64,000 nt of DNA, taken from NCBI GenBank assembly GCA_963828465.1, contig CAWHEU010000018.1, forward strand, positions 64,001-128,000, written 5' to 3'. A program made the translations under genes and the position numbers. The first letter of the stretch is position 1. Every line of letters begins with the position of its first letter. Of the stretch, positions 1 through 64,000 are shown one piece after another. The stretch is from an uncultured Acidobacteriota bacterium (GTDB lineage Bacteria > Actinomycetota > Acidimicrobiia > Spongiisociales > ZC4RG35). A model generated the notes under the pieces. That model was not told the DNA's origin. It worked only from the letters and a program-made list of their open reading frames with translations, and did no database searches.

Positions 1-2308
1 AGGCGACCAGCAGCGATGTTCCGCCGACCTTCGTCGCCCGGCCTGCCAGCTCGACCGCGAGCTCGCCACGTCGTTGGGAGCGCAGAATGTCCAGTTCGCC
101 TTCCAGTGTGTCGATCCGCTCGAGTAGGCCCTCGACTCGCGTCGGAACCTCAGGTCCTGAGACCTTGAGCATCCGGCCTACCCGGTCGAGCCCGGCGCGG
201 AGCTCGACGAGCTGCTGATAGGCCGCCAGGCCGGTGAGGGCTTCGACCCGGCGGAGATTGGACCCGATCGACGACTCCGATGTCACCAGCAACGGCCCGA
301 CCTGCGCCGAGGTATGGGTGTGGGTACCACCGCAGAACTCGGTTGAGAAGCTCCCCACCTGCACAACCCGCACCGTGTCGCCGTATTTGTCGCCGAAGAA
401 GGCCAGAGCACCCATCTCCTCGGCCTCTTCCTTGGTCGTGACCGTCGTCTTCACCCGCTCGTTGTCGATCAGCTTCTCGTTGGCCCGGGCCTCCACCTCG
501 GCCAGCTCCTGGGGGGCGACCTGGGCGAAGTGAGAGAAGTCGAAGCGAAGCCGGCCCGGCTCGACCAGGGAGCCAGCCTGGCTGGCGTGATCGCCGAGCA
601 CGTCACGGAGCGCCCAATGAAGGACATGGGTTCCGGTGTGGCTCTTGCGTATCGCCTCGCGACGAGGGATGTCGATGCTGGCCGTGGCATGCTGACCAAC
701 CGCCAGATAGCCGGATTGGACCCGGACGCGATGACCGTGGAGACCCTGGAGGGCGTGCTTGGTGTCGAGTACGACGGCGGACCCGGTCTCGGTCTCGATG
801 AGCCCGGTGTCCCCGATCTGGCCCCCGGATTCGGCGTAGAAGGGCGTGCGACTGAGGAAGACCTCGACCTGCCTTCCCTCCTCGGCACGCTCGACCGGCT
901 CGCCGTCGGCCACCATCGCCAGGACCTGGCCCTCGGCGGCGTCGGTCTCGTAACCGACGAACTCGGTGAGGCCGGTGACGTCGAGCACCGAGCGGTACAC
1001 CTCCTGAGCGGCGACCTCGTCCCCGCCCTTCCAGGCGGCGCGGGCGCGGCGTCGCTGTTCGGCCATCTCACTCTCGAAACCCTGGGTGTCGACTTCGACC
1101 CCCCGCTCGGCGGCGATCTCCCGGGTGAGCTCGACCGGGAAGCCGAAAGTGTCGTGGAGCTTGAAGACGGTCGCGCCGGATAGCGCCGGAGCATCTTCCC
1201 GGGCCAGCTCGGCGTCGAGCAGCTGATGGCCCGATTCGAGCGTCCGGCGAAAACGCTCCTCCTCCCTGACCACGACCTGATTGATGAAGTCCCGTCTCTC
1301 GACCACTTCGCTGTACCAGTCGCCCATGACTTCGACGGTCGCATCCACCAGCGAGGGGAATACCAGGCCTTCTCCCCCGTACTGCCAGGCATGGCGCACC
1401 GCTCGACGAAGGATCCGCCGGAGCACATACCCCCGGCCGTCGTTCGACGGAACCACGCCGTCCGCGATCAGGAAGGTCACCGCACGGCCATGGTCGGCGA
1501 GGATGCGAAGGGAGACATCGTGCAGCTCGTCCTCGCCGTAAGTGAGCCCGGTGTATGAAGAGGCCGCATCCCGGACGTGAGAGATGGTGTCGATGTCGAA
1601 CACCGATGGCACGCCCTGCAACACCGCCGCCATCCGCTCCAGACCCATCCCGGTGTCGATGCTCTTGGCCGGCAGGTCGCCGATCACGTGATAGGGCTCG
1701 TCCTGGATGTTCTGCATGAAGACGAGATTCCAGACCTCCACGAAGCGGTCCTCGTCCCCGACGGCGGGACCACCGCCTTCGCCGAACTCGGCCCCCTTGT
1801 CGTAGAAGATCTCTGAGCTCGGCCCGCAAGGCCCAGGCACGCCCATCTGCCAGAAATTCTCTTTCTCGTCACGCCGCTGGATCCGCTCGGCCGGGACGAT
1901 CCCGGACCAGATCTCGGCCGCCTCGTCGTCGGTCTCGAACACCGTGTACCAGAGGAGATCGGGGTCGAGCCCGAGCCTTTGGGTGACGAACTCGTACGAC
2001 CAGGCGATCGCGTCTTCCTTGAAGTAGTCACCGAAGCTGAAGTTGCCGGGCATCTCGAAGAAGGAGAGATGGCGCTTCGTGGACCCGATGATGTCGATGT
2101 CGATCGTGCGGACGACCTTCTGGACCGTGGTCGCCCGTTTGTGTGGCGGCGTCTCCTCGCCGAGGAAGTAGGGCTTGAACGGGACCATCCCGGCGTTGGT
2201 GAGGAGCAGGGTGGGATCGTTGGGGATGAGAGACGCGGAGGGGCGCACCACATGCCCTTTTTCCTCGAAGAAGGATGTGAAAGCGGTTCGAATCTGGTTG
2301 CTGTCCAA
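1..2308 (-). CDS. alaS: Alanine--tRNA ligase (3' end runs off window)
   Basis: Manual translation from TTG at 2308: MDSNQIRTAFTSFFEEKGHVVRPSASLIPNDPTLLLTNAGMVPFKPYFLG...; EVWNLVFMQ, IDTGMGLERMA, editing-domain HTGTH and EFCGGTH; absent from ORF track because no stop in window. Confidence 0.97.
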   Translation of the reverse strand, partial: MDSNQIRTAFTSFFEEKGHVVRPSASLIPNDPTLLLTNAGMVPFKPYFLGEETPPHKRATTVQKVVRTIDIDIIGSTKRHLSFFEMPGNFSFGDYFKEDAIAWSYEFVTQRLGLDPDLLWYTVFETDDEAAEIWSGIVPAERIQRRDEKENFWQMGVPGPCGPSSEIFYDKGAEFGEGGGPAVGDEDRFVEVWNLVFMQNIQDEPYHVIGDLPAKSIDTGMGLERMAAVLQGVPSVFDIDTISHVRDAASSYTGLTYGEDELHDVSLRILADHGRAVTFLIADGVVPSNDGRGYVLRRILRRAVRHAWQYGGEGLVFPSLVDATVEVMGDWYSEVVERRDFINQVVVREEERFRRTLESGHQLLDAELAREDAPALSGATVFKLHDTFGFPVELTREIAAERGVEVDTQGFESEMAEQRRRARAAWKGGDEVAAQEVYRSVLDVTGLTEFVGYETDAAEGQVLAMVADGEPVERAEEGRQVEVFLSRTPFYAESGGQIGDTGLIETETGSAVVLDTKHALQGLHGHRVRVQSGYLAVGQHATASIDIPRREAIRKSHTGTHVLHWALRDVLGDHASQAGSLVEPGRLRFDFSHFAQVAPQELAEVEARANEKLIDNERVKTTVTTKEEAEEMGALAFFGDKYGDTVRVVQVGSFSTEFCGGTHTHTSAQVGPLLVTSESSIGSNLRRVEALTGLAAYQQLVELRAGLDRVGRMLKVSGPEVPTRVEGLLERIDTLEGELDILRSQRRGELAVELAGRATKVGGTSLLVA

Positions 2309-2340
2309 AGGATTCCGGTCCTGAAGAGCGAGCGGCGAGG

Positions 2341-2532
2341 TTAACGAGAGACGGAGACCTGCCTGCTCCTATTGGGCCGGACCGCATTGGCGGCCAGGTC
2401 GAGCAGGTCGGCCCCCGTGGCCGCAGCAGCGTCTTTCCACTCGACTGGCGTCGGGCTCCGGCGCAATGCGCGGACCGTGATCCAGCCCCCGACAAGCACC
2501 CCTATGACGAACCACGACATCCGATCGAGCAT
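2341..2532 (-). CDS. Small single-TM hypothetical protein
   Basis: 63 aa, hydrophobic N-terminus (WFVIGVLVGGWITV), co-oriented between rarA and alaS. Confidence 0.6.
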   Translation of the reverse strand: MLDRMSWFVIGVLVGGWITVRALRRSPTPVEWKDAAAATGADLLDLAANAVRPNRSRQVSVSR

Positions 2533-2541
2533 CCCCCGAGG

Positions 2542-3885
2542 CTACCCCTTGCCCCGGCCCTCCCGGCCCAGGATTCGGTCGATCTCGTCGAGCCGGGGCC
2601 GCATGGCTTTCTCGTCACCCTGCTCCCCCGGCTCGAACAGAACCTCGGCAGGCACACCGTCCGGGAAGTATTGCTGAGCGACCACGCCGCCCTCGAAGTC
2701 GTGCGCAGAGCGGTACCCAGAACCGTGACCCAGTTTCTCGGCGCCCGGGTATGCCGCCGACCGGAGATGGGGCGGAACGCTTGCGGACGGGCCATCGATG
2801 ACGAGTTGGCGCGCCTTGGCCATCGCCCGCCCGACGGAGTTCGATTTTGGGGCCGCGGCCAGATAGATCGTCGCCTCGGTCAGGTGGTAGGTCGCCTCGG
2901 GCAGCCCGACGTAGGCGAGGGCGTCGGCGGCCGCCACCGCCAGCGGGAGGGCGTGGGGGTCGGCCAAACCAATGTCCTCCGACGCCAGGATGATGAGTCT
3001 GCGCGCGATGAACTCGGGATCCTCGCCGCCCTCGAGCATGAGGAACAGCCAGTAGAGGGCGGCGTCGGGGTCGGAGCCACGGACGCTCTTTATGAAGGCG
3101 GAGATGACGTCGTAGTGCTGGTCGCCCACCTTGTCGTAACGAACGATCCTTCGCTGCAGGGCCTCTGCCACGTCTGCGATCGAAATCGTTGACCGGTCAT
3201 TGCCTGAGGCGAGGAGCGCCGCTACTTCCAGCGAGTTGAGTGCCTGTCTCCCATCACCCCCGGTGCGGTTGCCCAGCTCTTCGAGCGCATCCGTGTCGAT
3301 GTCCAGGCCCATCTCTCCCAGGCCACGCTCGCTGTCGATGAGGGCTCGCTGAATCAGGTCGGCCAGCTCCTCCGGTCGCAAGGACTCGAGCCGGAACAGG
3401 GTCATCCTGCTCATCAGAGGTGAGTTGACCTCGAAGAACGGGTTCTCGGTCGTTGCCCCGATCAGGATCAATGTCCCGTCCTCGACACCGGGAAGGAGAG
3501 CGTCCTGTTGGTTCTTGGCGAACCGATGGATCTCGTCGAGGAAGAGGACCGTCCGCCGCTCATCTGTCGCCAGGCGGCTCTTGGCCCCCGCCAGCACCTC
3601 ACGGATGTCCTTCACCCCGGCAGAGGTCGCCGAGAGAGTCTCGAAGGCGGCTTCCGCCCTGGATGCGACCAGACGGGCCAGAGTGGTCTTACCCGTCCCC
3701 GGCGGGCCCCAGAGCAACATCGACACCGGCCGTCCCGACTCCACCAGACGGCGGAATGCCGCGTCGGGTGCCATCAGCGCCGGTTGGCCGACGACCTCGT
3801 CGAGAGAGCCGGGCCTCATCCTGGTGGCCAGCGGGGCGGCCCGCGATGTCAGCTCGTCTGCTCGAGCCGAGAACAGGTCACTCAC
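2542..3885 (-). CDS. rarA: Replication-associated recombination protein A (MgsA/RarA AAA+ ATPase)
   Basis: PLATRMRP, GPPGTGKTT, DEIHRF, GATTENP, ISAFIKSVRGSDPDAA. Confidence 0.95.
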   Translation of the reverse strand: MSDLFSARADELTSRAAPLATRMRPGSLDEVVGQPALMAPDAAFRRLVESGRPVSMLLWGPPGTGKTTLARLVASRAEAAFETLSATSAGVKDIREVLAGAKSRLATDERRTVLFLDEIHRFAKNQQDALLPGVEDGTLILIGATTENPFFEVNSPLMSRMTLFRLESLRPEELADLIQRALIDSERGLGEMGLDIDTDALEELGNRTGGDGRQALNSLEVAALLASGNDRSTISIADVAEALQRRIVRYDKVGDQHYDVISAFIKSVRGSDPDAALYWLFLMLEGGEDPEFIARRLIILASEDIGLADPHALPLAVAAADALAYVGLPEATYHLTEATIYLAAAPKSNSVGRAMAKARQLVIDGPSASVPPHLRSAAYPGAEKLGHGSGYRSAHDFEGGVVAQQYFPDGVPAEVLFEPGEQGDEKAMRPRLDEIDRILGREGRGKG

Positions 3886-5641
3886 CCGGATCGTCCGGCA
3901 GCTCCTGGCGGGCCAGGGCCGACTCGGTGAGGGCGACGCCGAGTTCCTCCAGCTGCGTCTCCTCGACCCAGGTCGGGGCGCCTGTCATGGGGTCGACGCC
4001 GCTCTGCGTCTTGGGGAACGGGATCACCTCGCGGATCGAGGTCTCGCCCTGGAGGACCATCACGAGGCGGTCGATGCCGAAGGCGAACCCGGCATGGGGC
4101 GGCGTGCCGTATCTCAGCGCCTCGAGGAACCATCCGAAGCGCCGGTCGGCGGTCTCCGGTTCGATTCCCAGGATGTCGAACACCTGACGCTGCACGTCCG
4201 GGTCGTGGATCCGGACCGAGCCGGAGCCGAGCTCGACTCCGTTGAGCACCGCGTCATAGGCCTTGGATATCGCCTCAGTCGGATTGTCCCGCATCTCGTC
4301 CAGCGAGGCAGGCGACGTGAACGGGTGATGAGAGAAGGTGATTGTGCCGTCTTCCTCCTCCTCGAACAACGGAAAGTCGATCACCCATAGGAAGGCCAGG
4401 TCCTCGTGGTCAGAGGGTCGGAGAAGGTCGTTGCGAAGCGCCCCGAGGACCTCGACTGCCGGGTTCCATCGGTCGGCAGCTATCAGCAGGACATCACCGG
4501 GTTTGGCATCCAGGGCGTCTCGAATCCCGGTCAGCTCGTTGTCATCGAGGAACTTCGCCACCGGGGAGCGCAGCGATCCGTCCTCCTCGACGACCATCCA
4601 CACCAAACCCTTGGCTCCGAGCTCCTTGGCCCGCTCGGTGAGCGAGTCGGCACGGCTCCGGGGCCAGTCCTGGGACCCGACATTGATGCCCCGGATGGTC
4701 CCTCCGCTTGCCAGCGTGTCGCTGAAGACACCGAATCCGCTCTTGCCGAACAGGTCAGACAGGTCGACGATCTCGGCGCCAAACCTCAGGTCTGGTTTGT
4801 CCGTGCCGAACCGGTCCATGCTCTCCTGCCATGTGAGACGGGGGAAGGGACGGGTCACATCTATCCCGCGCAACTCCTTCGCCACGGCGACCAGAACGCT
4901 CTCGATCGTGTCGAGGACGTCGTCGCGGTCCCAGAACGACCCTTCCAGGTCCAGCTGGGTGAATTCGAGCTGACGGTCAGCTCTGAAGTCCTCGTCCCGG
5001 TAGCAGCGGGCGATCTGGAAATACCGCTCGACCCCGGCGACCATCAGCAATTGCTTGAAGAGCTGGGGTGACTGGGGCAGGGCGTAGAACTCTCCCTTGC
5101 GCAGCCTGGAGGGCACCAGCATGTCCCGAGCCCCCTCGGGGGTGCTGTTGACGAGCGTCGGCGTCTCGACCTCGAGGAACCCTTGCTCGTCGAGAGTGCG
5201 GCGTATCGCCGCGGTCGCCCGCGAACGCGCTCTCAGGTTTGCCCCCATCCGCGGCCGGCGTAGATCCAGGTAGCGGTAACGGAGCCGGGCACGCTCGTCG
5301 ATCTCGACCCTGTCATCGATCATGAACGGCAAGGTGTCCGCAGGTGAGAGCACAGCGAGCTCCCCCACCCCCATCTCTACCCCACCAGTCGGCAGATCGG
5401 GGTTCTCGGTGCCCTCTGGGCGGGCCCTGATCACACCGGTCACCGAGATGCAATATTCCATCTTCAAATCGGTGACTTCCTCATGCTCAGCAGGGTCGGC
5501 CACCACCTGGATCACGCCCGAGGCGTCGCGGACATCGATGAAGGCGATCCCGCCGTGGTCGCGGCGACGTTGGACCCATCCCGAGACCGTCACTGTCGTT
5601 CCGATGTCTGATGCTCGCAGAGACCCGGCCGGGCTGCGCAT
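3878..5641 (-). CDS. aspS: Aspartate--tRNA ligase, probably non-discriminating (Asp/Asn)
   Basis: RRDHGG, YALPQSPQLFKQ, PPHAGFAFGIDR; ATG at 5641 overlaps hisS stop (TGATG); His in RDHGG and Gly in RPEG match ND-type residues. Confidence 0.96.
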   Translation of the reverse strand: MRSPAGSLRASDIGTTVTVSGWVQRRRDHGGIAFIDVRDASGVIQVVADPAEHEEVTDLKMEYCISVTGVIRARPEGTENPDLPTGGVEMGVGELAVLSPADTLPFMIDDRVEIDERARLRYRYLDLRRPRMGANLRARSRATAAIRRTLDEQGFLEVETPTLVNSTPEGARDMLVPSRLRKGEFYALPQSPQLFKQLLMVAGVERYFQIARCYRDEDFRADRQLEFTQLDLEGSFWDRDDVLDTIESVLVAVAKELRGIDVTRPFPRLTWQESMDRFGTDKPDLRFGAEIVDLSDLFGKSGFGVFSDTLASGGTIRGINVGSQDWPRSRADSLTERAKELGAKGLVWMVVEEDGSLRSPVAKFLDDNELTGIRDALDAKPGDVLLIAADRWNPAVEVLGALRNDLLRPSDHEDLAFLWVIDFPLFEEEEDGTITFSHHPFTSPASLDEMRDNPTEAISKAYDAVLNGVELGSGSVRIHDPDVQRQVFDILGIEPETADRRFGWFLEALRYGTPPHAGFAFGIDRLVMVLQGETSIREVIPFPKTQSGVDPMTGAPTWVEETQLEELGVALTESALARQELPDDPGE

Positions 5642-6852
5642 CACAGCCGTCCCTCGAGCCATTCCGCCACGGAGCCGAGTGGCATTCCAGACCTCTCGTC
5701 ACCGATCCGCACATCGACGTCATCGCCGGCCGCGGGCAAGACCACCACTGCTCGTGCCCCGAGGCGGCTCGCGGCTCTGAACTGTGCGTCGACCTTGCGC
5801 CCTTCGGTGTCCATCTCGACCCGGAGGCCTTCGCGTCGCAACGCCGACGCGGCGATCAGCGCCTCGATCGGCCCCGACTCGGAGACGAGGTACACGTCGA
5901 TCCTCCCGGCGGCCTCCCTGGTCGAGGCGAGGACGATGCGGTCGACACCCAGGGCGAAACCGACACCCGGGGCCGGTCTCCCCCCGATCGACTCGGCAAG
6001 ACCGTCATATCGGCCGCCACCACCGACGGCGTTCTGAGCTGCCTCGAGATCAGTGGCCACATACTCGAACGCCGTCCGGGTGTAGTAGTCGAGACCCCGG
6101 ACCAGGCGCGCGTCCTCCACGAAGGGCACGTCGAGGGCCTCCAGCGATTTCTTCACCTGTGAGTAGTGATCGGCACACGGCTCGCAGAGATGGTCCTTCA
6201 TCGAGGGAGCGTCGGCCAGGACAGGTGCGCACACCCGGCAGTCGAGGACCCGGAGTGGGTTGACGTCGACGATCGATAGGGAGTCGTCGCACAGGACTTC
6301 GCGTTTCGTGTCGAGGTATCCACGGAGTGTCTCCACATATCCTGGCCGGCACACGGCGTCACCGAGGGAGTTGAGCACGACGTCCAGGCCCGGTACCTCG
6401 ACTGCGGTCAGGAACCGATAGCCGAGCTCGACCACCTCGGCGTCCGCCGCCGGGCCCTCCACGTCGAGATACTCCACGCCGACCTGCCAGAACTGCCGTC
6501 GACGCCCGGCCTGTGGCCGCTCGTGGCGGAACATCGGCCCTGAGTAGGAGCCCTTCCAGGGGCCCTTCGCCCCGCTGTCGAGAAATGCCCTGACCACACC
6601 GGCTGTGCCCTCGGGTCGAAGCGTCAACGAGCGGCCTCCTCGGTCGGTGAAGGTGTACATCTGCTTGGTGACCACCTCGGTATCGCTCCCGACTCCCCTC
6701 TCGAACAGGTCGGTGGCTTCGAAGATCGGCGTCGACACCAGCGGGTAACTGAACAGATCGGCCCACCGCTCCCACTCCCCCAGCACGTCACGCCAGAGAT
6801 TCGATTCGGGCGCGCCGATGTCATCGGTGCCCTTGGGTGGCCGGAAGCTCAT
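5641..6852 (-). CDS. hisS: Histidine--tRNA ligase
   Basis: MSFRPPKGTDD, LTLRPEGTAGVVRA, FRHERPQAGR, LVRGLDYYT, GGGGRYDGL; start trimmed to ATG 6852. Confidence 0.96.
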   Translation of the reverse strand: MSFRPPKGTDDIGAPESNLWRDVLGEWERWADLFSYPLVSTPIFEATDLFERGVGSDTEVVTKQMYTFTDRGGRSLTLRPEGTAGVVRAFLDSGAKGPWKGSYSGPMFRHERPQAGRRRQFWQVGVEYLDVEGPAADAEVVELGYRFLTAVEVPGLDVVLNSLGDAVCRPGYVETLRGYLDTKREVLCDDSLSIVDVNPLRVLDCRVCAPVLADAPSMKDHLCEPCADHYSQVKKSLEALDVPFVEDARLVRGLDYYTRTAFEYVATDLEAAQNAVGGGGRYDGLAESIGGRPAPGVGFALGVDRIVLASTREAAGRIDVYLVSESGPIEALIAASALRREGLRVEMDTEGRKVDAQFRAASRLGARAVVVLPAAGDDVDVRIGDERSGMPLGSVAEWLEGRL

Positions 6853-6865
6853 GAGTTCAGGCAGG

Positions 6866-7144
6866 TTAATTGTGGTCCGGCACCCAACGTGCCGACGGCG
6901 ACGGTTGATCACCGAGCGGCGGAACGGCCATTTCGGTTCCGTCGAGAAACAGGTCGACATCGAGAAAGCCGTCGCCTTCCCTGACCGTCGCCACGCGCAG
7001 TCGCGCATTCGGCTTCGATATCCAGGCGGCGCGGTTGCGGAGTCGAATCTCGGTGGCGCGATGATCGCGGGTCAGGACCCGGATACGCGCTCGTCCCGTT
7101 TGAGCCAGTCGTCTCAGTGCGACATCGATCGCGTTCGGCCGCAT
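6866..7144 (-). CDS. Hypothetical basic protein (92 aa)
   Basis: Fills the gap between MBL gene and hisS on the operon strand; preceded by TATGCT-N7-ATG leaderless-type promoter. Confidence 0.55.
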   Translation of the reverse strand: MRPNAIDVALRRLAQTGRARIRVLTRDHRATEIRLRNRAAWISKPNARLRVATVREGDGFLDVDLFLDGTEMAVPPLGDQPSPSARWVPDHN

Positions 7145-7161
7145 CTACGGGAGCATACGGT

Positions 7162-7800
7162 TCATTGCAGGAACGGGTTGCCCGTCCTTTCCCGGCCGAT
7201 GGTGGTCTCCGGACCGTGGCCCGGGAGCACTCTGGTGTCGTCCGGGAGCACCATTACCTTCTTTTCCATCGAGGTCATGAGCGCAGCCAGCGAGCCATAC
7301 GGGAAGTCGGTCCGTCCGATCGACCCGGCGAACAACTGGTCCCCAGAGAAGAGCGTCTCCTCCTGCTCGAGGTAGAAGCAGCAATGCCCCGGCGTGTGAC
7401 CGGGGGTGTGTCGCACTTCGAACTCGAGACCCGCCAGTCCAATTCGATCCCCATCGCCGAGGGATTCGAATTTCTCGGGGACGTCGTAGACGCCGGGAGG
7501 GGTCATCCCGAACATCGCCTGCAACTGCTCCACCGGGTGCAAGGTAAGGAAATCGTCGTCGGGATGGACATAGACACTGGCGCCGGTCGCCCGGGCCAGC
7601 TCACCGCTGCTGCCGGTGTGGTCGATGTGACCGTGGGTGAGAATCACCGCCGACAGAGTCAGATCGTGCTGGATCAAGACGGCTCCGATGGCGTCAGGAT
7701 CCGGCGGGGCGTCGATCACGACAGCCAGGCCACCGCTCTCTTCAGCGAGGATGTACGCGTTGGTTTCGGCAAGCCAGGCCGGAACCCGGACCGTCAGCAT
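7162..7800 (-). CDS. MBL-fold metallo-hydrolase (glyoxalase II-like)
   Basis: THGHIDH, HTPGHTPGH, FSGDQLFAGSIGRTDFP, PGHG. Confidence 0.92.
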   Translation of the reverse strand: MLTVRVPAWLAETNAYILAEESGGLAVVIDAPPDPDAIGAVLIQHDLTLSAVILTHGHIDHTGSSGELARATGASVYVHPDDDFLTLHPVEQLQAMFGMTPPGVYDVPEKFESLGDGDRIGLAGLEFEVRHTPGHTPGHCCFYLEQEETLFSGDQLFAGSIGRTDFPYGSLAALMTSMEKKVMVLPDDTRVLPGHGPETTIGRERTGNPFLQ

Positions 7801-9962
7801 CAGGGGGAGGGATCGGTGGCAAGCCGGAACGAAGAGAACACGCCGTCTACCCCACGCAGGTCGGCGAGGAGCTTGGGTAGTTGGCTCGGGTCGGAGAGCT
7901 CCACCTCATAACGCAGAATCGCCACCCGATCATCGCCGGTGTGAGTCGAGGAGGCAGTGATGTTCCCTCCCGTGTCGCTGACGACGCTGGTCACGTCCCT
8001 GAGCAGACGGGTTCGGTCGAGGGCCTCGACCTGGATCCACACCACAAAAGCCGATGTGCTCTGAGGTGGCCACGACACCTCGACAGTCCGCTCACGTCGC
8101 TCGGCCAGAGATGAGACGTTGGTGCAGTCGGCCCGGTGCACGGATACGCCGCGGCCCACGGTCACGTAACCCACGATCGGGTCGCCGGGTACCGGTGAGC
8201 AACAACGGGCGAGGTGGATGAGCATGTCGTCCTGGCCCTCGACCACGACTTCGGCGGTATCCAACGAGCGTCTCCGGCGAGGCTGAAAGAAGTCGTCCTC
8301 CGTCTCCGGGCTGCGCAGCCTCGAGAGACGGGTCGCCACCGAGTCGATCGAGACCGTCCCTTCGCCGATGGCGACCTGAAGGGCTTCAAGATCCTTCTGA
8401 CCCAGCTCGGCGATGATCGATTCGAGCAAGGTCTCCTTCTCGGAAGCAGAGATTCCGGGCGCCTCGCGCTTCAACAGGGCCTGCAGGGACTCCTTTCCCT
8501 CGGAGAGGGCATGATCACGACGCTCCTTGGTGAACCACTGCCTGATCTTGGACTTGGCCCGACCGGTGCTCACGAAGGCGAGCCAGTCGCGGCTCGGCCC
8601 GGCCTCCATGGACTTCGATGTCAGCACTTCGATGATGTCACCCGATTGGAGACGGGTGGAAAGGGGGACGAGTCGGCCGTTGATCTTTGCTCCGACGCAC
8701 CGATGGCCGACCTCGGTATGGACCGAATATGCGAAATCGATCGCCGTGGATCCGGCTGGCAGTGGCTTGACGTCGCCGCCGGGAGTCAGGACGAACACCT
8801 CGTCCTGATACAGGTCCAGTTTGAGGTTGGCCAGGAACTCCTCGGGGTCCTCCTCCTCGCCCCAGGAGAGGAAATCCATGCGCGGCAGCTGTCCGGCCTC
8901 ACCCTCCTTGTACCGCCAGTGCGCCGCGATGCCTGCCTCCGCCCTCTGGTGCATCTCCTCGGTGCGGATCTGGACTTCGAGCGGCTTGCCGTCAGGGCCT
9001 ATCACCGTGGTGTGGAGCGACTGGTAGAGATTGATCTTGGGCATGGCGATGTAATCCTTGAAGCGCCCGGTCACCGGAACCCAATGACTGTGGATGAGTC
9101 CCAGCGCCGCATAACAATCCCGCATCGACTCGGTGATGATTCGAATGCCGATCAGGTCGTGGATGTCCTCGAATGGCCGGTTCTGCTCTCGCATCTTGCG
9201 GTATATCGAGTACTGGTGTTTCGGCCGGCCGGTCACCTCGGCCTCGATGCCGGAATCGGCGAGGATGCCTGATATCTCGTCGACCATCTTCTCGATGAAC
9301 GCCTCACGCTCCGGCGCCCGCTCAGCCAGTTTGGCCTGGATCTCGGTGTTGGGCCCCGGATAGAGGATTGCGAAGCATCGATCCTCGAACTCGTGCTTGA
9401 TCTCCTGGACACCGAGACGATGGGCCAGCGGGGCATACACATCGAGGGTCTCCTGGGCGACCCGACGCTGCTTTTCCTCCCGCAGGGCGTGGACGGTCCT
9501 GAGGTTGTGAAGACGGTCGAACAGCTTGATGATCAGGACCCGGACGTCCTGGGCCATGGCCACCACCATCTTGCGGATGGTCGCTGCCTGGGCCTGCTCC
9601 CGGTTCGAGTAGCGGACCCGGTCGAGCTTGGTCACGCCATCGATGAGACGCCCGATCTCGTCGCCGAATTGCATGGACAGGTCGCTCAGCGTGAGGTTCG
9701 TGTCCTCCACCGTGTCATGGAGCAGGGCGGCGGCCAGGGTCTGCTCGTCGAGCCCGTAGCCGGCCAGCATGTGGGCAACGGCCAGCGGATGGGTGATGTA
9801 TGGGTCGCCCGTCTTTCGCACCTGGCCCGCATGAGCCTCTGCCGCCACCTCGTGGGCCCGGCGCAACAACTCGACATCGCCATCGGGATGATGGGCGACG
9901 AAAACCTCGGCGACGTCCTCGAATGTCGCCTGACTCGACTCAGTCGTACTTGACGAGGGCAT
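7800..9962 (-). CDS. relA: Bifunctional (p)ppGpp synthetase/hydrolase Rel
   Basis: HD domain (PYITHP, LLHDTVED), RFKDYIAMPK, YQSLHT, EVQIRT, TGS and ACT domains; exact start uncertain. Confidence 0.95.
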   Translation of the reverse strand: MPSSSTTESSQATFEDVAEVFVAHHPDGDVELLRRAHEVAAEAHAGQVRKTGDPYITHPLAVAHMLAGYGLDEQTLAAALLHDTVEDTNLTLSDLSMQFGDEIGRLIDGVTKLDRVRYSNREQAQAATIRKMVVAMAQDVRVLIIKLFDRLHNLRTVHALREEKQRRVAQETLDVYAPLAHRLGVQEIKHEFEDRCFAILYPGPNTEIQAKLAERAPEREAFIEKMVDEISGILADSGIEAEVTGRPKHQYSIYRKMREQNRPFEDIHDLIGIRIITESMRDCYAALGLIHSHWVPVTGRFKDYIAMPKINLYQSLHTTVIGPDGKPLEVQIRTEEMHQRAEAGIAAHWRYKEGEAGQLPRMDFLSWGEEEDPEEFLANLKLDLYQDEVFVLTPGGDVKPLPAGSTAIDFAYSVHTEVGHRCVGAKINGRLVPLSTRLQSGDIIEVLTSKSMEAGPSRDWLAFVSTGRAKSKIRQWFTKERRDHALSEGKESLQALLKREAPGISASEKETLLESIIAELGQKDLEALQVAIGEGTVSIDSVATRLSRLRSPETEDDFFQPRRRRSLDTAEVVVEGQDDMLIHLARCCSPVPGDPIVGYVTVGRGVSVHRADCTNVSSLAERRERTVEVSWPPQSTSAFVVWIQVEALDRTRLLRDVTSVVSDTGGNITASSTHTGDDRVAILRYEVELSDPSQLPKLLADLRGVDGVFSSFRLATDPSP

Positions 9963-10458
9963 GCAGGGGTACACCGTCCAGCATCTGGGCGCCGTTGAGG
10001 AAGGACAACTCGATGAAGACCGCGAACCCGACGACATCGGCGCCGATCTTCTTCAACAACCGAATTGCGGCGGCGGCTGTTCCGCCGGTGGCGATCACGT
10101 CGTCGACGAGGAGGACCTTCTCCCCCGGCTGAGCAGCGTCAGTGTGGATCTCGAGGGAATCCGTGCCATATTCCAGTGAGTAGTCCTCCCGGACCGTCTC
10201 ATAGGGCAGCTTTCCCGGCTTCCGAACCGGTATGAACCCTGCCCCGAGGAGACGGGCCACCGGGGTCGCCAGAGTGAAGCCCCTCGCCTCGATCCCCGCG
10301 ACCTTTGTCACCCCAGAGTCACGGAAAGGCTCAGCCATAGCCTCGACGAGAGTGGTGAAGGCAGCCGGATCTGCGAGGACCGGCGTGATGTCTTTGAAGA
10401 CGATCCCTGGCTCGGGGAAGTCGGGGATGTCGCGGATGAGCGCGCTGAGGTTGTCCAC
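9940..10458 (-). CDS. apt: Adenine phosphoribosyltransferase
   Basis: IPDFPEPGIVFKDIT, GIEARGF, RKPGKLP, LVDDVIATGGT. Confidence 0.96.
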   Translation of the reverse strand: MDNLSALIRDIPDFPEPGIVFKDITPVLADPAAFTTLVEAMAEPFRDSGVTKVAGIEARGFTLATPVARLLGAGFIPVRKPGKLPYETVREDYSLEYGTDSLEIHTDAAQPGEKVLLVDDVIATGGTAAAAIRLLKKIGADVVGFAVFIELSFLNGAQMLDGVPLHALVKYD

Positions 10459-10478
10459 CCGGGAAGTCTACGGCCGGA

Positions 10479-10793
10479 TCAGGAGGATTCGGCTTCTGGT
10501 TTGTCCGGGCCTACCCGGGTACCGACGGCTTTACGCGAGACCCGGATCTTCCCCTCCTCGACCCGGAGGACGACGCTCTCGTCGTCGACCGACACCACGA
10601 TGCCGTGGATCCCGCCAATGGTCCGAACCTCCTCACCGGGGCTGAGGGTCTTGGACAGCTCCTGCTGGGCCTTGGCGCGTTGACGCTGGGGCCGGATGAT
10701 GAACAACCAGAAGACGGCAACCATCAGCCCGAGGAAGAGCAGCGAGGGCAGCGGGCTCGCCGCGGTCTCCTGAGCAAGGACGAGATGGGTCAC
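10479..10793 (-). CDS. yajC: Preprotein translocase subunit YajC
   Basis: FWLFIIRPQRQR, GEEVRTIGGIHG; GTG at 10793 with GGAGG RBS. Confidence 0.9.
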   Translation of the reverse strand: MTHLVLAQETAASPLPSLLFLGLMVAVFWLFIIRPQRQRAKAQQELSKTLSPGEEVRTIGGIHGIVVSVDDESVVLRVEEGKIRVSRKAVGTRVGPDKPEAESS

Positions 10794-10848
10794 TGGATCC
10801 TCCAGATCGCGAGAGACGGACCCGCCGAGATTAGGCAACGGCAAGGGT

Positions 10849-11958
10849 CTAGGGCGAACCGTTGGCCCTGGCTGCGGCGACGCCACCCATGAAGTCGGAG
10901 AACGTCCCCGATTCGATGGCCTGGCGGGCGGAGCCGACCAAGTCCAGCGTGTATCGCAGGTTGTGGATCGTGAGGAGGCGATGGGCGGACAGCTCCTTCA
11001 CCCGGACCAGATGCCGCAAGTAGCCCCGGCTGTGAGTCCGACAGGTGTGGCAGGCGCAGTTTTCGTCGACAGGGCGATCGTCGGACTCGGACTCGGCGTT
11101 ACGGAGACTGAAGTCCCCGCGTCGGGTCAGGACCTTGCCGTGTCGGGCGAGCCGGGTGGGGAGGACGCAATCGAACATGTCCGCTCCTCTGGCGATCGCC
11201 TCGAGCAACCCATCTGTATCTCCCAACCCCATTACGTACCGAGGCTTGCCGTCGGGGAGCTCGGCGAAGCTTGCCTCCAGGGCGAGATGACGCTCGTCCC
11301 GGCCCTCACCGACCGAGAGCCCCCCGATCCCGAAACCAGGGAACCCGAGGGCGGCGGTTTGAGCTGCGCTCTTCGCTCTCAGATCGGGGTCGATTCCACC
11401 CTGGACTATCCCAAACAGAGCCTGATCTGCCTTGCTATGCGCGCGAAGGCAGCGTTCGGCCCAGCGCAGGGTCCGCTCCAGCTCGGCTTCGACCAGCTCG
11501 GGGGGCGCCGGGAGACCGACGCACACGTCCAGGGCCATGGCGATGTCGGGCGCCAGCTCCTCCTGAATCCGGATCGCGTCCTCAGGAGTGAGCTCGACAG
11601 ATGACCCGTCGTAGACGGAACGGAAGCGGGCACCGCCCTCCTCGATCACCGGCTCGAGGGAGAAGATCTGAAACCCGCCTGAGTCGGTGAGGATCGGCCC
11701 GTCCCACGCCATGAATTGGTGAAGCCCGCCCAGAGCCGCGATTCGCGACGACCCTGGCCGCAGCATCAGGTGGTAGGTATTGGCCAACACGATCTCCGCT
11801 CTGACTTCGGACAGGTCGCGACTGTCGACCGCCTTGACTGCTGCCCTGGTGCCCACCGGCATGAAAGCTGGTGTCGGGATCCGGCCGTGGGGGGTGTCGA
11901 GCCACCCAGAGCGCGCCTCCCCATCTTTCGACTGCAAGGTCCAGGTCACCGCGCTCAT
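10849..11958 (-). CDS. tgt: tRNA-guanine transglycosylase
   Basis: TPAFMPVGT, NTYHL, TDSGGFQ, GGLSVGE, DMFDCVLPTR, Zn site CACHTC. Confidence 0.96.
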   Translation of the reverse strand: MSAVTWTLQSKDGEARSGWLDTPHGRIPTPAFMPVGTRAAVKAVDSRDLSEVRAEIVLANTYHLMLRPGSSRIAALGGLHQFMAWDGPILTDSGGFQIFSLEPVIEEGGARFRSVYDGSSVELTPEDAIRIQEELAPDIAMALDVCVGLPAPPELVEAELERTLRWAERCLRAHSKADQALFGIVQGGIDPDLRAKSAAQTAALGFPGFGIGGLSVGEGRDERHLALEASFAELPDGKPRYVMGLGDTDGLLEAIARGADMFDCVLPTRLARHGKVLTRRGDFSLRNAESESDDRPVDENCACHTCRTHSRGYLRHLVRVKELSAHRLLTIHNLRYTLDLVGSARQAIESGTFSDFMGGVAAARANGSP

Positions 11959-11965
11959 TTAGTGA

Positions 11966-12970
11966 TTATCGCTCGGCCAGCATCGCATCCCCGAAGGAGA
12001 GAAATCGATACCCGCGTTCGAGTGCGATCCGATAGGCCTCCCGCCACCTGTCCCCCATGAACGCCGCCAGCAGGACCACGAGGGTGGAGCCCGGGACGTG
12101 GAAGTTGGTCACCAGGGCGTCGACCACCCGGAACTCGACACCGGGTGTGAGGAAGAGGTTCGTTTCACGTTCACCCGCCGCCACTGTCCCGGCCCCATCG
12201 GCAAATGACTCCAGCGTCCTCACCACGGTGGTGCCGATCGCCACCACCCGCCCTCCCCGGGCACGGGCGGAGTCGACTGAAGCTGCGGTCGACTCCGGGA
12301 TCGAGCACCACTCCGAGTGCATCACGTGCTCCTCGACGCTCTCGGTGGCGATGGGTCGAAACGTGTCGATTCCGACGTGAAGGTCGACGGGGGCGATCTC
12401 GATCTCCCGTTGCCGCAGACGGGTTGCCACCTCCTTGGTGAAATGAAGGCCGGCGGTGGGGGCGGCTGCCGAACCAATCGTGCGGGCGAACATCGTCTGG
12501 TACCGATCGGGATCGTCCAAGGTGCCCTGGAAGTAGGGCGGGAGCGGGACGTTCCCGGCGTTGGCTATGGCTGCCTCGACGTCGGGCGTCGCCAGGTCGA
12601 CCACGACCATCCCTTCATCGGGGCCGTCCACGATCGTGGCCGTGACGCCCTCGACCTCGATCACGATCCCCGGCCGCAGCCGTCGCGATGGCCGGGCCAG
12701 TGCCTCCCAAAGCCCGTCGGGGCGGGCCTCGAGCAGGAGCAACTCGACCGAACCGCCAGTGTCGGGGCGACGGCCGGCGAGCCGGGCCGCCCGGACCCTG
12801 GTCTCATTGACTACCACCAGGTCACCGGGCCGAAGTATCGATGGCAGGTCGAGGAAACGATGATCCGACATGTCACGGGTGTCCAGGAGTCGGGAGGCGT
12901 GACGGGGCTCGATCGCCTCCTGGGCGATGGCCGACTCCGGGAGCGGGTATTTGAAATCCTCGACCCTCAT
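11966..12970 (-). CDS. queA: S-adenosylmethionine:tRNA ribosyltransferase-isomerase
   Basis: VPLPPY, AAPTAGLHF, IGTTVVRTLES, TNFH, YRFLSFGDAML. Confidence 0.96.
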   Translation of the reverse strand: MRVEDFKYPLPESAIAQEAIEPRHASRLLDTRDMSDHRFLDLPSILRPGDLVVVNETRVRAARLAGRRPDTGGSVELLLLEARPDGLWEALARPSRRLRPGIVIEVEGVTATIVDGPDEGMVVVDLATPDVEAAIANAGNVPLPPYFQGTLDDPDRYQTMFARTIGSAAAPTAGLHFTKEVATRLRQREIEIAPVDLHVGIDTFRPIATESVEEHVMHSEWCSIPESTAASVDSARARGGRVVAIGTTVVRTLESFADGAGTVAAGERETNLFLTPGVEFRVVDALVTNFHVPGSTLVVLLAAFMGDRWREAYRIALERGYRFLSFGDAMLAER

Positions 12971-12981
12971 CGAGATGGAGG

Positions 12982-14001
12982 CTAGAGAAGCGTCCCCTGG
13001 GGATCGGCGGGCGGTTCCTGGCCGAGGTGGGTGTAGGCGCGAGCGGTGGCCATGCGGCCCCGTGGAGTGCGTTTGATCAACCCGGACTGGAGCAGGAACG
13101 GCTCGTAGGCGTCCTCGACCGTCTCCGGCTCCTCGCCGACGGCGATGGCGAGAGTCGAGAGCCCGACGGGCCCGCCACCGAACTTGTCGATGATCGACTC
13201 GAGGATCGCCCGGTCAACCTTGTCCAGACCGAGGTCGTCGACCTCGAACACCCGCAATGCCTCGTTGGCGACTTCGGGGTCGATGACACCTGACGCCCTG
13301 GACACTGCGTAGTCCCTGACCCGGGCAAGGAGTCTGTTGGCAATGCGCGGCGTCCATCGGCTGCGATGAGAGATGATCCCGGCTGCATCCTCCGAGATCT
13401 CCACACCGATGATGCCGGCCGATCGACGAATGATGACAGCGAGCTCGTCTGGCGAGTAGTAGTCGAGCTTCTCCTCGATCCCGAACCGGTCCCGAAGCGG
13501 CGCCGTCACGGTGCCCTTCCGCGTGGTGGCTCCGACCAGTGTGAACTGCGGGAGGTCGAGGCGGATCGACTGGGCGGTGGGGCCTTTGCCAAGCACGATG
13601 TCGAGCTGGAAGTCCTCCATCGCCGGATAGAGCACTTCCTCGACTGCTCGGGGCAGCCGGTGGATCTCATCGATGAAGAAGACATCGCCCGTGTCGAGGT
13701 TGGAGAGGATCGCGGCGAGATCGCCGGGCCGGTCCAGGGCTGGTCCCGAAGTGACCCGCATCTTCACCTCCAGCTCGTTGGCGATGACTCCGGCCAGCGT
13801 CGTCTTCCCGAGCCCGGGGGGGCCGGAGAAGAGAACATGATCCAGGGGTCTCTTCTCTTTGCGCGCAGCGTCCAAAGAGATCTCGAGACGCTCTCGCACC
13901 CGATCCTGCCCGATGAACTCGTCGAGACGCTTTGGGCGGAGAGTGATCTCCTCGTCGGTCTCGATCGTCGGGTTCAAGAGGGAGTCCTCACGCATGGTCA
14001 A
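12982..14001 (-). CDS. ruvB: Holliday junction branch migration helicase RuvB
   Basis: [35 protein letters not shown]. Confidence 0.97.
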
Positions 14002-14567
14002 CCCCTGCCCAGGGCGCGGAGAGCGGCCTTGATCTGGGTCTCAATGGCGGAATCCGGGTCCAGTTCGCCCATGACCCCGTTGATCTCTTCAGTCGAATAG
14101 CCCAAGCCTTCCAATGCCTGACGAACCGTCACGAGACTGGTCGAGCCGACCACCTCGGCGTCAATGCCGGCCAGCTTGGGCGCCAGCTCGAGCACGATCT
14201 TCTGCGCCCCGCGTTTCCCCACTCCGGGGACGACAGTGAGCGCGTCGGCGTCTTCGGTGACGATGCTGCGAACGATCTCCTGGTGGGTCATGGTTCCCAG
14301 GATGGACATCGCCAGCTTGGGCCCGACTCCGCCGGCCCCCAGCAGGATCCGGAACAGGTCGCGATCTGCCTCGGCGCCAAACCCGTAGAGGCTCAAATCG
14401 TCCTCACGCACGTGGGTGTGGGTGTGCACCACGACTTCCTCACCAATGCCAGGCAGGGCCGCGACACCCCGTGGGGTCATGCTCACGTCATAACCCACAC
14501 CCCCCACCTCGACGCAGACCACTTCTCCACGTCTCGAAACGAGGACACCACGCAGACGGCCGATCAT
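13998..14567 (-). CDS. ruvA: Holliday junction DNA-binding protein RuvA
   Basis: [47 protein letters not shown]. Confidence 0.95.
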
Positions 14568-15046
14568 CTTGCTCTCTCCAATGGTGCAGCTCGGAGATGA
14601 CAGAGGGCGATGGCCAGGGCGTCGGCCGCGTCGGCAGGCCGGGGAGGCTCCGCCAAACGGAGCAAGCGGGCCACCATTTGTTGGATCTGCTTCTTGGACG
14701 CCGATCCGTCGCCGGTGATCGCCGACTTGACTGCGGTCGGCGCGTATTCGGACACGTCGAGACCGGCCCTGGCGGCCACCAGCAGGGCAACGCCCGACGC
14801 TCGGCCAACCGAGATCGCTGTCTGCAGGTTTTGATTGGTGAACACCGACTCCACGGCTACCACGTCGGGCCTCGATTCTTCGATCACCTGGGTCAGCCCG
14901 ATGAACAGCTCGGCAAGTCTCTCTGCCATCGGCGACGTGGGATCGGTGCGGATCACACCGGCGAGCACGGCGGTGGGTGGGTGCCCGCCCTCTACCACCC
15001 CGTACCCGGTGGCGGACAGACCGGGGTCGATGCCCATGACGAACAT
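14564..15046 (-). CDS. ruvC: Crossover junction endodeoxyribonuclease RuvC
   Basis: MFVMGIDPGLSATGYGVV, EYAPTAVK, DAADALAIALCH; real start ATG 15046 inside the over-extended 499-aa ORF. Confidence 0.95.
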   Translation of the reverse strand: MFVMGIDPGLSATGYGVVEGGHPPTAVLAGVIRTDPTSPMAERLAELFIGLTQVIEESRPDVVAVESVFTNQNLQTAISVGRASGVALLVAARAGLDVSEYAPTAVKSAITGDGSASKKQIQQMVARLLRLAEPPRPADAADALAIALCHLRAAPLERAR

Positions 15047-15053
15047 ATGTTTG
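15040..15053. promoter_or_regulatory. LexA (SOS) box overlapping ruvC start codon
   Basis: CGAAC-ATAT-GTTTG matches the Gram-positive CGAAC-N4-GTTYG consensus. Confidence 0.8.
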
Positions 15054-15217
15054 GCGAGATTAGGCGGGTGCCGCCTCGATGCCGATGATTTGCGGTGATA
15101 CGTCGGAGGCGAAACGTTCCCCGACGACGAGAGGTCGGGTCCGCCGTCCTGGGAAATAACGAGCTCAACCTGTAACCAGAGTCGCCGCAGTGAGCCACAC
15201 ACTGATAGGTTGGCCGA

Positions 15218-16138
15218 ATGCGATTGACGAGAGAGTTGCTCGACCAGCTGGTGGGTGAGCGGACTTTCTGGCATTGGCAATTCGGGGCGGACGGGTTGGC
15301 GAAGCGGACAAGCAACTTCGCGCCGACAGAGGTCGCGTTCAGGGGCATGACCGCGGCTCGTTCCATCTCGGACCACCGATCCGAGCAGGCCGCGGATCTC
15401 GGACGTGACCAACCAATCATGGTCGTCCGTGACCAGGATCGTCGGGTCGACCTGTACGAATTCATCAACGACGCCGAACTTCTGGACAGACTGTCGATTC
15501 AGGAACGAGCGGCTCTCGACTCCATGGAACCGTGGCAGGCTTCCAACCATCTCAACCGGCTTCGATACGAAGCCGCCAAGGAAGACGCTCTTCTCCTCAT
15601 CGATTTCATCAATGCGATCGCCGGAGCCGGCTATGCCGAAGGCTACGTCCACGGAAAGGACGGAGTGGAGAATCAGGACGGCGTACCCCGATACGTCAAG
15701 GTTCCGTGGATCGAGCGCGACGAGTACGAGACGTGGGATCAATTCCAGCGTCGGCTCAACGACGAGGGTGACCAGGCCCAAGCCGAGCAACATGCCCGAG
15801 CAGAGGACTTCCGGGAGACATTCGACGATCGTGTCGGCGCACTGCTCGGCAACGTCACAGACGAGTCCCCGGTCACCCGAAAACAGTTGGCTGAGATAGT
15901 CGGTGTCAAGCCCAACTCGAGCATCGTGGGGACCTTGCTGCCCCGACCCGACCAGCCATCGAAAGGTCGCTATCCGGCGGTCTGGAATTGGGGAAGCGTC
16001 AAGGCATACGCATGGACCAAGGCTCTGCAACAGCATTTCATGAGCCTGGGCGATGACCGACACAAAGCGAGCTATGTTTCCAAGCGGATCGTCGCCGACG
16101 AGGCGCCCGACGCCGACATCATCCCGATTCCCGATTAG
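15218..16138 (+). CDS. Hypothetical protein with possible C-terminal AlpA/excisionase-like HTH
   Basis: 306 aa; TAGGTT-N6-ATG promoter; VTRKQLAEIVGVKPNS...LPRPD...GRYPAVWNWGSVKAY resembles a winged HTH. Confidence 0.7.
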   Translation: MRLTRELLDQLVGERTFWHWQFGADGLAKRTSNFAPTEVAFRGMTAARSISDHRSEQAADLGRDQPIMVVRDQDRRVDLYEFINDAELLDRLSIQERAALDSMEPWQASNHLNRLRYEAAKEDALLLIDFINAIAGAGYAEGYVHGKDGVENQDGVPRYVKVPWIERDEYETWDQFQRRLNDEGDQAQAEQHARAEDFRETFDDRVGALLGNVTDESPVTRKQLAEIVGVKPNSSIVGTLLPRPDQPSKGRYPAVWNWGSVKAYAWTKALQQHFMSLGDDRHKASYVSKRIVADEAPDADIIPIPD

Positions 16139-16239
16139 ACCGCGACCTCATCCCTCGCCTGGGTGGAGGGAACGCTGATCCCACTTGGCGTGGGCACGAT
16201 TGCCTAGGATCTCCCTAGTCGCCCAGAGAAGGAGCTGTC

Positions 16240-16554
16240 ATGGATTGGCTCAGCACGATCATCGGCGCGTTGGTAGCAGGCATCATCATCGGGCCTCTCG
16301 CCCGTCTGGTTTTGCCCGGCAAGCAGAACATCTCGATGGGGATGACCATTCTGGTCGGTGCGGTTGGCGCGCTCGTGGGTGGTCTGGTGGCCGATTGGCT
16401 GAATATCGGGACGACGGAGGGCACAACGGCCGGTATCGACTGGATCAAGCTCGGCATTCAGGTGGCCGTGGCCGCCGTGTTGGTCATCGCCTACGGGTCG
16501 ATGGCCGGAAGAGGCGCGAGCACCACCACGACCCCACCGCCCCCGGCAACCTGA
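16240..16554 (+). CDS. GlsB/YeaQ/YmgE (transglycosylase-associated) membrane protein
   Basis: GIIIGPLARLVLPGKQNISMGMTILVGAVGALVGG; AAGGAG RBS. Confidence 0.88.
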   Translation: MDWLSTIIGALVAGIIIGPLARLVLPGKQNISMGMTILVGAVGALVGGLVADWLNIGTTEGTTAGIDWIKLGIQVAVAAVLVIAYGSMAGRGASTTTTPPPPAT

Positions 16555-16570
16555 GCGGCGGCGCTTTCGG

Positions 16571-17320
16571 TCAGACCTCTTCGAGGACGCGCTCCATGAC
16601 GTCGTCGTCGATGTCGTAGTTCGCATACACCGCCTGAACATCGTCTAGATCGTCCAAGGCGTCTATCAGACGGAGCAGCTTGCGCGCCTCCCCTTCACCA
16701 ACCGGGACCGTGGTCGAGGGGAGCTGCGTTACATCGGCGGAGTCGATCTCCAGACCCGACTCACCAAGGGCGGTCCGGACCTGCTGAACGTCACCCGGCG
16801 AGGTAATGACCTCGAACCACCCGTCACCTGCGTCGCGGATGTCCTCGGCCCCCGAGTCGAGGGCCACCAGCATGACATCGTCCTCGGTACCTTTCACGTG
16901 GATCAAGCCCTTCTGATGAAAGAGGTAACCGACCGAACCGGGCTCGCCCAGGTTTCCGCCGCTTCTTGTGAACGTGGAGCGGACGTCTGAAGCAGCCCTG
17001 TTCCTGTTGTCGGTGAGGATCTGCACGTAGAGCGCTACGCCTCCGGGGCCGTACCCCTCGTACCAGATCTCCTCATAGTGGGCCCCCTCGACCTCGCCGG
17101 TGCCCCGCTTGACCGCACGGTCGATGTTGTCGTTGGGCATCGAAGCCACCTTTGCCTTGTAGATGGCGGTGGCGAGTGTCGGGTTGAAGTCCGGATTGCC
17201 GCCTCCCTCGCGTGCCGCGATCTCAATCGCCTTGGCGAGCTTGCCGAACAGCTTGCCTCGTGCCGCGTCCTGGCGACCTTTGCGGTGCTTGATGTTCGCC
17301 CACTTGGAATGGCCCGACAC
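16571..17320 (-). CDS. yebC: YebC/PmpR family protein
   Basis: MSGHSKWANIKHRKG, YEGYGPGGVA, TDNRNRA. Confidence 0.96.
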   Translation of the reverse strand: MSGHSKWANIKHRKGRQDAARGKLFGKLAKAIEIAAREGGGNPDFNPTLATAIYKAKVASMPNDNIDRAVKRGTGEVEGAHYEEIWYEGYGPGGVALYVQILTDNRNRAASDVRSTFTRSGGNLGEPGSVGYLFHQKGLIHVKGTEDDVMLVALDSGAEDIRDAGDGWFEVITSPGDVQQVRTALGESGLEIDSADVTQLPSTTVPVGEGEARKLLRLIDALDDLDDVQAVYANYDIDDDVMERVLEEV

Positions 17321-17327
17321 GGGTACC

Positions 17328-17891
17328 TCAGATCAGATCGATCAAGAGTTGGTGGATCCGGGCGTCTCCGGTCAACTCGGGATGGAAGGAGGTGCCGATG
17401 ATCTTGCCCTGACGAACCATGACCGGGTGCTCGTCGATGTCAGCGAGGACCTCCACATCGGCTCCAACTTTCTCGACCCAGGGAGCGCGGATGAAGACGG
17501 CGTGGAAAGGCTGATCCAGGCCATCGACTTCGAGATCCTCTTCGAAAGACTCGTTCTGCCGTCCGAAGGCGTTACGTCGAACCACGACGTCCAGGACGCC
17601 CAGAAGCGGCTGGTCGCCGTCGGTCACCGCGCCGGCCAGCAGAATGAGCCCGGCACAGGTGCCGTAGGTGGGGAGCCCATCTTCGATCGATCTACGGAGA
17701 GGCTCGATCAAGCCGAAGCGAACAGCCATCTTGCCGATGGTGGTCGACTCCCCTCCCGGGATCACCAGAGCGTCGATCGCCCCGAGTTCGTCCGGCGTCT
17801 TGACCGGTGCCGCCGCCACACCAAGCGATTCGAGAGTGTGGAGATGCTCCCGGACGTCCCCCTGAAGAGCAAGGACGCCAACGGTGGTCAT
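17328..17891 (-). CDS. pdxT: PLP synthase glutaminase subunit
   Basis: VGVLALQGDVREH, PGGESTT, GTCAGLILLA, FIRAP, SFHPEL; start ATG 17891. Confidence 0.95.
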   Translation of the reverse strand: MTTVGVLALQGDVREHLHTLESLGVAAAPVKTPDELGAIDALVIPGGESTTIGKMAVRFGLIEPLRRSIEDGLPTYGTCAGLILLAGAVTDGDQPLLGVLDVVVRRNAFGRQNESFEEDLEVDGLDQPFHAVFIRAPWVEKVGADVEVLADIDEHPVMVRQGKIIGTSFHPELTGDARIHQLLIDLI

Positions 17892-17892
17892 C

Positions 17893-18789
17893 TCACCATC
17901 CCCGCTCGGCGAGACGCTCCGTGTCCCTGAGGGTGTCCATCTCGATTCCAGGCATGGCCTCGCCGAGGCCGCGCGAGACCTTCGCCACCACCTCGGGCTC
18001 GTTCCAAAAAGTGGTCGCTTCGACGATTGCCCGGGCATAGGCCTCTGGTCCGGAGCTCTTGAAGATCCCCGACCCAACGAACACGCCATCGACGCCGAGC
18101 GACATCATCAGGGCTGCATCGGCAGGAGTTGCGATGCCGCCTGCGGCGAAGTTGACCACTGGCAGTTTCCCGGTTGAAGCGACCTCACGGACCAGGTCGA
18201 AGGGGGCCCCGTGGTCACGAGCGGCAGACATCAGCTGCGCCTCGTCCCTGGTCGTCAGCGCTCGCAACTCGTTGGTCACTGTTCGCATGTGACGCACCGC
18301 TTCGACGACATTGCCGGTGCCCGCCTCCCCCTTGGTTCGGATCATCGCCGCGCCTTCACCGATGCGTCTCAGGGCTTCGCCCAGATTGCGGGCCCCACAG
18401 ACGAACGGGGTGGTGAACGCCCATTTGTCGACGTGGTGTTCCTCGTCGGCAGGTGTGAGCACTTCGGATTCGTCGATGAAGTCGACATCCAGGGCCTGGA
18501 GCACCGATGCCTCGGCGAAATGACCAATCCGGCACTTGGCCATGACCGGGATCGTCACCGAGGCCTGGATCTCTTCGATCTTGGTCGGGTCCGCCATCCG
18601 AGCGACACCACCGTGCTTGCGAATGTCAGATGGGACCCGTTCCAGGGCCATCACCGCGACGGCGCCTGCCTCTTCGGCGATCTTTGCCTCATCGGCGGTG
18701 ACGACATCCATGATGACTCCGCCCTTGAGCATCTCGGCGAGGCCTCTCTTGACGCGATCTGTACCGGTTTCCACTTCTCTCGGCTCCAT
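17893..18789 (-). CDS. pdxS: PLP synthase lyase subunit
   Basis: [41 protein letters not shown]. Confidence 0.97.
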
Positions 18790-18827
18790 TGGGGTAACTC
18801 CGATTGTACAGGCTCGCCTTCGCTGCC

Positions 18828-19865
18828 CTAAGCGACCACCTCGTCGTAGAGCTCGCGATACACGCCCCCAATGACACTCCAGTCGTGTTCCTCGGCGACC
18901 CGCCGGCCGTCCTCTGCCAGCCGGCCTCGCTCGGCGGCGTCCCCGAGCAGGTCGATCACGGCGTCGGCCAGTGCCCCGCTGTCCCCGACAGGGAAGAATC
19001 GGGCGGCGTCCCCGGCCAGTTCACGAAAGGGCTGGAGATCCGAGGCGACGACCGCGGCGCCGGCCGCCATTGCCTCCAGCAGGACGATCCCGAATGATTC
19101 GCCCCCGATCTGTGGTGCGACGTACACCGATGACGAGCTCAGCTGCGTGGCTTTGGTGCCCTCGTCCACCCTTCCCATCCAGGTCGGCCCGGTCAAGTCT
19201 CGCTGCGCTCCAATGACCACCAGCCTGGACTCTGGTCGAGCGGTCTCGATCTTCTCCCATGCCTCCAGGAGGACATCGAGGCCCTTTCTCGGCTCGTCCC
19301 GACCGAGGAACGCCACCTTCCCGGGGTCACGACGGGCTTCGACCCTCATCGAGGCCACATCCAGCCCGTTGGGAATGATTCGGACCTCGAGGCGGCCCTT
19401 TGGGAGGACGTCGGCCGCGGCATGACTGACCGCCGTCACGATGCTGGTGTTACCCAGCAGCCTGCTCAGGAGGGGGCGGGTCATGCGATATCCGAGACGA
19501 CCGACCCGACCGGGAGCGGCGTGAAATGTGGCCACCACCGGGGGCCCGGCATGGGTGGCGAGCAACGACGCCAGTGGCATGAGCGGCTCGTGGACGTGAA
19601 GCAGATCTAAATCCGACGAGGCGGCTCTGATCCGTCTCCGGGATCTCGGGTCTCCCACGATGGGGACCATGGATCCGTTGCCGGGTATTGAGATGCTCTC
19701 GCCGAGATCGACACCCGGCAGGCCGTCGGGCAGTCCGGGACCGATCACGACAGGATCGTCGCCCCAGGTCCTGAGATAGGCAGCCAGGCCGAGGACCTGG
19801 GCCTGGACCCCGCCAGGGACCGAGAGGTCGTAAGGGCTGACCAGACCGATTCGCAAAGCGCTCAT
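18828..19865 (-). CDS. pimA: GT4 glycosyltransferase, phosphatidylinositol mannosyltransferase PimA-like
   Basis: [44 protein letters not shown]; in pgsA-acyltransferase-GT operon. Confidence 0.85.
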
Positions 19866-20740
19866 TCCCGATCCGAGGGCCAGTTGGGCTGGACCAGATG
19901 CCACTGTTGAGGCGCCGCCCGTATCAAGGACTCCATCTCCACGGCGAGGGCTTGCGTCATCTTGCGCACCTTCTCACTCCGGGTTCCCTCGGCCGGGACC
20001 GGAATCGCCGGCCTGATCACCACGCGGTAGCCATCGTCCCCGTCGTAGTAGGAGGCGACCGGGAGCAGCGGAGCCCCTGTGCGAAGGGCGAGTGTGGCCG
20101 GGCCGGCGGGGAGCGTGGTCTCCTCGCCGAAAAAGACCACCTCCACGCCGCGGCGCTTCAGATCGCGGTCGGCAAGGAGGGCCACGGCCTTGTTGGCCGC
20201 GAGCGCGGACTCCAACTTCCTCATCACCTCGGTTCCCCCGGTGGCGAGGACGACCTCGATCCCGAAATCGGCCCGCATCTTGGTGAACCAACCAGTGATC
20301 CGGCGATTGGGCAGGTTCTCGGCTACTGCGACCACCGGCACCTTCTCGTCGACGGAGACCGGGGCGGCCACCTCCCAATTGCCGACATGGGGCAACCCGT
20401 AGATCATCCCACGTCCTTCTTCCCGCGCCCCGATTATCTGCTCCGCGCCGTCCACGATCGTGTGAGATCGAAGCTCATCGACCCTCTTTCCTCGGGCCCA
20501 GAGCGCCTCGGCGTAATACCGGCCGTAGGACTTCATCACCGATCGGGCCGCTCGAACGGCTTGGGCTTCGTCACCGAGGACCCGCCTCATGTGCCGCTCG
20601 GCCATGCTGCGCCGGCCCTTGGCGGTGGCGTGCCAGACCCGTCCGCCAACACGTCCCAGGGACCGAGCAGCCGAGGCAGGAAGCAGGCCGATGAGCCCCG
20701 CGCCGGCGCGGAGGGCGAGATAGCCGGGAAGTTCGCTCAC
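19862..20740 (-). CDS. Phosphatidylinositol mannoside acyltransferase (PatA-like)
   Basis: PHVGNWE, LLADRDL, FFGEETTLPAGPA, QWHLVQPNW; GTG start overlapping pgsA stop. Confidence 0.88.
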   Translation of the reverse strand: MSELPGYLALRAGAGLIGLLPASAARSLGRVGGRVWHATAKGRRSMAERHMRRVLGDEAQAVRAARSVMKSYGRYYAEALWARGKRVDELRSHTIVDGAEQIIGAREEGRGMIYGLPHVGNWEVAAPVSVDEKVPVVAVAENLPNRRITGWFTKMRADFGIEVVLATGGTEVMRKLESALAANKAVALLADRDLKRRGVEVVFFGEETTLPAGPATLALRTGAPLLPVASYYDGDDGYRVVIRPAIPVPAEGTRSEKVRKMTQALAVEMESLIRAAPQQWHLVQPNWPSDRE

Positions 20741-21315
20741 TCGAAAGAACGGTAGGTGTCGATGAATCGCATCAAGGCGGTTATCCACACCAGGATCACG
20801 AAGATCCAGAGCATCGGCTCGACAAAACCGAGAAGCAACCCGACGGTGAAGAGGAGCACTCTCTCGGCGCGACCCATGATCCCCGCCTTGCCATTGAAGC
20901 CCTCGACCTCGGCCCGGCTTCGGACATAGGGGACGAGCATGGCGCCACCGATGGCGAGGACGATCAGGAGGAGAGCCGCTGCATCACCGGTCTCGCGGGC
21001 AATGGCGACGCCGAGCCCGGCAAACGCCGCTATCTCACCGATACGGTCGAACACCGAGTCCAGGAAGGCACCCCGGGCGGTGACCATCCCCGCAGCACGG
21101 GCCACAGAGCCATCGAGACCATCGAGAATCGAGCCGACCAGCACGATGATCGCACCGGAGCGCAATGCGCCTGTTGAGATCACTATCGAGCCCACGATGA
21201 CGATGGCGAGCCCGAGCGCGGTCATCGCGGTCGGAGTGACCCCGATGGAGGCCAGAGCCTTGCCAATGGGCTCGAGAAAGCGGGTGACCCGGGGTCGCAC
21301 CCTTGTGTCGATCAC
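20737..21315 (-). CDS. pgsA: CDP-alcohol phosphatidyltransferase (PI-phosphate synthase)
   Basis: DGLDGSVARAAG...GAFLDSVFDR signature; operon context. Confidence 0.88.
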   Translation of the reverse strand: MIDTRVRPRVTRFLEPIGKALASIGVTPTAMTALGLAIVIVGSIVISTGALRSGAIIVLVGSILDGLDGSVARAAGMVTARGAFLDSVFDRIGEIAAFAGLGVAIARETGDAAALLLIVLAIGGAMLVPYVRSRAEVEGFNGKAGIMGRAERVLLFTVGLLLGFVEPMLWIFVILVWITALMRFIDTYRSFE

Positions 21316-21398
21316 GACGGAGCAAAGTAGCAGGCCCGACCTTGTGGTCCGGTCCTGGGGCAGGGTTAGGATCGGCGACTCGCACGAAGTGGAGGTCA

Positions 21399-23453
21399 AT
21401 GTTGTTACCCGAGAAAGTTCGCAACGTCGCCCTCGTCGGTCATGGCGGGAGCGGCAAGACGACTCTCGCCGAAGCCCTCCTCTTCGTCGGTGGCGCCACG
21501 AACAGACGAGGAACCGTGGAACAGGGCACGACCGTGCTCGACTTCGAGCCCGAGGAGGTCGACCGGGGCATCTCGCTCGGGTTGGGAGTAGCGACCTTCA
21601 ACTGGAACGAACATCGCATCAACCTGATCGACACGCCCGGCTCCAGCGACTTCTCGGGTGATGCGCGTGCCGCGCTAAGAGCCGTCGACCTCGCACTCTT
21701 CGTGATATCCGGTGTCGATGGCGTAGAGGTTCAGACCGAACAACTCTGGAAGGTCGCCGAGGAGGAGGGCATCCCACGGGCTGTCGTGGTGACCAAGCTC
21801 GACCGCGACCGGTCCTCCTTCGAGCGAACCCTGGATCAATTGCGAGACTCGTTCGGCAAGGCGATCGCCCCCATCCAGGTTCCGATCGGGAGCGAAGACG
21901 GCCTGCGGGGACTGGTGCGGGTGGCCTCCGAGCGCGCCTACGAGTACGCCGAGGACGAGAAGGACGGGAAGGAGGTCGACCTGCCCTCCGAGGTCGAGGA
22001 ATTGGTCCATGCCGCTCATACCGCCCTCGTCGAGACGGTTGTGGAGACGGACGACGAGATGATGGAGGCCTATTTCGAAGGCAAGGAGCCCTCCCGGGAG
22101 CAGATCGTGACCACGATCCACAAGGGGATCGTCGCCGGCGACATCCAACCCGTCCTGGTCGCGTCGGCCGAGAGGCTCATAGGCATCGACCTGCTCGCCG
22201 AGTTCATCGTGGACTACGGACCCAACCCGTTGGAGCGAACGCTCCCCGCCCTGACCAGCGGAGACCCGACTCCGCCGTCCACCGACGGCCCGACCGCCGC
22301 CTTCGTCTTCAAATCCGTGTCCGACCCGTTCGTCGGGCGCATCTCCCTGTTTCGGATCTACTCGGGTTCGGTCAAGGCGGACCAGGAGCTGGATGTGGCC
22401 GGCGGGGGCAAGGTGAGGCTCCACAACCTCTTCAAGCTCCAGGGCAAGGAGCACAACGACGTGCCGGATCTCCCCACCGGAGGGATCGGGGCAGTGGCCA
22501 AGGTGGACAACTTGAGGGTCGGCGACACCTTGCGCAGCAGCGGCAGCAACATCACGATCGCCCCCATCTCTTATCCCCGACCCGTCGCCGAAGTCGCGAT
22601 CACTCCAAGATCCCATCACGACGAGGAAAAGCTCTCCACCGCCCTGCATCGGATCGAGGAGGAGGACCCGACGATCCGCGTCGAACGCCGATCCGATACC
22701 GGTGAAACCATCCTCGCCGGTCTCGGCGACACCCATCTCGACGTCACGGTTGCCCGGATCCACAGGAAGTTCGGTGTCGATGTCGACACCGCGCTCCCCA
22801 TCATCCCCTACCGGGAGACGATCACCACCAGCGCCCAAGCCGAGGGCAAGCACAAGAAACAATCCGGGGGGCGGGGTCAGTTTGGTGTCGCTCTGGTCAA
22901 ATTCGCCCCGCTGCCCAGAGGCTCCGGGTACGAGTACATCGACTCGATCAAAGGTGGGTCGATTCCCCGACAGTTCATTCCCGCCGTCGACAAAGGCATC
23001 CAGGAGGCCCTGAATAGGGGGGTCCTCGCCGGTTACCCCGTCATCGACATCTCAGCCGAGGTCTACGACGGCAAGTACCACGCAGTCGACTCCGATGAGA
23101 TGTCGTTTCGGATGGCTGGTATCCAGGCCGTGAGGGCGGCTACCCAGGACCTCAAGCCGATCCTGCTCGAGCCGGTCATGAAGGTAAACGTCACCGTGCC
23201 CGAGGATCATCTCGGTGACGTGATGGGAGACATCAACTCCAAGCGTGGGAAGGTGCTCGGGATGGAGGGCGATGGCACATTGCGGTCAGTGATCGCCGAG
23301 GTGCCCATGGCCGAGATACAACAGTATGCGGCGGAACTGCGATCATTGACGTCGGGCAGAGGAAGCTTCGACGTGGAGTTCGATCACTACGCCGAAGTGC
23401 CGCATAACGAGGCGCAGCAGGTGATTGCCGCGTCTCGGGACGCAGAGGACTGA
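21399..23453 (+). CDS. fusA2: Elongation factor G-like protein (EF-G2)
   Basis: GHGGSGKTTL, DTPG, GLGDTHL, KHKKQSGGRGQFG, HAVDSDEMSF, LLEPVM; GGAGG RBS before ATG 21399. Confidence 0.92.
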   Translation: MLLPEKVRNVALVGHGGSGKTTLAEALLFVGGATNRRGTVEQGTTVLDFEPEEVDRGISLGLGVATFNWNEHRINLIDTPGSSDFSGDARAALRAVDLALFVISGVDGVEVQTEQLWKVAEEEGIPRAVVVTKLDRDRSSFERTLDQLRDSFGKAIAPIQVPIGSEDGLRGLVRVASERAYEYAEDEKDGKEVDLPSEVEELVHAAHTALVETVVETDDEMMEAYFEGKEPSREQIVTTIHKGIVAGDIQPVLVASAERLIGIDLLAEFIVDYGPNPLERTLPALTSGDPTPPSTDGPTAAFVFKSVSDPFVGRISLFRIYSGSVKADQELDVAGGGKVRLHNLFKLQGKEHNDVPDLPTGGIGAVAKVDNLRVGDTLRSSGSNITIAPISYPRPVAEVAITPRSHHDEEKLSTALHRIEEEDPTIRVERRSDTGETILAGLGDTHLDVTVARIHRKFGVDVDTALPIIPYRETITTSAQAEGKHKKQSGGRGQFGVALVKFAPLPRGSGYEYIDSIKGGSIPRQFIPAVDKGIQEALNRGVLAGYPVIDISAEVYDGKYHAVDSDEMSFRMAGIQAVRAATQDLKPILLEPVMKVNVTVPEDHLGDVMGDINSKRGKVLGMEGDGTLRSVIAEVPMAEIQQYAAELRSLTSGRGSFDVEFDHYAEVPHNEAQQVIAASRDAED

Positions 23454-23473
23454 ACGCTCAGGAAAGGACTGGA

Positions 23474-24763
23474 ATGACAGACGCCGTCATCCGATTTCGC
23501 GACAAAGAGTCTCAGCTCGATGTGATCGAGAGTGTCGAGGGCCAGGTCGCGGCGGATATCGGCAGGCTGAGAAGGGACCTGGGGCTGACCACTCTCGATC
23601 GTGGCTTTGCCAACACCGCCGAGAGTGTCTCGGCGGTCTCCTACGTCGGTGGCGATGAGGGCGTCCTCCACTACAGGGGCTATTTGATCGAGGAGCTCGC
23701 CGAGCAGGCGACTTTCCTCGAGGTCGCCTATCTCCTCCAGTACGGGGAGCTGCCCACCAAGGCAGAGCTCGAGGCCTACGAGGAGTCGATCTCTCTTCAC
23801 ACCCTGCTTCGGGAGGACATGAAGCACCTCTTCGAGGCTTTCCCTCACAGCGCCCATCCGATGCAGATCCTCGCCTCGGCCACGTCGGCTCTGGCCACCT
23901 ACTACCCCGACGCCCTCGACCCCCACGACGAAGAAGCGGTCGATATCAGCGCCCGACGATTGATCGCCAAGACGCCGACCATGATCGCCTGGTCGTACAA
24001 GTACTCCGTTCACCAGCCTTACATCTACCCGCAGAACGACCTCGACTACCTGTCCAACTTCCTGCACCTGATGTTCTCGGTCCCGGCGGAGCCGTACACC
24101 GCGGATCCCGTCGTGGCACGTGCTCTCAACATGCTCCTCGTTCTTCATGCCGACCACGGACAGAACTGCTCGACATCGGCAGTGCGTCTCGTGGGGTCGA
24201 GCCAGGCGAACCTGTTCAGCTCGGTGGCTGCCGGGATCCATGCCCTATCCGGCCCGCTGCACGGCGGAGCCAACCAAGAGGTCCTCGAGATGCTCGAGGA
24301 GATCGTGGCCGCTGGAGGAGACGTGGCGCCCTTCGTGGCCAGGGCGAAAGACAAGGACGACCCGTTTCGGCTCATGGGGTTCGGCCACCGCGTCTACAAG
24401 AACTTCGACCCCAGAGCCCGGATCATCAAGCGTGCCGCCGACGACGTGCTCGACGCTCTGGGTATCGACGACGATCCCCTACTCGACGTCGCCATGCAGC
24501 TCGAAGAGGTCGCCCTGTCGGATGACTACTTCGTCGAGCGAAAGCTCTATCCCAACGTCGATTTCTACTCGGGGATCATCTACCGGGCGATCGGGTTCCC
24601 CACCGACATGTTCACTGTGCTGTTCGCCCTGGGCCGCTTGCCCGGGTGGATTTCCCAGTGGCGGGAATTGCTCGCCGACCCGACGACGAGGATCTTCCGC
24701 CCCACCCAGGTCTACGTCGGGCCGGATCGACGACCCTATGTCCCGATCGGGGACCGCTCCTAG
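23474..24763 (+). CDS. gltA: Citrate synthase (type II)
   Basis: LHADHGQNCSTS, GPLHGGAN, MGFGHRVYKNFDPRA, LYPNVDFYSG. Confidence 0.97.
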   Translation: MTDAVIRFRDKESQLDVIESVEGQVAADIGRLRRDLGLTTLDRGFANTAESVSAVSYVGGDEGVLHYRGYLIEELAEQATFLEVAYLLQYGELPTKAELEAYEESISLHTLLREDMKHLFEAFPHSAHPMQILASATSALATYYPDALDPHDEEAVDISARRLIAKTPTMIAWSYKYSVHQPYIYPQNDLDYLSNFLHLMFSVPAEPYTADPVVARALNMLLVLHADHGQNCSTSAVRLVGSSQANLFSSVAAGIHALSGPLHGGANQEVLEMLEEIVAAGGDVAPFVARAKDKDDPFRLMGFGHRVYKNFDPRARIIKRAADDVLDALGIDDDPLLDVAMQLEEVALSDDYFVERKLYPNVDFYSGIIYRAIGFPTDMFTVLFALGRLPGWISQWRELLADPTTRIFRPTQVYVGPDRRPYVPIGDRS

Positions 24764-25251
24764 ACCCTCTCGACCGGTTCGATGTACGGCTCCTCGGCGA
24801 TCTCGCCTGACACTGCATCGACAACCACCAGGGCGCGCTGGTCTGGCGGCTCCGACGCCGAGTAGAGCACGACACTCCAGCGTGGCCGCGAACGAATGCC
24901 TTGGAAGGTGACCGCTGCCGAGGCATGCCCGACAGGGAAGCCGACTGCCGCGCCGGCTATCGAGAGCGCCCGGGCCTCATCGACAGCCAGGGGCCACGCC
25001 GAGGCGAAGTTCCATGCGGCAAGACCCAAGAGCCCGATGGCCGGCACCCAGCCATCGTCGATCAACAACACCGCGAGCACCGCTGCCACGACGAAGACCC
25101 ACCCTGCGATCCGTCGCCGCGTCGGGGACGGGAACCGGTAGGGAGCCTCGACGTTCGAGTCGAGCTCCTCCTCGATCGCCAGGGAATCGGCCAGGTCCCG
25201 CTCGATGTGGATCCCCGATCGGTCGACCCGCGGCTCCCCCGGGTCGGTCAT
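24760..25251 (-). CDS. Hypothetical membrane protein
   Basis: 163 aa, two TM segments, start overlaps thrS stop (ATGA). Confidence 0.75.
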   Translation of the reverse strand: MTDPGEPRVDRSGIHIERDLADSLAIEEELDSNVEAPYRFPSPTRRRIAGWVFVVAAVLAVLLIDDGWVPAIGLLGLAAWNFASAWPLAVDEARALSIAGAAVGFPVGHASAAVTFQGIRSRPRWSVVLYSASEPPDQRALVVVDAVSGEIAEEPYIEPVERV

Positions 25252-27185
25252 GAACCAGGGGCTTTCGCCATGGTGGCGAGACGATTGGTCGCTTCGATCA
25301 GCGGCACTCCCCGCGTGTCCCGCTCCTCTCCGTAGAGCCTGAGGCCGACGGTGGAGCCGGACACGTCGTCATCGCCGACGACTATGACCGCGGGGTGCTT
25401 GTGGGTGAGAGCTTTGCGGATCTTCTCGCCGACCGTGTCGTCGGAACTGTCGACCTCGACCCGGAGCCCGGCATCCAGGAGCCGCTCCGCAACCTGATCG
25501 GCGTACTCATGGTGACGATCCGCCACCGGCACGACGGATACCTGGACAGGCGCCAGCCACATCGGGAATGCTCCTGCGTGATGCTCGATCAGCACACCCA
25601 TGAACCGCTCGAGCGAGCCGGCCTTGGCGCAATGGATCATGTAGGGGCGCTCGGAGACATTCCCTGCAGCGGTGTACTCCAGGCCAAACCGCTCGGGCAG
25701 GATCAGGTCGAGTTGGATCGTGGACAGCTGCCACCTGCGGCCGATGGCATCCTTGACGTGCATGTCGATCTTCGGGCCGTAGAAGGCACCCTCCCCGGGG
25801 GCTATGCGGAAGCTGACCCCGGAGTCCTCCAACGCCTTGGCCAGGGTCTTCTCGGCGAAATCCCATCGATCCTGCTCACCGGCCGGGGCCTTCTCCGGCT
25901 GTGTGCTCAGATCGGCCTCGATCTCGCTGAACCCGGCATCCCTGAGCCAAGTCAGCACGAAGTCGAGGTGCATGGCCAGCTCGGATCCCAGCTGGCCGCC
26001 GGTACAGAAGGTGTGAGAGTCGTCCTGGGTGAAGCCACGGGCCCGGAGCAGGCCGTGGACCACGCCGGACTTCTCGTAGCGGTAGACGGCGCCGAGCTCG
26101 GAAAGACGGACCGGAAGATCGCGGTATGACCTCGGCCTGCTCTTGTAGACGAGGATGTGGAACGGGCAGTTCATCGGCTTGACCCGGTATTCCTGCTCGT
26201 TGTCGAGCTCCATGCCCGGGAACATGTATTCGGCGTAGTAGTCGAGATGGCCCGAGGTCCACCACAAGTCGGACTTGGCCAGATGCGGCGTGAAGACGAA
26301 GTCGAACCCGAATCGCTGATGGAGCTCGCGGCTGTGGTCCTCGACGACTTTGCGGAGCATCCCTCCCTTCGGGTGCCAGACGACCAGGCCAGATCCGAGC
26401 TCGGGCGGGAAACTGAAAAGGTCGAGCTCGGCACCGAGCCGGCGATGATCACGCTTCTCTGCTTCTTCCAACTGGGTCAGGTATGCGTCGAGCTCCTTCG
26501 CGGACGGCCAGGCGGTGCCATAGATCCGTTGCAATTGATCTCGCTTCTCGTCACCCCTCCAGTACGCCCCGGAGCTACGAAGCAGCTTTATCGATGGGAT
26601 CCTTCCGGTGGAAGGGAGATGAGGTCCACGACAAAGGTCGACGAAGTCGATGTTCCGGTAGACGGTGACGTCCTCACCGGGGGTGACCTCACTCGGCTCC
26701 ACACTCTCGATGATCTCCGTCTTGAAAGGGTGTGCGCCAAAAATGGCGAGGGCATCGGACCTGGAAAGGGCTTCACGCTCGAATGGTTGGTCTTGAGAGA
26801 TGATCTCCTTCATCCGCGACTCGATGCGCTCGAGATCGTCAGGCGTGAACGGTTCGTGGACCTTGAAGTCGTAGTAGAAGCCATTCTCGATCGCTGGCCC
26901 GATGGCAAACGTCGAGCCCTCGAACAGGTCGAGGACTGCCTGGGCAAGCACGTGCGCCGATGAGTGGCGAAGGACGTCTAGACCCTCTTCGCTGTCGAGA
27001 GTCACGACCGCGAAATCACCCGATTCGTCGAGCGGGCGGCTCAGATCTCTGAGGTCACCATTCAATTTGACCGCCACTGCAGACCGGGCCAGCCCGGGAC
27101 CGATGGACTCCGCGACTTCGAGACCGGTGACACCATCGGGGTGCTCGAACACGGTTCCGTCGGGATAACGAAGCTCTAGTGACAC
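25248..27185 (-). CDS. thrS: Threonine--tRNA ligase
   Basis: RHSSAHVLAQA, DLCRGPH, RDHRRLG, KPMNCPFH, RGFTQDDSH, AFYGPKID. Confidence 0.97.
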   Translation of the reverse strand: MSLELRYPDGTVFEHPDGVTGLEVAESIGPGLARSAVAVKLNGDLRDLSRPLDESGDFAVVTLDSEEGLDVLRHSSAHVLAQAVLDLFEGSTFAIGPAIENGFYYDFKVHEPFTPDDLERIESRMKEIISQDQPFEREALSRSDALAIFGAHPFKTEIIESVEPSEVTPGEDVTVYRNIDFVDLCRGPHLPSTGRIPSIKLLRSSGAYWRGDEKRDQLQRIYGTAWPSAKELDAYLTQLEEAEKRDHRRLGAELDLFSFPPELGSGLVVWHPKGGMLRKVVEDHSRELHQRFGFDFVFTPHLAKSDLWWTSGHLDYYAEYMFPGMELDNEQEYRVKPMNCPFHILVYKSRPRSYRDLPVRLSELGAVYRYEKSGVVHGLLRARGFTQDDSHTFCTGGQLGSELAMHLDFVLTWLRDAGFSEIEADLSTQPEKAPAGEQDRWDFAEKTLAKALEDSGVSFRIAPGEGAFYGPKIDMHVKDAIGRRWQLSTIQLDLILPERFGLEYTAAGNVSERPYMIHCAKAGSLERFMGVLIEHHAGAFPMWLAPVQVSVVPVADRHHEYADQVAERLLDAGLRVEVDSSDDTVGEKIRKALTHKHPAVIVVGDDDVSGSTVGLRLYGEERDTRGVPLIEATNRLATMAKAPGS

Positions 27186-27286
27186 GGGGTTATCTCGCTA
27201 GCCTGGGCGGGCACAGAAGGCTAACTGGCTCGAATACGCAACCGAGCCGGTCATCAGGTCACCCGTGACAGGGGGAACAACAGCGT

Positions 27287-28114
27287 ATGGATGCCAGAGA
27301 GCTCGTGACGAAGCTTCACCCGGACGGGTTGGTCAGAGAGCTGTCCTCCGGAGCCAACAAGGTCTTTCGGGTCATCGACGCCGAGCGGAGCACCATCGTG
27401 AAGGTCTACCCGGTCACGTCACGGGAGCGGCGGGAGCGGCACGCCCTCGAGGCACTCGCAGCCATACCTTCGGTGCCCCGGATCATCAACCACGGGACCG
27501 AAGGCGAAATGGCCTGGCTCGAGATGAATGACGGCGGCCACTGGAACCTGGCCAATCTCCCCAAGAACCTCGATTCGATCGAAGCATCCGGCGCGGCGCT
27601 GCGTGACATCCACACTTCCAACGCTGACATCACGAACCTGGCCGCCGGCATCGATTCCGACTATGTGCTCAGTCACTACAGGTCGACCATCGAACGGTTG
27701 GGTCGTTATCGCCGCCGATTCGGTATGGATCAGGTGGTGCTCGACAAGGCGCTCGAACTGGAGCCACCCATGGCCACCGCCCCCGTGCCTGCCCATACCA
27801 AGCCGACTCTCTCTAAGTTCATCATCAACGAGGAGGGCACGATCACCATCGTCGACTGGGAATGGGCAACCCGGGCCCCGCGCGAATGGGACCTGGCCTT
27901 GGCGGTTTGGCGTCTGTCTTCGCGTATCGGGGAAGATGCATCGGCGGCGTTTCGGAGCGGGTACGGGGCAGAGCTCCCCGAGAGCCAGTATCGGCCTTGG
28001 GTGGCCTATCACGCTGCCATGATGATGCTCGAGGCCGCCGAGGTCCGTGAGGGCCGGCTTGGCGACCTCGGCTACCTGGTCGACGACTTGACCGAGGCCG
28101 TCCTCGGCACCTAA
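27287..28114 (+). CDS. Aminoglycoside phosphotransferase/choline kinase-fold protein (degenerate catalytic loop)
   Basis: GANKVFRV, IVKVY, VPRII, IVDWEWA...EWDLA; HGD motif replaced by HTK. Confidence 0.8.
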   Translation: MDARELVTKLHPDGLVRELSSGANKVFRVIDAERSTIVKVYPVTSRERRERHALEALAAIPSVPRIINHGTEGEMAWLEMNDGGHWNLANLPKNLDSIEASGAALRDIHTSNADITNLAAGIDSDYVLSHYRSTIERLGRYRRRFGMDQVVLDKALELEPPMATAPVPAHTKPTLSKFIINEEGTITIVDWEWATRAPREWDLALAVWRLSSRIGEDASAAFRSGYGAELPESQYRPWVAYHAAMMMLEAAEVREGRLGDLGYLVDDLTEAVLGT

Positions 28115-28191
28115 CCGCCTTCGACCGCCAAATCCACGGTTTTCGCGACCTCCTCTCTTAGCCTCATACGGCTGACACAAGGAGGACGGAC

Positions 28192-28398
28192 GTGTTGGAA
28201 GCATTGGTCGCGGTCACAGCGACGACAGGTCTGTTCGCCCTGGCGAAGGGGATACGGGGCAACCATCAATACCGGGTCGATCCACGGTTGGTTGTTCCAC
28301 GGGACGAGCGAGGCGACGACCTGCCCTGCCCATGGTGTTATGGGCCGACCTATGAGGAGGACACCCGCTGTTCGGGGTGCGGCCGTTCATTCGGCTGA
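28192..28398 (+). CDS. Small protein with N-terminal hydrophobic segment and zinc ribbon
   Basis: AAGGAGGA RBS; CPWC...CSGC. Confidence 0.75.
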   Translation: MLEALVAVTATTGLFALAKGIRGNHQYRVDPRLVVPRDERGDDLPCPWCYGPTYEEDTRCSGCGRSFG

Positions 28399-28449
28399 AT
28401 GGGGCGCTAGCCCCGTAGAAAGGCCCGACAACCGATTTAGGGTGTAGAC

Positions 28450-29427
28450 GTGAGCAGGGTAGGACTGGTGCTCGGCGGTGGGGGGATCACCGGCGCGGCC
28501 TATGAGATGGCCGCCCTGATGTCGATTCGCCTCGCCACCGGCTGGGATCCGGATCAGGCAGATGTCGTCGTTGGCACCTCGGGTGGCGCCTTCGTCACTG
28601 CTCTGGTCAGGAACGATGCGCTCACACTCGATTCCCTGGTCATGCCCAGCGACGATCGCGACGATGTCGCCGAGAGGATCCGGGGGCATGTCTTCACGAA
28701 GAACGGTGGTGTCCAGGTTCGGCATTGGGTCCGACACGGGATCGTCCCCGGCTTGCGAGACCCCGGCCTGACTCTCTTCCTCGGCTCTCCGGCTCCGTAC
28801 CAGGCCACCGGAGTCACCGAGTGGGTGACCAACCAGATCGGCGAAGAGTGCGCCAGTCGGTGGCCGGCGAGGCCTACTGCTGTCGTCGCCTTCGATATCG
28901 CCGCACGACGTCGTGTGGTCTTCGGCGCCGAATCGGCACCCGAGGCCGGCATGGCGGACGCTGTCGCTGCCTCCTCGGCGATTCCGCTCCTGTTCAGACC
29001 CTACCCGATCGATGGGCGTCTCTATGTCGATGGCGGTGTGGTCTCGGGCACGCATGCCGACGTGGTGCTCGGCTCAGAGAAGCCTTTGGACCTCGTGCTC
29101 GTTCTTGCCCCGATGGCAGCCGACGTCTCACGCAAACGTGCTCGCTTTCACGAGAAGATGTTCGACCGGGTCGGGCAGCGATCCCTGACCGAGGAGATCG
29201 CCCTCATCAAGGAAGCGTGGCCACACTGCGAGGTCGTCGTGCTGAGCCCATCTCCATCTGTCCAGAACTCCATGCGTCCCAATCCGATGGACTCACGGCG
29301 GGCCGTGGCGACCTTCATGCGAACTCTGATCTCTATGAAGCGCACGCTGGCCCTGCCCGAGGTTTGGGACCGCCTCGAAGATCACCTCCGCCCACGGGCT
29401 CGTTCGAGGCGAATCCCCGTCCGATAG
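28450..29427 (+). CDS. Patatin-like phospholipase
   Basis: LVLGGGG, GTSGG, ASSAIP, YVDGG. Confidence 0.93.
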   Translation: MSRVGLVLGGGGITGAAYEMAALMSIRLATGWDPDQADVVVGTSGGAFVTALVRNDALTLDSLVMPSDDRDDVAERIRGHVFTKNGGVQVRHWVRHGIVPGLRDPGLTLFLGSPAPYQATGVTEWVTNQIGEECASRWPARPTAVVAFDIAARRRVVFGAESAPEAGMADAVAASSAIPLLFRPYPIDGRLYVDGGVVSGTHADVVLGSEKPLDLVLVLAPMAADVSRKRARFHEKMFDRVGQRSLTEEIALIKEAWPHCEVVVLSPSPSVQNSMRPNPMDSRRAVATFMRTLISMKRTLALPEVWDRLEDHLRPRARSRRIPVR

Positions 29428-29490
29428 CTCGACGGGCATTCTCACTCTCGCTGCGCCGGACTACTTTGTCTGTCAACGAGAGGAGCCTCC

Positions 29491-29847
29491 GTGGCTGTCA
29501 GACCCACTCATTTCGAGTTCTACTCGGCCGATCCCCGAGCCACCGTCGAGTTTCTCACCACCGTGTTCGGGTGGCGGGTCGAGCAGTGGGAGGATCAGGA
29601 ATACTGGCTCGTCGACACCGGTGATGGACCGGGGATCAATGGCGCCGTGGCCCTTGCCGGTGATGATGGCCCGAAGACGCTCAACACCTGCGACGTGGAG
29701 GATCTGGATGCTGCCATCGAGGCGGTCCAGATCGGAGGCGGGCAGCTCTTGACCGATGTCATGGAATTGCCCGGCGTGGGTCGATGGGTCCAGGTCGAAG
29801 GGCCCGGTGGCGAGGAGTTCGGTCTGATGGAGCCGACCCGAGACTGA
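29491..29847 (+). CDS. VOC/glyoxalase family protein
   Basis: THFEFY...VFGW, GINGA, VEDLDAAI...GG, PGVGRW, FGLME; GAGGAG RBS. Confidence 0.9.
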   Translation: MAVRPTHFEFYSADPRATVEFLTTVFGWRVEQWEDQEYWLVDTGDGPGINGAVALAGDDGPKTLNTCDVEDLDAAIEAVQIGGGQLLTDVMELPGVGRWVQVEGPGGEEFGLMEPTRD

Positions 29848-29853
29848 CCCCTG

Positions 29854-30786
29854 TCAACCGAGGGGCTCCAAACCCCTTGTGTTGGCTCCGGAGATGACAG
29901 CGACGACGCTCTCTCCCGGAACGGGCACGTAGGCCTCACTCGCCAAGGCAGCGATCGGGGCGCATGCCGCCGGCTCGGCCAGGACGCGGCACGTCTCCCA
30001 CAACCATGTCTGCGCATTCACGATGTCCTGATCCGACACCAGGACCGATTGGTCGATCCATTCATTGGCGCGCCAGGCGTGGTCACCGAGCCTGGAGGCG
30101 CCAAGGGCAGAAGCGGCGATCCCACCGACGGCGACATCAACCGGCCCGCCTACCTCTCGGGCAGCATGAAGGGCAGGACACCCCTCCGACTCAACTCCAA
30201 CCACGGTGGCACTGTCACGGACCCAGCTGGCGATTCCACCGATCAACCCGCCACCTCCCACGGCTACCAGGATCGAGGCTGGTTCCGGGACCTGAGAGGT
30301 GATCTCCATGCCGCAGGTCCCTTGACCTGCCACCACGTCACGCTGGTCATAGGCATGGATCTCGTGAGCCCCCGATTCCCGCCGCCACGCTCGCGAGGCC
30401 GCCAGCGCATCGGGGTAGTAGCCGGGCACGACGCGGACATCGGCTCCCAAGGTGGCGATCCGCCCCACCTTCTCCTCGGGCGAGCTCCCGGGAACGAATA
30501 CGGTCGCCGCGTGACCCAGAGCTCCGGCGGCATAGGCAACGGCCAGCCCGAAATTCCCGCCTGAGGCGGCGACGACCCCGCTCTGGGGAACGGCCCGTTT
30601 GGTCAGGTCGGAGAACGCCCCACGCACCTTGAACGAGCCAGTTGGCTGCATCGAGTCGAGTTTGAGAGTGAGCCGGTACTGGCCGCCCATCGCGTGCCCG
30701 AGATCCAGGGTCGGGGTCCGCCGCACGTAAGGCCGTATCCGGTGCGCGGCGGCTTCGATATCGGCCCTTGTGATCTCCTCGAGCAC
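29854..30786 (-). CDS. PLP-dependent threonine/serine dehydratase
   Basis: LKLDSMQPTGSFKVRGA, ASGGNFG, AVGGGGLIGG, ISGAN; GTG start after TACGCT-N7. Confidence 0.9.
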   Translation of the reverse strand: MLEEITRADIEAAAHRIRPYVRRTPTLDLGHAMGGQYRLTLKLDSMQPTGSFKVRGAFSDLTKRAVPQSGVVAASGGNFGLAVAYAAGALGHAATVFVPGSSPEEKVGRIATLGADVRVVPGYYPDALAASRAWRRESGAHEIHAYDQRDVVAGQGTCGMEITSQVPEPASILVAVGGGGLIGGIASWVRDSATVVGVESEGCPALHAAREVGGPVDVAVGGIAASALGASRLGDHAWRANEWIDQSVLVSDQDIVNAQTWLWETCRVLAEPAACAPIAALASEAYVPVPGESVVAVISGANTRGLEPLG

Positions 30787-30835
30787 CTGGGCGAGCGTAT
30801 GCGATGATGGTGTGACCGGTCGTAGCCTGCGACAA

Positions 30836-32119
30836 ATGACGTCCATCGATCTCGGCCCGTTCCCGTCGGCCTCCGGCTTCGATGCGGCAGTCGAGCTCGA
30901 TGGTTCTGACCCGCTCGCCGGATTCAGGGAGAGGTACGTGTTCTCCGACCCGGACCTCATCTATCTCGACGGGAACTCCCTGGGGCGGCTGCCGTCGGCT
31001 GCCGCGCCTGCTGTCGAGCAGGTGGTTCGGCACGAATGGGGAAACCGTCTCATCAGATCCTGGAACGAGGTTTGGTGGGACCTGCAACTCCACATCGGTG
31101 ACCGCGTGGCGCCACTGATCGGAGCAGGTCCCGGTGAGGTCATCATCTCCGATTCGACCTCGGTGAACCTCTACAAACTGGCCACAGCGGCGCTGAGGGC
31201 CCGGCCCGGCCGGGACAAGATCATTTCCGACAACTCCAATTTCCCGACCGACGTATATGTGTTGCGAGGGGTAGCCGAGGCGGGTGGAGCGACACTCGAG
31301 ATCGTCGCTACCGAGGACACAGCCGACCCGATGGGAGTCTTGGAATCTGCCCTGGACGAGAGGACCGCTCTTGTCTCCTTGTCACACACTGCCTTCAAGT
31401 CGGGATACACCTACGACCTCGCCGCAATCACCGAGAAGGTGCATCGACTCGGGGGTCTGGTGTTATGGGACCTGAGTCACTCCGTGGGCGTGCTGCCGAT
31501 CGACCTGGAGGTTGCCGGCGCGGACCTGGCGGTCGGCTGCACATACAAGTACCTGAACGGTGGCCCCGGGTCGCCCGCGTTCCTCTACGTGAGAAGATCG
31601 CTGCAGGGCTCTCTGGACAATCCGATCACGGGCTGGTGGGGGCACGCCGAGCCGTTCGACTTCGATCTCGAGTTTCGACCCACGGACGGAATCAGGAAGT
31701 TTCACAGCGGCACCATGCCGATGATCTCCCTCGCCGTCATCGACGCCGGGCTAACCGATGTGGCGGAGGCCAGAATCGATCGGGTGAGAGCGAAGTCGGT
31801 CTCTTTGACCGACTTCTTCATCGATCAGTGGGAGGAGCACCTGGAAAAGCTCGGTTTTGCGCTTCGGACCCCGCGCGAGTCTGCGCGGCGAGGGTCGCAC
31901 GTCTCCCTGTCCCACCCCGATTCATGGCCCATCGACCGGGCACTCATCGAGGTAGGGAAGGTCATCCCCGACTTCCGGGCGCCGGACAACATGAGGTTCG
32001 GCCTTGCCCCGCTGTACACCACCCATCTGGATGTCCACACTGCGGTTCAGCGGCTGAGGCTGATCGTCGAAGGTGGTGTGCATACGGGCTACGACCGGAC
32101 CAGGCAAACGGTCACGTAG
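30836..32119 (+). CDS. kynU: Kynureninase
   Basis: YLDGNSLG, WDLSHSVG, VGCTYKYLNGGPG, RGSHVS, DFRAPD...PLY. Confidence 0.94.
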   Translation: MTSIDLGPFPSASGFDAAVELDGSDPLAGFRERYVFSDPDLIYLDGNSLGRLPSAAAPAVEQVVRHEWGNRLIRSWNEVWWDLQLHIGDRVAPLIGAGPGEVIISDSTSVNLYKLATAALRARPGRDKIISDNSNFPTDVYVLRGVAEAGGATLEIVATEDTADPMGVLESALDERTALVSLSHTAFKSGYTYDLAAITEKVHRLGGLVLWDLSHSVGVLPIDLEVAGADLAVGCTYKYLNGGPGSPAFLYVRRSLQGSLDNPITGWWGHAEPFDFDLEFRPTDGIRKFHSGTMPMISLAVIDAGLTDVAEARIDRVRAKSVSLTDFFIDQWEEHLEKLGFALRTPRESARRGSHVSLSHPDSWPIDRALIEVGKVIPDFRAPDNMRFGLAPLYTTHLDVHTAVQRLRLIVEGGVHTGYDRTRQTVT

Positions 32120-32134
32120 GGGTCTGACATTGGC

Positions 32135-32211
32135 TGGTGGGCGATACTGGACTTGAACCAGTGACCTCGCGCGTGTGAGGCGCGCGCTCTAGCCAACTGA
32201 GCTAATCGCCC
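32135..32211 (-). tRNA. tRNA-Val(CAC)
   Basis: GGGCGAT/ATCGCCC acceptor stem, CGCGC-CTCACAC-GCGCG anticodon arm, GTTCAAGTCC T-arm, encoded CCA. Confidence 0.97.
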
Positions 32212-32322
32212 TGGGTGCCAAAGAGTACAGGCTCCCCGAGCCCTGGCCACAACCCAAACCGACCGAACGCAGTCGCCGCTTCGTAGAGTGTGATGGCGAA
32301 ACAGCCCTCTCGAGGAGGAAGG

Positions 32323-32748
32323 ATGACCACCGAGCCACCGACGCCATCGGAGCCCGAAAGTCCGCAGCCCATCGCCCCAACTCCCGCTGATACCACAGCG
32401 TCATTGGGTGGTATGTCAGGCGAGATTATCGTGATGGTCTCCGGGATCCTGATACTCGGCGTCCATGTGATATTCGGTTTGATTGCCAATGAGTGGTACG
32501 CGCAATTTCTGTCGGTAGTCGCAGCCACCTTCGCAGTGATTCTTCCCCGAGTGACATCAGTTGGCTCCGGGATCAGCGGCGCGACATTGCAAAAGATCAC
32601 TGGATATGTGATCGCTGGGGCCGGTCTTTGGGACTTCGTGTCAACCCTCCGATTCGGTTGGGGCGGCTTCGTGGACGTCGTCGGCTGGACCCTCCTCGCA
32701 GTTGCCGCTGTTCTGGCCTTCGTCGGCGCCCGCGCCATTGAAGAGTGA
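32323..32748 (+). CDS. Hypothetical 4-TM membrane protein
   Basis: GGAGGAAGG RBS before ATG; Pro-rich N-terminus followed by hydrophobic helices. Confidence 0.75.
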   Translation: MTTEPPTPSEPESPQPIAPTPADTTASLGGMSGEIIVMVSGILILGVHVIFGLIANEWYAQFLSVVAATFAVILPRVTSVGSGISGATLQKITGYVIAGAGLWDFVSTLRFGWGGFVDVVGWTLLAVAAVLAFVGARAIEE

Positions 32749-32775
32749 TCTCTCGTCCGACGGATCGATCAAGGC

Positions 32776-33117
32776 ATGAACAGATCTGAGTTCGACGCGG
32801 CCGTGGATCGTGCCCTCGATGGCCTTCCCACGTGGGTGGTGGAGCGGGTGGACAATTTGCATGTGGTGGTCGAGGACTGGCCCACCGAGGAGCAGGGGGA
32901 CGTCCTGGGCATCTATGAAGGCGTTTCGCTCTTGGAGCGCTCATCCGACTACTGGGGCGCCCTGCCCGACCGAATCATCGTCTTCCGTGAGCCTCATCTC
33001 GAGCTGGGTCTCAGCGATGAAGACCTCGAAGAAGAGATACGGAGGACCGTGCTCCACGAATTGGCCCACCACCTCGGCATCGACGACAGCAGACTCGAGG
33101 AGCTCGGCTGGGATTGA
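32776..33117 (+). CDS. Zincin-like metallopeptidase family protein
   Basis: LGIYEGV, PDRIIVFREP, TVLHELAHHLGIDD. Confidence 0.9.
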   Translation: MNRSEFDAAVDRALDGLPTWVVERVDNLHVVVEDWPTEEQGDVLGIYEGVSLLERSSDYWGALPDRIIVFREPHLELGLSDEDLEEEIRRTVLHELAHHLGIDDSRLEELGWD

Positions 33118-33516
33118 CTACGAGCGGCGTCTGGTGGCGGGGATCCCGGCCCTCTTGAGCACCTCGGCCGACACGCCGAACTGCCGCCACGTGCTGTAAC
33201 TGATCCCTTTTCTCTCGGAGTACGACTTGGCGTGGGCAGTGAAGCCGGCAGCCAGTTCTTCTGGATCAACAGTGTTTTCCACGCTACCCAGCGCCTTCTC
33301 GGTGTCTGCTCTCGACTGCATGAGATCGAGCCGTTTCAGCGGATTTGGCTCCGACTTCAACTTTGAATCGATGGTGGAGAGCTTCTTCTGCAAGCTCCCC
33401 TTTGTCACCGGGCGACCTCGCTTTTTGTTGCCTAAAGCATCGAGATAAGCCTTGACGGAACGCGCCTCGAGTCGTCCCTGCGCCAGGGCCGCCTTGTGCT
33501 CCTCGGACATGGCCAT
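33118..33516 (-). CDS. Small basic hypothetical protein with KKRGRP motif
   Basis: GAGGAG RBS, Lys/Arg-rich, helical heptad pattern. Confidence 0.8.
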   Translation of the reverse strand: MAMSEEHKAALAQGRLEARSVKAYLDALGNKKRGRPVTKGSLQKKLSTIDSKLKSEPNPLKRLDLMQSRADTEKALGSVENTVDPEELAAGFTAHAKSYSERKGISYSTWRQFGVSAEVLKRAGIPATRRRS

Positions 33517-33594
33517 TGCCTGCTCCTCAATGTCGTGTGGGACGGGATATTACCCAAGATATGGGATCGCATTGCCGGTAGGAATTATCATGAG

Positions 33595-33618
33595 AAACCC
33601 CCACAGTTGTGGGGGTTT
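33595..33618. terminator. Terminator-like inverted repeat
   Basis: AAACCCCCAC-AGTT-GTGGGGGTTT, perfect 10-bp stem. Confidence 0.6.
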
Positions 33619-33713
33619 GCTGTCGTGGGTGTCCCGCCGCCGTGGTCGTGTCGGAGATGCCCAACTCGGGGTGCCGCTCCTGCATCGAATCGAATTAGTG
33701 GAGACGAGGCCCC

Positions 33714-33908
33714 ATGCAGGAAGTCTCAAACGTCCTCAATGCGGGATACCCTGTCAGCGTGAAGATCAGACCGAAGACCGCCGAGGAACTGGAAGACACC
33801 GCCTTGTACAAGGAGCTGAAAGAGTCGGGTGCGTTGCACTCGCCCGGCATCTACACGGTCGAGGACCTCGAAGCCGACGACGAAGAACTGCGGGCTCAGG
33901 GCAAGTAG
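33714..33908 (+). CDS. Small acidic hypothetical protein
   Basis: 64 aa, GGAGACGAGG upstream, protein-like composition. Confidence 0.5.
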   Translation: MQEVSNVLNAGYPVSVKIRPKTAEELEDTALYKELKESGALHSPGIYTVEDLEADDEELRAQGK

Positions 33909-34168
33909 CCAGGGATCCGGTCAGAGCCCGGTCCGGAGGATCCCTCTCTCGGTAGGTCGCCGGCATGACGGTGTCCGGTCCTGGTCAACTCGCCGGTGCG
34001 CATGATCCAACCCCAACTACACGCCTACTCCCATTCGGGCATGGCGCGTAGGTCGGTGAGGACGCCTGGGCTCACTGGCCACGAGCGGAGCGCTTCGAGC
34101 AGCCAAGACATTTCAGGCATGACCGGAACACAGGACATGTGGCAGAAGGTACGGGCGGGTAGTGACGC

Positions 34169-34255
34169 CTACTCGCCTCTGTTCGCCGCCCACAGCATCG
34201 ACGATGCCAGGAACCCGACCACCGCTCCCGCGAAGAAGATGAGTGCCTCGATCAT
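34169..34255 (-). CDS. 28-aa phage-like single-TM peptide
   Basis: Manual translation MIEALIFFAGAVVGFLASSMLWAANRGE*. Confidence 0.4.
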   Translation of the reverse strand: MIEALIFFAGAVVGFLASSMLWAANRGE

Positions 34256-34451
34256 TCGCTCAGATATCCCCTTGGCTCGTTAGGTAGTTCTGGGACCTCT
34301 TGCCGCTCAGGGTCTGGAAGCGTGTGGTTGTAGCAACCTAGCCCCCACGGACACGGAAGGTCGGGAAACCTGACGTGGAGTTTTCTCCGAATCTGATGGA
34401 GAAGCACGTTCTCGATCGAAATTGAAAGACAGGTTCGCGTTGTGAAGGAGA

Positions 34452-34496
34452 GGTGGGCCCTACTGGACTTGAACCAGTGACCTCTTGCGTGTCGAG
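34452..34496 (-). repeat. att-like direct repeat (3' part of tRNA-Val(GAC))
   Basis: 45-bp identical copy of 38344..38388. Confidence 0.93.
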
Positions 34497-35395
34497 GAAC
34501 CCGACACATGTTCGCCAGTGTCCGTGGGTGTAGTTGAAAACCGGCTCCTATCAGGGCTTATAGAGGCTCGATGAGGTTTTCGTCAGGTGGTGGTTGATGA
34601 TCGCCGGAACCCCTGTTTTCGGGAGATAGGCACCCTGAAAGGCACCCGTAAGAATCTTCCAGGTGTGGTGCGGGCCGCCATCGTGTTTGTCCTCGGTGAA
34701 GGCGGAGACGACGCCAACGGGACTGGGATCGAGGGGGAGTCGGCCGTGCAGACCTGATAGATCAGGTGACCCGTCTCAGTCCGGCCACCAGGCTCCACAT
34801 CGCAGACAACCCCGCGGTGTACGCCATGAGAGAGGCATCGAGGTAGTCGTGGACTGGTCAGGACGAGCAGCTATCAGCTCAGAAGATGCAGCCGCTCTCG
34901 TCGCAGAAGCCACAGCCCTTACCCCCGAACAGGCAACCTCTGTGGGCCTCAGTCGTGAACGAGGCCACGGGTGCGATGAGACACATTCCGGCACCCCAAA
35001 TGTTCACCTTCTGGCCGTCCGCCGGCACGTATCCCACGGTTCCAATTCAGCGATTACATAACTGAAAAGCGCCGCCGGCTCCGGGGGCGCCGACTGGGCT
35101 GGGAGAGACCGGGGGAGAAGGCGGGAGGGATGGCCTATGAACATGGCCTCGAACACGGAATGGGTGGCAGGCGTAGTCCTCCTCAGGGACGAAAACTGCA
35201 CCGGATGTGGTCACGATGGGTGGTCGCACTTCTATGACAGGGTGGGAATGCTGGCCGAGTGTCACGCTCCGACCTGTCATTGTCTGCGGTACACGTCATG
35301 AGCATCTTCATGATCTGGATGTTGACTGAGATCGTGATCCTGGTTCTGATAGCTGTTCTCTGGCCGTGGCCTCCTCAGCCACCAAGGGGGGGCCG

Positions 35396-35623
35396 ATGAA
35401 ACTGTGGCTCCATGCCCGAGGGGGAAGGCACAAGCGGTGGATGATCGAAGCCGAGTCAGCAGTGAACGCCTCTTACCATCTCAAAGCCAACGGTGATCCT
35501 CTCGCCGGGTGGGACAAGATGCGAATGGCGACCAACATGCTCGCCGGCTGCGGCTGCCCATCTTCTCTGTGGCCTGAGACGGTGAGGGAGGCGGTGACTT
35601 CGACATCGGTGTTGGATCGATGA
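35396..35623 (+). CDS. Small phage-like hypothetical protein
   Basis: MKLWLHARGGRHKRW...; start overlaps the stop of an upstream 33-aa hydrophobic ORF (ATGA). Confidence 0.45.
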   Translation: MKLWLHARGGRHKRWMIEAESAVNASYHLKANGDPLAGWDKMRMATNMLAGCGCPSSLWPETVREAVTSTSVLDR

Positions 35624-35955
35624 TGAGAGCTACCTGGCGACGGTCCGCAAGCTGATCATCGACTACCTGATGGATCTCACCGTGGAGGGCTTCGGGATGG
35701 TGGGGAATGAGCATCCAGTATTACGCCGAGATGGAGCCCGGTCCCCCAAGGCTCAGATCATCTTCCCCCGCATGGAAGCCCCGACGGGTTTGGCCGACGG
35801 GCCTGTCGGGGCTTCTTGTTGGTCCTTGATCCGAATGCTTCACCCACAAAAGCCCTCTCAGTAGATTCCGTTTCTTTGAGAGGAGCCGTCGGACACCCTG
35901 CCCACCCGTGGAGATTTAGATTGATTGCTCAACAAACCGGGGTGGGCCTTCCCGG

Positions 35956-37141
35956 TTAGGGGGCGTTGAGGGTCCAGTTTCCGTCTGCCGTTATGTCGAG
36001 GATGGCGGTGCCGGTGGGGATCAGATCGGTCCGGAGTATGCGCCGATTTCGTTGACGATGAGCCCAGCGATGCTGCCGTTGGATTGGTAGCCCCAGATGA
36101 TGAAGTTGCTGGTTCCGTGGTGGATGGATGTCAGTGTTGATGCCGAGCCGTCGTACCGAACAATGTCGTCCCCCGAGCCGCTCAAAGACGAAGTCATAAC
36201 CGTGACTTCGGTCATGGGTCGGGCTGTAATCGACCAGGCGCCGTCGGCAGTGATGTCTAGATGCCGGACAAATCAGGTGCAGTGAACCATCCTCCGTGCA
36301 CCATTCTCCGACCCTCGTAAGGCCCGATCTCGTTGACCAACAGGTCGATCATTCCGAACGAGCTGTCGAGACTCCATACGATGAAATTGCCGGTCCCATC
36401 ATGGGTGAGGTCGAGGACTGCTGGTACGTCTCCGGGTATCCGAAAGTCGATGACATCATTTCCGACGCCGGTCACGGTGAACTTGGCGAAAGAGCCAGGG
36501 GGTGGTGGTGTCGGTGGACGTATCGGTGTCAGTCCGAGGGCTCGTGTCAGGAACCCTGCCATCTGACCTCGGGTCACGTTGTCAGTGGGACAGAGTTGGT
36601 GTTGGCTGGCGGGCTGCATCCGAGCGTGATCCGTGCGTCGGCCACCTTGTTGATGCCCGGTTCGAAAATCGAACTGTTGTCGTCGATGAAATGGTCGTTG
36701 GTCGAGTCGGGCAGGTTTTCTGCTCTCGACAGGAAGGCGGCCATCTCTCCACGGGTGATTGTGTCGTCTCCGCAATAGCGGCCTGGGGCACAACCTTGGG
36801 TCAAGCCGGTCTGGGCTAGTCGGTTGGCTGCGTCTTCGTAGACCTTGCCGTTGTCGTCGGTGAAGAAGTCGAGCGTGGTCGTCGGCAGGTCGTAGCCACG
36901 GACGATGAAGATCGCCATCTGACCACGTGTCACCTGATCGTCAGGACAGTATCTGGTGTTCGCCGGTGGGTTACAGCCGAGAGTGATGCCTTCGGCGGCG
37001 ATCGCCTCGATAGCTCCCCTCGAAAACGCTGTCGTTGTCGTCGGTGAACGTGCCGCCAGGTGGCAGCTGCGCGAATGCGGCCGAGGCTGTGAGTAGAACA
37101 CCCAAGCCTGCTGCTGCACTGATCAATCGCCACTTTCCCAT
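35956..37141 (-). pseudogene. Secreted S-layer-homology (SLH-like x3) protein, ~4 frameshifts
   Basis: Signal peptide MGKWRLISAAAGLGVLLTASAAFA; three repeats FTDD...GIT.GC...YCP...VTRG.MA.F; Pro linker; duplicated C-terminal domain (HxGTxNF..W...VNEIG.Y.G...LDITADG.W) spread over five frames/ORF pieces. Confidence 0.85.
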
Positions 37142-37374
37142 TGGGAACCCCCTTGCCGGGTCGAGTGGTCGCATCGAACCTAGTCGTGGGCACGATCCCG
37201 TTCAGCAGGGCTCCTGCATGACCTGCCGTTCATGTCACAGCCGGCTCGTACCGTTTCGAGGGTGAGTGACTGTCCTGAATGTGACCATCCGGTCATCCAC
37301 CGCAACGAACATGGCTGATTCGCCGCTCCCGATTGCGCCTGCACAGAACAGTCCGACTGTGTAATTTCAGAGTG

Positions 37375-37626
37375 ATGGATCCTCCCAAGTACCCGCTAGG
37401 AACGATGGTTCGTGGACGGCAGGCCGGCTGGGATGCGGCCAAGGAAGACGACTATGTCGCATCTTTTGAGCAAGGCCTGGACATTGTGCCGTCATTCGAG
37501 GATGTCCCCGAGTTTGTCGAGGGACCTCTGGAGGGCTTTTGGGTGCAGGTGACCGCAGAAAAGGGATACTTCAAGCATGTTGTCGGGGGATATGACGTTG
37601 ACCCCGAGACCTTGGAACTGTTATGA
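37375..37626 (+). CDS. Hypothetical protein (83 aa)
   Basis: TAATTT-N7-ATG promoter; protein-like composition. Confidence 0.6.
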   Translation: MDPPKYPLGTMVRGRQAGWDAAKEDDYVASFEQGLDIVPSFEDVPEFVEGPLEGFWVQVTAEKGYFKHVVGGYDVDPETLELL

Positions 37627-37730
37627 CCTTGCCCCGATGGACTACGACTGCAATGAGTCCGTAGGGACAGCCCATTCACCGATCTAGAGCCAAAGTGGGC
37701 CACATGATGCGGGGGCGCACGGGACGCCGT

Positions 37731-37946
37731 CTAAGGCGTTTTCCGCGGTCCCCGTGACTCGGAGTGCGGGCTACTTGTCGCCAGGTGTCTGCCAGATGTC
37801 GTGTTTTCGGGTGACTCCGGCTTTGGCTCGGCATAGGTTCCGCACGATTCGGACATAGTCCCAACGTGAACCCACGGCGTTTTGGCGTTCGCTCTGATAA
37901 TCCACTCGTCGCAATGTCGGCACAGCCCGTCGGGTTTGTTCGCCAT
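37731..37946 (-). CDS. Small Cys/His protein, phage-like
   Basis: MANKPDGLCRHCDEWI...WVH...C. Confidence 0.4.
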   Translation of the reverse strand: MANKPDGLCRHCDEWIIRANAKTPWVHVGTMSESCGTYAEPKPESPENTTSGRHLATSSPHSESRGPRKTP

Positions 37947-38311
37947 CGGTACCGTTATCGGTAATTGAATGGATTCCGCTACGGCCCGCGGGCTAGTCCT
38001 CATGGACGTTTTCACCATGGAACGTGCGCACTGATACGACGAACCCTCCACTCGCCGGGCATTTGATGTGATTCGATGGCTTGCGACGGATGGGGGGTTG
38101 TCGGTGCGGGTTCCTAACGGACGCCCGGAGGCGTCACCCTGCACAGTTCCGAAACATAGTTCGTGACATCGCCGTGATCGGCCTGCAGTCCGAGTCATGG
38201 CGAGTGTGTTGCGCCGTTTAGATCGCTTCCTGGGGGTGTTAGAACGCCTGTTCGGTGCCGATCGGCACCCTGGACGATTCCAGCCTGTCTCCGAGCTGAT
38301 CCTGGACATGG

Positions 38312-38340
38312 GAAAACCCCAGGTGATCCCTGGGGTTTTC
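38312..38340 (-). terminator. Intrinsic terminator after the tRNA cluster
   Basis: GAAAACCCCAGG-N5-CCTGGGGTTTTC 12-bp stem immediately 3' of tRNA-Val. Confidence 0.8.
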
Positions 38341-38342
38341 GG

Positions 38343-38420
38343 TGGTGGGCCCTACTGGACTTGAACCAGTGACCTCTTGCGTGTCGAGCAAGCGCTCTAG
38401 CCGGGCTGAGCTAAGGGCCC
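38343..38420 (-). tRNA. tRNA-Val(GAC)
   Basis: GGGCCCT/AGGGCCC acceptor stem, CTTGC-TCGACAC-GCAAG anticodon arm, encoded CCA. Confidence 0.96.
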
Positions 38421-38432
38421 GAGTTCCCTCCT

Positions 38433-38506
38433 TGGAGGCGACGACCGGAATCGAACCGGTGTGACGGGTTTTGCAGACCCGCGCCTAACCACTCGGCCAC
38501 GTCGCC
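38433..38506 (-). tRNA. tRNA-Cys(GCA)
   Basis: GGCGACG/CGTCGCC acceptor stem, CGGGT-CTGCAAA-ACCCG anticodon arm, encoded CCA. Confidence 0.97.
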
Positions 38507-38531
38507 GAGACCGGACGACTCGAGTCGTCGG

Positions 38532-38605
38532 AGCGGAAGACGGGATTCGAACCCGCGACCTCAACCTTGGCAAGGTTGCGCTCTAGCCAACTGAGCTACT
38601 TCCGC
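38532..38605 (-). tRNA. tRNA-Gly(GCC)
   Basis: GCGGAAG/CTTCCGC acceptor stem, CAACC-TTGCCAA-GGTTG anticodon arm; CCA not fully encoded. Confidence 0.97.
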
Positions 38606-38650
38606 ACGGGTAACGCATTCTAACTGTGCGCCCATTCCAGCCAAACAGCA

Positions 38651-39079
38651 TCACGAGCCGGTCGAACCGAAGCCGCCCGAGCCCCTGGAGGTCTCATCCA
38701 GCCTCTCCACCTCCACCCATTCGACATCTGGGATCGGGACCACAGCCAGCTGCGCGATCCGCTCGCCCCTGGAGAAGCTGACCCTCTCGGATCCGTGGTT
38801 GATGAGGAGCACCGACACCTCGCCGCGGTACCCCGAGTCGATGAGCCCGGGTCCGTTGACGACGCCCACCCCGAGGCGCTGCGCGTGACCGCTGCGGGGC
38901 AGGACCAGGCCGGCGAAGCCGTGGGGTATGGCTACGGCGAGTCCCGTAGGAACTGAGGCCCTCTCCCCCGGTTCCAAAATCACTTCATATCTGGCCTGAA
39001 GATCTACCGCCGCGTCGCCGATATGTGATCGCGAGGGAATTTCCACTTCCGGATCGAGTCTTATGAAACTAGCTTGCAT
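38651..39079 (-). CDS. dut: dUTP diphosphatase
   Basis: GDAAVDL, PRSGHA, PGLIDSGYRGE, ERIAQL, RGSGGFGSTG. Confidence 0.95.
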   Translation of the reverse strand: MQASFIRLDPEVEIPSRSHIGDAAVDLQARYEVILEPGERASVPTGLAVAIPHGFAGLVLPRSGHAQRLGVGVVNGPGLIDSGYRGEVSVLLINHGSERVSFSRGERIAQLAVVPIPDVEWVEVERLDETSRGSGGFGSTGS

Positions 39080-39127
39080 TCTGGAGTCACGGGGCATCGG
39101 GCGGGATGACCTGACGACTGTAAATGA

Positions 39128-40195
39128 GTGGTCCCGATGACTGCCACATCACAATCCAGGCGCGGCTCCGTGAGGAGCCCGTCGATGGAATCCCTGGGGT
39201 TCCTGGACGCGCCTTCCCGCTCGTGGAGCACGCCCTCTTCCACGCCGACCGGTGGGTCGGCGGCGCCCGCGACCAACGGGTCGCAGGTCACAACCCTGGT
39301 GACGGTGCCGCTCGGCCGCCACAGCCCACACAGCGAGCCAACGGGCGAGCTCGTGAAGGACATGTGGGAGACCACCGAGTTGCATGCCCCGTCCCTGCTC
39401 GACTGGACACCCGACGCCTTCGGCACCAAGCACCTCGGCCAGCGCCGCTTTCGCTGGCCCATGGTTCTGTCCCTCATGGCAATCCTCTTGGCCGCGGCCG
39501 GGTTCGCCTATTGGCTCTATCAGGAGCCGGCGAGTTCCGCAGCCGCAGCCCTCGGCGACGTTCGGTCGCAGGCGGAAGCGCTCGCGATAGCGATCGATGA
39601 CGTCGCTCCGCTCGTGAATGGTCTCGACCTGGATCGTCTCCCCGATGCCAATCAGGACGCATCGGTGTTCCTTCCCATGGGCGATAGGGCTCGGGCGATG
39701 TTCGCTGCTTCTGCGGATCTGCCCTCCGATGCCTCCGATGATCGATCGACGGCGGCCGAAGCCGCCGGTCTGGCCATCGACGCCTCCCGTCAGCTGATCG
39801 ACGCCACCGCATACCGCACGGCCCTGGAGCCTGCTCTCACCTTGCCTTTGCTCGAGACCGATCCGGACCTGACCGACATCACAACAGCTACCGACGCATT
39901 CACCGAATGGCGCGCCGGGTTCGAATCCGTCCGGGCCGCGCTTCCCGCCGGCATCGCTGACCAGGCGAGTTCGGCCCTGGAAACCATCAGCGCCGGACTC
40001 GAGACGACCCAAACGGCATATTTGGATGCCATTCGCACAGACAACCGGACCGCCGCCGTCGAGATAGTGGGAACACTCAGGGCGGACCTCTTGGGTGTTC
40101 GACAGGCGATGCTCACCGACATCGGCGCCGTGTCCGACTCGGTGTCCGCCCTCATCGAAGAGGCGCGGACGGATCTCAGCCGCCTACTCGGCTGA
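39128..40195 (+). CDS. Hypothetical single-TM protein with helical C-terminal region
   Basis: 355 aa; TM segment (WPMVLSLMAILLAAAGFAYWLY) followed by Ala-rich helices. Confidence 0.75.
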   Translation: MVPMTATSQSRRGSVRSPSMESLGFLDAPSRSWSTPSSTPTGGSAAPATNGSQVTTLVTVPLGRHSPHSEPTGELVKDMWETTELHAPSLLDWTPDAFGTKHLGQRRFRWPMVLSLMAILLAAAGFAYWLYQEPASSAAAALGDVRSQAEALAIAIDDVAPLVNGLDLDRLPDANQDASVFLPMGDRARAMFAASADLPSDASDDRSTAAEAAGLAIDASRQLIDATAYRTALEPALTLPLLETDPDLTDITTATDAFTEWRAGFESVRAALPAGIADQASSALETISAGLETTQTAYLDAIRTDNRTAAVEIVGTLRADLLGVRQAMLTDIGAVSDSVSALIEEARTDLSRLLG

Positions 40196-40633
40196 CTCCA
40201 GGGCCGCGACCTCCTTCTCGAAGTCAGCGGCACCCTGAAAATCCTTGTAGACCGAGGCGAAGCGCAAATATCCGACTTCATCGAGGGCACGAAGCCGCCG
40301 CAGAACCTCGCGGCCGATCTCCTCGGAGGTCACTTGAGACCCGGCGCCATTGAAAGATGCCTCGACTTCCTCGACCAGACGCTCGATGGTCGAGCTCGAC
40401 ACCGGTCGGTCGGCCAGGGCGGCAGAGATCCCAGCCGCGAGTTTGGCTGCGGAGAAAGGCTCCAAACGGCCGTTCCTCTTCCGGACCATCAGCTGCGGCT
40501 CGAGTCTCTCGTACGTGGTGAACCGCTGGCCACAGCCCTCACACTCGCGACGTCGCCGGATCGACTGGCCACCTTCAGCGGGACGGCTGTCGACGACACG
40601 GGTGCTGGGAGCGCCACAGACCGGGCAGAGCAT
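40184..40633 (-). CDS. nrdR: Transcriptional repressor NrdR
   Basis: CPVC...VVDSR...IRRRRECEGCGQRFTTYE, ATP cone, YLRFASVY. Confidence 0.97.
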   Translation of the reverse strand: MLCPVCGAPSTRVVDSRPAEGGQSIRRRRECEGCGQRFTTYERLEPQLMVRKRNGRLEPFSAAKLAAGISAALADRPVSSSTIERLVEEVEASFNGAGSQVTSEEIGREVLRRLRALDEVGYLRFASVYKDFQGAADFEKEVAALESAE

Positions 40634-40666
40634 GTACGCAGGGTAAACACCGGAGGCGAGTAGCGC

Positions 40667-40948
40667 TCAGGTGGTCGGGATCAACAACACCTGTCCCGGA
40701 AAGATCGAGCCGGCGTCTACATCGCTCAGCCGGGCGATATCGGCGACGAGGCGTCGCACATCCTGATCGGGCCCTGCGTTGGCAGTGGCAATGCCCCAGA
40801 GGGTGTCACCGGATTCGACCACGTATTCGACCGGCGCCGTCGCAGGTCCATCGGCCTGCGCAGAACCACCGATCATGAGGAAGACCACGCAGAGGGCTGC
40901 GAGAAGCAATGACAGCCGGACGGACAGCTGCAGGTTTGCCTTCTGCAT
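40667..40948 (-). CDS. Membrane-anchored LysM protein (ChiZ/YneA-like SOS division inhibitor)
   Basis: TM helix then YVVESGDTLWGIA...IFPGQVLLIP; divergent from lexA; AGGAGG RBS. Confidence 0.88.
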   Translation of the reverse strand: MQKANLQLSVRLSLLLAALCVVFLMIGGSAQADGPATAPVEYVVESGDTLWGIATANAGPDQDVRRLVADIARLSDVDAGSIFPGQVLLIPTT

Positions 40949-41002
40949 TTTGGTCTTCCTCCTGATCGGGCCCTTGCGGGTTACTGGACGCAGTCCGTCA
41001 AC

Positions 41003-41086
41003 CGAACGTGCGTTCGCCACTCTATCGAACAGACGTTCGGTGTCAAGTGCCAATCGAACAGATGTTTGGAAGCGAACTCCTGTTCG
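41003..41086. promoter_or_regulatory. Four LexA boxes in the divergent LysM/lexA promoter region
   Basis: CGAAC-N4-GTTYG at 41003, 41026, 41055, 41073; TTGACA-N16-TAGAGT (minus) and TTGGAA-N17-TAGATT (plus). Confidence 0.9.
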
Positions 41087-41137
41087 ATTAGATTGATGCC
41101 CATCGGAGTCGGTCGAGAGCTCCCGGAAGGAGTCACG

Positions 41138-41758
41138 GTGCTCACGGAACGCCAGCAGCAGGTCCTCGAATACATACGCCAGACGGTGGCTGCCCGGGGC
41201 TATCCCCCGTCGGTGCGCGAGATTGGTGAGGCCATAGGTCTCTCCTCTCCATCGACGGTGCATTCGCACCTCTCGGCCTTGGTGACCGCCGGGGCGATCA
41301 AGCGAGACCCCACCAAGCCGAGGGCGATCATGATCGTGGATGAAGCGGCCGTGATGACCCCTCCGCGTGACGATCGGGTCCGCGATGTGCCGGTGCTGGG
41401 CCGCATCGCTGCCGGCACACCGATCCTGGCCGCCGAACACGTCGAAGAGGTCTTGCCATTGCCCGTCGACCTGGTCGGCAACGATCCGGTGTTCCTGCTC
41501 GAGATCAAGGGGGATTCGATGATCAACGCCGGCATCCTCGAAGGAGACCTGGTGGCGATACGCAGCCAGAAGGACGCCCGCGATGGCGAGATCGTCGCCG
41601 CGCTCATCGATGGCGAGGAAGCAACGGTCAAGAGGCTGCGCCGTCGCGACGGAAAGGTGATTCTCGAGCCTGAGAACCCCGCCTACGAGCCGATGGTCTA
41701 CACAGACGGCGTCGAGTTGGTGGGGAAGGTTGTCGGCGTCGTTCGCCGCTACCCCTAG
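41138..41758 (+). CDS. lexA: SOS repressor LexA
   Basis: LTERQQQVL, GYPPSVREIG, GRIAAG cleavage site, GDSM, EATVKR; GAAGGAG RBS. Confidence 0.97.
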   Translation: MLTERQQQVLEYIRQTVAARGYPPSVREIGEAIGLSSPSTVHSHLSALVTAGAIKRDPTKPRAIMIVDEAAVMTPPRDDRVRDVPVLGRIAAGTPILAAEHVEEVLPLPVDLVGNDPVFLLEIKGDSMINAGILEGDLVAIRSQKDARDGEIVAALIDGEEATVKRLRRRDGKVILEPENPAYEPMVYTDGVELVGKVVGVVRRYP

Positions 41759-42498
41759 TCGAACGCTCCGGTGAAGACGTACTCTGCCGGGCCGGTCAAC
41801 CAGGCGTTCTTGTCCGTGATCTCGACCTGACCCTCTCCCCCACGGACCTCGACCGTGATCGTGCCGTCCGCTCCATCGAGGGCGACGGCTGCGGCCGCCA
41901 CCATGCCAGTGCCACAGGCGAGCGTCTCTCCCACTCCCCTCTCCCAGACCCTCATCTTCACCCGGTCTCCTGTCACCGAGATCACCTCGACGTTGCAACC
42001 GGTGTCAAAGCCTGCCTCGCGCGCCACCAAAGGCCCGATTTGGGCCATGTCGATCGCATCAGGGTCCTCGACCACACGCACCGCATGAGGATTCCCGGTG
42101 TCGACCAATCGGTAGACATGACCGTCGATGGTCTCCTGACCTTCGATGAGGGTGAGTCCGATCTCGCCATCGACCAGGTCTGCACCCACCCGTACCTCTC
42201 GGATGCCGATCGGTGTGTCGACTGCGAAATCGGGGCCATCGACCCAACCCTTGTCGTAGGCGTAACGGGCTACACAACGCAACCCGTTTCCGCACATCTC
42301 TGCGGGGCTGCCGTCGGCGTTCCAGTAATCCATCACGATGGGAGACCCCGGAGACACGACCAAGACGCCATCGGCGCCGACACCGAAGCGTCGGTCGCAG
42401 AGCCGGAGCACATCTTCGACTGCTGGTTTGGCCGGCCCTTCGAGCACGATGAAGTCGTTGCCGAGAGCCTGCATCTTGGTGAACTCGAACCGGCTCAA
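41755..42498 (-). CDS. dapF: Diaminopimelate epimerase
   Basis: KMQALGNDF, NADGSPAEMCGNG, GNPH, ERGVGETLACGTG. Confidence 0.95.
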   Translation of the reverse strand: MSRFEFTKMQALGNDFIVLEGPAKPAVEDVLRLCDRRFGVGADGVLVVSPGSPIVMDYWNADGSPAEMCGNGLRCVARYAYDKGWVDGPDFAVDTPIGIREVRVGADLVDGEIGLTLIEGQETIDGHVYRLVDTGNPHAVRVVEDPDAIDMAQIGPLVAREAGFDTGCNVEVISVTGDRVKMRVWERGVGETLACGTGMVAAAAVALDGADGTITVEVRGGEGQVEITDKNAWLTGPAEYVFTGAFD

Positions 42499-43391
42499 TC
42501 GAAAGCCTCCAAAATCCGCCGCACCCGCTGGTCAGGATCGTCGATCCAGGGTATCCAGCGTATCCGTGGATCACGCTGAAACCACGTGCGCTGCTTTCGC
42601 GCCAGCTTCTTCGTGTTCGAGGCGGCTCTCCCGAAGGCCTCATCGAAGCTCGCCGTACCGGAGAGCGACTCGAGGATCTCCTTGTAGCCGACCGCGTTCC
42701 GGGCGTTGCGGCCCATCACCGGCGATAGCGACCGCACCTCGTCGATCAGGCCTGAGGCCCGCATGCGGGCGAGACGCGTGTCGACGCGTTCTTCCAGCGC
42801 GCTTCCCGGGTCGACGCCGACGGCTGTGAACTCGATCTCGGGCACATACCTGCGTACGTCTTCGGCCACAGCCGTGCCCGCCCTGCTGCTGGGCGTCTCA
42901 CCGGTCAGTCGGTAGATCTCGACCGCTCTGACCACGCGTCGCTGGTTGGCGAGATCGACGATCGTCCTGGCCGACGGATCGAAATGCAGCAACTCTTCGA
43001 CCAGGGCCTCACTCTCGGTCGCCTCCAACTCGGAACGGAGCTCGGGATCGGTGGGAGCGAAGCTGAGGGGATCGACTAGAGCCCTGAAATGGAGACCAGA
43101 TCCGCCGGTGACGATCACGACCGGCGCCCTGGATTCAGCCAGCAATTCCCGGCCCAGTCGACGAAATCGAGCAACAGAGAACTCCTCGCCAGGGTCGGCG
43201 ACGTCGATGAGATGATGTGGGATGCCCCGGCGCTCCAGCATCGTCGGTTTGGCGGTCCCGATGTCCATGCCCCGGTAGACCTGCATCGAGTCGACGGAGA
43301 AGATCTCTGCCTGGAAATGCTCCGCCAGGCGTACGGATGTCTCGGTCTTGCCTGCTGCGGTTGGCCCCAGCAAGGCCAGGAGCCGGGTCAG
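42495..43391 (-). CDS. miaA: tRNA dimethylallyltransferase
   Basis: GPTAAGKT, DSMQVYRGMDIGTAKP, GGSGLH, KQRTWF; start either CTG 43391 or TTG 43373. Confidence 0.94.
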   Translation of the reverse strand: MTRLLALLGPTAAGKTETSVRLAEHFQAEIFSVDSMQVYRGMDIGTAKPTMLERRGIPHHLIDVADPGEEFSVARFRRLGRELLAESRAPVVIVTGGSGLHFRALVDPLSFAPTDPELRSELEATESEALVEELLHFDPSARTIVDLANQRRVVRAVEIYRLTGETPSSRAGTAVAEDVRRYVPEIEFTAVGVDPGSALEERVDTRLARMRASGLIDEVRSLSPVMGRNARNAVGYKEILESLSGTASFDEAFGRAASNTKKLARKQRTWFQRDPRIRWIPWIDDPDQRVRRILEAFD

Positions 43392-44776
43392 ACAGGACTC
43401 CCCACGAGGTGATGCGGGTGGGCTCTCCCGACCTCGACGGTGAGGAAGGAGCCAGCACGATGGGTACCCTCCACATGCACCACTTTGCCGGTCCGGGTGC
43501 GTGTGGTCGCCACTTGTGGGTCTTTGCGCGAAGGGCCCTCACTGAGCACCTCGACCGTCCTGCCCACCAATTCGGCGTTCCTCTCACCCGAGATTCGATT
43601 CTGCATCTCGCTGAGACGGGCGAATCTCTCCTTGATCGTTTCCTCGGGCACGAACTGCTCGGTGAGGTTTGCGGCGGCAGTCCCGGGTCGCGGGGAGAAG
43701 ATGAACATGAAGGCGCTGTCGAACCTGGCCTCCTCGACCATCTCGAGGGTGATGGCGAAGTCGTCGTCCGTCTCCCCCGGGAAGCCGACGATGATGTCTG
43801 TGGACACGGCTAGACCGGGGATGATCTCTCGGGCCATGACCAGCCGCTCGGTGTATTTCTTGCGGTTGTAGCCACGATGCATGGCCCGCAGGATCCGATC
43901 CGAGCCGGATTGGAGCGGGAAGTGGAGGTGCTCGCAGACCTCGTCCGTCTCGGCCATCGCGTGGGCGACGTCCTCACGGAAATCGTTCGGGTGCGGGCTG
44001 GTGAACCGGACACGGCGGATGCCGTCGACCTCACCCACCCGGCGCAACAACTCGGCGAAGATAGGACGACGTTTCCCGTTCAGAGCCAGATCCCGACCGT
44101 AGGTGTCGACGTTCTGCCCGAGGAGGGTGACTTCGACCACACCATCGGCGGCGAGACGCTCCACCTCTCTCACGATGTCGCCGGGTCGACGGGACACCTC
44201 GACGCCACGCACCGAGGGCACGATGCAGAAGGTGCAGGTGTTGTTGCACCCCACCTGGATCGTCACCCAAGCGGAGTGCTCCAGCTCTCTTTTCACGGGA
44301 AGGGAGGAGGGCATGGCCTGGAGCTCGTCCACCACCTCGGTGATCGGGCCCCAGTTCTCGGCATGATCCATGAGGTCGAGGACCCGGTCGAGGTTGTGCG
44401 TCCCCATCACCACGTCGACCCACGGTGCCCGCTCTCGCACGAGGTCGCGGTCCTTCTGGGCGGCACAACCGCCCACGACGAGCATCATTTCCGGGTTGAG
44501 GTCCTTGACCGCCTTCAGCTGGCCCAGGTTGCCGTACATCCGATTGTCCGCGTTCTCCCTGATCGTGCAGGTGTTGATGTAGACCACGTCAGCCGACTCG
44601 AATCCTCCAGCCGGGGACATCCCGTCCATCTCGAAGAGCCCGGCGATCCGCTCGGAATCGTGCTCGTTCATCTGACAGCCAAAGGTGCGGATGAAGTAAC
44701 GCCGGCCGATGCGGGTGGGAATACGGCGGGCCGGTTCGCGCAGGGTCGGATTCGGGAGAAGGACGGTCTGGGTCAT
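43388..44776 (-). CDS. miaB: tRNA-2-methylthio-N6-dimethylallyladenosine synthase
   Basis: TFGCQMNEHDSE, NTCTIRE, GCNNTCTFC, RFTSPHP, TRAM domain. Confidence 0.96.
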   Translation of the reverse strand: MTQTVLLPNPTLREPARRIPTRIGRRYFIRTFGCQMNEHDSERIAGLFEMDGMSPAGGFESADVVYINTCTIRENADNRMYGNLGQLKAVKDLNPEMMLVVGGCAAQKDRDLVRERAPWVDVVMGTHNLDRVLDLMDHAENWGPITEVVDELQAMPSSLPVKRELEHSAWVTIQVGCNNTCTFCIVPSVRGVEVSRRPGDIVREVERLAADGVVEVTLLGQNVDTYGRDLALNGKRRPIFAELLRRVGEVDGIRRVRFTSPHPNDFREDVAHAMAETDEVCEHLHFPLQSGSDRILRAMHRGYNRKKYTERLVMAREIIPGLAVSTDIIVGFPGETDDDFAITLEMVEEARFDSAFMFIFSPRPGTAAANLTEQFVPEETIKERFARLSEMQNRISGERNAELVGRTVEVLSEGPSRKDPQVATTRTRTGKVVHVEGTHRAGSFLTVEVGRAHPHHLVGSPV

Positions 44777-44786
44777 GTTGCCGGCC

Positions 44787-46328
44787 TCAGCGGGCGTAGT
44801 CAGTTGCCCGAAACTCCCGGATCACGGTCACCTGGATCTGACCCGGGTACTGGAGGTCTTCTTCGAGTTTACGGGCGATCCGGCGGGAAAGCTCCCGGGC
44901 CTCCACATCTGAGACATTGCCCGGGTCGACGACGACCCTGACCTCCCGGCCTGCCTGGAGGGCGAAGACATGATCGACACCGGGGAATTCCATGGCGAGC
45001 GTCTCGAGACGCTCGAGACGCTTCACGTAGCCCTCGAGTGTCTCCCTGCGGGCTCCGGGACGGGCCGCGGAAACGGCGTCTGCGGCCTGGACGATGACCG
45101 CCAGAACCGTCCGAGGCTCTACCTCGTTGTGGTGTGCCTCTATGCCATGGACCACAGCAGGGTCCTCGTCGAAGCGACGTGCGATTTCGGCACCGATCAG
45201 GGCATGGGAGCCTTCGACCTCATGGGTTACGGCTTTGCCGAGGTCGTGAAGCAGGGCAGCTCGCTTCACCGGAGTCGGGTCGATTCCCAACTCGGAGGCC
45301 AGCATGGAGGCGATGTGCGCCGTCTCGACGAGATGGTTGAGGACATTCTGGCCGTAAGAGGTCCGGTACTTGAGGCGGCCCATGAGCGTCACGATCTCCG
45401 AGTGCATGCGGGACACACCGGCCTCGACGAGGGCCCACTCACCGGCATCCCGGATGCTCTGCTCCACCTCGGCCTGCGCCTTCTCGTATGCCTCTTCGAT
45501 GGAGGCAGGGTGTATGCGGCCGTCGGCCACCAGCTTCTCCAGGGTGATACGGGCCACCTCGCGCCGGACCGGGTCGAACGAGGACACCGAAACCGCCTCC
45601 GGGGTGTCGTCGACAATGAGGCTGGTCCCGGTCACCGATTCGAGATGTCGGATGTTGCGCCCCTCACGGCCGATGATCCGACCCTTCATGTCGTCGGAGG
45701 GGAGCTGCACCACCGAGACCGTGGTCTCGGTGACCACCTCTGAGGACAGACGCTGGATCGCGGTCGCCAGGATTCGCCGGGCCCGGCGATCGGCCTCCTC
45801 GCGTGCCTTTATCTCGAGGTCGCGAACCACGATCATGGCCTCGCGACGGGCCTCATCCTCGACCTGCGCCAGCATCTCGGTCTTGGCGGCGGTCACGTCG
45901 ATGCCGGCCACCTGCTCGAGACGGAAGCGCGCCTCCTCCTTGAGGCGCTCCAACTCGCCACGGGAGCCATTCAGCTCCTCTTCCCGGTCGATGATCATCT
46001 TCTCCCGCTGGGCGAGATTGGAGGCGCGTTGATCGAGAGTCTCTTCGCGTTGCCCCAGTCTGGATTCGAGATTCGACATCTCGAGACGGCGGTGCTCCAG
46101 ATTGACGTCCTCGCGCTCTCGATAGGCCTCGGCTTTGGCCCGGCCCTCTTCCTCCGCCTTGGACAGAATGCGTTGGGCGTCGAGCCGGGCGCTGGTGACC
46201 ATGTCCTCGGCAGAGACCCCGTCACGCTCCTTGCGACGAGCAATGGCGAGACGGGCAAGGAGATAGCCGAAGCCCAGACCGAGGACGACCCCAAAGATCG
46301 TCAACCCGATGACGGGGATGGTTTCCAT
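44787..46328 (-). CDS. rny: Ribonuclease Y
   Basis: N-terminal TM, coiled coil, KH (MKGRIIGREGRNI), HD (LLHDLGK), SAARPGARRE; start ATG 46328. Confidence 0.96.
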   Translation of the reverse strand: METIPVIGLTIFGVVLGLGFGYLLARLAIARRKERDGVSAEDMVTSARLDAQRILSKAEEEGRAKAEAYREREDVNLEHRRLEMSNLESRLGQREETLDQRASNLAQREKMIIDREEELNGSRGELERLKEEARFRLEQVAGIDVTAAKTEMLAQVEDEARREAMIVVRDLEIKAREEADRRARRILATAIQRLSSEVVTETTVSVVQLPSDDMKGRIIGREGRNIRHLESVTGTSLIVDDTPEAVSVSSFDPVRREVARITLEKLVADGRIHPASIEEAYEKAQAEVEQSIRDAGEWALVEAGVSRMHSEIVTLMGRLKYRTSYGQNVLNHLVETAHIASMLASELGIDPTPVKRAALLHDLGKAVTHEVEGSHALIGAEIARRFDEDPAVVHGIEAHHNEVEPRTVLAVIVQAADAVSAARPGARRETLEGYVKRLERLETLAMEFPGVDHVFALQAGREVRVVVDPGNVSDVEARELSRRIARKLEEDLQYPGQIQVTVIREFRATDYAR

Positions 46329-46343
46329 GGTCGGTCCCCTTTC

Positions 46344-46492
46344 CCGGTCTGGAGAATGAACGTGCCGAGCCCTCTGCCTGATATCTGGCCCGATATCAGG
46401 TCGGTGGCCCGGCACACGAAGAGAAGCTGACTAACGAGGCGGGTCGTTCACCCGTCGGTTCGCTGGCTCCTTCTGTTCACGTCTTCTTCCCG
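46344..46492 (-). ncRNA. Candidate structured 5' leader RNA of rny
   Basis: Nested stems GTGCCGGGCC/GGCTCGGCAC, CCTGATATC/GATATCAGG, CGGGT/ACCCG, GGAGC/GCTTC, closing GTGAAC/GTTCAT. Confidence 0.5.
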
Positions 46493-46559
46493 GTTGCAGT
46501 TCAAAGGTGTGTTCGTGTGAGGTTCCGATGGTACACGCGGATCGCGAAATGGAATACCA

Positions 46560-47657
46560 CTACTCCGTGGCCCCGCTGCCCTCCTCCCCACCGGCCACGA
46601 CCTCCTCGCCGACGGCCGGGTCGGCTTCATCTCCTGGGGCCGACTCCCCGAGGCCGACCAGCTCGTACACCTTGGCCTGGAGCTGCATCGCCACCTCGGG
46701 ATTCTCCCGCAGGAAGCGCTTGGCGTTCTCCCGGCCCTGGCCCAGCTGATCGTCGTCGAAGGTGAACCAGGCTCCGCTCTTGCGGACCACGCCGTGCTCG
46801 ACAGCGACATCGAGCAGACTGCCCTCCCGGGAGATCCCCTCGCCGAACATGATGTCGAACTCGGCGAGCCGGAAGGGTGGGGCCATCTTGTTCTTGGCCA
46901 CCTTGACCTTCACCCGGTTGCCGACGCTCTCGGTCCCGTCCTTGATGGTCTCGATGCGTCGGATGTCGAGACGGACCGTGGCATAGAACTTGAGCGCCCG
47001 CCCCCCGGGGGTGACCTCGGGGCTGCCGTACATCACTCCGATTTTCTCCCGAAGCTGGTTGATGAAGACGGCGGTGGTCCTCGACTTGTTCAAGTTCCCC
47101 GCCAGCTTGCGGAGGGCCTGAGACATGAGCCTCGCCTGGAGCCCGACATGGGAATCACCCATCTCCCCTTCGATCTCGGCGCGGGGAACCAGAGCTGCCA
47201 CCGAGTCGATGACGAGGACGTCGAGTGCCCCGGACCGAATCAGCATGTCGGCGATCTCGAGCGCCTGCTCCCCGGTATCGGGTTGGGAGATGAGCAACTC
47301 GTCGACGTCGACCCCGATCGCCTTGGCGTAGACCGGGTCGAGGGCGTGCTCGGCGTCGATGAAGGCGGCGATCCCGCCGTTGCGCTGGGCCTCGGCCACG
47401 ATGTGGAGGGCGAGGCTGGTCTTGCCCGAGCTCTCCGGCCCGTAGAGCTCGACGATCCGCCCGCGGGGGACACCACCGATGCCCAGGGCGAGGTCGAGGG
47501 AGAGGGCGCCGGTGGAGATCACGTCCACCTTGCGGTTGGCCGCCTCCCCCATCTTCATGATCGCCCCTTTGCCGAACTGACGCTCGATCTGGCTGACCGC
47601 CATGTCCAGTGCTTTGTCTCGTTCCATCTTCGGCTCCTTCTTCGATTCCCCTGGCAC
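46560..47657 (-). CDS. recA: Recombinase A
   Basis: [35 protein letters not shown]. Confidence 0.98.
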
Positions 47658-47739
47658 GAGTACCTCCGACGATCTGCTATCTCAGCCAAGGTATCTGCCC
47701 GGTGGGACAGATCTTGTCCTGAGTCCTCCGATATTAGAC

Positions 47740-47753
47740 CGAACAGGTGTTCG
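47740..47753. promoter_or_regulatory. LexA box upstream of recA
   Basis: CGAAC-AGGT-GTTCG next to a TAATAT -10 on the minus strand. Confidence 0.9.
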
Positions 47754-47762
47754 TCAGTGGAT

Positions 47763-48317
47763 TTACCGGGTGAGAGGGAAGGTTTCAAGAGGCTCGTATC
47801 TGGCCCCACCCCGCCCGAGATGCGAGCGATAGACCACCACCGACCCGCATCGCCAACCGAGATCGGCACCGGGGAAGGAATCGAGGAGACCGCTCGCGTC
47901 CTCGGCCGGCCGCACCCGACTCAGGGTGAGGTGGGCCCGGAATGGTCGATCCTCCGCACCGAAGCCCGCGCTCTGTGCCGCCTCCTCGGCCGCGGCCGCC
48001 AGGTCCTCGAGCCGGGTCAGGCCTTTGGAGACCGCCAGCCAGATCACGGTGGCGCTCTTCGGCCGGGGGAAGGCTCCCATCCCGCCGAGCATCACATTGA
48101 ATGGGGGGCCTAGGTCCGCCCCGTCGAGCGCGGCCAGCATCCGGTCGTAGGCGACATCATCGGTCCACCCGAGGAAACGGAGCGTGATGTGCCAATGTTC
48201 AGGGGGCACCACTTTCCCGGGCATCTCGAGCGGTTCGAGCCGATCCGCCAGGGCCATCCGGACTTCGTCGGGCAGCGGCACCGCAACGAAGATGCGGGTG
48301 GCTACTCCTTCCACCAT
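47763..48317 (-). CDS. thpR: RNA 2',3'-cyclic phosphodiesterase (2H family)
   Basis: RIFVAV, HITLRFLG, HLTLSR. Confidence 0.92.
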   Translation of the reverse strand: MVEGVATRIFVAVPLPDEVRMALADRLEPLEMPGKVVPPEHWHITLRFLGWTDDVAYDRMLAALDGADLGPPFNVMLGGMGAFPRPKSATVIWLAVSKGLTRLEDLAAAAEEAAQSAGFGAEDRPFRAHLTLSRVRPAEDASGLLDSFPGADLGWRCGSVVVYRSHLGRGGARYEPLETFPLTR

Positions 48318-49537
48318 TTGCCGATGAGGGCCAGCCGGGCGAGATGGAGTGCCGCAGCTGTGCCGTAGGTCCGCAGCCGCTCCCGGTCGCCACTGAATCT
48401 CAATTCCCGCACCCGGGTGTCGGCAGGGGTGGCGATACCGACGATCACGGTACCCACCGGCTTCTCAAGAGGCTCGGGACCGGCCGACCCGGTCACTGCG
48501 ATCGCGACGTCGACATCGAGCAACGCCCTCGCCCCTTGCGCCATGGCGAGAGCCGCGTCGCTGGTCACGACCTCGGTGACATCCGCCAATCCGAGCAGCC
48601 TCTGCTTCAACTCGGAGTCGTACGCGACGAGCCCTCCCTTGACCACGGCGGACGAGCCGGGGAGCTCGGTCAGTCGGGCGCTGACCATGCCGCCGGTCAT
48701 CGATTCTGCGGTCCCGATCGTGTATCCACGGTCCGAGAGCAGCCTCAGGAGAACCCGCTCGATGGTCTCGTCATCCAATCCGAAGACGGTCTCCCCCAGA
48801 CGGGAAACCACCTCGGCCTCCATCGGCTCGATGAGAAGCTGGGCCTCGGCCGCCGTGGCCGCCTTGGCCGTGACCCGAACCTTGATCTCCGAATTCGAGG
48901 CGAGGAAAGCCAGCGATGGGTTCACCGACGAGCTGTAGAGGTCGTCGAGGATCTCGGCAACCTCCGACTCGGGGCGACCCCAGGTGCGAATGACGCGACT
49001 CGCGATCACCTGCTGGTGTCCCGAGGCTGCCACCAGCCTCGGGACCACTTCGGTGAGCATCAAATGCTCCATTTCGGCGGGCACCCCGGGAACGCAAAAG
49101 ATCAGCTTGCCCTCGTGCTCGAGCATGAGACCGGGCGCCGTCCCGCGTGGATTGGGGATCATCTCCGCGCCTTCCGGGTAGTACGCCTGACGCAGGTTGC
49201 TCTGGGGCATCTCCCGTCCCCTTCTCGACCACCATTCCTTCAGCTGATCGGCGTAGTCCTCACTGAAGACAAGCTCCCGCCCGGTGACTTCGCAGACCGC
49301 CTCCCGGGTGATGTCGTCCTGAGTAGGCCCGATGCCACCCGTCATCACAACGGCATCCGACCTGTCGAGTGCGACCCTGATCGCCGAGGCGATGCGTGAC
49401 AGGTTGTCGCCGACCGTTTGCTGGTAATGGGCGTCGATGCCCTGCTCGGCGAGGGCGGCTCCCATAGTCGAGGTGTTGGAGTTGACGATCTGTCCGAGGA
49501 GGAGCTCGGTCCCCACTGCGATGACTTCGACGATCAT
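48302..49537 (-). CDS. cinA: CinA (competence/damage-inducible, NMN deamidase domain)
   Basis: MIVEVIAVGTELLLGQIVNSN, GGIGPTQDDITR, PGVPAEM, TAESMTGG; start overlaps rimO stop. Confidence 0.94.
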   Translation of the reverse strand: MIVEVIAVGTELLLGQIVNSNTSTMGAALAEQGIDAHYQQTVGDNLSRIASAIRVALDRSDAVVMTGGIGPTQDDITREAVCEVTGRELVFSEDYADQLKEWWSRRGREMPQSNLRQAYYPEGAEMIPNPRGTAPGLMLEHEGKLIFCVPGVPAEMEHLMLTEVVPRLVAASGHQQVIASRVIRTWGRPESEVAEILDDLYSSSVNPSLAFLASNSEIKVRVTAKAATAAEAQLLIEPMEAEVVSRLGETVFGLDDETIERVLLRLLSDRGYTIGTAESMTGGMVSARLTELPGSSAVVKGGLVAYDSELKQRLLGLADVTEVVTSDAALAMAQGARALLDVDVAIAVTGSAGPEPLEKPVGTVIVGIATPADTRVRELRFSGDRERLRTYGTAAALHLARLALIGKWWKE

Positions 49538-50852
49538 CGACCGGGCACCAATACCGCCTCCATGTCGGGGCCGAAGACCCCCGTGTACTCGACGGTGACC
49601 CATTCCCCAACCCGACCGCCGTCGAGTCGGACGACCCCGTCGATCTCGGGAGCATGGCGGTGGGAGCGACCGATCGGGACCTCGTCTTCCACCTGGTCGA
49701 CGAGAAGTCGATCGACCCGGCCCAGCCATTCGGCGTGTCGGGATTCGGTGACTTCTTCCTGGATCGAGGTCAGATGACGGAGACGCTCCATCGTGATGTC
49801 GCGCGGAACCTGATCGTCCATCGCCGCCGCCGGGGTGCCCGGTTCGGCCGAGTATGGGAAGAACCCGGCCCAGTCGAGGCCGGTCTCGACGAGGAAATCG
49901 GAGAGACTCGTCGACCTCTTGGTCGGTCTCGCCGGGGAAGCCGACGATGAAAGACGATCTCAGGGCGGCATCCGGTTGGAGCTCACGGATCCGCCCCACG
50001 AGGGCGACGTGCTTGTCAAAGTTCCCGGGCCGCTTCATCCGACGGAGCAGGGGGCCGGAGACGTGCTGGAGGGAGAGGTCGAAATACGGCGCCACGACGT
50101 CGTTGGAGGTCATCTCGACGAGGAGACGCTCTCGTATCTCTCGGGGATGCAAGTAGAGCAATCGGAGGCGCGCCAGACCGGGGACGTCGGAGAGAAACAC
50201 CAAGAGCTCGGGTAGCCCGCCCGGTGCATCGATGTCCCGTCCGTAGGCCGCCAGGTCCTGGGCGACCAGCACGATCTCACTCGCACCTGCGGCCGTCAGC
50301 AACTCGAGCTCCTCCCGAATCTCGACCGGGCGCCGAGAGCGTTGCTTGCCCCGGATCGAGGGGATTGCGCAGAAGGTGCAGGGCTTGTCGCAACCCTCGG
50401 CGACCTTCAGGTAGGCATAGGGCAGGTCGGAGACAGGACGGCCGGTAGCGTGGAGGATGTCCATTACCGGACGCCGCCGCAGACCGACTCGGCTCCCAGC
50501 CCGTCAGCCCGTCGATCACACCGACCAACTCCCCGTAGCGGTCGATCCCGAGCACGGCATCGACCTCTGGGAGGGCGGCCTCGACCTCGGAGCCGAATCG
50601 CTGAGCCATGCACCCGATGACCACCGACCGGGCCTCGGGCCGCTTGCGGTCTTCCATCTCGAGGATCGCCTCGACGGACTCCGCTCTGGCCTCCTCTATG
50701 AATGCGCACGTGTTGACCATGACCACGTCGGCGTCCTCCGGTGCATCCGCCCAGCCGTAACCGGCCTCGGAGAGCATGGCGATGATCTTCTCCGAGTCGA
50801 CCTGGTTCTTGGCGCACCCGAGCGTGCTCAACCAAACCGTGGGAGCGGGCAT
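49534..50852 (-). CDS. rimO: Ribosomal protein S12 methylthiotransferase (two apparent +1 insertions near 50490 and 49907)
   Basis: LGCAKNQVDSE, VNTCAFI, YAYLKVAEGCDKPCTFCAIP, APEIDG spread over three frames. Confidence 0.9.
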
Positions 50853-50877
50853 GACCGGGAGCTTATAAAGAGCGGGG

Positions 50878-51132
50878 TTACTCCCGCGACGACTCCACCA
50901 CCACCAGGAGATGGCCGGGGCCGACCGCATCGGCGAGCGTGTTCCAGGTTGCGATGCTCACCAGGCCGTCCTCCTCGATTTCGGCGCAGGCGAGATGAAC
51001 CGCGTCCACCAGAGGGTCCAGGGTGTGGTCGATGTCATAGGCCTGGGCGACGGCGATTCGGGCTTCGGCCACATCGTGGATCGCAACCGCCCGAATGGCC
51101 TCCTCGACGAAGGCCTCTGCCTTCGGCTGCAT
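50878..51132 (-). CDS. Small acidic helical hypothetical protein
   Basis: 84 aa; ATG overlaps upstream stop (TGATG). Confidence 0.75.
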   Translation of the reverse strand: MQPKAEAFVEEAIRAVAIHDVAEARIAVAQAYDIDHTLDPLVDAVHLACAEIEEDGLVSIATWNTLADAVGPGHLLVVVESSRE

Positions 51133-52187
51133 CAGATCTCGCGGAAGAGGTAACGACGGAGGATGTCGATGCGGTCGTCCAATGTCTCCGGGTCGAGATA
51201 CCAGAGCATCGCAGCCACCGTGGAGAGGAGCGGGTTCCCGTCCTGTGGGGTGAATGAGAACCCGACGACTTCGTTGCCATTGCGAACCGCCAGAGTGCTC
51301 AGGGCGACAACGGTCTGGCTCATGATCCGGCCGAAGTATCCGTGGTCACGACCGAAGGAGAACACCTGGTTGGCCGACGTCTTGTGAGTGACGGCGACCC
51401 GGGTGTTGGCCATGAGACGCTCCTTGGCGTCTTCGACGGTGATTTCCTCGTCCAACTGCAGGGAGAACTGGATCGAGTGCATGTACTGGGTATTGATCTT
51501 GACCGCAGACGAGTAGAGGTTGAGGTCGTAGCCCATGGTCTCGAATAGCTCATGGGCGTCCCGGGCATGGTGGGTCCCGAATCGCTCATCCTTGTGCGAT
51601 TCCACCGTGGGGCTGGCCACGAAGCCGTCGTCCTGGCTGATGTCATTGGCCCGCCTCATACAGAGGAATCGACCGTCCTCGAGGTGGTTTGTCCCGTCGG
51701 CGTCGATGGCCAGGGAGCGGACCAGAGCGGCAATGTTGTGGGTGTTACAGGAGACGATGTGGAGAAACCGGTCCTCGCCGGCGACCAGGGCGCTGTCGTT
51801 GATGCCCCGGGCATACATCTTCCCGAACCCGAACTCGGAGCCCTGGGCCATGAAGCCCCTCGGCCCATCGGCGTGGTCGTAGAACTCCGCTTTCATCCCG
51901 TTCCCCACCGGCGTGCAGTCGATGACGACCGTTGCTCGCTCGATCGCCTCGCGGGCCTCGTACTTGGGCGCGTGGCCAAGCTCTTGAAAAGACGAGAACC
52001 GCTCCTCGTCGACTGCCAACACCGCACCTCTTCCCTCGAGATCGGCAACCTTGGCCTTTTCGGTCAGCAATGGGGTGCGCTTGTGGAAAGTCACCTCTTC
52101 GATGCCGAAATGGTCCTTGTTGTCGGCGAGGAGGCCGATGAGGGGCTCACCTATGGTGCCGGTGCCCACCACATGGACGATGTTCAT
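51132..52187 (-). CDS. Archaeal-type (class II) GAPDH-like dehydrogenase
   Basis: VGTGTIG, VVIDCTP, AQGSE, IVSCNT, RRAND, HHARD, YMH motifs colinear with archaeal GAPDH. Confidence 0.8.
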   Translation of the reverse strand: MNIVHVVGTGTIGEPLIGLLADNKDHFGIEEVTFHKRTPLLTEKAKVADLEGRGAVLAVDEERFSSFQELGHAPKYEAREAIERATVVIDCTPVGNGMKAEFYDHADGPRGFMAQGSEFGFGKMYARGINDSALVAGEDRFLHIVSCNTHNIAALVRSLAIDADGTNHLEDGRFLCMRRANDISQDDGFVASPTVESHKDERFGTHHARDAHELFETMGYDLNLYSSAVKINTQYMHSIQFSLQLDEEITVEDAKERLMANTRVAVTHKTSANQVFSFGRDHGYFGRIMSQTVVALSTLAVRNGNEVVGFSFTPQDGNPLLSTVAAMLWYLDPETLDDRIDILRRYLFREI

Positions 52188-52867
52188 GACGGGTTCCCTC
52201 CGAGAACAGCGCTGCTCCTGGGGCTCACACTAACTTGCCCCTCCTTTTCGTTACCCAAACTCTCGACGCGGACCAGTACTTCGCTTGCAATTGGGACAAA
52301 CCCACAGGCCAGGAACGAGCGCACGGAGCGTGCGTTCCCCGGCGCTACGGCTGCGAACACGGGTTCTCCATGGGGGGTCATCGTCAGCGCCTGATGGATG
52401 AGGTGACGCCCGCGTGGGCCATCGGGGGAGTTCTCCACACTCATCTCTCGTCGCCCTCCCAACCCAAGACCCAGTGTGAACAAGCCGTCGGGCGAACCGT
52501 AGGCCCGTACTTGCTCCCGTCTGGCTCGGGCGAAAGCCACCCGGGGATGGTGGTCGAGGTCGGGCCTGGGTACCAGGGCTCCGCCACCTCGGCCCTCGGC
52601 GAACATCGTGATATCGATCGAACCGATGCTCCCTCGTGGCCCGGCCATTCGGAGCATGACCTCGGGATGAAGCGCCCTGCCGAGCCCATCGGGAGCGAGG
52701 TCGGACAGGTCATCGGCTCTGAGCCGGCTGGCGATGAAGGCATGTCCCGTGAAGCACACCACCGCCTCCTGACCGTCGCCCAGCTCCGGGAGAAACGTGA
52801 CCCCACCGTCCATCTCGGGGAATCGGCCGGCCGCGGCGTCGCGGAGGATGGTCAGAAGCGGGTGCAC
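52184..52867 (-). CDS. Hypothetical protein with GNAT-like C-terminus
   Basis: FAAVAPGNARSVRSFLACGF; TATCGT-N6-GTG promoter. Confidence 0.75.
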   Translation of the reverse strand: MHPLLTILRDAAAGRFPEMDGGVTFLPELGDGQEAVVCFTGHAFIASRLRADDLSDLAPDGLGRALHPEVMLRMAGPRGSIGSIDITMFAEGRGGGALVPRPDLDHHPRVAFARARREQVRAYGSPDGLFTLGLGLGGRREMSVENSPDGPRGRHLIHQALTMTPHGEPVFAAVAPGNARSVRSFLACGFVPIASEVLVRVESLGNEKEGQVSVSPRSSAVLGGNPS

Positions 52868-52883
52868 GTCTCAACGATATTCA

Positions 52884-54173
52884 CTAGCTCGGCGTCGAGA
52901 ACTGGGCCTGCTCCGTCGAGCCTTCAAGTGCCAGTGTGGATGACTTGCCGCCGGCCACCACCTGGCTCACCAGGTCGAAGTAGCCGGCGCCCACCTCGCG
53001 CTGATGCCGGGTGGCCGTGTACCCGTCGCCTTCCATCGAGAATTCCCGGTTCTGGAGCTCGACATAGGCCGGCATCCCCTCCTCGGCATAGCCACGGGCC
53101 AATTCGAACATCGATGCGTTCAGGGCATGGAACCCGGCCAGGGTGATGAACTGGTAGCGATAACCCATCGTGCCCAACTCCTTCTGGAACCGGCCGATCG
53201 TCGCCTCGTCCAGGTGCTTGGACCAGTTGAACGATGGCGAGCAGTTGTAGGCCAGCATCTTGCCCGGGTACTCGGCATGGATCGCCTCGGCGAAGACCCT
53301 CGCCTCGTCGAGGTCCGGGCGGGCCGTTTCGCACCAGATCAGGTCTGAGTACGGCGCGTAGGACAGACCGCGGGCGATCGCCGATTCGAGACCGCCGGTG
53401 ACCATGTGGAACCCCTCCGGGGTGCGCTCGCCGGTCGCAAAAGCGCGATCTCGCTCGTCGATATCGGATGTGAGGAGGGTGGCGCCATTCGCATCGGTCC
53501 GGGCCACGATCAGGGTTGGCACATCCATCACGTCGGCGGCAAGACGCGCCGCCTGCAGCGTTCGAACGTGTTGCGCCGTCGGCACCAGGACCTTGCCCCC
53601 CATGTGACCGCACTTCTTCTCTGCCGCCAACTGGTCCTCGTAATGGATGCCGGCGGCGCCGGCCTGGATGAATCGCTTGGTGAGCTCGAAGACATTGAGC
53701 GAGCCGCCGAACCCGGCCTCGCCGTCGGCGATGATGGGAACGAACCAGTCGATGTCGGTCTTTCCCTCCGCCCAGTGGATCTGGTCGGCTCGGCGGAGTG
53801 CATTGTTGATCCGCTCCACCAGTGCCGGGGCGGAATTGGAGGGGTACAACGATTGATCGGGATAGACGTCGCCGGCCAGGTTCCCGTCCGCCGCCACCTG
53901 CCATCCGGAGAGGTAGATCGACTTCAGACCGGCCTTCACCATCTGCACCGCTTGTCCACCGCTGAGAGCTCCCAGTGCGCTGACGTAGTCCTCGGTGGTC
54001 AGACGCTCCCAGAGAGCGATGGCCATCCGATTCGCCAGCGTGGACTGCTCCCTTATGCTGCCCCGGAGCCTCACCACGTCTTCAGCGCTGTAGTCCCGGG
54101 TGACGCCCTCCCAGCGAGGGTTGGCCTTCCAGTCGTCGGCCAGACGGCTGGCCTCGTTGGCGACGTGCGACAT
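52884..54173 (-). CDS. aceA: Isocitrate lyase
   Basis: [40 protein letters not shown]; start ATG 54173. Confidence 0.97.
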
Positions 54174-54184
54174 GTCTCTCTCCC

Positions 54185-55744
54185 TCAGTTGATCAACTCG
54201 TAGGCGGGCAATGTCAGGAACTCGACGAAGCTCTCCCCGAGGGCCACGTCTTCGAAGATTTTTTGGGCGACGGGCAGCCGATCCCCATACGGGTTGTCCT
54301 CCCCCTCCAAGCGATCGATCACAGACCCGGCTATCGAGCGCACCCGGGCCTCGGTGATGGGGGCGGCGTCTTCGGTTTCGACGCCGTGTCGCACCCACTG
54401 CCACACCTGCGATCTCGAGATCTCTGCCGTTGCGACGTCTTCCATGAGATTGTCGATTGCGGCGGCACCGGTCCCGGACAGCCACGAGGCGAGATAGCGG
54501 ATGCCCACCGAGACATTCGTCTCCAGGCCAGTGGTCGTCACAGATCCGGGGAACTCGAAGTCGAGCAGGTCGCCCGCCTCCACGGCAACATCGTCGCGCT
54601 GGCGGTCCAGCTGGTTCGGCCGTCCCCCGAGGACGTCGTCGAACTCTTTCATGGCCACAGGTACCAGATCGGGATGGGCCACCCAGGTGCCGTCACAACC
54701 CGCCCCCGCCTCCCGGGCCTTGTCGGCCCTCACGGCAGCGATCGCCTTCTCTGTGACCTCGGCATCGCGCCGATTGGGGATGAAGGCCGCCATGCCGCCG
54801 ATGGCATGCGCACCTCTCCGGTGACACGTCTTGACCATCAGCTCGGTGTAGGCACGCATGAACGGGACTGTCATCGTGACGGAGCCGCGATCGGGCAAGA
54901 TGAACGATGGGTCGTTCCGGAACTTCTTGATCACAGAGAAGATGTAGTCCCAGCGCCCGGCGTTGAGGCCGGCCGCATGCCGGCGCAGCTCGTACAGGAT
55001 CTCGTCCATCTCGAACGCGGCGAGGATCGTCTCGATCAGGACGGTGGCCTTGATGCTGCCCTGCGGGATACCGAGCCGATCCTGGGCCCAGACGAACACG
55101 TCATTCCAGAGTCTCGCCTCGAGATGAGACTCCAGCTTGGGCAGATAGAGATAGGGGCCGGTCCCGGCCTCGATCGCCGCTCGCCCACCATGGAAGAGAT
55201 AGAGGCCGAAGTCGAACAACGAACCGGACATGGGACGCCCGTCGACCAGGAAATGCTTTTCGCCGAGATGCCAGCCACGCGGTCGAACCACCAGGGTCGC
55301 CGTCTTGCTGTCGAGCTCGTAAGTCTTCTCTCCGGTGTCGAGTCTCAACTCGCGCCGATAGGCGTCGACCAGATTGGCCTGGCCTTCGAGGAGGTTGAGC
55401 CAGGTCGGAGAGGTCGCATCCTCGAAGTCGGCCATGAAGACCCGGGCGCCCGAGTTGAGCGCGTTGATCATCATCTTGGCGTCGACCGGGCCGGTGATCT
55501 CGACGCGGCGGTCGGTCAGGTCGGCGGGCACCGGGTCGATCACCCAGTCCGACTCCCTGACATGCCGGGTCTCGCTGAGAAAGGCAGGTTGCTCCCCATC
55601 ATCGAGCCGGCCCTGCCGGGTCTGTCGCTCGGCGAGGAGCTGGCCCCGCTGCCAGCCGAACTCCTGTTCCAGATCGGTGAGAAACGCGACCGCTTCCGGG
55701 TCGAGGACCCGGCGCTCGATCTCGGTATCTCGAAACTGATTCAT
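54185..55744 (-). CDS. aceB: Malate synthase A
   Basis: [49 protein letters not shown]. Confidence 0.97.
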
Positions 55745-55828
55745 AAGATGGCAGTGTCTTTACCAGAAGGTTACAATTTCAAATCAGGATAGACTAAAGA
55801 ATAGACGATCTTTCGGAAGCGAAGACAA

Positions 55829-57278
55829 ATGACCCAAACTCAGCAGTTGGACCCGCTCATCCTCGGCCGGCGGCTTCGTCATCACCGCCGGGAGCGTGGG
55901 ATGACCCTCGACGAGCTCGGCGCTGCGGTGCGCCGGCCCGCCCCGTATCTGTCCCTGCTCGAGAACGGGAAGAAGCAACCGCGTCTCAACCTGGTCGTCG
56001 AGATCGCCGCCGCTCTGGATGTCGACCTCGCCGAGCTTCTCGACCCCAACCCACCCAATCGGAGGGACGCGTTGGAGATCGCCTTGCTCAGATCGCAGGA
56101 AACCCCGCTCTTCGATTCGCTCCATCTCCCCACGGTCAAGCCGAGCGCCAAGCTCGACAACGAGACACTGACCCATCTGGTCGGTCTCCACGATGCGCTG
56201 CGAGAGCGCTCCAACCTGAGCTCTGCCGGCTCCGAGGACGTGAGGCGAGCCAACGGGGAGGTCACCGCCTGGCTCGCCGGACATGACGGCTATCTCGAAC
56301 AAGTGGAGACCGAAGCCCGAAGCGCACTCGCCTCGAGCGGGTATTCCGGTGAGGGCCCGTTCTCCTCGCGGAACCTGCTCGACCTGAGTGCCAGCGCTGG
56401 GTTCGAGCTGCACCCGGTCGAGGACATGCCTTCGTTTGCCGCGGTCGATCATCGACCTCGATCACCACCGGGTCTATATCGCCCAGCGTGATGCCTTGCG
56501 CACACGTCAGGCTCGCAAGGCGGTATTGCAGACGCTTGCCGGTTTCCTACTTGGTCACCAGACCGACCCCGACCTCGACACGTTTCTACGCCAGAGGGTG
56601 GAGACTGCCTACTTCGCCGCGGCGGTGCTGGCGCCCGAGGATGCGGTGGTGGCGAGGCTCAGCGCAGCCAAGGAAAACCACGACATCGATGTCGAAGACG
56701 TAAAAGAGCTCTTCTATGTCTCGTACGAGATGGCGGCTTGGCGAACGGTGAACCTGGCCACGCATCATCTCGGCATCAGGACACATCTCATTGTCAACGA
56801 TGCGATGGGGACGGTGGTCAAGGCCTATGCCAACGACGACGTGCCCATACCGAGAGATGGTCATGGCGGGATGGAGACACAGCGTCTCTGCCGCCGCTGG
56901 GGGGCACGGATCACGTTCGACTCGGCCGAGCGTTACGGGACCCATCATCAATACACCGACACACCTGAAGGTACGTTCTTCTGCACCACGCATGTCGAAG
57001 CGGGTCGGGAGCCGGGTAATGCGGTCACCGTCGGGGTCCCCTTCGTCGAGGCCCGATGGTTCCGGGGGCGTGACACGGAGAATCGTGAGTCTTCGACCTG
57101 CCCTGATCCGGGTTGTTGCAGGACGGCAGCGCCGGACCTGCAGCGGAAGTGGTCGGACAAGGTCATCGTCTCGGCCCGCTCTCAGAGCCGGATCCTGGGT
57201 CTCCTTGCCCCCGACCCCTATCCCGAACTGGACATGCCCGAAGTCCTCGACCTGGTCGAGACACACTCGGAGGGCTGA
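55829..57278 (+). CDS. XRE-family glyoxylate-cycle regulator (RamB-like), one apparent frameshift near 56440
   Basis: N-terminal HTH (LDELGAAV...YLSLLENGKKQP), YFAAAVLAPE, FYVSYEMAA, C-terminal TCPDPGCC; divergent from aceBA. Confidence 0.85.
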
Positions 57279-58760
57279 TCAGCTCGAGGTGTCCTCGATG
57301 AATCCTCTCAGGTGGCCGGCCAGGGCATTCAGCGACTGACGCTGCAGGTACATCATGTGGCCCGCCTCGTAGTACTCGGTCCGGATGTTTTTCCGCAATG
57401 ACTCGTCGAGACCGAGATGGCTGATCGTGTAGTCGGTTGCGAAATGGGGCGTGGCCAGGTCGTAGTACCCGCTGGCCACGAACACTTGCAACCGCTGGGA
57501 TCGGGACATGACATCCCGAAGCTGTTCCGAGGTGTCGACGTAGTGACCCTTGAACTCTTCGTAGTCCCAGGACTCGTTCACCTTCATGCTCAGGGTCTCG
57601 TAGAAGGATTCGTTCTCGAATCCGAGCTCCACCCGCAGGTAGTCGTTCAGCGTCGCCGTGAAAGGCCCGCCGATCTGATCGGAGGCCGGGTCGTTCTCCA
57701 GATTGTCTCCAGCCGCTATCCGGTCGATCCCCGTGAAGCGAGAATCGAGCCGGCCGACGGTTCTTCGCTGGTCTCGCATCAGCTCCTTGCAGAAGCGTTG
57801 GATGTGGATCCGGAGGTTGTATCGATCGATGTAGTCGGCGGAGATCCCGGTGTATGCCGCCAGCTTGGCCATCACTCGTTTTCGTTCGGTGTCTTCGAGC
57901 GCATCGCCGCGGGCCAGGGCTGACCAGTAGGGGCCGATGGTGAACTCCTCCACCTCGTCGAGGAGGTCGCGGAGGTCACGGCGCTGGAGCTTGGATGAGA
58001 GCCGGCCGTGGAACCAGGCAGTGGCGGCGTAGGTGGGCAGGAAGACCATGAAAGGAAGGTCGTTTCCCGGCCGGAAGACGAGCGCATCAGGCTCCTGGCC
58101 GATCGTCTGGAAGTTGAGGGCCGACGAGATGAGGATCAGCCCGTTTAGCTCAGTTCCCTTGTGGGCGAAGAGACTGTGGGCGATCGCCGCCCCTCTGGTA
58201 GTCCCGTAGCTCTCCCCGGCCACATACTTCGGGGAGGCCCACCTCCCATTCCGGTTCAGGTAGGAAACGATGAAGTCGGTGAAGGCGCCGATGTCCTTGG
58301 AGAAGTGGTGGAACTCTTTCTCCTTGTCCTTGGGGGTTGCCGTGGAGAAGCCGGTGCCGATGGCGTCGACGAGGACCACATCCGCCACATCGAGTATCGA
58401 TTGATCGTTGTGGATCAGTCGGCCGGGCACCGAGACCTTGAAGCCGCTCTCGTCGAATTCCACCCGTCGCGGCCCGAGCAGCCCGAGATGGAGCCAGACA
58501 GTGGACGATCCCGGTCCTCCGTTGAAGGCGAACACGATCGGCCGGGATGCCGGGTCGGCTCCGTCCTCGGTGTATGCGACGTGGAAGAAGACCGCCTTCT
58601 TGTCGTCCTCCTGCTCGACGATCTGGGTGGCGGCGGTCGCGGTGTAGGACACCTTGCGGCGGCCAAACTTGCCGGTGTACTGCTTGGAGACGCTTTTCTC
58701 TTCGACCTCGGGAAGGGGTGGCGTGTCCTCTTGGACCTGATTGGTCTGCTCTTCTGCCAT
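57279..58760 (-). CDS. Peptidase S10 serine carboxypeptidase
   Basis: FNGGPGSS, DAIGTGFS, GESYG, GYYDLATP, YEAGHMMY. Confidence 0.93.
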   Translation of the reverse strand: MAEEQTNQVQEDTPPLPEVEEKSVSKQYTGKFGRRKVSYTATAATQIVEQEDDKKAVFFHVAYTEDGADPASRPIVFAFNGGPGSSTVWLHLGLLGPRRVEFDESGFKVSVPGRLIHNDQSILDVADVVLVDAIGTGFSTATPKDKEKEFHHFSKDIGAFTDFIVSYLNRNGRWASPKYVAGESYGTTRGAAIAHSLFAHKGTELNGLILISSALNFQTIGQEPDALVFRPGNDLPFMVFLPTYAATAWFHGRLSSKLQRRDLRDLLDEVEEFTIGPYWSALARGDALEDTERKRVMAKLAAYTGISADYIDRYNLRIHIQRFCKELMRDQRRTVGRLDSRFTGIDRIAAGDNLENDPASDQIGGPFTATLNDYLRVELGFENESFYETLSMKVNESWDYEEFKGHYVDTSEQLRDVMSRSQRLQVFVASGYYDLATPHFATDYTISHLGLDESLRKNIRTEYYEAGHMMYLQRQSLNALAGHLRGFIEDTSS

Positions 58761-58769
58761 GACTCGAAT

Positions 58770-59336
58770 CTAGGGCGTCTTCTCCCGCCCGTCGCGGTCG
58801 ATCCAATCCTCCGGTCCCACTCCGAGGCCCTCGGCGATGCGGTTGATGTAGTTGAAATAGGCGACGACCTGAACACAACTGGAGATCGCCCTGTCGTCGT
58901 AGCCATGCTGCCTCAGCTGGGCGACATCCTCCGCGCTGACCGAGGCGCAATCGTCTGTGAGGCGCTCGGCGAACAAGAGCAGGGCCATCGTGGCATCGTC
59001 GAGGCCGGCGCTCCGCCAATCCTCGGCGAACCGGTCCACCATCTGTTGATCGTCGACCTCATCCCGGAGGTCGTGTAGATGCGCCGCTATTCAGTAGTGG
59101 CACTCGTTCACGTCTGATGTGACTACAGCGATCATCTCCCGCTGGGACCGGGTGAGGGGTGAATCGCCGAACATGATCGTGGAATAGAGGCGCATCGAGT
59201 CCCGCATCACCTCGGGAAGCTGGCTCTGGATCGAGACGATGTTCCAGATCCGACCGGCCCTTCGGGTGGCGGCGTCGTACTCCTTCCTGGTGACACCGGC
59301 CGCCTCGTCGGCGGGTGTCACGTGAACGTGGGGCAT
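58770..59336 (-). CDS. AhpD/carboxymuconolactone-decarboxylase-family peroxidase-related protein, probable selenoprotein (CHYU)
   Basis: ORFs 59091..59336 and 58770..59042 are in frame across TGA 59091-59093: LTRSQREMIAVVTSDVNECHY*IAAHLHDL...VAYFNYINRIAEGLGV. Confidence 0.82.
59054..59073 (-). promoter_or_regulatory. Candidate bacterial SECIS hairpin
   Basis: CGACCUC-CGGGAU-GAGGUCG, starting 17 nt after the in-frame UGA. Confidence 0.6.
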
Positions 59337-59339
59337 GGC

Positions 59340-60596
59340 TCAACCGGCGAGAAACAGCGCCGGTTCCTCCAGATTCTCGATCACCAGGGCCATGAAGCGC
59401 CGACCCTGGGCGCCGTCGATGACCCTGTGGTCGTAGGACAGCGACAACGGCATGACGGGGGCAATCGCCAAATCCCCGTTGCTCACCACGACCTTCTCCT
59501 GGGCGCGGCCCACCGAGAGGATCGCCGTCGTGCCGTAGGGAACGATCGGAGTCCCCTGACCGCCACCCACGGCCCCGATGTTGGAGACCGTGAACGTCTG
59601 GCCGGTCAGCTCGTCGGGGGCGAGTGACCGTTCCCGTGCACCTTCTCCTAGACGCCGGACCTCGGAGGCAATGTCGAGGACCGCGAGGGCCGCGGCGTCG
59701 CGCACTACTGCCACAAGAAGCCCATCGGGTGTGTCGACCGCGATCCCTATGTGATGGGCGCCATGGACGATCAGGTCGTCGCCGTCGAGGGTGGCGTTGA
59801 AGTCGGGAAAGGCCTCGAGGGCCGGTATGACTGCCTTGATGACGAGCGCCTCCATCGGGAGCTTCACCTCGTGACGTGCGCTGAGGGCGGATCGGATCTC
59901 CACGAGCCTCGTCGCATCCACCTCGTCGAAGGTGGTGACATGGGGTATCTCGGCCCAGCTCCTCGCCATGTTGGAGGCAATGGTTCGGCGCAACCGGGAC
60001 AAAGGGCGACGCTCGTCCTCACCGGAATCCTCCAAAGGCGACGCGGTCACTTCCTGCGGCCTCGATTCTTCGGTGGGCGCCACCGACTCGGTTGCCGATG
60101 GAGCGGCCGCCAGCACGTCCTCCCGGGTGACTCTGCCCTCGGGGCCGGACCCGCGCACCTGTCCGAGATCCACCCCCATTTCCCTGGCCAGCTTGCGCAC
60201 AATGGGAAGCGCCTTGACTTCCTTGGTCCCTTCCCCTCCTGCGGTCGGGCCGACCGGGGAGAGCACTTCTGCTTCCTCGCTGAGGGTGCCGACGATGGGC
60301 GGCGCCGTGTGGGTCGCTTCTGGCTCGGATACGGAGTCGTCGGAGGTGGCGACCTCCCCGTCCTCACCGATGACGACAAGCACCGATCCGACCTGAATCG
60401 TCTCCCCCTCGACCCCACCGTGTCGAAGGACTGTGCCGGCATACGGAGAGGGAATCTCGACCACGGCCTTGTCGGTCTCGACCTCGACCACGGGTTGGTC
60501 GGCTTCGACACGCCCCCCCTCGGGGACGAGCCACCGCACGATCTCTGCCTCGGTGAGGCCCTCACCGATGTCAGGCAGGAGGAATTCCCTCGCCAC
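59340..60596 (-). CDS. 2-oxoacid dehydrogenase E2 (dihydrolipoamide acyltransferase)
   Basis: Lipoyl domain EVETDKA, GSGPEGRVTREDV, SYDHRVIDG. Confidence 0.95.
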   Translation of the reverse strand: MAREFLLPDIGEGLTEAEIVRWLVPEGGRVEADQPVVEVETDKAVVEIPSPYAGTVLRHGGVEGETIQVGSVLVVIGEDGEVATSDDSVSEPEATHTAPPIVGTLSEEAEVLSPVGPTAGGEGTKEVKALPIVRKLAREMGVDLGQVRGSGPEGRVTREDVLAAAPSATESVAPTEESRPQEVTASPLEDSGEDERRPLSRLRRTIASNMARSWAEIPHVTTFDEVDATRLVEIRSALSARHEVKLPMEALVIKAVIPALEAFPDFNATLDGDDLIVHGAHHIGIAVDTPDGLLVAVVRDAAALAVLDIASEVRRLGEGARERSLAPDELTGQTFTVSNIGAVGGGQGTPIVPYGTTAILSVGRAQEKVVVSNGDLAIAPVMPLSLSYDHRVIDGAQGRRFMALVIENLEEPALFLAG

Positions 60597-61573
60597 TAGG
60601 CCTCCAGTGTCTCTTGTGCCACCCGCACGATCCGGTCCACAGTCGGAAGGTAATGGCCCTCGGATCGCTTCAGCGGGAAGACGGTGTCCCAGCCCGTCAC
60701 TCGACGCACCGGCGCCGTGAGCGAGTAGAGGGCGCGCTCCTGGACGATTGCGGCCACTTCCGCCCCCATGCCTGCGGTCCGGGGGGCTTCATGGACCACA
60801 ACCACCCTCCCCGTCTTGGTCGCCGAGCGGGCAATGCCATCGGCGTCGATCGGAGAGAGGGTGCGCAGGTCGAGTACCTCCACTGATATCCCGGACTCTT
60901 CGAGACGGGCCGCTGCCGCCCGCGCCTCCTTCATCATCGCCCCCCAGGACACCACAGTGATGTCCTCGCCTTCGCGCTCGACCCGCAGCGGGCCGATCTC
61001 TGTGGTGTAGTACAACTCGGGGACCTCTTCCTTGACCGCCCGGTAGAGGCGGATCGGCTCCAGGAAGAGCACCGGGTCGGGGTCTTCGATGGCGGCCAGG
61101 AGCAAACCTCGAGCGTCGGAAGGAGTCGACGGGACCACCACCTTGAGACCCGGGATGTGGGCGTATATCGCCTCCGTCGACTCGGAATGATGCTCGGCGG
61201 CTCCGATGCCGCCACCGAAGGGGACTCGTATCACCACCGGTGCGGTGAAACGGTGGTTGGAGCGGTTCCGGATACGTGCGACGTGGTTGATGATCTGGTC
61301 GTATGCCGGATACGAGAAACCGAGGAACTGGAGCTCGGCCACAGGACGCATCCCGGCGATGGCCATCCCGAATGCCGCGCCCACTATCCCGGACTCCGCC
61401 ACCGGGGTGTCGAACACCCGGTCCTCCCCGTACTTGTCCCGCAATCCGTCGGTGATCCTGAACACTCCCCCGGTCCGACCGATGTCCTCGCCGAGCAGCA
61501 CCACACGCTCATCGGATTCGAGCGCAGTCGCCAGCGCTCCGTTGAGGGACTGGGCCAAGGTCAGCTCGCTCAA
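60596..61573 (-). CDS. 2-oxoacid dehydrogenase E1 beta subunit
   Basis: GEDIGRTGGVFRITDGL, DTPVAESG, EHHSES, FLEPIRLY. Confidence 0.95.
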   Translation of the reverse strand: MSELTLAQSLNGALATALESDERVVLLGEDIGRTGGVFRITDGLRDKYGEDRVFDTPVAESGIVGAAFGMAIAGMRPVAELQFLGFSYPAYDQIINHVARIRNRSNHRFTAPVVIRVPFGGGIGAAEHHSESTEAIYAHIPGLKVVVPSTPSDARGLLLAAIEDPDPVLFLEPIRLYRAVKEEVPELYYTTEIGPLRVEREGEDITVVSWGAMMKEARAAAARLEESGISVEVLDLRTLSPIDADGIARSATKTGRVVVVHEAPRTAGMGAEVAAIVQERALYSLTAPVRRVTGWDTVFPLKRSEGHYLPTVDRIVRVAQETLEA

Positions 61574-62610
61574 GAGCCGATCTCACCCAGCTGAGTTTCG
61601 ATAGGCGACGTCGGCTGCTCGTACATGCGCAGCAACATCTCCTCGGCGGTCGGCTGGGGCAGCGCCTCCGCCATCGCCACCGCCTCCTCGATCACGTCCG
61701 ATGCTCGGGTCTCGAGTTCTTCCTGCCATTCGGGGGTCCAGCCGCCGGCCCTCTCGAGGAGGAGACGCACCCGCTCGAGGGGATCCTTCTCACGCCACTC
61801 CACGGCCTCGTCCTCGTCGCGGTAGCGGCTCGGATCGTCGGAAGTTGTGTGAGGGCCGAGTCGGTAGGTCACCGCTTCGATGAGGGTCGGCCCCTCACCG
61901 TTTCGCGCCCTGGTGACCGCCCCACTCACGACCTCGAACACCGCGGCGACGTCGTTGCCGTCGACGAGGACGCCAGGCATGCCATATCCCTCCGCCTTCA
62001 TGGCGATCGACTCGGAACGGGTCTGCTCGGCTCGGGGGTAGGAGATGGCGAAGCCGTTGTTCTGGCAGAGGAAGACGGTCGGCGTGCTGAAGACGGCAGC
62101 GAAATTCATCGCCTCGTGGAAATCGCCTTCGGATGTGGCGCCGTCCCCGAACGAGGTCAGTGCAATGCGGTCAGAGCCCCTGAGCGCCTCGGCCCAGGCG
62201 AGCCCTACGGCATGGATCATGTGACCGCCGACGGTTATCGAAGGCGGAAGCACGTTGACCCCATCGGGGGCCTGCCCGCCCCGCTCGTCGCCGGTCCGTC
62301 CCGCCACGAGGAGGCTCCACGGATACCCGGCACGCCACATGAGTGCTGCATCCCGATAGGTGGCCGCTACCCAGTCGTCGGGTCGTAGAGCCGCTGCCGC
62401 CCCGATCTGGGCCGCTTCCTGGCCCTCGAAGGGGGCATAGGTGGCCAGCCGGCCCTGTCGCTGCATGGCCATGCATTTGTGGTCATAGGTGCGGGCCTCG
62501 ACCATGTCGGAATACAGCCGGCGCATCTCCTCGAGGGTGATGGGGAGACGATCGCCAACGGTCCCGTCCGGGCTGATCAGGGTGAGCATGCCGGCGGAGA
62601 GCTTATCCAC
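61570..62610 (-). CDS. 2-oxoacid dehydrogenase E1 alpha subunit (pyruvate or branched-chain)
   Basis: GQEAAQIG, FGDGATSEGDFHEAMN, QNNGFAIS, YRLGPHTTSDDP. Confidence 0.95.
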   Translation of the reverse strand: MDKLSAGMLTLISPDGTVGDRLPITLEEMRRLYSDMVEARTYDHKCMAMQRQGRLATYAPFEGQEAAQIGAAAALRPDDWVAATYRDAALMWRAGYPWSLLVAGRTGDERGGQAPDGVNVLPPSITVGGHMIHAVGLAWAEALRGSDRIALTSFGDGATSEGDFHEAMNFAAVFSTPTVFLCQNNGFAISYPRAEQTRSESIAMKAEGYGMPGVLVDGNDVAAVFEVVSGAVTRARNGEGPTLIEAVTYRLGPHTTSDDPSRYRDEDEAVEWREKDPLERVRLLLERAGGWTPEWQEELETRASDVIEEAVAMAEALPQPTAEEMLLRMYEQPTSPIETQLGEIGS

Positions 62611-62637
62611 CGCCCGGTTTCACGAACCGGCGAGGGT

Positions 62638-64000
62638 CTAGACCCCGGCGCTCTCGGCGGCGAGGGCCTCTTCCATCTCCTCGACGGTCATGAGGACGTC
62701 TCGGGCCTTGCTGCCGTGCGACGGGCCAACGACACCACGGCTCTCCAGGATGTCCATCACACGTCCCGCTCGGGCGAACCCGATGCGCAGCTTGCGTTGC
62801 AGCATCGAAGTCGAGCCGAGCTCGCTCCGGACCACGAGATCCATCGCCTGGCGAACCAGGGCCTCTTCCTCATCGTCGACTTCTTCGGCCTTAGCCGCGG
62901 CGGCGGCAGTGGCTGCCACCAGGACTTCCTGGTCCTCGTATTTGGCCTCCTGCTGCTTGCGCACCCATTCGACGATCGCATGGACCTCGCTCTCCCGTAC
63001 CCAAGCGCCCTGGATCCGCTGTGGGCGTGGCTCCTTGGCCGTCACCACCAGCATGTCGCCCATCCCGATCAGCTTCTCCGCCCCTGATCCGTCGATGATC
63101 ACGCGGCTGTCGGTCTGGGACGCGACGCTGAAGGCGAGACGGCTCGGGATGTTGGCCTTGATGACACCGGTGATCACGTCGACCGACGGGCGCTGAGTTG
63201 CGACGACGAGGTGGATCCCGACCGCGCGTGCCATCTGGGCGATGCGGACGATCGACTCCTCGACCTCCCGCCCGGCCACCATCATCAGATCGTTCAACTC
63301 ATCGATCAGGATCACGATGTACGGGAAGCGATCAAACCCGCCGGGGTCGAGGCCACCGTTGTCCCACTTCAGGCGGTATCCCTCGATGTCGCGGACCTTG
63401 GCGTCGGCAAGCAGGTCGTAACGACGGTCCATCTCGGCCACCGCCCATTTCAAGGCGTCATTGGCCTTCTTCGGGTTGGTGATGACCCTGGTCAGCAGGT
63501 GGGGCACGCCGTTGTACTGGCCCAACTCGACACGCTTGGGGTCGACCATGATCACACGGACGTCATCCGGGTGGGTACGCATCAACAACGAGGTCACGAT
63601 CGAGTTGATGCATGAGGACTTCCCGGCACCGGTGGCCCCGGCGATGAGGACATGCGGCAGCTCGGACAGGTTGAGGAGCTTGGGGAGACCGGAGATGTCC
63701 ATGCCCAGCCCCACGGTCAAAGGGTGGGTGTCGACTGCGGCCTCGGCACTGGAGAGAATGTCACCCAGAGACACCAGCCGTCGCTTGGTGTTGGGAACCT
63801 CGACTCCGATGGCCGACTTGCCCGGTATCGGGACGAGTATCCGCACGTCCGGCGTGGCCAGGGCGTAGGCGATGTCATGGGAAAGGCTGGAGACGCGATT
63901 GACCTTGACGCCGGGGGCCAGCTCGATCTCGTACCTGGTGACCGTGGGCCCGGGGACGATCTTGGTGAGGTTGGCGTCGACACCGTGCTGGATCAGGGTC
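62638..64000 (-). CDS. ftsK: DNA translocase FtsK (5' end outside window)
   Basis: GPTVTRYE, PHVLIAGATGAGKS, IDELNDLMM, ATQRPSVDVITG, gamma domain LQRKLRIGFARAGR. Confidence 0.96.
   Translation of the reverse strand, partial: TLIQHGVDANLTKIVPGPTVTRYEIELAPGVKVNRVSSLSHDIAYALATPDVRILVPIPGKSAIGVEVPNTKRRLVSLGDILSSAEAAVDTHPLTVGLGMDISGLPKLLNLSELPHVLIAGATGAGKSSCINSIVTSLLMRTHPDDVRVIMVDPKRVELGQYNGVPHLLTRVITNPKKANDALKWAVAEMDRRYDLLADAKVRDIEGYRLKWDNGGLDPGGFDRFPYIVILIDELNDLMMVAGREVEESIVRIAQMARAVGIHLVVATQRPSVDVITGVIKANIPSRLAFSVASQTDSRVIIDGSGAEKLIGMGDMLVVTAKEPRPQRIQGAWVRESEVHAIVEWVRKQQEAKYEDQEVLVAATAAAAAKAEEVDDEEEALVRQAMDLVVRSELGSTSMLQRKLRIGFARAGRVMDILESRGVVGPSHGSKARDVLMTVEEMEEALAAESAGV

What the first reader, a model, noticed from the sequence alone, without database searches (positions are those of the whole stretch)
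58770..59336. Hidden selenoprotein: AhpD/CMD-family gene with in-frame UGA at the CxxC position plus a SECIS-like hairpin
Seen: two ORF-track fragments (81 aa and 90 aa) are one reading frame interrupted only by TGA at 59091-59093; the joined 188-aa product reads NEC-H-Y-(UGA)-IAAH. A 7-bp hairpin with a G-rich loop (CGACCUC-CGGGAU-GAGGUCG) begins 17 nt downstream, with possible lower pairing CAUCU/AGAUG. Known: AhpD/CMD proteins use CxxCxxxH, CxxU AhpD-like selenoproteins exist, and bacterial SECIS elements sit immediately 3' of the UGA. Inference: UGA is decoded as Sec; standard annotation would call two genes or a pseudogene.
Basis: partly seen in the sequence, partly recalled or inferred. 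Interest (0 to 1): 0.82.

Follow-up and report, generated by a model that had tools for sequence, protein, structure and literature searches.

The report
Known-type AhpD-like selenoprotein gene, confirmed
The two short reading frames are one gene for a small redox enzyme that uses selenocysteine at its active site; the reading is right, but this selenoprotein family has been known since 2005, so the case is ordinary.

Summary

- **The gene.** On the minus strand, 59336..58770 is one 188-codon frame broken only by TGA at 59093..59091. It reads E67-X11-C79-H-Y-U82-X3-H86. It scores above the cut-off for TIGR01926 (peroxidase-related enzyme) and Pfam CMD.
- **The TGA is conserved.** It is kept in 49 of 56 relatives' loci read from whole genomes and in 78 of 80 public genome records from several phyla. 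The rest have Cys (TGC/TGT) at that codon.
- **The hairpin is under selection.**
  - The 7-bp hairpin lies at 59073..59054, 17 nt after the UGA.
  - Among 23 orthologs it holds the only two frozen four- or six-fold codons of the gene.
  - Across 76 distinct sequences, 94.5% of its cells pair and compensatory C-G to U-A changes occur.
- **The Sec machinery is present.** The genome has selA, selB, selD, a tRNA-Sec (UCA) and an FdhA-type selenoprotein gene.
  - Caveat: selB carries a one-base insertion in this assembly. This is probably an assembly error, but I could not check it.
- **Novelty.** CxxU AhpD-like (COG2128) selenoproteins were described in 2005 and are among the most abundant marine selenoprotein families. 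This is a new member of a known kind.
- **The one less ordinary feature.** In Acidimicrobiia the gene sits 3 nt behind the E2 gene of an E1alpha-E1beta-E2 operon.

The parts
58770..59336 (-). AhpD-like / peroxidase-related selenoprotein gene, 188 codons plus a TAG stop. ATG is at 59336..59334. Active-site pattern is E67-X11-C79-x-x-U82-X3-H86.
   Evidence: frame. Pfam CMD 40.9 bits against a cut-off of 23. TIGR01926 141.7 bits against a cut-off of 81.8. PDB 2oyo at 3e-25, with CxxC aligned to CxxU; invariant E67, Y81 and H86.
59091..59093 (-). In-frame UGA read as selenocysteine (residue 82).
   Evidence: TGA at the aligned codon in 49 of 56 loci and 78 of 80 loci; all others are TGC/TGT. No other letter here in contigs of 4 runs.
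59054..59073 (-). SECIS-type hairpin inside the coding sequence (codons H88-D95). 5' arm 59073..59067, loop CGGGAU 59066..59061, 3' arm 59060..59054.
   Evidence: 147 of 147 cells paired in 21 distinct orthologs. 94.5% of 532 cells paired in 76 distinct sequences, against 23-47% for slid partners; pair 24-37 is CG 59, UA 12, UG 5, unpaired 0. The CTC (Leu) and GTC (Val) codons of the stem are the only frozen ones among 40 invariant four- or six-fold columns.
59340..60596 (-). Context: dihydrolipoamide acyltransferase (E2) with a lipoyl domain. Its TGA stop (59342..59340) lies 3 nt before the selenoprotein's ATG, so UGA is an ordinary stop in the neighbouring gene.
   Evidence: Biotin_lipoyl, E3_binding, 2-oxoacid_dh. 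Synteny.
60596..62610 (-). Context: E1 beta (60596..61573) and E1 alpha (61570..62610) of the same 2-oxoacid dehydrogenase operon.
57279..58760 (-). Context: S10-family serine carboxypeptidase-like gene. Its ATG lies 9 nt after the selenoprotein's stop.
   Evidence: Synteny.

Best explanation
This is a genuine selenoprotein gene of the AhpD-like (COG2128 / TIGR01926 'peroxidase-related enzyme') family. The ribosome reads UGA at 59093..59091 as selenocysteine. The hairpin 17 nt downstream (59073..59054) serves as the bacterial SECIS element. It recruits SelB carrying Sec-tRNA(Sec, anticodon UCA), which is made by SelA with selenophosphate from SelD. The product is a 188-residue helical thiol/selenol oxidoreductase. 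Sec82 takes the place of the second Cys of the AhpD motif E-X11-C-x-x-C-X3-H and forms a selenenylsulfide with Cys79 during turnover. Shown here: the conserved UGA, the Sec/Cys alternation, selection on the hairpin, the presence of the machinery, and family membership. Inferred: actual Sec insertion, the redox chemistry, and the substrate (hydroperoxides directly, or an oxidised peroxiredoxin as for mycobacterial AhpD).
For: - **Frame and motif:**
- **Family:** TIGR01926 at 141.7 bits (cut-off 81.8) and CMD at 40.9 bits (cut-off 23). The nearest solved structures are Cys forms with CxxC aligned to CxxU.
- **UGA conservation in close relatives:** all 22 relatives' loci at 61-99% identity have one in-frame TGA, and U aligns in C-x-Y-U in 28 of 28 loci read.
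- **UGA conservation more widely:** 49 TGA against 7 TGC/TGT among 56 loci. 24 of 32 matches in a 401-genome sample of the phylum have TGA. 78 TGA against 2 TGC among the 80 best public records, from Acidimicrobiia, Ca. Actinomarina, Chloroflexota, Planctomycetota, Bryobacterales, Latescibacterota and Gemmatimonadota.
- **Translation continues past the UGA:** the 17 codons between the UGA and the next ATG keep their amino acids while their codons vary. Ala+3 uses 4 codons and Leu+5 uses 5.
- **Hairpin:** synonymous sites are frozen only in the stem (permutation p about 5e-4). 100% of cells pair in orthologs. There is covariation across phyla, and 0 of 500 shuffles reach the observed score. A paralogous subgroup has a different hairpin at the same place, with 2 compensatory pairs.
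- **Machinery:** selA 436 bits, selB 301 bits and selD 390 bits, all above their cut-offs. tRNA-Sec at 72 bits, anticodon UCA.
- **UGA is not reassigned:** the neighbouring E2 gene ends in TGA.
- **Sec decoding is used elsewhere:** an FdhA-type gene with ...CNRTUH... is in the same genome.
- **Independent assemblies:** contigs of three DNA studies and one RNA library keep the TGA.
Against: - **selB is split in this assembly.** It reads in two frames (496 aa plus 134 aa) because of one extra base relative to an intact relative. If real, SelB would lose its C-terminal part (family model positions 464-580), which I recall as its SECIS-binding domain. Two other assemblies of the genus also split selB, at other places. 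One of the two near-identical FdhA copies in this genome is frameshifted as well.
- **Fold energy says nothing.** The single-sequence fold is not significant. Fold energy downstream of the codon does not separate Sec forms (mean -14.9 kcal/mol, n=49) from Cys forms (mean -22.0, n=7).
- **No compensatory change among the 23 close orthologs.** Their stem simply does not vary.
- **No Rfam family matched**.
- **No protein-level evidence of selenium.**
Confidence: 0.93

Rival explanations
1. UGA is recoded, but not to selenocysteine. For example, Cys could be inserted by a tRNA-Sec-like tRNA through SelB, or the codon could be read through as Trp.
For: selB looks frameshifted in this assembly. Public gene calls show W at the site. 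SelB-dependent Cys insertion at UGA has been reported in some Actinobacteria (recalled, not seen here).
Against: selA and selD are intact and above their cut-offs. Their role in making Sec-tRNA and selenophosphate is established knowledge, not tested here. None of the 136 loci read has TGG at the codon; the only alternative is TGC/TGT. The W calls therefore most likely come from gene callers that used a TGA=Trp code (inference). UGA ends the adjacent E2 gene.
Confidence: 0.03
2. The UGA terminates translation. The locus would then be two small genes (81 aa and 90 aa) or a recent pseudogene of a Cys-type AhpD-like gene.
For: This is what table 11 gives. Public sets hold many fragments of about 104-110 aa that cover only the C-terminal half.
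Against: The same TGA is kept from 99% down to about 36% protein identity and in several phyla. Both halves stay conserved. The stretch between the UGA and the next ATG evolves as coding sequence. An 81-residue product would end one residue before the catalytic position and would lack His86.
Confidence: 0.02
3. The TGA is a sequencing or assembly error for TGC/TGT.
For: This assembly seems to carry single-base indels elsewhere.
Against: Those errors are indels, not substitutions. Contigs from three separate DNA studies and one RNA library show no difference at 59091-59093. The 22 relatives' loci at 61-99% identity, from separately assembled genomes, carry the same TGA.
Confidence: 0.01

Closest known systems
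AhpD-like (COG2128) selenoprotein family, called 'AhpD-like 1' in the GOS survey (Zhang, Fomenko & Gladyshev 2005, PMC1088965; Zhang & Gladyshev 2008, PMC2398784; passages read)
   Same: CxxU redox motif, the same COG/CMD fold family, a hairpin with G in a small apical loop right after the UGA, and many Cys homologs. The papers report 27 sequences in the Sargasso Sea and 299 in GOS.
   Different: Nothing essential. This copy comes from a soil Acidimicrobiia genome and lies in a 2-oxoacid dehydrogenase operon. I could not see the papers' supplementary sequence lists or BSepDB entries, so I cannot say whether close orthologs are already listed there.
[quoted passage not shown]
   Same: The spacing E-X11-C-x-x-C/U-X3-H (residue numbers of the Mtb enzyme are recalled), the CMD fold family, and a gene placed directly behind a lipoyl-bearing E2.
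   Different: Sec replaces the second Cys. The protein scores 23.1 bits against the AhpD subfamily model TIGR00777 (cut-off 191.95), so it is not an AhpD proper. No partner peroxiredoxin was identified.
PDB 2oyo, 2pfx, 3c1l, 6k40 and 2prr ('uncharacterized peroxidase-related protein' / AhpD)
   Same: E-values of 3e-25 to 1e-18 over nearly the full length. CxxC aligns with CxxU.
   Different: 2oyo and 2pfx, whose alignments were printed, have Cys at the site. Most of these entries carry no assigned function in their titles.
NCBIfam NF041238 'AhpD_rel_CFYUT alkylhydroperoxidase-related (seleno)protein' and NF053654 'YciW-related (seleno)protein'
   Same: Curated selenoprotein branches of the same superfamily.
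   Different: Scores are far below the cut-offs: 53.4 against 175 and 21.1 against 310. The motif here is C-H-Y-U in a 188-aa single-domain protein.
E. coli fdhF SECIS (recalled)
   Same: A hairpin within the coding sequence just 3' of the UGA, with G in the apical loop, read by SelB.
   Different: Unrelated sequence. No Rfam model matched here.

Membership tests
Bacterial SelB/SECIS-dependent selenoprotein gene | In-frame UGA conserved among orthologs, with coding conservation on both sides | tested here: met
Bacterial SelB/SECIS-dependent selenoprotein gene | Cys at the aligned position in homologs | tested here: met
   7 of 56 loci, 2 of 80 loci, L049 and the genome's own paralog, and database proteins.
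Bacterial SelB/SECIS-dependent selenoprotein gene | Stem-loop immediately 3' of the UGA with G in a small apical loop, under selection | tested here: met
   The loop is CGGGAU, with 24 nt between the UGA and the loop. The numeric limits of the published consensus model are recalled, not read.
Bacterial SelB/SECIS-dependent selenoprotein gene | selA, selB, selC (tRNA-Sec) and selD in the genome | tested here: met
   Caveat: selB is split by a 1-nt insertion in this assembly.
Bacterial SelB/SECIS-dependent selenoprotein gene | Selenium actually incorporated at the UGA | not testable with these tools
   Needs 75Se labelling or mass spectrometry.
TIGR01926 peroxidase-related enzyme / COG2128 | Whole-protein score above the curated cut-off | tested here: met
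   141.7 bits against 81.8.
Pfam CMD (PF02627) | Score above the gathering threshold | tested here: met
   40.9 bits against 23.
AhpD-type active site | E-X11-C-x-x-C-X3-H spacing (motif recalled) | tested here: met
   E67, C79, U82 and H86. E67 and H86 are invariant in 20 aligned sequences. U stands in for the second C.
AhpD proper (TIGR00777) | Score above the cut-off | tested here: not met
   23.1 bits against 191.95.
NF041238 AhpD_rel_CFYUT (seleno)protein | Score above the cut-off | tested here: not met
   53.4 bits against 175.
Rfam SECIS families | Match to a curated covariance model | tested here: not met
   Only chance-level hits to unrelated families.

The most novel reading that the evidence does not exclude
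In this Acidimicrobiia lineage the Sec-containing AhpD-like protein is the fourth cistron of an E1alpha-E1beta-E2 2-oxoacid dehydrogenase operon. Its ATG lies 3 nt after the E2 stop. It may be reduced by the dihydrolipoyl arm of that E2, which would make it a selenium version of the mycobacterial Lpd-DlaT-AhpD relay. That would tie a selenoprotein to lipoamide-dependent peroxide defence. The arrangement is kept in 19 of 23 orthologs from whole genomes and in 16 of 80 public loci. Those include both Cys-form orthologs and all lie among the closer relatives, most of them labelled Acidimicrobiia. It is not kept in other phyla, so shared ancestry alone could explain it.
Probability: 0.2. Interest if true: 0.45.

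Novelty: new member of a known kind. Interest (0 to 1): 0.15.

Why it matters
It matters mainly for annotation. Table-11 gene callers split or truncate this gene. Public protein sets hold C-terminal fragments and calls with W at the Sec site, so the family's selenoproteins are under-counted in soil Acidimicrobiia. The nucleotide motif GACCUCCG-N4-GAGGUC, embedded in the codons for D-L-R-x-E-V, is kept in most of the 76 distinct sequences aligned, across several phyla. It could serve as a simple marker to find and correct these genes. The operon link to a lipoyl-E2 gives a testable idea about the reductant of a family whose function is still unassigned.

Tried and rejected
- **Single-sequence folding.** z = -0.69, so it is not informative.
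- **Fold energy downstream of the codon, Sec against Cys forms.** The Cys forms fold more strongly (-22.0 against -14.9 kcal/mol). Energy is therefore no evidence either way.
- **Lower stem CAUCU/AGAUG.** Only weakly kept, so it is not counted as part of the element.
- **Rfam scan of 58700-59400 at E up to 10.** Five chance hits and no SECIS family.
- **Search for a neighbour conserved across phyla.**
  - I clustered all stop-to-stop ORFs of the 80 public loci and ran Pfam on representatives.
  - Apart from the gene itself, the largest cluster was probably its antisense shadow (inferred from one representative's coordinates).
  - The only cluster spanning several phyla was ABC-transporter ATPases at inconsistent positions.
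  - No shared partner was found.
- **E2/E1/S10 synteny outside the closest relatives.** Not found.
- **Steps not run.**
  - No structure prediction, because the sequence matches to solved Cys forms were already clear.
  - No complex-prediction job, because gene neighbourhood alone does not justify one.
- **Supplementary files were not opened.** The papers' sequence lists may already contain close orthologs.

Full report
**Observation**

The feature lies on the minus strand. The ORF listing gives 59091..59336 (81 aa) and 58770..59042 (90 aa) in one frame. Read with TGA=U, 59336..58770 is a single 188-residue frame with one U at residue 82, in ...SDVNECHYUIAAHLHDLRDEV.... The TGA is at 59093..59091 and the terminal stop is TAG at 58772..58770. 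The hairpin CGACCUC/CGGGAU/GAGGUCG occupies 59073..59054 and starts 17 nt after the UGA.

**Family**

- The protein matches Pfam CMD (40.9 bits, cut-off 23) and NCBIfam TIGR01926 'peroxidase-related enzyme' (141.7 bits, cut-off 81.8).
- It does not reach the cut-offs of AhpD proper (TIGR00777, 23.1 against 191.95). It also misses the two curated '(seleno)protein' branches NF041238 (53.4 against 175) and NF053654 (21.1 against 310).
- The nearest solved structures are Cys-containing 'uncharacterized peroxidase-related proteins' (2oyo 3e-25, 2pfx, 3c1l, 6k40, 2prr). Their CxxC aligns with CxxU.
- E67, C79, U82 and H86 have the spacing E-X11-C-x-x-C-X3-H that I recall as the AhpD active-site signature. 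E67, Y81 and H86 are invariant in an alignment of 20 homologs.

**Is the UGA coding?**

- *Close relatives.* In 40 relatives plus the own genome, all 22 relatives' matches at 61-99% identity carry exactly one in-frame TGA. U aligns in C-(H/V)-Y-U in 28 of 28 loci read.
- *All whole-genome loci.* I fetched 57 loci, and one was truncated before the site. Of the other 56, 49 have TGA at the aligned codon and 7 have TGC/TGT.
  - Seven of the 49 come from genomes flagged unpublished (G018, G038, G088, G212 twice, G264, G305).
  - Without them the count is 42 against 7.
- *Phylum sample.* In an even sample of 401 genomes, 27 genomes had a match at E <= 1e-20, and 24 of the 32 matches carry TGA.
- *Public records.* Of the 80 best public genome records, 78 have TGA and 2 have TGC.
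  - Depositors label them Acidimicrobiia, Ca. Actinomarina, Chloroflexota/Anaerolineae, Planctomycetota, Bryobacterales, Latescibacterota, Gemmatimonadota and others.
- *Close Cys orthologs exist.* L093 and L145 (63-66% identity) and several database proteins read S-T-R-Y-C or A-C-R-Y-C. More distant ones read C-L-Y-C.
- *The stretch after the UGA is translated.* The codons between the UGA and the next ATG keep their amino acids while their codons vary. Ala+3 has four codons and Leu+5 has five. This excludes a two-gene or pseudogene reading.
- *UGA is not reassigned.* The E2 gene 3 nt upstream ends in TGA.

**The hairpin**

On one sequence the hairpin is not better than chance: z = -0.69. Fold energy downstream of the codon does not separate Sec forms from Cys forms; the Cys forms fold more strongly. 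The evidence is comparative.

- *Close orthologs.* In 23 orthologs (21 distinct rows), 147 of 147 stem cells pair. The only change is C to U, which keeps a G-U pair.
- *Frozen codons.* The 176 aligned codons contain 40 columns with an invariant amino acid of four- or six-fold degeneracy.
  - Only two of these never change codon: Leu+8 (CTC) and Val+12 (GTC). Both are in the stem.
  - A degeneracy-matched permutation gives p of about 5e-4.
  - The set includes one unpublished genome, L038.
- *Wider set.* Across 79 sequences (76 distinct) from the public records, 94.5% of 532 cells pair, against 23-47% when the partners are slid.
  - Pair 24-37 is C-G in 59, U-A in 12, U-G in 5 and unpaired in none.
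  - Pair 25-36 has one U-A.
  - 0 of 500 shuffles reach the observed covariation score.
- *Amino-acid cost.* Several of the compensatory changes also change an amino acid (Val to Ile or Thr). This shows selection on the RNA.
- *A paralogous subgroup.* These loci have 36-42% identity and the motif HHRRGLRR. They carry a different hairpin (CCGGCGC/GGUCU/GCGCCGG) at the same place, with two compensatory pairs. One of its 11 rows is from an unpublished genome.
- *Loop and spacing.* The loop begins C-G-G/U and has an invariant G. [quoted passage not shown]
- *Rfam.* No Rfam family matches.

**Machinery**

- The genome (3.07 Mb, 29 contigs, 92% complete) has selA (436 bits), selB (301 bits) and selD (390 bits), all above their cut-offs.
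- It has one tRNA-Sec with anticodon UCA: Rfam 72 bits against 47, and ARAGORN calls it tRNA-SeC.
- An FdhA-type molybdopterin enzyme with ...CNRTUHAPS... is also present, so Sec decoding is used elsewhere in this genome.

One caveat stands. selB reads as a 496-aa ORF plus a 134-aa ORF in another frame. The cause is one extra base relative to an intact relative.

- Two other assemblies of the genus split selB at different places, while two have it whole.
- The second FdhA copy in this genome is frameshifted relative to the first.
- I therefore take this as assembly indel noise.

**Independent sequence support**

Contigs from three soil DNA studies and one metatranscriptome were laid on 58700-59400.

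- X1 record 2 has 0 differences.
- X5 record 12 and X15 record 5 cross the codon, and all their listed differences lie elsewhere.
- No other letter is listed at 59091-59093. Nineteen less-supported differences were not shown.
- For X1, for X15 and for X5 record 12, the listed differences account for every difference reported.
- An RNA-library contig across the site does not prove transcription.

**Context**

The gene is flanked on the same strand by E1alpha, E1beta and E2 of a 2-oxoacid dehydrogenase upstream. The E2 stop lies 3 nt before the ATG. An S10-type carboxypeptidase lies downstream, with its ATG 9 nt after the stop.

- E2 lies upstream in 19 of 23 orthologs from whole genomes. Of the other four, two have too little upstream sequence.
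- E2 also lies upstream in 16 of the 80 public loci. These are among the closer relatives (most labelled Acidimicrobiia by their depositors) and include both Cys-form orthologs.
- It was not found in the other loci, which include every record labelled as another phylum except three labelled Acidobacteria by their depositors. No other neighbour is shared across phyla.
- In M. tuberculosis, electrons flow NADH -> Lpd -> DlaT (E2) -> AhpD -> AhpC (PMC12028322, passages read).
- The placement behind a lipoyl-E2 is therefore suggestive. It is confined to one lineage and may reflect ancestry only.

**Comparison with what is known**

- AhpD-like (COG2128) proteins with a CxxU motif were reported as a new selenoprotein family in the Sargasso Sea data, with 27 sequences and a SECIS drawn in the paper's Figure 3 (PMC1088965).
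- 'AhpD-like 1' is listed fourth by number of selenoproteins in the GOS table of prokaryotic families, with 299 selenoproteins and 902 Cys homologs (PMC2398784).
- The family appears in a 2006 genome survey (PMC1794560) and in the 2026 database BSepDB (PMC13326102).
- I read passages of all four papers. I did not see their supplements or the database entries, and these may already list close orthologs.
- Other papers in the search listing were not opened.
- Public protein collections contain C-terminal fragments. Of the 19 database proteins I aligned, 11 carry W at the site. I infer that these are TGA=Trp gene calls, because none of the 136 DNA loci read has TGG.

**Verdict**

This is a real selenoprotein gene with a well-supported SECIS element, correctly read by the first stage. 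It is a new member of a long-known family and is ordinary for a specialist.

Noticed in passing
L001 about 2846-2985 (G000:C9 near 52,750-52,890; outside the window): selB of this genome is split into a 496-aa ORF and a 134-aa ORF by one extra base relative to the intact selB of G017. G012 and G006 also split selB, at other places. This is probably assembly indel error, but it would matter for Sec decoding if real.
   Followed up: partly
G000:C16:7045-8298 and G000:C26:2016-3268 (outside the window): Two near-identical FdhA-type molybdopterin oxidoreductase genes have an in-frame TGA in ...SCNRTUHAPSVAG.... The C26 copy changes frame midway. This could be a duplicate from strain mixing or assembly error (contamination estimate 4.8%).
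   Followed up: partly
L093, L145 and proteins P0005-P0014: The Cys-form orthologs closest to the Sec forms read S-T-(R/Q)-Y-C. Where Sec is replaced by Cys, the first Cys of the motif is replaced by Thr (CxxU against TxxC). This suggests a change from a two-residue to a one-residue mechanism.
   Followed up: no
L059 (genome G088, flagged unpublished): The codon just before the TGA is TAG where the other loci have Tyr (motif C-H-stop-U). This could be a pseudogene or an error.
   Followed up: no
L072 (G166:C75): A distant homolog (31% identity) keeps the TGA but lacks the first Cys (G-G-A-P-U).
   Followed up: no
Proteins P0003, P0004, P0016-P0054: 11 of 19 aligned public proteins carry W at the Sec position. 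These are apparently gene calls made with a TGA=Trp code on metagenome contigs. They are a systematic source of wrong residues for this family.
   Followed up: partly
window 52884-55744, minus strand: Isocitrate lyase (52884..54485) and malate synthase (54185..55744) ORFs lie together downstream of the operon: the glyoxylate shunt. The listed ICL ORF overlaps the malate synthase ORF by about 300 nt, so its true start is probably later.
   Followed up: no
window 38343-38605, minus strand: A cluster of tRNA-Val(GAC), tRNA-Cys(GCA) and tRNA-Gly(GCC). A separate tRNA-Val(CAC) lies at 32135-32211.
   Followed up: no
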